Part shown: one piece after another, positions 1 through 24,000 of the stretch
Numbering within the stretch: position 1 is the stretch's first letter
Layout: each line of letters opens with the position of its first letter
Source of the DNA: Lactobacillus agrestimuris
Lineage (GTDB): Bacteria; Bacillota; Bacilli; Lactobacillales; Lactobacillaceae
Reading direction: 5' to 3'
DNA: 24,000 nucleotides
Assembly: GCF_943193025.1 (NCBI RefSeq)
Contig: NZ_CALPCQ010000004.1
Location: 1 to 24,000, forward strand
The notes under the pieces: model-generated
Told to the model about the DNA's origin: nothing
The model's database searches: none
The model's input: the letters and a program-made list of their open reading frames with translations, nothing else
Position numbers and translations under genes: made by a program

Positions 1-81
1 ATGCCGAACACAGAAGTTAAGCTTCTTAACGCCGAGAGTAGTTGGTGGGCAACTGCCTGCGAGGGTAGGAAGCTGCCGCGC
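1..81 (+). rRNA. rrf: 5S rRNA, 3' portion (the 5' end lies upstream of the window; the 3' end is approximate)
   Basis: The string CCGAACACAGAAGTTAAGC...GCCGAGAGTAGTTGGTGGG...CTGCCTGCGAGGGTAGGAAGCTGCCGCGC is the conserved central and 3' part of bacterial 5S rRNA. There is no ORF here, and a tRNA and terminator follow directly, as at the end of rrn operons. Confidence 0.85.
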
Positions 82-94
82 TCTTTTTTAATAT

Positions 95-167
95 TCCGGC
101 TTAGCTCAGTTGGTAGAGCGCTTGACTGTTAATCAAGATGTCGTCAGTTCGAGTCTGACAGCCGGAG
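95..167 (+). tRNA. tRNA-Asn (anticodon GTT), CCA not encoded
   Basis: A cloverleaf can be read directly. The acceptor stem is TCCGGCT / AGCCGGA, with discriminator G. The D-arm is AGCTCAGTTGGTAGAGC. The anticodon stem-loop is CTTGA-CTGTTAA-TCAAG. The T-arm is GTCAG-TTCGAGT-CTGAC. Confidence 0.95.
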
Positions 168-184
168 CTAAACGGAATATGCAA

Positions 185-216
185 GGAAGGGATCACCGGA
201 AGGTGGTTCCTTTTTT
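185..216 (+). terminator. Rho-independent terminator closing the rrn/tRNA transcription unit
   Basis: An 11-bp stem (187-197 paired with 202-212, two G-U pairs) with a GGAA loop, followed by a TTTTTT run. Confidence 0.75.
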
Positions 217-360
217 CGTTGCTTTTATTTAATAATTTCTGTTTGAAAATTTAATATAACGTTATTTTATTTTTGGATTAAAAATGTTATTGTATTAAAC
301 TTCTGTACGTGTAGAAATTAAAATGAAAATTTGAAAAAATTTCAAAAAAACGGTTTTTTA

Positions 361-382
361 TGTAAGCGTTTTTTGATACAAT
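361..382 (+). promoter_or_regulatory. Candidate man operon promoter (extended -10 TGaTACAAT at 374-382) with an adjacent weak cre-like half-match TGTAAGCGTTTTTT (361-374)
   Basis: TG-N-TACAAT lies 39 nt upstream of the manL ATG and its GAGGAGG RBS. The -35 region is poor (TTTTTA). The cre-like string matches TGWAANCGNTNWCA except for the last two positions. Confidence 0.4.
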
Positions 383-420
383 AATAAAGGATTTATTTTT
401 GATCTAGAGGAGGAAATAAC

Positions 421-1431
421 ATGGTAGGAATTGTTTTAGCCAGCCATGGTGGTTTCGCTGATGGTATTGCACAATCTGCGCAAATGCTTTTTGGTGAACA
501 AACAAATTTTGCTCATGTCATCTTAAAGCCTGAAGAAGGTCCAGATGATGTTCGTGGCAAAATGGAAAAAGCAATTGCTTCATTTGATGACCAAGATGAA
601 GTATTGTTCTTAGTTGACTTATGGGGTGGAACACCATTCAATCAGGCTAATACTCTTAGCGATGGTCATGATAATTGGGCAATCGTTAGCGGTTTGAACT
701 TACCAATGGTTGTTCAGGCTTTGACTGAAAGAATGATGAATGATAAGGCTACTGCACACGAAATTGCAACTGCAGTAATTGCCCCAGCAATTGATGGTAT
801 TAAAACTAAACCATCAGATTTGATGCCTAAGACTGAAGCTGCTGCACCGGCTCAATCTGAAGGTAAAGCTACTGGTTCATCTAAGACTATTCCAGAAGGA
901 ACTGTTTTAGGTGATGGTCATATCAAGTACGTGTTGGCAAGAATTGATTCTCGTTTACTTCATGGTCAAGTTGCAACTGGTTGGATTCCTGCAATGAAGC
1001 CTGATCGTGTAATTGTTGTATCAGACAGCGTTGCAAAGGATGAATTACGTAAGAGTATGATTCGTGAAGCTGCGCCAGCTGGAGTTAAGGCACACACTGT
1101 TCCACTTAAGAAGATGGAAGAAATTGCTAAGGACCCAAGATTTGGTGATACACACGCACTTCTTTTGTTTGAAAATCCTGAAGATGTTTTAAGAGCTATT
1201 AAGGCCGGAGTTGACATCAAGGAAGTTAATGTTGGTTCAATGTCATACAGTGAAGGTGACGTTAACGCAAACAATGTTTTATCAATGAATCAAAAAGATG
1301 TTGATACATTCCGTGAACTTGAAAAGATGGGCGTTAAATTTGATGTACGTAAAGTTCCATCAGATAGTCCAAGTAATATGGATGCTATCTTAAACAAGGC
1401 TCAAACTTTACTTGACGAAAAGAATAAATAG
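421..1431 (+). CDS. manL: PTS mannose-family EIIAB component (fused EIIA and EIIB domains)
   Basis: N-terminal MVGIVLASHGGFA carries the EIIA-Man phospho-His motif. An Ala/Pro-rich linker (KTEAAAPAQSEGKATGSSK) follows, then an EIIB-Man domain with ARIDSRLLHGQV (phospho-His). The RBS is GAGGAGG, and this is the first gene of a IIAB-IIC-IID operon. Confidence 0.95.
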   Translation: MVGIVLASHGGFADGIAQSAQMLFGEQTNFAHVILKPEEGPDDVRGKMEKAIASFDDQDEVLFLVDLWGGTPFNQANTLSDGHDNWAIVSGLNLPMVVQALTERMMNDKATAHEIATAVIAPAIDGIKTKPSDLMPKTEAAAPAQSEGKATGSSKTIPEGTVLGDGHIKYVLARIDSRLLHGQVATGWIPAMKPDRVIVVSDSVAKDELRKSMIREAAPAGVKAHTVPLKKMEEIAKDPRFGDTHALLLFENPEDVLRAIKAGVDIKEVNVGSMSYSEGDVNANNVLSMNQKDVDTFRELEKMGVKFDVRKVPSDSPSNMDAILNKAQTLLDEKNK

Positions 1432-1441
1432 GAGTAAATAA

Positions 1442-2254
1442 ATGCAATTTAACTTTATTCAAATCATTTTGATCTTAGTTGTTGCCTTTCTTGCTGGTAC
1501 CGAAGGTATCTTGGATGAATGGCAATTCCACCAACCATTAGTTGCTTGTACTTTAATTGGTTTAGTTACTGGTAACTTAACACTTGGAGTTATTTTAGGT
1601 GGTTCATTGCAAATGATCGCAATGGGTTGGGCAAACGTTGGTGCCGCTGTTGCACCAGATGCCGCTTTGGCTTCTGTTGCTTCTGCAATTATCTTGATCG
1701 AAGGTGGTCAAGGTAAGGCAGGTGTCGGTACAGCCGTAGGTTTGGCTATTCCTTTAGCCGTAGCTGGTTTGTTCTTAACTATGATTGTCCGTACTATTTC
1801 TACTGCTATCGTTCACATCATGGATGCTGAAGCTAAAAAGGGTAACTGGAGAATGATTAACTTGTGGCAATGGATTGCTGTCTGCTTACAAGGTTTAAGA
1901 ATCGCTATTCCAGCTGGACTTCTTTTAGCTATTCCTGCCTCAACTGTTCAAGGTTGGCTTAAGTTGATGCCAACATGGTTGAGCGAAGGTATGTCAATCG
2001 GTGGTGGTATGGTTGTAGCTGTTGGTTACGCAATGGTTATTAACATGATGGCCTCAAAAGAAACTTGGCCATTCTTTGCTATCGGTTTTGCATTAGCAGC
2101 AATTCAAGAATTAACTCTAATCGCCCTTGGTGCTATCGGTATTTCATTGGCCTTGATGTACTTAGCTCTTGAATCAAAAGGTGGCAACGGTGAATCTGCA
2201 TCAAACAGTTCAAACACTGGTGATCCACTTGGCGATATTATTGATGATTATTAA
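1442..2254 (+). CDS. manM: PTS mannose-family EIIC component
   Basis: A polytopic hydrophobic protein typical of ManY/ManM (GWANVGAAVAPDAALASV). It has an AGGAG RBS and starts 10 nt after the manL stop. Confidence 0.93.
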   Translation: MQFNFIQIILILVVAFLAGTEGILDEWQFHQPLVACTLIGLVTGNLTLGVILGGSLQMIAMGWANVGAAVAPDAALASVASAIILIEGGQGKAGVGTAVGLAIPLAVAGLFLTMIVRTISTAIVHIMDAEAKKGNWRMINLWQWIAVCLQGLRIAIPAGLLLAIPASTVQGWLKLMPTWLSEGMSIGGGMVVAVGYAMVINMMASKETWPFFAIGFALAAIQELTLIALGAIGISLALMYLALESKGGNGESASNSSNTGDPLGDIIDDY

Positions 2255-2282
2255 AATAGGCGCTTAGAGGAGGATTTTTATA

Positions 2283-3203
2283 ATGGCTGATAAGAAATTT
2301 CAATTAACTAAGCGTGACCGCTTTAACGTTATGTGGCACTCACAATTCCTTCAAGGTTCATGGAACTATGAAAGAATGCAAAACGGTGGTTATGCATACT
2401 CAATGATTCCAGCATTGAGAAAATTATATCCAGATAAGAAAGATTTAGCTGCTGCCTTACAAAGACACTTAGTATTCTTTAACACTCACCCATACTTAGC
2501 TTCACCTGTACTTGGTGTTACTTTGGCTTTGGAAGAAGATAAAGCTAACGGTGCTGACGTTGAAGACGAAGCAGTACAAGGTGTTAAGGTTGGTATGATG
2601 GGACCTTTGGCCGGTGTTGGTGACCCAGTATTCTGGTTTACTATCCGTCCAATCCTTGGTGCTTTAGGTGCCTCAATGGCCTTAAGTGGTAATGTCGTTG
2701 GTCCTATCTTATTCTTCGTTCTTTGGAACTTAATTCGTCTTGGCTTCTTATGGTATACACAAGAATTTGGTTACAAGGCCGGTTCTGCAATTACTAAGGA
2801 CGTATCAGGTGGTCTTTTGCAAAAGGTTACCCGTGGTGCCTCAATGATGGGTATGTTTGTTTTAGGTGCCTTGATTGAACGTTGGGTTAACATTAAGTTC
2901 ATCCCAATTGTTTCTAAAACACCTATTCAAAAGGGTGGCTACATCGAATGGGACAAGCTTCCTGCAGGAGCAAAAGGTATTCAAGATGCCCTTCTTCAAT
3001 GGGATATGGGTAAAGGTAAGCAATTAACTAACATTAAGACTACTACCTTACAAGATAATCTTGACCAATTAATCCCAGGATTAGCCGGACTTCTTTTAAC
3101 ATTCTTATGTATGTGGTTATTGAAGAAGAAAGTTTCACCAATTTGGATCATTATCGGTATTTTCGTTGTTGGTGTATTATTCCACCTTTGGGGAATCCTT
3201 TAA
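2283..3203 (+). CDS. manN: PTS mannose-family EIID component
   Basis: The N-terminal motif WHSQFLQGSWNYERMQNGGYAYSMIP and FFNTHPY are hallmark EIID-Man sequences. The RBS is GAGGAGG. Confidence 0.95.
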   Translation: MADKKFQLTKRDRFNVMWHSQFLQGSWNYERMQNGGYAYSMIPALRKLYPDKKDLAAALQRHLVFFNTHPYLASPVLGVTLALEEDKANGADVEDEAVQGVKVGMMGPLAGVGDPVFWFTIRPILGALGASMALSGNVVGPILFFVLWNLIRLGFLWYTQEFGYKAGSAITKDVSGGLLQKVTRGASMMGMFVLGALIERWVNIKFIPIVSKTPIQKGGYIEWDKLPAGAKGIQDALLQWDMGKGKQLTNIKTTTLQDNLDQLIPGLAGLLLTFLCMWLLKKKVSPIWIIIGIFVVGVLFHLWGIL

Positions 3204-3209
3204 TCAAAA

Positions 3210-3575
3210 ATGGTCAAATCAATCAATACAAGGGTCGACTTTACGGTAGCTGCTACATGGTTTAGAAGTGTACCAAGTTACGGTAAGGCAATGATCGGTG
3301 ATAAAGCTTTTGAATTTTATAATGAACGCAATGTAACTGATTACGTTCAAATTCCTTGGAACGAAGTAACCTATGTTGTTGCGGATGTAAAATTTAAAGG
3401 AAAGTATATTCCGAGATTTGAAATTCGTACCAGACAAAATGGTAATTTCATCTTCGCTACCAGAGAAGTAAAGAAAACTTTGCGCGAGATTCGGAAGTAT
3501 ATTCCAGCAGATCATATGCTTAAGTCTTTGACGATTTGGCAAAAACTTAAGCGCAGATTTACGCGTAAGGGATAA
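3210..3575 (+). CDS. manO: DUF956 family protein (ManO-like small protein encoded after manLMN in Lactobacillales)
   Basis: A 121-aa ORF starting 6 nt after the manN stop, which suggests coupling. The sequence is of the type found downstream of man-PTS operons in lactic acid bacteria. Its function is unknown. Confidence 0.75.
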   Translation: MVKSINTRVDFTVAATWFRSVPSYGKAMIGDKAFEFYNERNVTDYVQIPWNEVTYVVADVKFKGKYIPRFEIRTRQNGNFIFATREVKKTLREIRKYIPADHMLKSLTIWQKLKRRFTRKG

Positions 3576-3576
3576 T

Positions 3577-3624
3577 AAAAAACTGCTAATACTATCAAAT
3601 AAGATGGTAATTAGCAGTTTTTTT
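3577..3624. terminator. Bidirectional rho-independent terminator shared by manO (+) and the LysR gene (-)
   Basis: A long hairpin: CTGCTAATACTATC (3583-3596), loop AAATAA, then GATGGT-a-ATTAGCAG (3603-3617) with one bulge. It is flanked by AAAAAA upstream and TTTTTTT downstream, so it works on either strand. Confidence 0.85.
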
Positions 3625-4501
3625 ATGCTTCCAGTGAAGCACGTAAACGGTCTAAGAATAATTGAGCAACAGGAGAAAGGGTAGTTTCTTTTTTCCAAAT
3701 AATATTTAATGGTAGATGGATCATTGATTTTAGTGGAATAAAAGTTAAATCAGAATCGGCCGATGTGTTGGCTAAGTGATCTAATGTTAACATTACTGCG
3801 GCATGATTTTTCACAACTAAAGTTCCATTAAAACTTAAATTGTAGGTACCAATAATATTCATTTTATCTCTATAGTTGCCAAACCAATTGTCAAAAATTG
3901 AAAAGTTTTCTGCTTGTTGCGAGGTTAGAATCGGCCGATCGATCAAATCTTGAGGTTTAATAAATTCTTTTTGAGCTAGAGGATCTTCTTTAGTTACTAA
4001 TATTCCCCAACTGTCCTTTTCAGGTAACTGTAGGCTATTATAGTTATCTAGCGGCAAGTTACCAATGATTAGTGCAAAATCAACTGTGCCGATATTTAAA
4101 CGCCTTTCAGCGTATTCATAATCCCCACTCATAATATGGAATTTTACAGTTGGATAGTCTTGAACGATATTACTGATGATGTTAACAATTCGCTGCATAG
4201 CGATACTTTCACCAGCAGCTATTGTTAAATCTCCGCTGATAATTTCGGAAGATTGAAGATTTTCTCTTGTTTTTTGAGTTAAAGTTAAAATCTCTTTAGC
4301 TTGTTCCTGTAAGTATTGACCAGCAGGTGTCAGAATTAACTGACGCGGTTTTCTGATGAAAAGTTTGACTCCAAGTTCGGCCTCTAAATCTGCAATTTGA
4401 CGAGATAAAGCTGGTTGAGAAACAAGAAGTTTTTCGGCTGCCCTAGTCATATTGAGTTCTTGTGCGGTAGCCAAAAAGTAATTTAATACACGTAGTTCCA
4501 T
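3623..4501 (-). CDS. LysR-family transcriptional regulator
   Basis: The N-terminal HTH MELRVLNYFLATAQELNMTRAAEKLLVSQPALSRQIADLEAELGVKLF is the canonical LTTR signature. The protein is 292 aa and is divergent from the acetyltransferase gene. Confidence 0.92.
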   Translation of the reverse strand: MELRVLNYFLATAQELNMTRAAEKLLVSQPALSRQIADLEAELGVKLFIRKPRQLILTPAGQYLQEQAKEILTLTQKTRENLQSSEIISGDLTIAAGESIAMQRIVNIISNIVQDYPTVKFHIMSGDYEYAERRLNIGTVDFALIIGNLPLDNYNSLQLPEKDSWGILVTKEDPLAQKEFIKPQDLIDRPILTSQQAENFSIFDNWFGNYRDKMNIIGTYNLSFNGTLVVKNHAAVMLTLDHLANTSADSDLTFIPLKSMIHLPLNIIWKKETTLSPVAQLFLDRLRASLEA

Positions 4502-4521
4502 ATAATCACCATGATTTTTTG

Positions 4522-4537
4522 TTATACCAAAAGATAA
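4522..4537. promoter_or_regulatory. Candidate LTTR box (TTAT-N8-ATAA dyad) in the divergent lysR/acetyltransferase intergenic region
   Basis: TTATACCAAAAGATAA is an AT-rich interrupted dyad of the T-N11-A type, located 21 bp upstream of the lysR start. The surrounding DNA is AT-rich, so specificity is low. Confidence 0.25.
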
Positions 4538-4609
4538 TTAATAAGTTTTTTACATTGCTTAGCATACAATTTAAACTTGGGTTTAGCAAGAAAAGAGAAG
4601 GAAATAAAT

Positions 4610-5116
4610 ATGGACGAAAACTGTAGACGATTAATTGAACAAAATCAGAGATTATTGCAGAATTTAAATACACAAAGACATTGTAATTGCGAGGTTTTGC
4701 AGCTTGTTAGTGAAATAACTGGGCGGAAGATTGATTCATCAGTTGAAATTAGATTACCATTTTATACGGACTATGGTCGAAATATCAAGATTGGTAAGAA
4801 TGTTTTTATTAATTCTAATGTGACGATGGTCGACACAGGTGGTATCGTTATCGAGGATGATGTGTTGATTGGTCCAGGAGCACTTCTAATCACTGTTAAT
4901 CCTCAAATTGATCCACTACATAGAAGAGAATTTGATTTAAAACCCGTGAAAATAAAGAAAAATGCCTGGATTGGTGCAGGAGCAAAGATTTTACCAGGCG
5001 TTACCGTAGGAAAGAATGCGATAGTTGGGGCTGGCGCAGTTGTAACAAAGAATGTAGCAGATAATACGATTGTTGCTGGCGTACCTGCAAAAACAATTAA
5101 TAAGATAAAAAAATAA
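4610..5116 (+). CDS. Hexapeptide-repeat sugar O-acetyltransferase (maltose/galactoside acetyltransferase family)
   Basis: Left-handed beta-helix repeats and a C-terminal NAWIGAGAKILPGVTVGKNAIVGAGAVVTKNVADNTIVAGVPAKTI. I start it at ATG 4610 because AGAAGGA lies about 6 nt upstream. The ORF-track start at 4577 is TTG and has no RBS. Confidence 0.85.
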   Translation: MDENCRRLIEQNQRLLQNLNTQRHCNCEVLQLVSEITGRKIDSSVEIRLPFYTDYGRNIKIGKNVFINSNVTMVDTGGIVIEDDVLIGPGALLITVNPQIDPLHRREFDLKPVKIKKNAWIGAGAKILPGVTVGKNAIVGAGAVVTKNVADNTIVAGVPAKTINKIKK

Positions 5117-5144
5117 GAGTGATCAAAGTCACTCTTATTTTTTT
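5106..5144. terminator. Bidirectional terminator between the convergent acetyltransferase and permease genes
   Basis: Perfect stem AAGAGTGA (5115-5122) / TCACTCTT (5129-5136) with loop TCAAAG. An A-run lies upstream and a T-run (5138-5144) downstream. Confidence 0.8.
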
Positions 5145-6513
5145 AGGCATTTTCTTTATCCCAGATTTTTGAAATGATATACAAAATTACAAAAGTTAAA
5201 ATTGCAGAGATCATTGGAATTCGATAGCTTGGCAATATTAGCAATAAAATAATTAATATTACAAAGAAGGCTAGAATTAAGTAATCAAGATATGGAAAAC
5301 CTGGCATTTGGAAATCATGAAATTCACTTTCATCAGTTTTTCGGCGATAGGACATGTGAGTTAAAATCATTAAACACCAAATGATTAAGAACATACTTGT
5401 AGCAACTGAAGAAATGAAGTTAAATGCTTGGTCACCGATAATCAGGGTGATTATCGGTGCTAATCCCATTAAGATAGCTGATAGAATTAAACCATTTTGT
5501 GGAAGTTGACGTTTAGAAAGGTGGCCGAATGTTTGATTCCACTTGCCTTTTTTGTCATATGTAACGGAGAATAAAAGCCTACCAGCACTATATAAGAAAC
5601 TATTTGTAGACGAAACAGCTGCTGAAATAACTACAAAGTTAATGATTGAGCTGGCATTTCTCATACCTGTTGCACCAAGTGCTTGAACAAATGGACTTGA
5701 ATTAGTAGAAACTTTTGACCATGGAATTACTAATAAAATAGCAAGGATTGCTAATACGTAAAACAGGATAATTCTAACGGGTAACTGATTAATTGCATTT
5801 CTTAAAGTAACCTTAGGATTTTGTGCTTCGGCTGCAGTTAGTCCGATTAATTCAACCCCGATAAAACTGAAGATAACCATTTGAAATCCCTGCAAGAATC
5901 CTTTTCCACCTCTTGCAAAGAAACCACCGTGATCATTTAAAGTGGCAAAAGTTACAGGACCGAAGGTGGTTTTACCACCAGTGATTAAAAGATATGCTAC
6001 TAAAATTACGAAAGCGATAATGGTAACAATCTTAATAATTGAAAATGAAAATTCTAGATTACCAAAAACTTTTGCCGATATCAGGTTAATACCTAATAGA
6101 ATTACGATGGTAATTAGACCAGGAATCCAAGGTTTCAAACTAGGGAACCAGTATTGGAAGTAGATCCCTAAAGCCGTTGTTTCAGCCATTCCTAAAGTAA
6201 TCCAGCTTAACCAATAAAGATAACCAGTAATAAATCCAATATTTTTTCCTAAATATTTTTCAATGAAATCAATATAGGTATGCTTGCTTAGGTCTGACAT
6301 AATAAGTTCACCTAATGCACGCATTAAAAGGAATAGGAAAGTCCCGACAATGATGTAGATTAAAATTACACTAGGACCAGCTCGGTGAATACTATCACCA
6401 ACTCCTAAGAAAAGTCCTGTTCCAATTGTACCCCCAAGTGCAATCAATTGGATATGGGCATTACTTAAAGTTCGTTTGTAGCCTGAATTAGTATTTGATT
6501 TTTTTTCAACCAT
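5143..6513 (-). CDS. APC-superfamily amino acid permease (CycA/AnsP/AroP-like)
   Basis: The motif YKRTLSNAHIQLIALGGTIGTGLFLGVG...MRALGELI is the signature N-terminus of the AAT family, and about 12 hydrophobic segments follow. I start it at ATG 6513 (MVEKKSN...), which has a GGGGAG RBS 5 nt upstream. The ORF-track start at 6573 lacks an RBS. Confidence 0.9.
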   Translation of the reverse strand: MVEKKSNTNSGYKRTLSNAHIQLIALGGTIGTGLFLGVGDSIHRAGPSVILIYIIVGTFLFLLMRALGELIMSDLSKHTYIDFIEKYLGKNIGFITGYLYWLSWITLGMAETTALGIYFQYWFPSLKPWIPGLITIVILLGINLISAKVFGNLEFSFSIIKIVTIIAFVILVAYLLITGGKTTFGPVTFATLNDHGGFFARGGKGFLQGFQMVIFSFIGVELIGLTAAEAQNPKVTLRNAINQLPVRIILFYVLAILAILLVIPWSKVSTNSSPFVQALGATGMRNASSIINFVVISAAVSSTNSFLYSAGRLLFSVTYDKKGKWNQTFGHLSKRQLPQNGLILSAILMGLAPIITLIIGDQAFNFISSVATSMFLIIWCLMILTHMSYRRKTDESEFHDFQMPGFPYLDYLILAFFVILIILLLILPSYRIPMISAILTFVILYIISKIWDKENA

Positions 6514-6664
6514 TAAATCTCCCCAATTTTGCAATATATTTAATATTTTATCATCTATAGATTTTCTTTCCATAATTTTTAATGAAATTTTAAAAGTAAT
6601 CCAGAATTAAGTGAATGATAATATATCTTATTCATAAGTTTGTTAATTCACAAACAAATAATTT

Positions 6665-6678
6665 AGATAACGCTTTCA
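6665..6678. promoter_or_regulatory. Candidate cre (CcpA) site in the divergent permease/adhE intergenic region
   Basis: Read on the minus strand, the site is TGAAAGCGTTATCT. It matches TGWAANCGNTNWCA at every position except the last. Confidence 0.45.
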
Positions 6679-6730
6679 CATATAAGCTAGTAAGGGAATA
6701 AAGGATATTATAGTTTGTGCATCAAACAAT

Positions 6731-6763
6731 TTTCAAAATAAATCGTTTACATTTATTTTGAAA
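6731..6763. repeat. Perfect 13-bp-arm inverted repeat (TTTCAAAATAAAT-cgtttac-ATTTATTTTGAAA) centred on the adhE -35 region
   Basis: Arms 6731-6743 and 6751-6763 are exact reverse complements with a 7-nt spacer. The spacer and right arm contain the TTTACA -35 hexamer. Confidence 0.8.
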
Positions 6764-6773
6764 GTGATATAGT
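6746..6773 (+). promoter_or_regulatory. Candidate adhE promoter: -35 TTTACA (6746-6751), 16-bp spacer, extended -10 TGaTATAGT (6765-6773)
   Basis: Both hexamers are good sigma-A matches with a TG extension. The promoter lies about 55 nt upstream of the adhE ATG. Confidence 0.6.
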
Positions 6774-6778
6774 GAGAA

Positions 6779-6796
6779 TTGTAAAAAGTTTCACAA
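6779..6796. promoter_or_regulatory. Rex (redox repressor) box TTGTAAA-AAGT-TTCACAA at the predicted adhE transcription start
   Basis: It matches the Gram-positive Rex operator TTGTGAA-N4-TTCACAA at 13 of 14 specified positions. It lies immediately downstream of the -10. adhE is a classic Rex target. Confidence 0.7.
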
Positions 6797-6825
6797 TCAT
6801 TAGTAGATCTTAGAGGTAATCAATT

Positions 6826-9444
6826 ATGACTAAGACAGAAGAAAAGCATATCGTTACAGAAGAAGAGAAAAATCAACAAATCTACAACATGGTTGATAAT
6901 TTGGTAAAAAAATCACATGTTGCTTTAGATCAAATGGCCAATTTTTCGCAAGAACAAGTAGATAAGATCTGTGAGGCAATTGCAACGGCCGGAGAACAAA
7001 ATGCATATCCATTGGCAAAGATGGCAGTTGAAGAAACTAAGCGTGGTGTCTTAGAAGATAAAACTACCAAGAACATGTATGCTAGTGAAAACATTTGGAA
7101 TAGTTTACGTCACGAAAAGACAGTTGGTGTAATTGAAGAAGATAAGGAGTTAGGTCTAGTTAAGATTGCTGAACCTAAAGGTGTTATTGCAGGTGTTACT
7201 CCAGTAACTAATCCAACTTCAACCGTCATTTTCAAAACAATGCTTGCTTTAAAGACAAGAAATACAATTATTTTTGGCTTCCACCCACAAGCTCAAAAGT
7301 GTTGCGTGGAAACTGGAAAGATTTTGCAAAAAGCTGCTGTAGCTGCAGGTGCTCCCAAAGATGCAATTCAATGGATTGAAGAACCTAGTATCCAAGCAAC
7401 TAATGATTTGATGACCCACCCTGATGTCCAAACCATTCTAGCAACCGGTGGTCCAGGTATGGTTAAGGCAGCATATTCATCAGGTAAGCCAGCCATTGGT
7501 GTTGGACCTGGTAACGGACCTTCTTACATTGAAAGAACTGCTAATATTGAGCGTGCAGTTTATGATATTATTCTTTCAAAGACTTTCGACAATGGTATGG
7601 TTTGTGCTTCAGAAAACTCTGTCGTAGTCGATGATCAAATTTATGATCGAGTAAAAGAGGAATTTAAGAATTGGAATTGCTACTTCTTAAACAAAGAAGA
7701 GATCAAGAAATTTGAACAACACTTTATTGATCCAAAACGTGGTACTGTTGCAGGACCAGTAGCTGGTAAGTCAGCTTATGAAATTGCTCAACTTTGTGGA
7801 GTACAGGTTCCTAAAGATACTAAAGTGATCATTGCCGAATATCGCGGCGTTGGAAAGAACTTCCCATTATCTGCTGAGAAGTTATCACCAGTCTTTACTT
7901 TGTATCGTGCTAAGAGTCATGACGACGCCTTCAAGATTTGTACTGATTTATTAAATTATGGTGGACGCGGTCATACAGCTGGTCTTCACTCTAATGATCA
8001 AAAGATTATTAAGAAATTTGCTATGAAGATGGATGCTTGCCGTATCTTGGTTAACTCACCAGCAGCCTTAGGTGGTATTGGCGACCTTTACAACAACATG
8101 CTTCCGTCACTTACTTTGGGAACTGGTTCATATGGTGCCAATACCTTCTCACACAATGTTGGTGCAAGAGATTTGTTAAATATTAAAACGGTGGCAATGC
8201 GCCGTGACAATATGCAATGGGTAAAAGTTCCTGCTAAGACTTATTTTGAACATAATGCTGCAAACTACTTACGTCATATGCCAGATGTTCATCGTTTCTT
8301 CATCGTAACTGACGAAGGTGTTGCTAATCAAGGATTTGCTGATGAAATTACTGACATTATTTCTAAGCGTCGCGGCAGTAAAGAATATGAAGTATTTAAG
8401 GCTGTAACTCTTGATCCAGATACCGATGTGATTAAAGATGGTGTTCACCGCATGAACATCTTCAAGCCAGACGTAGTCATCGCTATTGGTGGTGGTTCAG
8501 TCATGGATGCCGCTAAGGCAATGCGTTTATTCTATGAAAATCCAGAAATGACTTTTGAAGAAGCTTATCAAAAGTTTCTTGATATCAGAAAAAGAGTAGT
8601 ACGCTTCCCAAAGGAAAATGAAGTCAAGTTAGTATGTATTCCAACTACTTCAGGTACTGGTTCAGAAGTTTCACCAGTCGCAATCATTAAAGATGCAACA
8701 ACAGGTATTAAACATACTTTATGTGATTATGCTCTTAACCCAGATGTTTCAATTGTCGATGATCAATTTGTTCAAGAACTTCCTAAGAAGTTAATCGCTT
8801 GGTCAGGATTTGAAGCTTTAGGTCATGCTATTGAAAGTTATGTTTCAACAATGGCAACTGACTTTACTCGTGGATGGTCACTTGAAGCAATTAAGATTAT
8901 TTTTGAAAGCTTGAAGGCTTCATATGATGGCGATCTTGATGCAAGAAAGAGAATGCATGATGCTGCAACTATTGCCGGTATGGCTTACTCCAACGCCTTC
9001 TTAGGCTTGCAACACTCAATTGCCCACACGGTTGGTTCAACATTTGATATTCCAAGTGGTGTAAGTGATGCAATTGCTCTTCCACAAGTAATTCGCTTCA
9101 ATGCTAAACGTCCACAAAAGTTGGCTATGTGGCCACACTACTCAGTTTACCGTGCTGAAAAAGACTATGCAGATATTGCTAGAGCACTTGGATTAACAGG
9201 TTCAACTGATCATGAATTAGTTGAAAAATTAGTTCAAAAGATCATTGATTTAGCTCATTCAGTTGATATTAAGCTAGCATTTAAGGAATACGGTGTTGAC
9301 GAAAATGAATTTAAGAATAAGGTAGCTGAATTGGCAGTTGAAGCATACGGTGATCAAAACACTGTAACTAATCCAGTATCTCCATTAATTAGTCAAATCG
9401 AAGAACTAATGCTTGCTTGCTTTGATGGTGAAGAAACTAAGTAA
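6826..9444 (+). CDS. adhE: Bifunctional acetaldehyde-CoA / alcohol dehydrogenase
   Basis: An 872-aa protein. The N-terminal half is an aldehyde dehydrogenase domain ([19 protein letters not shown]). The C-terminal half is an iron-type alcohol dehydrogenase ([25 protein letters not shown]). Confidence 0.97.
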
Positions 9445-9462
9445 ATATAGATAAATAATTTT

Positions 9463-9490
9463 GAGAGAGCCTTCTTGAAGGCTCTTTTTT
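9463..9490 (+). terminator. adhE rho-independent terminator
   Basis: Stem AGAGCCTT (9466-9473) / AAGGCTCT (9478-9485), loop CTTG, then a T-run to 9490. Confidence 0.85.
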
Positions 9491-9544
9491 ATTGCCTAAA
9501 TCTCCTTTATAATGAAAGGGCTATCAAAAGATGAGGGGAAGTAC

Positions 9545-11605
9545 ATGTTTTTAACAGATAGACAAAAAAGGCTACTTTCAATTTTAACCAGAAATCCTAG
9601 TGGAGTAAGTCGCAAGGAGTTGGAAGAGCAATTAGATATTAGTAGGAGAACACTATACCGTGAGTTTAGTGAGCTAAAGAATTCTCTGCTTAAAAATAAT
9701 TTGGAGATTATCAATCATAAAGGAAGTTACCAGCTTAAAGGTGATTTACAGGATATTGAAAAAATCAAGAAAGAAATTAGACAAGTTAAAGAACAAACCG
9801 TAATGTCAATTTCCGATCGAGAGAATGCGATTGCCGCTATGCTCTTAATAGATAATGAGCCGCACAAAATAATTGAATTGGCGCTAGATCTAAAAGTTAG
9901 TGAGGCAACAATTCAAAATGATTTGAATACAGTTGAAAAATCTTTGGCTCAATATAAGATCAAATTAGTTCGTAAAAAAGGTGTCGGCGTCTCACTTGAA
10001 ACTAGTGAAAAAATTCGTCGACAATTATTTGTTAAAATTTTGGTTGATAATATTAATGAGTATGACTTTTTTGAATATTTAAATAAAAAAGAGAATAATT
10101 CGAATATTTTTCTTAGCTTAATAGATCGAGATTTATTAGTAAAAATATATGATTTGTTAAAGCAAAGTGTTTTTAATCAAATTAAAACAAGTACAGATCA
10201 GCAGATAATTGAATTGATTTTAGTATTTGCGACAACTATTAAGCGTGCAGCAGAAGGTCATAACTTAGAAGATATTCCCCAGGAAAAAAATTCCTTAAAA
10301 TATCAGGGCTATGTTTATCGGTTCTTTGCATTATATGCTGCACATCGGCAATTAAAAGTAAATCAAAGTGATATTAATTATCTAGCCAATAAGACCATGC
10401 TTGCTAGTTATCATCACTTCTCACTGTCGTATGATAATGATCAAGAACTTGAACTTTCTATTCAAGTTAAGCAATTTATTGAAGCAATTTCTAATGAAGT
10501 TAAATTCAATTTTCAAAAAAATCCTACTTTTATTAAACGTCTCACACAACATATTTATAATTTAATGAAAAAACGGGTGACTTTGTTACCAGATAGTAAG
10601 ATTGAAACTTTAGCAGTCTTAACTGAAAAATTCAAGGATCTGTATCAAGCAATTGAAAGCTATTGGCCACAATATTTTGAAAGGATTGAGCTGACAAGTT
10701 CAGAAATGCAGCTAATCTTGCTTTACTTTGCTAAAGAATATTCGAGCGGTCAAAGCAATCGAGATTTTTCAGCTTTGGTTGTTTGTGAAAATGGTATTGG
10801 TACTTCCGCAATTCTTAGTGCTCGCTTAAAGCAAAAATTTCCAGAAATTAAAGCTATTAAAATTAGTCGAGTATCAAAACTCAATGATTTGGATTTATCA
10901 AGTTATGATTTGATTTTATCTACACTCAAACTAAATAATTTTTCTCGGGATTATCAATTAGTAAGTCCGTTACTACTGGATAATGAAATAAGTCGAATTA
11001 AAAATTACTTGCGGACATATGAACAAAAGTATCCATTAAAAAGTAAGCAGGAAGAAGTTGAAAGTAACAGAGATTTGGTTGATCAACTTAATAAGTTGTC
11101 AATTAATGCGCTCTTTTGTGCTGAATTAGTCAATGGAGTGCGCGTCCAGCGTCTTAAAGATAATTCGGAAGATTTAATTGCAGTGATTCAGGAATGCTTG
11201 GCACATATTGATTCAACTATTCTTAAGAAAAGGCGACCGGTAGTTAAGAAATTGCTTGAACGTGTCCGCCTGGCTCCAGTTGGTTTGCCAAATAGTAAAA
11301 TGGCTCTGCTTCATACTAGTAGTAAGGAAATTTCTCGCTGTTTATTTACCATTTTTGACCTAGATAATGAAATAACGATGCAGGCAATGGACCATAACGA
11401 AATTCAGGTAAAAAGAATTCTACTAATGCTTGGTCCGGGAGAACTAACTAAAGAAGAACAAGCAGCAATGAATCTAATCTCCAGTATGATTATCATGGAT
11501 GATAGTAATCTTGAGTTATTTACGGATGGAGATCAGGACAAAATTAAACAGGCAATTGCTAGTGAATTTTTCAATAACATAAAAAGTAAATTATTAGGCG
11601 ATTAA
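9545..11605 (+). CDS. mtlR: PRD-domain mannitol operon transcriptional activator (HTH-PRD1-PRD2-EIIB(Gat)-like-EIIA(Mtl)-like)
   Basis: An N-terminal HTH (LTDRQKRLLSIL...SRKELEEQLDISRRTLYREF) is followed by PRD regions, an EIIB-like VVCENGIGTSAILSARLK and a C-terminal EIIA-like segment. It lies immediately upstream of mtlA/F/D. I start it at ATG 9545 because GAGGGG lies 6 nt upstream. The ORF-track ATG at 9512 overlaps a TATAAT hexamer (9508-9513) and has no RBS. Confidence 0.88.
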   Translation: MFLTDRQKRLLSILTRNPSGVSRKELEEQLDISRRTLYREFSELKNSLLKNNLEIINHKGSYQLKGDLQDIEKIKKEIRQVKEQTVMSISDRENAIAAMLLIDNEPHKIIELALDLKVSEATIQNDLNTVEKSLAQYKIKLVRKKGVGVSLETSEKIRRQLFVKILVDNINEYDFFEYLNKKENNSNIFLSLIDRDLLVKIYDLLKQSVFNQIKTSTDQQIIELILVFATTIKRAAEGHNLEDIPQEKNSLKYQGYVYRFFALYAAHRQLKVNQSDINYLANKTMLASYHHFSLSYDNDQELELSIQVKQFIEAISNEVKFNFQKNPTFIKRLTQHIYNLMKKRVTLLPDSKIETLAVLTEKFKDLYQAIESYWPQYFERIELTSSEMQLILLYFAKEYSSGQSNRDFSALVVCENGIGTSAILSARLKQKFPEIKAIKISRVSKLNDLDLSSYDLILSTLKLNNFSRDYQLVSPLLLDNEISRIKNYLRTYEQKYPLKSKQEEVESNRDLVDQLNKLSINALFCAELVNGVRVQRLKDNSEDLIAVIQECLAHIDSTILKKRRPVVKKLLERVRLAPVGLPNSKMALLHTSSKEISRCLFTIFDLDNEITMQAMDHNEIQVKRILLMLGPGELTKEEQAAMNLISSMIIMDDSNLELFTDGDQDKIKQAIASEFFNNIKSKLLGD

Positions 11606-11614
11606 CGTCATTAT

Positions 11615-11650
11615 AAACTCTGGCACAGTTTTGTGCCAGAGTTCTATTTT
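11615..11650 (+). terminator. mtlR terminator hairpin (12-bp perfect stem)
   Basis: AACTCTGGCACA (11615-11626), loop GTTT, TGTGCCAGAGTT (11631-11642), then CTATTTTT. It begins 9 nt after the mtlR stop. Confidence 0.85.
11619..11638. promoter_or_regulatory. Candidate MtlR operator (CTGGCACA-GTTT-TGTGCCAG), the same DNA as the terminator stem
   Basis: It matches the dyad TTGNCACA-N4-TGTGNCAA, which I recall as the Bacillus/Geobacillus MtlR operator, at 12 of 14 specified positions. Its centre is about 31 bp upstream of the centre of the mtlA -35. Confidence 0.5.
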
Positions 11651-11656
11651 TGTGTC

Positions 11657-11685
11657 ATTGTAAACGCTTACTTTTAAATCTATGA
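11657..11685 (+). promoter_or_regulatory. Candidate mtlA promoter (-35 TTGTAA 11657-11662, 17-bp spacer, -10 TATGAT 11680-11685) with an overlapping cre TGTAAACGCTTACT (11658-11671)
   Basis: The hexamers and spacing were read directly. The cre matches TGWAANCGNTNWCA at every position except the last and overlaps the -35, consistent with CcpA repression of a secondary-sugar operon. Confidence 0.6.
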
Positions 11686-11718
11686 TAAAAATGTAAGTTT
11701 TCAAGGGAGGAAAAATTT

Positions 11719-13506
11719 ATGGCTCAAGTAAAAAAGAAATCTTCTTTTAAAGTGAAGATTCAAAAATTCGGAACAACTTTGTCAGGGATGATAATGCCTA
11801 ACATCGCTGCCATTATTGCTTGGGGGTTAACTGCCGCTTTATTCATGTATCCACACGGTTGGTTCCCAAACAAAGATATTAACAATTTGGTTTCACCAAT
11901 GCTTCGCTACCTCTTACCACTTTTAATTGGTTATACCGGAGGTAAGATGGTCGACGAAGAACGTGGAGCCGTCGCAGGTGCGATCGGTACTATTGGTGTT
12001 ATCGTCGGAACAACTCAACCAATGTTCTTAGGTGCCATGATTATGGGTCCACTTAGTGCATGGTTAATTAAAAAACTTGATGATGTTTTCCAAGATAAGA
12101 TCAGATCTGGTTTTGAAATGATCTACAACAACTTCTCACTTGGTATTTTGGGAATGATTGCCGCAATTTTTGCTTACTTCATTATCGGACCAGTAATGGC
12201 TTGGGGAAGTTACTGGGCAGGAGTTGGTGTTAACGCAATTATTAGTGCTCATATGTTGCCATTTGCCAACATTATTATTGAACCAGCAAAGGTATTGTTC
12301 TTGAACAATGCAATTGGTAACGGAATTTTAGTTCCGTTAGGTATTCAACAAGCTGCTGATACTGGTAAGTCGGTGCTCTTCTTAATGGAATCAAATCCAG
12401 GTCCTGGTCTTGGAGTGCTTCTTGCATTTATGTTCTTCGGTAAAGGGAGATCTAAGAGTTCAGCTCCAGGTGCTGCAATTATCGAATTTTTCGGTGGGGT
12501 CCACGAAATCTACTTCCCATACGTATTAATGAAACCTTCATTAATTTTAGCTACTATTGCTGGTGGTATGACAGGTACTTTCTTATTTACAACCTTTAAC
12601 GGTGGTTTAAAGGCAGCTGCTTCACCAGGTTCAATCTTGGCTATCTTGCTTGTTTCAGCCAAAGATTCATACTTCGGTAACATTATCGGGGTTTTAGGAG
12701 CTGCAATTGTTTCATTTGTGATTGCTGCAATTATTTTGAAAGCTGATAAGAGCGAAGACAGTGGTGACTTATCAGAAAAACAAGCTCAAATGCAAGCTAT
12801 GAAGGCTGAATCTAAAGGTCAAGAAACTGAAAATATTGAAAATGCTCAAGATACTATCAAATCATATTCAGATATTAATAAAGTGATTTTTGCTTGTGAC
12901 GCTGGTATGGGATCTTCCGCAATGGGTGCTTCATTACTTCGTGACAAGTTTAAGAAAGCAGGTATTGATATTCCTGTAACTAATATCGCGGTTAGAAACT
13001 TGAAAGATGAAAATGGTTTATTGGTTGTTACTCAAGAAGAATTAGCCGATCGAGCTCTTCAAAAGACACCACACGCAATGCACATTGCCGTAGGTAATTT
13101 CTTAAGTAGTCCAAAATATGACACTATTGTTGCTAACTTTAAGGCAATGTCCCAAATCGAAGATAAGCCATCAGAAAAGCCAGAGGATAAGCCGAAGAAG
13201 GGTTCACTTGAAAATATCGATTTCAGTAAAGTAAAAGAAATTATCTTTATCCGCCATGACCAACATGTTGGTAGTGCAACAATGGCAACAAGCTTGTTGA
13301 AAGATGAAATTAAGAAGGCTGGTAAGAATATTCCGGTTAAGGCCTTAAGAATTAATGAAATTAAAGATGAGCCAAGTGAATTATTAATTGTTACACCAGC
13401 TGCTAAGAAGAATTTAGCCGTTAGATACAGCAATATTCAAATTGTTGTAGTTGATGACTTGCTTAAGGATAAGAAATTAAGTGAAATCGTTAATAAGTTG
13501 AATTAG
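11719..13506 (+). CDS. mtlA: PTS mannitol-specific EIICB component with an additional C-terminal degenerate EIIB-like domain
   Basis: An EIIC-Mtl membrane domain spans residues 1 to about 345. The EIIB domain has the active-site motif VIFACDAGMGSSAMGASLL (Cys393, nt 12895-12897). A Pro/Lys/Glu linker leads to a second EIIB-like copy lacking the Cys. The RBS is GGGAGG. Confidence 0.93.
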   Translation: MAQVKKKSSFKVKIQKFGTTLSGMIMPNIAAIIAWGLTAALFMYPHGWFPNKDINNLVSPMLRYLLPLLIGYTGGKMVDEERGAVAGAIGTIGVIVGTTQPMFLGAMIMGPLSAWLIKKLDDVFQDKIRSGFEMIYNNFSLGILGMIAAIFAYFIIGPVMAWGSYWAGVGVNAIISAHMLPFANIIIEPAKVLFLNNAIGNGILVPLGIQQAADTGKSVLFLMESNPGPGLGVLLAFMFFGKGRSKSSAPGAAIIEFFGGVHEIYFPYVLMKPSLILATIAGGMTGTFLFTTFNGGLKAAASPGSILAILLVSAKDSYFGNIIGVLGAAIVSFVIAAIILKADKSEDSGDLSEKQAQMQAMKAESKGQETENIENAQDTIKSYSDINKVIFACDAGMGSSAMGASLLRDKFKKAGIDIPVTNIAVRNLKDENGLLVVTQEELADRALQKTPHAMHIAVGNFLSSPKYDTIVANFKAMSQIEDKPSEKPEDKPKKGSLENIDFSKVKEIIFIRHDQHVGSATMATSLLKDEIKKAGKNIPVKALRINEIKDEPSELLIVTPAAKKNLAVRYSNIQIVVVDDLLKDKKLSEIVNKLN

Positions 13507-13521
13507 AAGGGGATGAGTTCA

Positions 13522-13971
13522 ATGAAATTAGAAACAAGTATGATCAAACTTAATCAAGATGTTCCAACACGTGAACAAGCAATCAGAATGGCCGGACAAT
13601 TATTAGTTGATGGCGGCTGTGTTGAACCAGAATACATTGATTCAATGATTGCTCGTAATGAAGATGTTTCAACATATATGGGTAATTTTATTGCCATCCC
13701 TCACGGAACTGATGATGGTAAAAAGTTCATTAAGAAAACTGGCATCTCTGTAGTCCAAATTCCGATGGGAGTTGACTTCAGTGATCCAAATGACGACGGC
13801 GCTGAACAACTAGTTACAGTTGTTTTCGGAATCGCTGGTTTGAACAATGAACACTTGAATATTTTGTCACAGATAGCAATTTTCTGTAGTGATGTTTCCA
13901 ACGTTGCCAAATTAGCTGACGCTCAATCACCACAAGAAGTTATTGATTTATTAAAGAATGTAGGAGAATAA
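13522..13971 (+). CDS. mtlF: PTS mannitol-specific EIIA component
   Basis: The motif [10 protein letters not shown] carries the EIIA-Mtl phospho-His, and the protein is about 149 aa. I prefer ATG 13522 (AGAAGGGG 9 nt upstream) over the ORF-track ATG 13513, which directly abuts the RBS. Confidence 0.9.
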
Positions 13972-13973
13972 GA

Positions 13974-15134
13974 ATGAGAGCAGTACATTTTGGTGCAGGT
14001 AATATTGGTCGTGGATTTATTGGTGAAACTTTAGCTGATAATGGTTTTGGAATTGATTTCGTTGATGTTAACGAAACAATTATTGATGAATTGAACAAGC
14101 GCGGTGAATATGATATTGAATTGGCCGCTCCTGGTAAAAAGAAGATTCATGTTTCTAACGTTGATGGTATTAACAATGCTAAGAATCCAGAAAAGGTTGT
14201 TGAAGCAATTAAGAATGCTGACATCATAACAACAGCTATTGGTCCTAAGATCTTAGCAATCATCGCTCCATTAATTGCAGAAGGTTTGACTGCTAGAGTT
14301 AAGTCAGGCAACACTAAGCCTATCGATGTTATCGCTTGTGAAAACATGATCGGTGGTTCAGAACACCTTAAAGAAGAGGTCTACAAGCATTTAGATGACG
14401 ACGTTAAATCTGAAATTGATAAGTACGTTGGTTTCCCTAACGCAGCTGTTGATAGAATTGTGCCAATTCAACACAATGATGATCCGTTGTTTGTTTCAGT
14501 TGAAGACTTCAAGGAATGGGTAATTGACGAAAGCCAAATGAAGAATAAAGATATCAAGTTGAAGGGCGTTGATTATGCACCAGACCTTGAACCTTATATT
14601 GAAAGAAAATTGTTCTCAGTAAATACTGGTCACGCAACGGTTGCTTATACTGGTAAAAGTCTTGGTTACGATACAATTGGTGAAGCCATTAAAGATCCAG
14701 TTGTTTTGAAGCAAGTAAAGCGTGTCTTAGCAGAAACTCGTTCACTTCTTTACCACAAGTGGAACAAGGAATTTACTGAAGAAAGTCTTGAAGAATACCA
14801 CAACAAGATTGTTAACAGATTCCAAAATCCATACATCTCAGATGACATTGCTCGTGTAGGTAGAACTCCAATCCGTAAGCTAGGATACAATGAAAGATTC
14901 ATTCGTCCGATTCGTGAATTGAAGGAAAGAGGCCTTAGCTACGATGCTTTGATGGAAACAGTTGGTAGAATTTACCACTTCGATGAACCAAATGACAAGG
15001 AAAGCGTCAAGTTAATGCAAATGCTTAAGGATGAAGACTTAAAGGATGTCATCGTTGAAACTACTGGTTTGAAGGATGATCCAGAATTAGTTGAAGAAAT
15101 CATTGCTTCTTACAAGCAAGCTGATAAAGATTAA
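13974..15134 (+). CDS. mtlD: Mannitol-1-phosphate 5-dehydrogenase
   Basis: The N-terminal Rossmann motif is [17 protein letters not shown]. The protein is 386 aa and is the last gene of the mtl operon. An AGGAG RBS is present. Confidence 0.95.
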
Positions 15135-15182
15135 ATAATCTATTTTTAAATTTCCCCTCTCAGATAAATAATAGTTAGAAAA

Positions 15183-15212
15183 AGTTCGTAACGAAAGGTT
15201 GCGGACTTTTTT
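15183..15212 (+). terminator. mtl operon rho-independent terminator
   Basis: Stem AGTTCGTAAC (15183-15192) / GTTGCGGACT (15198-15207), 10 bp including two G-U pairs, loop GAAAG, followed by TTTTTT. Confidence 0.75.
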
Positions 15213-15300
15213 GTTAAAATCGATAATTTGAATATCAAGATATACGAGAAGATGACTATATGAAATTTTGATCAGCAAGTATACTTAATCAAAAGAAAAA

Positions 15301-15332
15301 GGGGAAGACAAATGCCTTCCTCTTTTATGTAG
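15301..15332 (-). terminator. Possible pckA terminator (weak)
   Basis: On the minus strand: GGAAG-gcatttgt-CTTCC plus one outer G-C pair, followed by CTTTTTCTTTT. The stem is short, so this call is tentative. Confidence 0.35.
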
Positions 15333-15375
15333 AGAATGATATATAATGTTTGAAAATATATACTTAACTAATTTA

Positions 15376-17034
15376 TTAGCTTAATTCCTTGATGATGCCT
15401 TCCAAAGTCTTCTTAGCTTCTTCTTGAATTGGAGTATTTGGATGTTCTTCATCATACTTGTTTAACCAATCAAGACGATCTTGCATTCTTCTTGCCAAAG
15501 TTTTTTGGTATTCAGGATCGTCAAGGTGTACCTCGTAACCATCGATAGGTAAGTAGCTAACACCCTTGAAGTTACCGAATGGTTTGAAATCCTTATCAGT
15601 GATTGAACCGTTAGCCAAACCTTCAATAAGCTCTTTAGTAACTTCCTTAGGAATATCTTTACCCATAAATGCATCAGTATTTAAGATGTAACAATTTGCT
15701 CCACGCTTGGTAAACAATTCCTTGAAGTCACGGTAGTCACCGGATACTGGGTATGCACGGAATGGGTCTGCGAATGGTTCAATTACTAAAGTATTCATAT
15801 CGAAGCCTTTTGGTAAGTTTTCTGCAGAAGTTCTCTTAGTTGCAAGAGTACATCCCATAGTAGTAGCAAGAACTGGATCATCAATTTTAAGTAGTGGTGG
15901 AAGTGAACCATCCTTCATAATCCAGAATAAAGCGGTAATAGGTGCCTTTTCAAAGTCAACACGGTGAGGACTAGTGTAACGGGTCTTGATAACACGACCA
16001 TTGTTGTTACGTAAGTCTTCAGTAACGATTACCTTATTACCATTTGAGTCTAATGTTACATCACAGTTCATTATAGTGGTGTAGTACTTAGTTTCATGGT
16101 GACCTGCTGGGTAGTCGTGAGTCTTATCAAAGTATGAAGGTTCTAAGGCAACCGATGAGCCATCTTCACGTGAAATGATAAATGCATCATCGTGAAGAAC
16201 GGTGATGTCGTACTTGCCATCGTACATTTCGTGAGTCAATGTTGACTTACCTGAACCCGACAAGCCATAGAATGCGAATACCTTATCATCCTTGTCCTTA
16301 AAGTGGAATGACTTTTCACCACCGTGACAAGCAGTATAACCATGTCTGTGGGCCATTGCCCATGCCAAGGTTAAAGTACCCTTCTTAAGTTCACCAAAGT
16401 AGCGAAGGTTAAAGACGGCAGCACAGTTATGTGGAGCATCAAAGACTCCAAAGCCCTTTGGATAATCTAGATCCTGAGTATTTGGATCGAAGTAGAAATA
16501 AATGTCAGGTTCTTCATAGAACTTAGACTTCTTGTACATCTCTTCTGCTTCGTCATCGAAGAAATGGAAGTTTAATATGTATGAAAGTAAGTTGAATGCT
16601 TGATCTTCAGGCATCATAACATGTGCTTTAACAGTGAAAGTAGGGTCAAGTCCTACCAAAACAGTTGCCTTCAAAAATTTTTGATTATGGCCATTATAAA
16701 TATCTTCACGTAAGTTGCCAGCTAATGCTTCAGGATCTTCGTTTGGATCGTCAGTAAAGTGACGAGCACTAGCAGTTCTACCTAAAATTTTACCGTGATT
16801 GTAAACAAGTTGTGTTGCACCTTGTGGTAAACCTAATTCTTTTGTATGTAAAATTGGTAAGTCTGTAACAATGACGCCAGGTTGCTGTTTAGCCAAGTTA
16901 TAGGCTTCGGCCACACTAGTAATTTCATGAACATTGTTACCATAGAATGCACTTTCGATAGTTGAGCGAACTCGACTAAACATTGGATTTGCTTTTCTTA
17001 ATTCATCTTGTGAATATCGTTCTTTTGTACTCAT
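15376..17034 (-). CDS. pckA: Phosphoenolpyruvate carboxykinase (ATP)
   Basis: The kinase-1a P-loop FYGLSGSGKSTLT and overall ATP-type PEPCK sequence are present. I start it at ATG 17034 (MSTKERY...), which has a GAGGGAGGAAG RBS 7 nt upstream. The ORF-track extension to 17085 starts on a non-ATG codon and runs through the candidate cre and 5' UTR. Confidence 0.93.
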   Translation of the reverse strand: MSTKERYSQDELRKANPMFSRVRSTIESAFYGNNVHEITSVAEAYNLAKQQPGVIVTDLPILHTKELGLPQGATQLVYNHGKILGRTASARHFTDDPNEDPEALAGNLREDIYNGHNQKFLKATVLVGLDPTFTVKAHVMMPEDQAFNLLSYILNFHFFDDEAEEMYKKSKFYEEPDIYFYFDPNTQDLDYPKGFGVFDAPHNCAAVFNLRYFGELKKGTLTLAWAMAHRHGYTACHGGEKSFHFKDKDDKVFAFYGLSGSGKSTLTHEMYDGKYDITVLHDDAFIISREDGSSVALEPSYFDKTHDYPAGHHETKYYTTIMNCDVTLDSNGNKVIVTEDLRNNNGRVIKTRYTSPHRVDFEKAPITALFWIMKDGSLPPLLKIDDPVLATTMGCTLATKRTSAENLPKGFDMNTLVIEPFADPFRAYPVSGDYRDFKELFTKRGANCYILNTDAFMGKDIPKEVTKELIEGLANGSITDKDFKPFGNFKGVSYLPIDGYEVHLDDPEYQKTLARRMQDRLDWLNKYDEEHPNTPIQEEAKKTLEGIIKELS

Positions 17035-17058
17035 AGTAGCTCTTCCTCCCTCAAATTC

Positions 17059-17072
17059 AGAAAGCGGTTTCA
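17059..17072 (-). promoter_or_regulatory. Candidate cre site in the pckA 5' UTR
   Basis: The minus-strand sequence TGAAACCGCTTTCT matches TGWAANCGNTNWCA at every position except the last. It lies between the predicted -10 and the RBS, a roadblock position. Confidence 0.55.
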
Positions 17073-17084
17073 TGCTTTTTGACA

Positions 17085-17123
17085 AATATAGAATAACATA
17101 ATTGGTTGTGAATAACTACACAA
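17085..17123 (-). promoter_or_regulatory. Candidate pckA promoter (-35 TTCACA at 17107-17112, 16-bp spacer, -10 TATATT at 17085-17090, minus strand) overlapped by a Rex-like box TTGTGAA-TAAC-TACACAA (17106-17123)
   Basis: The hexamers were read on the minus strand. The dyad matches TTGTGAA-N4-TTCACAA at 13 of 14 specified positions and covers the -35. Confidence 0.5.
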
Positions 17124-17128
17124 TTTCA

Positions 17129-17150
17129 AAAGATAACTAAAAGATAACTA
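17129..17150. repeat. Perfect 11-bp tandem direct repeat (AAAGATAACTA x2) in the pckA/sngA divergent intergenic region
   Basis: Positions 17129-17139 and 17140-17150 are identical. ATAACT also occurs at 17113-17118, and inverted as AGTTAT at 17167-17172. Confidence 0.8.
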
Positions 17151-17171
17151 TAAGTATTTTAAAAACAGTTA

Positions 17172-17200
17172 TTCAAAATAAGTGGTAAAACTGCTATAAT
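17172..17200 (+). promoter_or_regulatory. Candidate promoter of the three-gene TerB/ATPase/helicase operon: -35 TTCAAA (17172-17177), 17-bp spacer, extended -10 TGcTATAAT (17192-17200)
   Basis: It has a consensus TATAAT with a TG extension and ideal spacing, and lies about 35 nt upstream of the preferred start codon. Confidence 0.65.
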
Positions 17201-17234
17201 ATTCAGAACGTACGTACGAATGGAGGCCGGAAAG

Positions 17235-19088
17235 TTGAATTTTAATGAGTTAAGTCGTTATGTTTATCAAAAGTTTGGCTTGAAATTCAAACCAGCAATT
17301 CCGGGATCAACAGAGTTATATGTTTTAGAATCACCATTAGATGGGGCATATTTTGCCATGATGTCTCGAATTAAAAAAACTAATGCAGGTATGGATCAAG
17401 ATGGTTATATTTCAACTTTAGATTTAAGATGTGGATCTTTTTCAGATATGATTCGTGATTTACCTGGCTTTAGTTCAGCCTTTCGCTTGAAAGCTAACGA
17501 TTGGGTTGGTGTTTGGCTTGATCAGGCAAGTGAAAAGACGGTTAAACAGGCACTTGATTATGCTTTTAAGCTTGCAATGAACAAGAATGAGCAAGTGGAC
17601 GTTTCCAATAGTCAATATATTTTTGTCCCTGGTGAAAAAGTCGATAATAAGTATCAAAGCCAAGCAATTAAACCTCGCAGTAAAGTTAGAAGAAAAAATA
17701 ATTCAAATGTTCCTAACCAAATTTTGAAGATGCAAGAGGCGTATGACTATAGCCTGCTTCCATCAATGGGGAGAGAAAAGAACTTCTATCATCAAGCGGT
17801 GATCATGAAAGATTATGAGGATGATTTTGATGAAAAGGTTAACTTTAAGCAATATTATCCAACATATCATGATATGAAAATTTCACAGCTGCGAACTTAT
17901 TTCACTTGGCGCAAAAATATTCGTAAGGGAAAATTTGAAAAGATTAGTACCTCTTATGCTTATGTCTATGTTTATGAACTTTTAAACGACGTGGCTGATG
18001 ACCCAAAGAAAAGTTTTCGTAAGTTAAGAGAGTTTATTAATAAGTATATTTTAATTTACGATGTGGGGATGTTAGTTAATGTTGAAAGTTGGTTGAAAGA
18101 CTATGTGATTTACTACCAACTTGATTATGAGGCGGTTGAAGCAGCTTTCAAGCAGGAATTGGCAGAAGATCATAATTATCAAGTTTTACTTAAACCTGAA
18201 GAATATTCTGCCAAGGAAATTTTTGCTGTTTTAGAAGGGATATCCACATATTTAAAGAATTGTTTATCTTACAAGAAATTAGGTGAGCAATTTGAGGAAA
18301 TTGTTTATTATGTGTGGAAAAGTCTTGTTGCACTTAAACTTGAACCGAGAAGATCTTTTTTCAGTAAATATGTAGCTACAGCAAGTACTTTAAGTAAGAA
18401 ACTATTTGCAGGTGCAGTTTTTTATCAAAGAAAGAGTAAATTTGAAGACTTTGATCTCGATCCTGTAAGACATATTTCATACCAAGATGGGCACTGCTAC
18501 TTAAAGGCTTACTATCCAATAAAAAATCAGAAAAGTGAAATTAATACTTTTTTGCATGAGATTGATCGACTTCTAAGAAAAGAATTTTCTTTAGGGAGAC
18601 CGCTAAAAGCTCGGCCAATGGAAAAGCATTTTTTAGAAGTAATCGAAACTGGAATCAAAAATTATGAATCTGAAAAGGAACAGGAAAAGCGTAAAGTTGA
18701 GATTGATTTTTCAAGTTTAAATAAAATTCGTTCGGATGCATCAGTGACTAGAGATAGTTTGCTAACTGAGGATGAATTACGCTTTGATGAAGAAGATCTT
18801 AAAGAGAATGTTCAAGATAAGCAAGATAAAATAGAAAGTAAAGATACTGAAGAAGGCGAAAGATATGGGTTAGATCCTGACGAGCTTTATCTAGTCAAGG
18901 CTTTGCTTAAAGGCTTAGAATATAAAGATTACGTGAAAAGTCACCATTTGATGTTGTCAATTGTTGTTGATAATATCAATGAAAAACTTTTTGATGAGAT
19001 CGGTGATTCTGTCGTTGAATTTGATGAAAAAAATCAGCCAATAATCGTTGAGGATTATCTTGATGATCTAAATGAAATGTTTAAATAA
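17235..19088 (+). CDS. sngA: TerB-N/TerB-C domain protein with an N-terminal YjbR/MmcQ-like module (Shango SngA-like)
   Basis: Residue numbers follow the ORF-track protein. The central motif YPTYHDMKISQLRTYFTWRKNIRKGKFEKISTSYAYVYVYELLN (nt 17856-17987) is typical of TerB-N. The C-terminus ...HLMLSIVVDNINEKLFDEIGDSVVEFDE... (within nt 18696-19085) is typical of TerB-C. Residues 6-122 look YjbR-like. I prefer TTG 17235, which has GGAGG (17222-17226) 8 nt upstream; ATG 17220 has no RBS. The gene symbol is tentative and based on architecture only. Confidence 0.75.
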   Translation: MNFNELSRYVYQKFGLKFKPAIPGSTELYVLESPLDGAYFAMMSRIKKTNAGMDQDGYISTLDLRCGSFSDMIRDLPGFSSAFRLKANDWVGVWLDQASEKTVKQALDYAFKLAMNKNEQVDVSNSQYIFVPGEKVDNKYQSQAIKPRSKVRRKNNSNVPNQILKMQEAYDYSLLPSMGREKNFYHQAVIMKDYEDDFDEKVNFKQYYPTYHDMKISQLRTYFTWRKNIRKGKFEKISTSYAYVYVYELLNDVADDPKKSFRKLREFINKYILIYDVGMLVNVESWLKDYVIYYQLDYEAVEAAFKQELAEDHNYQVLLKPEEYSAKEIFAVLEGISTYLKNCLSYKKLGEQFEEIVYYVWKSLVALKLEPRRSFFSKYVATASTLSKKLFAGAVFYQRKSKFEDFDLDPVRHISYQDGHCYLKAYYPIKNQKSEINTFLHEIDRLLRKEFSLGRPLKARPMEKHFLEVIETGIKNYESEKEQEKRKVEIDFSSLNKIRSDASVTRDSLLTEDELRFDEEDLKENVQDKQDKIESKDTEEGERYGLDPDELYLVKALLKGLEYKDYVKSHHLMLSIVVDNINEKLFDEIGDSVVEFDEKNQPIIVEDYLDDLNEMFK

Positions 19089-19101
19089 TGGAGTGATATT
19101 A

Positions 19102-20433
19102 ATGCCAGAGAAAAAACGGAAAGTTCCGAAAAGAATTGCACAGGCTGTGCTTAACTCTTTAAAGGGTGGGGTTGTTCCAAGAATTGGACTTCCTTATGTA
19201 ACAGTTGGACGTAAAAGTGAAATTGAAGCCTTTTTACACGATGTTGATGTAATTTCTGAAGGTGGAGCATCATTTAGATTTATCGTTGGGCGCTATGGCT
19301 CAGGTAAAAGTTTTCTGCTTCAAACCATTAGAAACTATGTCATGGATCGAAATTTCGTTGTTGTTGATGGTGATTTATCCCCAGAAAGACGCCTTCAAGG
19401 TGGAAAAGGTCAAGGGTTAGCAACATATCGTGAATTAATTCAAAATTTATCCACAAAAACTCGCCCAGAAGGTGGGGCATTAACTTTAATTCTTGACCGG
19501 TGGATAAATTCTGTGCAAAACGAAGTTATCCAAGAAACAGGTCTAACAGATGATGATCCAAAGTTTGAAAAAGAAATGGATAAAAAAATCTATGATGTTA
19601 TCAATAATTTAAGTGAGATGGTGCATGGTTTTGATTTCGCTAAAATTTTGAATATGTACTATCACGCTTATTTAGAAGACGATGATGAGACCAAGGCTAA
19701 AGTCGTTAAGTGGTTCCGCGGAGAATATACGCATAAAACTGAAGCTAAGAAAGAACTTGGTGTAAGCATCATTATCTCTGATGATGACTGGTACGAATAT
19801 TTGAAATTGTTTGCTAGTTTCTTCAAGCAAGCTGGTTATGCTGGACTCGTGATTATGATTGACGAATTGGTTAATATCTACAAAATTCCAAATGCAATTA
19901 GTCGTCAATATAACTATGAAAAAATCCTTACTATGTATAATGATGCGATGCAAGGTAAAGCCAAATATCTTGGCATTATTATGGCAGGAACTCCGCAATC
20001 AATTGAAGATCGCCGACGTGGTGTATACAGTTATGAAGCATTGCGTTCTCGTCTTTCAGAAGGTAAGTTCTCAAAGGCAGGAGCTCGTGATATGTATGCG
20101 CCAGTAATTAAACTTGATCCATTGACTGCAGAAGAAATGCTAGTTTTAACTGAGAAGTTGGCCGATATGCATGCTGGTTTTTATGGCTATGAACGCACAA
20201 TTACTGATGATAATTTAGCCCAATTTATCAAGATTGAATATGCTCGAATAGGTGCGGATACGAATATTACTCCGCGTGAAGTGATTCGTGATTTCATTGA
20301 ATTACTTGATATCGTTTGGCAAAATCCACAAACCAACATTGAAGAACTACTTAATTCAGATCAATTTTCTTACACTAAATCTGAAGCAGTTTCAGATGAT
20401 AAGAAGGATGATTATACTGAATTTACTATTTAA
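19102..20433 (+). CDS. sngB: P-loop ATPase of the DUF2791 / BrxD-like type (Shango SngB-like)
   Basis: Walker A is GRYGSGKS (nt 19288-19311). Walker B is LVIMIDE, with the DE at nt 19861-19866. An N-terminal basic segment is present. I start it at ATG 19102 because GGAG lies 8 nt upstream. The ORF-track start at 19072 lies inside sngA. The symbol is tentative. Confidence 0.75.
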   Translation: MPEKKRKVPKRIAQAVLNSLKGGVVPRIGLPYVTVGRKSEIEAFLHDVDVISEGGASFRFIVGRYGSGKSFLLQTIRNYVMDRNFVVVDGDLSPERRLQGGKGQGLATYRELIQNLSTKTRPEGGALTLILDRWINSVQNEVIQETGLTDDDPKFEKEMDKKIYDVINNLSEMVHGFDFAKILNMYYHAYLEDDDETKAKVVKWFRGEYTHKTEAKKELGVSIIISDDDWYEYLKLFASFFKQAGYAGLVIMIDELVNIYKIPNAISRQYNYEKILTMYNDAMQGKAKYLGIIMAGTPQSIEDRRRGVYSYEALRSRLSEGKFSKAGARDMYAPVIKLDPLTAEEMLVLTEKLADMHAGFYGYERTITDDNLAQFIKIEYARIGADTNITPREVIRDFIELLDIVWQNPQTNIEELLNSDQFSYTKSEAVSDDKKDDYTEFTI

Positions 20434-20450
20434 AGAAAGTAAGATGAATT

Positions 20451-22667
20451 ATGGACGTATTTGATCATTATGCTCCGTTTATTCAAGACTATATTTATGA
20501 ACATAATTGGCAAAATCTTCGTCCGATTCAGGTAGCAGCGGCCGAAGAAATTTTTACAACTAATCATAATGTGCTTTTGGCAGCATCAACTGCTTCTGGA
20601 AAAACCGAAGCAGCATTTTTTCCAATTCTGTCAGAAATTAGTGAAGAAAAAGCTGACTCAATTCAAGTTCTGTATATTGCACCACTAAAGGCTTTGATTA
20701 ACGACCAATATGATCGTTTAACTGAATTGTGTGAACCTGCTGATATTAAAGTTTGGCGCTGGCATGGAGATGTAGCACAGTCACAGAAAAGACGAATGTT
20801 AAAAAAGCCGTCAGGTATTTTACAAATTACACCTGAATCACTTGAAAGCTTTATGATTAATAAGCATATGGATGTGCCACGTCTATTTCATGGCTTGAAT
20901 TTTATCGTAATTGATGAACTTCATTCTTTTTTGCGTAGTGATCGTGGTGGACAGACTTTTTCTTTAATTGAACGAATCTCGAAATTGGCTGATGTGAATC
21001 CTAGACGAATTGGACTTTCAGCAACAATTGGAAATTTAGATGATGCAAGTAAATTTTTAGGTGCAGGTAGCAAGTATGATACGGTGGCACCACGAGCTCA
21101 AAATGATCGTCAAGTATGGCGTCTTTCAATGGAACATTTTTATGAAACCGATCCGCAGGCTTCAAGCAAGGACTTTGATCCAGCAGAAATTGTGGAAGCT
21201 AAAACTGACAAAGCACCGGAGTTGGCTGATCCGGGAATTGGGTATATTTTTGAACACACTAGAGGAGCAAAGTCGCTGGTTTTCACCAACAGTCGTGAAG
21301 AATGTGAGGCCGTGTGTCAGGAGCTGCGTGAATATTGCCGCTATAACCATGAACCAGATCGCTTCTTGATTCACCATGGTAATTTGTCGCCAGCTTTGCG
21401 TGAAACTGCTGAACAGGCGATGAAAGATGAAGATTCTTATATGACTACATGTGCTACGGCAACGCTGGAATTGGGAATCGATATCGGAAAACTAGAAGCA
21501 GCCTATCAAATTGATGCACCGTTTACAGTTTCAGGCTTTTTGCAAAGAATGGGACGAACGGGTAGACGGGGAACACCGCCAGAAATGCATTTTGTAATGC
21601 GAGAAGAACATCCAGAATCTAGAACGATGCTGCCAGATTTAATTCCGTGGTCACTACTTCAAGGAATTGCATTAGTTCAACTATATATTGAGGAAAAATG
21701 GGTAGAACCACCTAACCCTAATCGCTTGCCGTACAGTTTGCTTTATCATCAAACAATGAGTACTTTAGCAGCAAGTGGAGAAATGACCCCGGCAGAGCTG
21801 GCTTCAAGAGTTTTAACCTTGTCATATTTTCACAATGTTAGTCAGGAAGATTATAAGGTCCTACTCAAAAATTTGATTAAAACTGATCATATTCAGTGGA
21901 CTGAAAATAAGGGCTTAATTCTTGGACTGGCTGGGGAAAGAGTTGTTAATAACTTTAAATTCTATGCGGTTTTTCAAGAAAACGAGGAATTTAGTGTTCA
22001 TGCTGGTAGTGAAGAATTAGGTACGATTGTGAAGCCGCCACCTGTTGGTGATAAGATTGCGATTGCAGGTCGCGTTTGGGTGGTTGAAGATATTGACCGC
22101 AAGCGTCATCAAGTCTATTGTCACGGAGTTGAAGGTAGAATTCCTGCATATTTTGGGGATGTACCTGGTGATATTCATCCGCATATTTTGCACAGAATGA
22201 GAAAAATTCTATCTGAAACAAATATGTATCCATATTTGATGAAAAATGCGAAAGCTAGACTTACTCAAGTGCGTGATACAGCTAATATTGCAGGACTTCC
22301 TGATAAGCAACTAATTAATTTAGGTGGAAAAATGTGGGCATTTTTCCCTTGGACTGGTTCGTATGCGTTTTTAGCACTTGAACGATTGCTTAGAATTAAG
22401 TGTGCCGATCGACTTAATTTGCGCGGCTTTAATTCATCAAGACCTTATTACATGGAATTTGCGATGGATGCAAATGAAGAAGAATTTTTCAAGATTTTGA
22501 AAGAAGAAGCAAATAAGGACTTTGATCCGATGACTTTAGTGTATCCTAAGGAAGTTCCGGTTTTTGATAAGTATGATGAGTATTTACCAGATGAGCTGAT
22601 TAGAAAAGAATTTGCTCAGGGCGTCCTTGATATTGAAGAGATGAAACGTTGCGTTAATGCGATGTAA
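20451..22667 (+). CDS. sngC: Lhr-like superfamily-2 DEAD/DEAH-box helicase with a C-terminal extension (Shango SngC-like)
   Basis: Motif I is ASTASGKT (20583-20606), motif II DELH (20913-20924), motif III SAT, and motif VI QRMGRTGRRG (21543-21572). These are followed by an Lhr/DEAD-associated-like segment, GDKIAIAGRVWVVEDIDRKRHQVYCH (22047-22124). The last ~170 aa are unassigned. The symbol is tentative. Confidence 0.78.
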   Translation: MDVFDHYAPFIQDYIYEHNWQNLRPIQVAAAEEIFTTNHNVLLAASTASGKTEAAFFPILSEISEEKADSIQVLYIAPLKALINDQYDRLTELCEPADIKVWRWHGDVAQSQKRRMLKKPSGILQITPESLESFMINKHMDVPRLFHGLNFIVIDELHSFLRSDRGGQTFSLIERISKLADVNPRRIGLSATIGNLDDASKFLGAGSKYDTVAPRAQNDRQVWRLSMEHFYETDPQASSKDFDPAEIVEAKTDKAPELADPGIGYIFEHTRGAKSLVFTNSREECEAVCQELREYCRYNHEPDRFLIHHGNLSPALRETAEQAMKDEDSYMTTCATATLELGIDIGKLEAAYQIDAPFTVSGFLQRMGRTGRRGTPPEMHFVMREEHPESRTMLPDLIPWSLLQGIALVQLYIEEKWVEPPNPNRLPYSLLYHQTMSTLAASGEMTPAELASRVLTLSYFHNVSQEDYKVLLKNLIKTDHIQWTENKGLILGLAGERVVNNFKFYAVFQENEEFSVHAGSEELGTIVKPPPVGDKIAIAGRVWVVEDIDRKRHQVYCHGVEGRIPAYFGDVPGDIHPHILHRMRKILSETNMYPYLMKNAKARLTQVRDTANIAGLPDKQLINLGGKMWAFFPWTGSYAFLALERLLRIKCADRLNLRGFNSSRPYYMEFAMDANEEEFFKILKEEANKDFDPMTLVYPKEVPVFDKYDEYLPDELIRKEFAQGVLDIEEMKRCVNAM

Positions 22668-22703
22668 AAGGCATAGCCGATTAGATTCGGTGATGCCTTT
22701 TTT
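22667..22703 (+). terminator. Terminator of the three-gene operon
   Basis: AAAGGCAT (22668-22674 region) pairs with ATGCCTTT (22693-22700), with an inner CCGA/TCGG pairing, followed by TTTTTT. It begins at the sngC stop codon. Confidence 0.8.
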
Positions 22704-22841
22704 ATTCTTAAATTAAGTTTTCAAGTAATAGAGTTTTAATCAGATAATTTCTATTTGTCTTAGATAAATTCATTAATATCATTTTTTATTTTTTAGAAGA
22801 GTTGTATACTAATCTTTAGTAAGCAAAAAGAGGGAAGAAAA

Positions 22842-23600
22842 ATGATACATAATTCAACTATAGATGCACAACTTAACCACCGCTCAATCAGAAAATACAA
22901 GGATAAAACTTTATCTAAAGAGCAATTAGAAACGCTCTACGAAGTTTTTCGTCAAACTCCAACCAGCATGTTCATGCAAAACGCAACTTTGATGCATATT
23001 ACCGATGAAGCAAAACGTGCCAAAATTCGTGAACTTTGCAATCAAAAGTATGTTGGTGCAGAAGGCGATTTATTCATCTTTGTAGTTGATCTTTACCGTA
23101 ATCAACAAATTCGTCACCAATTAGGAAAAGATGATGGTCGTGTTCACACAACTGATATTTTCTTCCAAGCTGTTGAAGATACCTTGTTGGCTTATCAAAA
23201 TGTGGCCAATGCTGTAGAAAGCATGGATCTTGGTTATGTGCCACTTGGTACCATCAATGATCATCCGCTTGAAATGCTTGCAGAATTAGACCTTCCAAAA
23301 TTGACTTTCCCAATCTTAGGAATGCAAGTTGGTGTACCTGACCAAGCACCACAATTGAAGCCACGTCTTCCACTTAAATTTACGACTTTTGAAAATGAAT
23401 ATTCAAAGGACTTTAATGTAAAGGATTTAGCAGATTATGATCAAGTTGTAACAACTTATTATGACTTGCGTGATTCTAATAAGAGAATCGATTCATTCAC
23501 TAATCAAATTACTGGTGCTAAGCTTGCAAAGCATGAAACTGATCGTGATGAATTACCAGAACTTTTACATAAACAAGAACTTTGTTTAGACTGGAAGTAA
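22842..23600 (+). CDS. NfsA/FRP-like NADPH-dependent nitroreductase family protein
   Basis: The N-terminus LNHRSIRKYKDKTLSKEQLETL...TPTSMFMQ is typical of the nitroreductase fold (NfsA subgroup). The protein is 252 aa. The RBS is AGAGGGAAG, and an extended -10 TGtATACT lies upstream (about 22803-22811). Confidence 0.85.
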   Translation: MIHNSTIDAQLNHRSIRKYKDKTLSKEQLETLYEVFRQTPTSMFMQNATLMHITDEAKRAKIRELCNQKYVGAEGDLFIFVVDLYRNQQIRHQLGKDDGRVHTTDIFFQAVEDTLLAYQNVANAVESMDLGYVPLGTINDHPLEMLAELDLPKLTFPILGMQVGVPDQAPQLKPRLPLKFTTFENEYSKDFNVKDLADYDQVVTTYYDLRDSNKRIDSFTNQITGAKLAKHETDRDELPELLHKQELCLDWK

Positions 23601-23665
23601 CATAATTGTATATGTGGCAATAATATTTAGATTGGAACTAGCATAATTATATGAGACAATAATAT
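23601..23665 (+). repeat. Two imperfect direct repeats of 24-26 bp (CATAATTgtATATGtgGCAATAATAT / CATAATTATATGagACAATAATAT) upstream of the last gene
   Basis: Copy 1 is 23601-23626 and copy 2 is 23642-23665. They are identical at 22 of 24 aligned positions with one 2-nt indel. Each copy ends in a -10-like TAATAT. Confidence 0.7.
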
Positions 23666-23685
23666 GATAGAAGGAGTTGAAACAT

Positions 23686-24000
23686 ATGCCTTATTCACTA
23701 TCGGAGATTATTGTCTTATTTTTTACCTATTCAGTAATTGGCTGGCTATGGGAGACATTCTATTGTTCACTTAAGGATCATCATTATGATTATCGTGGAT
23801 TTCTTTTTGGGCCATATTGTCCAGTTTATGGTTTTGCAGTTACAACAATCTTAATTTGTACATATCGCTTTCAAGACAACATTATTTTGTTGTTCTTGGT
23901 CGGAATTGTGGTAGCGACAATTTTTGAATATGTGGCTAGTCTGTTTCTTGAAAAAGTTTTCCACATGGTTTTATGGGACTATTCACATTTATGGGGAAAT
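23686..24000 (+). CDS. Membrane protein of the DUF1113 / putative ABC-transporter type IV family (5' part; continues beyond the window)
   Basis: It is not in the ORF track because it is truncated. ATG 23686 has an AAGGAG RBS 9 nt upstream. The translation is MPYSLSEIIVLFFTYSVIGWLWETFYCSLKDHHYDYRGFLFGPYCPVYGFAV..., and the frame stays open to 24000. Confidence 0.7.
   Translation, partial: MPYSLSEIIVLFFTYSVIGWLWETFYCSLKDHHYDYRGFLFGPYCPVYGFAVTTILICTYRFQDNIILLFLVGIVVATIFEYVASLFLEKVFHMVLWDYSHLWGN

Follow-up and report, generated by a model that had tools for sequence, protein, structure and literature searches.

Shango systems consist of the genes sngA, sngB and sngC and are known from proteobacteria, where Shango of P. 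aeruginosa PA14 lowers plating 10-100-fold and E. coli Shango confers ~10-fold protection. As the initial annotation had stated, the mechanism is unknown, and it is still entered as such in a February 2026 review. The initial annotation also gave the ATPase and helicase motifs as required for protection; the Johnson paper reports no mutants. Type 2 BREX contains BrxD and BrxHI as a linked dyad, and a role of BrxD in loading BrxHI has been suggested (PMC12839542). Here, we analysed a stretch of 24,000 nucleotides from Lactobacillus agrestimuris (the window), which carries three co-oriented genes resembling Shango.

Operon layout and family assignment

The three genes constitute a single, tightly packed transcription unit, as one promoter, one terminator and intergenic gaps of 13 nt (sngA-sngB, 19089-19101) and 17 nt (sngB-sngC, 20434-20450) count for an operon structure. 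This layout and the motifs in Table 1 had been described in the initial annotation, and all of them were found again at the same positions. Among the PADLOC profiles, the best family was SngA (1.3e-71) for the first protein, SngB (4.1e-198) for the second and SngC (1.4e-277) for the third, ahead of the BrxD (8e-52) and BrxHI (2.7e-128) models. Pfam supports the assignment, with TerB_N, TerB_C, BrxC_BrxD, DEAD and Helicase_C matches that all exceed their thresholds. The catalytic motifs of SngB and SngC are intact. Judged by these calls, the operon is a Shango system, an already known kind, and its membership of this family, suggested from the outset, is almost certain.

Table 1. Features of the sngA-sngB-sngC operon in the window
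Feature	Position	Strand	Description
Promoter	17172-17200	+	-35 TTCAAA (17172-17177), 17-nt spacer, extended -10 TGcTATAAT (17192-17200)
Operator-like box	17206-17218	+	GAACGTACGTACG; overlaps expected transcription start; resembles Firmicute LexA (Cheo) box
sngA ORF	17220-19088	+	Gene 1 of three co-oriented ORFs
sngA (probable start)	17235-19088	+	617 aa from TTG 17235; 622 aa from ATG 17220; fast-evolving TerB_N/TerB_C subunit
SngA YjbR/MmcQ-like "double-wing" domain	17235-17579	+	N-terminal; residues ~6-120 (622-aa numbering); Foldseek
SngA TerB_N	17688-18320	+	Residues 157-367; Pfam PF13208, 1.3e-27
SngA TerB_C	18663-19070	+	Residues 482-617; Pfam PF15615, 1e-24
sngB	19102-20433	+	443 aa; start ATG 19102; ORF open from 19072
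SngB Walker A	19288-19311	+	GRYGSGKS
SngB Walker B	19849-19866	+	VIMIDE; DE at 19861-19866
sngC	20451-22667	+	738 aa; third co-oriented ORF
SngC motif I	20583-20606	+	ASTASGKT
SngC DELH	20913-20924	+	DELH
SngC SAT	21018-21026	+	SAT
SngC motif VI	21543-21572	+	QRMGRTGRRG
Intrinsic terminator	22666-22703	+	Interrupted 14-bp stem, then T-run

Promoter, operator-like box and terminator

The previously noted promoter is the highest-scoring promoter-like site of the region (10/12 matches plus TG), and no other site there has an extended -10. Since the scan overall yielded 23 sites against 23.9 in shuffles, the credibility of the promoter comes from conservation. The window shares an unchanged TGnTATAAT element with 13 orthologous loci of Lactobacillus and 2 of Limosilactobacillus, and the -35 hexamer varies between species. 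Downstream of the -10, 15 of the 16 Lactobacillaceae Shango operons carry GAAC-RYRY-GTRCG. A scan of 872 kb of Lactobacillus DNA turned up this motif 13 times, in every case 0-7 nt 3' of a sngA -10. The Limosilactobacillus loci L076 and L077, whose genomic contexts are unrelated, also carry this box, and L. johnsonii has GAAT-ATAT-GTTCG at the equivalent position.

The resemblance of the box to the LexA consensus of Firmicutes, CGAACRNRYGTTYC (PMC2248561), makes DNA-damage control of the operon possible. However, every acidophilus-group and Limosilactobacillus copy has a half-site mismatch (GTRC, never GTTC) to this Firmicute consensus. LexA may control the operon through the putative box, a possibility to which we give slightly less than even weight. 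The terminator is strong, folding with a dG of -18.8 kcal/mol (z = -5.7), and none of 200 shuffles folds equally well.

SngB and SngC

SngB is a BrxD-like AAA+ ATPase according to Pfam (BrxC_BrxD, 1.1e-172, model positions 1-413 of 414), which together with the located Walker motifs bears out the P-loop NTPase proposed earlier. On SngB, the BrxD equivalog of NCBIfam reaches 175 bits, below its cutoff of 350. SngC, which is identical to an NCBI protein of L. agrestimuris, belongs to the Lhr/BrxHI type of SF2 helicases, with Pfam matches to DEAD (1.6e-33) and Helicase_C (2.5e-16). The SF2 assignment of the initial annotation stands, and the Lhr-like accessory region that it added is seen through a sub-threshold WH_Lhr match (6e-4) and the BrxHI model, which covers SngC over its full length. 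For the DEAD_assoc profile (PF08494), also put forward as a check, the Pfam scan had no match with E <= 0.01. Among solved structures, the nearest are those of Lhr (5v9x) and MrfA/YprA (6znp). Because the predicted model of SngC is poor (pLDDT 59.9), we deduce the C-terminal domains of this protein from its match to the BrxHI model. Profile searches (Pfam, PADLOC, NCBIfam) found no nuclease or toxin domain in SngA, SngB or SngC, as anticipated.

Domain structure of SngA

SngA probably starts at TTG 17235, located 8 nt past GGAGG (17222-17226), rather than at ATG 17220, as suggested by orthologue comparison and by the overlap of this ATG with the GGAGG ribosome-binding site. The TerB_N and TerB_C signatures recognised earlier both exceed the Pfam thresholds, and the AlphaFold2 model has a pLDDT of 84.6. 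The PADLOC match spans residues 94-621, and the canonical SngA model leaves the YjbR-like N-terminal domain uncovered. For this domain, which has no direct match in the Pfam search, Foldseek identified PSPTO_3016 (3h9x_A; E 5.9e-7, TM 0.84, rmsd 2.2 over 116 columns) as well as DR2400/DUF419 (2a1v), and phmmer links it to standalone proteins classed as YjbR by Pfam. In true YjbR relatives, an MGMT DNA-binding domain or an HTH domain occurs as fusion partner; for the SngA domain, DNA binding is an assumption drawn solely from the fold.

TerB_N is predicted to be helical (pLDDT about 90) and includes the best-conserved stretch of SngA, residues 166-255. A disordered acidic linker (residues 514-550, 15 D/E vs 6 K/R) interrupts TerB_C, and the C-terminal residues 556-621 are well conserved. 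The TerB domain proper (PF05099) was not detectable in SngA by the Pfam search; it is present as a central domain in SngA of Salmonella and Azospirillum. The N-terminal modules vary by lineage, being YjbR-like here, TM2 in B. cereus and absent in Clostridium. No transmembrane segment was found in L. agrestimuris SngA (hydropathy maximum 0.88).

Divergence of the three subunits

Between species, SngB (85-92% identity) and SngC (82-91%) are far more conserved than SngA (44-56%), with means over 13 loci of 89%, 86.5% and 54.5%, respectively. The same order holds against a Clostridium estertheticum plasmid (SngB 72%, SngC 69%, SngA 31%). Purifying selection on SngB and SngC is very strong: their dN/dS spans 0.015-0.055 and, at about 0.02, does not exceed that of pckA. 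SngA (0.06-0.18) diverges about 4-5 times faster. Its low identity beside the conserved partners marks SngA as the likely specificity subunit on sequence grounds. The dN/dS of SngA is still well below 1 and, synonymous sites being saturated, relaxed constraint is inseparable from an arms race. At the within-species level, SngA shows no hypervariability (6 differences/622 residues).

Genomic context and inheritance

The operon lies, as initially described, between pckA (upstream, opposite strand) and a nitroreductase gene (downstream), with no integrase or transposase in the window and its sole tRNA gene (Asn, 95-168) 17 kb distant. Neither flanking repeats around the operon nor neighbouring defence genes were found in the window. 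The GC content of the operon is host-like, with GC3 the same as that of the flanks. The operon occupies one and the same site here and in a further 13 Lactobacillus genomes and adjoins adhE in the same neighbourhood in L. johnsonii, and an identical SngA sequence recurs in 721 blocks of the collection. With its synteny across many species, flank-like GC and lack of defence neighbours, the locus has a housekeeping look, which counts against a defence reading.

A universally conserved core set, named beforehand as an argument against defence, is approached by this distribution. However, L. pasteurii and Lactobacillus sp. LL6 have the pckA-nitroreductase interval without the operon, and in L. helveticus DSM 20075 it is deleted, leaving a 40-residue stub. 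Moreover, 696 plasmids (542 conjugative) carry SngB homologues alongside TerB_N proteins and DEAD helicases, and the Limosilactobacillus operon adjoins a relaxase and an integrase, a mobile context. Of the two origins initially offered, acquisition by the chromosome long ago is better supported than a variable hotspot, given the synteny, the adhE neighbourhood in L. johnsonii, the flank-like GC3 and the absence of flanking repeats; the Lactobacillus operon looks like an old chromosomal resident rather than an island.

Proposed mechanism and alternatives

The best explanation, which we hold with moderate confidence, is a functional Shango-family operon on the L. agrestimuris chromosome, for which we propose the following mechanism. 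An anti-phage role in L. agrestimuris, transferred from the proteobacterial Shango homologues, is fairly probable; the division of labour into sensor, loader and helicase is tentative. SngA would be the sensor or adaptor, whose YjbR "double-wing" domain may bind nucleic acid and whose conserved TerB_N core and TerB_C end might dock onto the conserved partners. SngB, as a BrxD homologue among the AAA+ proteins of ORC/Cdc6 type, could serve as an ATP-driven loader or switch, and SngC, as an Lhr/BrxHI-type helicase, would be loaded onto the invading phage DNA, where its translocation or unwinding would block phage replication or circularisation. Defence would proceed without an intrinsic nuclease and would not kill the host. 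A repressor at the operator-like box, possibly LexA, probably holds expression down, and transcription would rise upon DNA damage or infection.

A housekeeping role is the foremost alternative, although an unlikely one. The Lactobacillus operon would mainly be an SOS-induced DNA-damage-response or repair module comprising an Lhr/MrfA-type helicase, a loader and a DNA-binding adaptor, with phage defence absent or secondary. Such a module would fit the syntenic carriage in the window and 13 other genomes, the L. johnsonii neighbourhood, the recurrent identical SngA, the SngB/SngC dN/dS of about 0.02 (not above pckA), the flank-like GC3 without mobile-element or defence genes nearby, the Cheo-box-like element on the transcription start, the kinship of SngC to Lhr and the repair helicase MrfA, and the YjbR/MmcQ family of the SngA N-terminal domain. 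However, all three proteins score far better on Shango models than on those of repair helicases (205 bits vs a cutoff of 850 for the ligase-associated DEXH helicase model), and the operon is dispensable, as the L. helveticus deletion and the two empty sites indicate. Homologous operons are common on conjugative plasmids and adjoin mobility genes in Limosilactobacillus, and the ~70% identity of SngB/SngC to the Clostridium plasmid points to horizontal spread. A repair adaptor that drops to 44% identity next to partners holding at about 85% would also be unusual.

Millman et al. proposed membrane surveillance for TerB-domain systems, an idea repeated for TerB proteins in a 2025 preprint. SngA at, or cycling to, the membrane would sense phage-induced membrane or envelope perturbation and activate SngB and SngC, as the TM2 transmembrane domain of the B. 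cereus plasmid SngA might suggest. We regard this as improbable for L. agrestimuris, where SngA lacks both a transmembrane segment and a detectable PF05099 domain and has, in the position of TM2, a cytosolic YjbR-fold domain with relatives fused to DNA-binding domains. Abortive infection, in which the triggered ATPase and helicase would attack the host chromosome or replication forks and stop the cell before phage release, is very improbable too. The operon encodes no self/non-self marker such as a methyltransferase and no nuclease, and a repressor-type box could keep a toxic activity low, but the long, stable vertical carriage under very strong purifying selection shows no sign of a toxicity cost. 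A functionless BrxD-BrxHI pair left by a type 2 BREX that lost its core genes would account for the BrxD and full-length BrxHI matches to this linked dyad, but its probability is negligible, as the Sng models score far higher, the BrxD equivalog stays below cutoff, PglZ, BrxC, PglX and PglW are missing from the window, and three intact genes persist across many species with dN/dS of about 0.02-0.18, conservation that already effectively refutes it.

Comparison with known systems

The loader idea that we propose for SngB and SngC is modelled on the BrxD-BrxHI pair of type 2 BREX. The proteobacterial Shango homologues differ from the Lactobacillus operon in that their SngB and SngC are only 32-40% identical to the Lactobacillus ones and the architecture of SngA is different. 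By its sequence features, the operon is a Lactobacillaceae variant of Shango with an extra domain of a putative DNA-binding type, a conserved repressor-like promoter site and one fast-evolving subunit.

The sng operon is a Shango system

The initial annotation had described three co-oriented genes with one promoter and one terminator, and each of these elements was recovered at its proposed position (see the table below). The spacings read at the junctions are 13 nt between sngA and sngB and 17 nt between sngB and sngC, and the three genes lie adjacent on the same strand in the A-B-C order of Shango, a known phage-defence family. The promoter scan found an extended -10 element in only one promoter-like site of the region, the one preceding sngA. 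We number SngA according to its 622-residue form, starting at the ATG at 17220. The sngA start in the window probably corresponds to the TTG at 17235, because the upstream ATG overlaps the ribosome-binding site and orthologous sngA genes begin 7–9 nt past a GGAGG in the cross-species comparison.

Features of the sng locus and of an ORF downstream of sngC in related genomes (L-numbers denote compared loci)
Feature	Position	Strand	Remarks
Promoter TTCAAA-17-TGcTATAAT	17172-17200	+	Top promoter-like site of the region
sngA ORF	17220-19088	+	ORF reading; stop TAA 19086-19088
sngB	ORF 19072-20433	+	Start ATG 19102 after GGAG; stop 20431-20433
sngC	20451-22667	+	Start ATG 20451
Terminator	22666-22703	+	Folding -18.8 kcal/mol, z = -5.7
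123–125-aa ORF	L005 3978-4349; L007 2943-3317; L008 3977-4351; L038 8221-8592		Also in L009, L011, L012, and L040

The PADLOC models of the three Shango subunits are each the best for their protein, in agreement with the proposed family: PDLC03958 for SngA (E = 1.3e-71; residues 94-621 against model positions 32-527 of 528), PDLC03959 for SngB (4.1e-198, against 8.2e-52 for BrxD), and PDLC03960 for SngC (1.4e-277, against 2.7e-128 for BrxHI). Walker A and Walker B of SngB and the SF2 motifs I, II, III, and VI of SngC are intact, and every motif previously reported for the two proteins lies at its stated coordinates. The TerB-N and TerB-C signatures noted in the first gene correspond to Pfam TerB_N (residues 157-367, 1.3e-27) and TerB_C (482-617, 1e-24), and the DUF2791/BrxD-like second gene yields a full-length BrxC_BrxD match (1.1e-172). 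The third gene had been described as an SF2 helicase with an Lhr-like region. The helicase part holds with matches to DEAD and Helicase_C, but the Lhr-like part does so less well, as WH_Lhr after the helicase core scores 19.6–22.4 against a Pfam threshold of 27 and the Pfam scan of SngC found no DEAD_assoc domain. No nuclease, toxin, or membrane domain was detected among the three proteins, as anticipated. The TerB-family domains of the window SngA are TerB_N and TerB_C only; the TerB domain proper (PF05099), given as the Shango domain in a review, was not detected in the whole protein at E ≤ 0.01 or in residues ~284-518 at E ≤ 10.

Models of related families did not reach their cutoffs: the BrxD equivalog NF033438 of NCBIfam scores 175 bits on SngB (curated cutoff 350), and on SngC the ligase-associated DEXH helicase model TIGR04121 scores 205 (cutoff 850) and the full-length Lhr-type model PRK09751 scores 98 (cutoff 1496). 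The operon neighbours include no PglZ, BrxC, PglX, or PglW, and the locus does not qualify as type 2 BREX. Since the Sng models score best and the BrxD, DEXH, and Lhr models stay far below their cutoffs, the sequences identify the operon almost certainly as a Shango system rather than BREX or Lhr. The family call is correct; it is also ordinary, because Shango membership is of an already known kind that PADLOC would annotate automatically. The window SngC is identical at every residue to an NCBI L. agrestimuris protein. Exact-sequence look-ups with four window proteins and the compared protein P0121 returned no match.

SngA carries an N-terminal YjbR-fold domain

We modeled SngA with AlphaFold2 on the basis of 58 homologues (pLDDT 84.6). 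In the model, a disordered linker joins an N-terminal α/β domain (residues 1-120) to the helical TerB_N region. Next come a β-plus-helix middle part and a disordered acidic linker (514-550) that leads to the compact TerB_C end. In the Foldseek search against the PDB, the N-terminal domain alone of SngA found matches, namely PSPTO_3016 (3h9x_A; E = 5.9e-7, TM 0.84, r.m.s.d. of 2.2 Å over 116 columns) and DR2400/DUF419 (2a1v; E = 0.02). PSPTO_3016 and DR2400 both belong to the YjbR/MmcQ family, whose fold has been described as a "double wing" DNA-binding motif. Pfam YjbR (PF04237) gave no match on residues 1-140 at E ≤ 10. When 1.84 billion representatives were searched with the domain by phmmer, 34 matched at E ≤ 0.001, and about 13 of these have the size of SngA. 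The standalone matches P0253, P0254, P0258, P0261, P0262, and P0269 all score above the Pfam YjbR threshold, and other matches are fusions that join YjbR with either an MGMT DNA-binding or an HTH domain. The domain is thus linked to YjbR by both fold (Foldseek) and sequence (phmmer), and one SngA homologue is already annotated as MmcQ/YjbR family by JGI. It lies outside the PADLOC SngA model, whose alignment begins at residue 94, and its fusion to TerB_N/TerB_C is rare in the set searched.

For TerB_N and TerB_C, neither sequence nor fold searches retrieved a solved relative, and the viral structure library gave no match at E ≤ 0.001. Three giant proteins (P0245, 4676 residues; P0247, 2902 residues; P0256, 1497 residues) match SngA residues ~26-73 in five to six repeated stretches each, which could represent a repeated β-hairpin module or compositional bias.

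SngA proteins from other lineages are built differently. The plasmid-borne homologues of Salmonella and Azospirillum combine TerB_N, TerB (PF05099), and TerB_C, SngA of B. cereus begins with a TM2 domain, and that of Clostridium lacks an N-terminal module. In a profile comparison of the window and Salmonella proteins, TerB_C alone was aligned. From these differences in the N-terminal and central modules, and from the lack of PF05099 and of any transmembrane segment in the window protein, we conclude that the conserved TerB_N/TerB_C scaffold of SngA carries a modular, sensor-like end that differs from lineage to lineage. The YjbR-fold domain in place of the membrane or TerB modules of other lineages argues for nucleic-acid rather than membrane sensing in the lactobacillus form.

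The three sng genes evolve at unequal rates

Across 13 aligned loci (the window and 12 others), the mean pairwise identity amounts to 93.9% for pckA, 89.2% for SngB, 86.5% for SngC, and 85.1% for the nitroreductase, against 54.5% (minimum 44%) for SngA. The same asymmetry is found at larger distances: the window shares 87/83% with SngB, 83/80% with SngC, and 39/35% with SngA of the two Limosilactobacillus loci L076/L077; 83, 76, and 37%, respectively, with L. johnsonii; and 72, 69, and 31% with a Clostridium estertheticum plasmid. For SngA, the hamsteri allele is 56% and the gallinarum allele 46% identical to that of the window. SngB and SngC are 32–40% identical to the proteobacterial plasmid versions. 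Within the species, SngA shows six differences in 622 residues. Conservation along the protein is concentrated in three islands, namely its N-terminal domain, the core of TerB_N (166-255), and TerB_C at the C-terminus (556-621); its most variable parts are residues ~300-430 and the acidic linker.

Pairwise Nei-Gojobori dN/dS values are 0.015–0.055 for SngB/SngC, 0.03–0.06 for pckA, and 0.06–0.18 for SngA. As synonymous sites of the sng genes are saturated, positive selection on SngA is not demonstrable. Swapping of sngA cassettes was ruled out, since SngA identities share two subclades with pckA, SngB, and SngC; SngA distances follow the clade structure of the other genes, which indicates acceleration and not allele swapping. 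An almost frozen ATPase and helicase beside a SngA diverging approximately four to five times faster points to SngA as the specificity or target-contact subunit. As for pckA (window 15376-17085; compared in L001-L040), its nucleotide identity is 93–96% versus 82–87% for its neighbours and its dS 0.24–0.5 versus >1. Strong codon bias or recombination could underlie this conservation, which makes pckA a poor yardstick of neutral divergence at the locus.

A stable chromosomal position in Lactobacillus and mobility elsewhere

The rest of the window encodes ordinary metabolism, in line with the housekeeping surroundings named in the initial annotation: the end of a 5S rRNA gene, tRNA-Asn, mannose PTS, DUF956, a LysR regulator, an acetyltransferase, an amino-acid permease, adhE, mtlR, mtlA, mtlF, mtlD, and pckA precede the operon, and a nitroreductase gene follows it. 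PADLOC gave no match on the mannose-PTS/DUF956 ORFs (421-3575), the neighbours that were scanned. In a pckA scan with one genome per species (68 loci), tblastn located sngABC next to pckA in 13 further Lactobacillus genomes, including L. xujianguonis, L. kalixensis, L. hamsteri, L. gallinarum, L. kefiranofaciens, L. ultunensis, L. kitasatonis, L. amylolyticus, Candidatus L. pullistercoris, and three metagenome-assembled genomes. The L. johnsonii operon follows the same permease-adhE pair as in the window, without the mtl-pckA block. Its adhE-sngA interval contains a group II intron reverse transcriptase (L069-L071, 5082-8364) and, in one strain, also an ISL3 transposase; in the window, the mannitol operon and pckA occupy this place. 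One and the same SngA sequence appears in 721 blocks of the collection.

A foreign island was ruled out, as the GC3 of the sng genes (0.26–0.28) equals that of the flanks, close species are 82–87% identical in the nucleotides of sngB and sngC, as they are in the other neighbours, and no flanking repeats were found around the operon. Of the two origins suggested earlier, an old chromosomal acquisition agrees with the syntenic position and vertical inheritance within Lactobacillus; the locus does not look like a variable defence hotspot. Nor is the operon a universal core set: in L. pasteurii and Lactobacillus sp. LL6, the pckA-nitroreductase interval holds an epimerase gene and no operon, and in L. 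helveticus DSM 20075 (L038, 8645-11456) the last 40 codons of sngC remain beside a pckA pseudogene split by a frameshift into two ORFs. The state of the L. helveticus locus is consistent with the genome decay known for this dairy species, although a full-length SngA (P0031) persists in other records of L. helveticus.

The 175-bp spacer between sngC and the nitroreductase gene in the window (22668-22841) corresponds to 0.04–2.9 kb of varied cargo in relatives (L002, L003, L005, and L007-L012), including an ammonium transporter gene, a trio of IclR, isochorismatase, and SDR genes, a pair of LytTR genes, part of a TnpB gene, and PARG-like macro-type, UmuC-like, and Fic-like genes. A region of gene flux thus abuts the stable operon. 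In the gallinarum clade, a conserved ORF of 123–125 codons (MxLKINQxVSKDAQ...), absent from the window, starts on the same strand ~30 nt past the sngC stop. It was rejected as a fourth operon gene and is probably independent, because it is retained in L. helveticus DSM 20075 without sngABC; it matches no Pfam or PADLOC family.

Outside Lactobacillus, Shango is a mobile system. A total of 696 plasmids, 542 of them conjugative, carry SngB homologues that have TerB_N proteins and DEAD helicases at their flanks, and the same search had no phage record among its matches. In two Limosilactobacillus genomes, the operon directly follows a 5S rRNA gene, and one of them also adjoins a relaxase and an integrase. 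Shango starts there right past the 5S rRNA gene and its terminator (L076 1-180; L077 7780-8000); the window has its own 5S rRNA end and tRNA-Asn at 1-168, 17 kb from the operon. On the C. estertheticum plasmid pCF002-344 (L072, 9596-12142), an 848-residue ABC-type ATPase directly follows sngC. Its PADLOC matches are to the candidate-defence models mad3 (5e-68) and mad8, and it may be an accessory or neighbouring defence gene of the plasmid locus.

A conserved promoter box resembles a LexA operator

By aligning 13 pckA-sngA intergenic regions, we found one invariant element besides TGnTATAAT, GAAC-RYRY-GTRCG, located 0–7 nt downstream of it (17206-17218 in the window). A search of 872 kb of Lactobacillus DNA (the window, L001-L043, L061, L062, L067, and L069-L071) found 13 copies of the element, every one at a sngA promoter. 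In both Limosilactobacillus operons the box follows TGGTATAAT within unrelated surroundings, and in L. johnsonii its position is taken by the complementary variant GAAT-ATAT-GTTCG. The box is kept in 15 of the 16 Lactobacillaceae Shango promoters and absent from the non-Lactobacillaceae Shango loci examined. This 13-bp element travels with the operon across genera and genomic contexts, a possible link to DNA-damage signalling.

The Firmicute LexA consensus (Cheo box) is CGAACRNRYGTTYC, with the core GAAC-N4-GTTC (PMC2248561). The Shango box resembles it in the GAAC left half-site, the RNRY spacer, and the GT.CG right half-site, and likewise lies over the transcription start of a sigma-A promoter. 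The window box fits 11–12 of the 14 positions of this consensus, with one half-site position always off. In contrast to the Cheo box, the right half-site in the 15 Shango loci is GTAC or GTGC and never GTTC, and this consistent GTRC leaves room for a factor other than LexA. Over the predicted transcription start, the box lies where a repressor operator would be expected. The most evident candidate binder is LexA, and we consider its control of the operon plausible, if somewhat less probable than not. Neither lexA nor recA was found in the 1.27 Mb of sequence compiled, of which the 872 kb of Lactobacillus DNA were scanned, the region upstream of a UmuC-like gene in locus L007 is ambiguous as a LexA-site comparison, and the literature searched yielded no Lactobacillus LexA motif. 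The canonical core GAAC-N4-GTTC occurs nowhere in the same 872 kb, and GAAC-N5-GTTC nine times, with ~10 expected from base composition; the zero may reflect purging of spurious LexA sites or chance.

Possible mode of action

In the mechanism we propose, SngA would recognize the invader, probably its nucleic acid, via the YjbR-like domain and use its conserved parts to dock on SngB and SngC. In the manner of ORC/Cdc6-type loaders, SngB would spend ATP to place or activate SngC on invader DNA, and translocation or unwinding by SngC would block phage replication without killing the cell, which fits the broad-dose protection of PA14 Shango. Transcription would be repressed at the box and rise on DNA damage. 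By analogy with known systems, an anti-phage role in this host is probable; the division of labour into a SngA sensor, a SngB loader, and a SngC helicase is tentatively proposed. The main rival, a housekeeping, damage-induced repair module, finds support in the core-like synteny, in very low dN/dS values, in the similarity of SngC to Lhr/MrfA, and in the Cheo-like box. Against it stand the plasmid and mobile distribution elsewhere, the fact that the operon is dispensable, the scores of the defence models, and the way SngA behaves, and we regard it as unlikely.

Returning to the anti-phage role, the Lactobacillaceae Shango might even constitute a distinct form under LexA/SOS control, in which a fast-evolving DNA-binding SngA directs a near-invariant SngB-SngC loader/helicase and which could both help maintain the genome and act in defence against phages or induced prophages. 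We hold this extended view to be doubtful; if true, the SOS-wired system would provide the first mechanistic handle on Shango. New here are a YjbR-TerB_N-TerB_C SngA without PF05099, a chromosomal position that is nearly fixed, the unequal rates of the three genes, and the box at the promoter, and these features of the lactobacillus form offer testable entry points into an experimentally validated system. A near-ubiquitous, chromosomally fixed defence system would shape the phage sensitivity of probiotic and starter lactic acid bacteria.

Comparison with known systems

Shango was found in parallel by two groups (Millman et al., 2022; Johnson et al., 2023), and the systems of P. aeruginosa PA14 and E. 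coli are the only ones shown to protect against phages. The PA14 system reduces plating 10–100-fold, and that of E. coli protects ~10-fold. The authors suggest only membrane surveillance through TerB; a review of February 2026 still lists the mechanism as unknown. The genes of the window operon follow the same order as in these systems (TerB_N/TerB_C protein, BrxD-like ATPase, DEAD/DEAH helicase), with intact catalytic motifs and without a nuclease or toxin. It differs in that SngA adds a YjbR-fold domain and lacks the PF05099 present in the Salmonella and Azospirillum plasmid homologues, in its chromosomal location outside a defence hotspot such as cDHS1, and in its conserved Cheo-box-like promoter element. 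The YjbR-like domain differs from YjbR/MmcQ proteins in being fused to TerB_N/TerB_C.

In type 2 BREX, BrxD (ORC/Cdc6 AAA+) and BrxHI form a linked dyad, in which BrxD is proposed to load BrxHI. The SF2 helicase part of BrxHI precedes a winged helix, a β-barrel, and an Lhr-CTD-like domain (PMC12839542). SngC has been grouped with BrxHI, DruE, and DpdJ in a defence-associated SF2 clade. SngB and SngC resemble this dyad by the full-length BrxC_BrxD match, the end-to-end BrxHI match, and an equally tight linkage; unlike in type 2 BREX (Pgl), their partner is a TerB_N/TerB_C protein, without PglZ, BrxC, the PglX methyltransferase, or PglW. Because our structure model of SngC is poor (pLDDT 59.9), we used only the Lhr/MrfA similarity for its fold. 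The closest solved relatives, by sequence (E ~1e-26) and fold search, are the Lhr and MrfA/YprA repair helicases (5v9x, 7lhl, and 6znp), which lack such partners, whereas SngC shares an operon with SngA and SngB.
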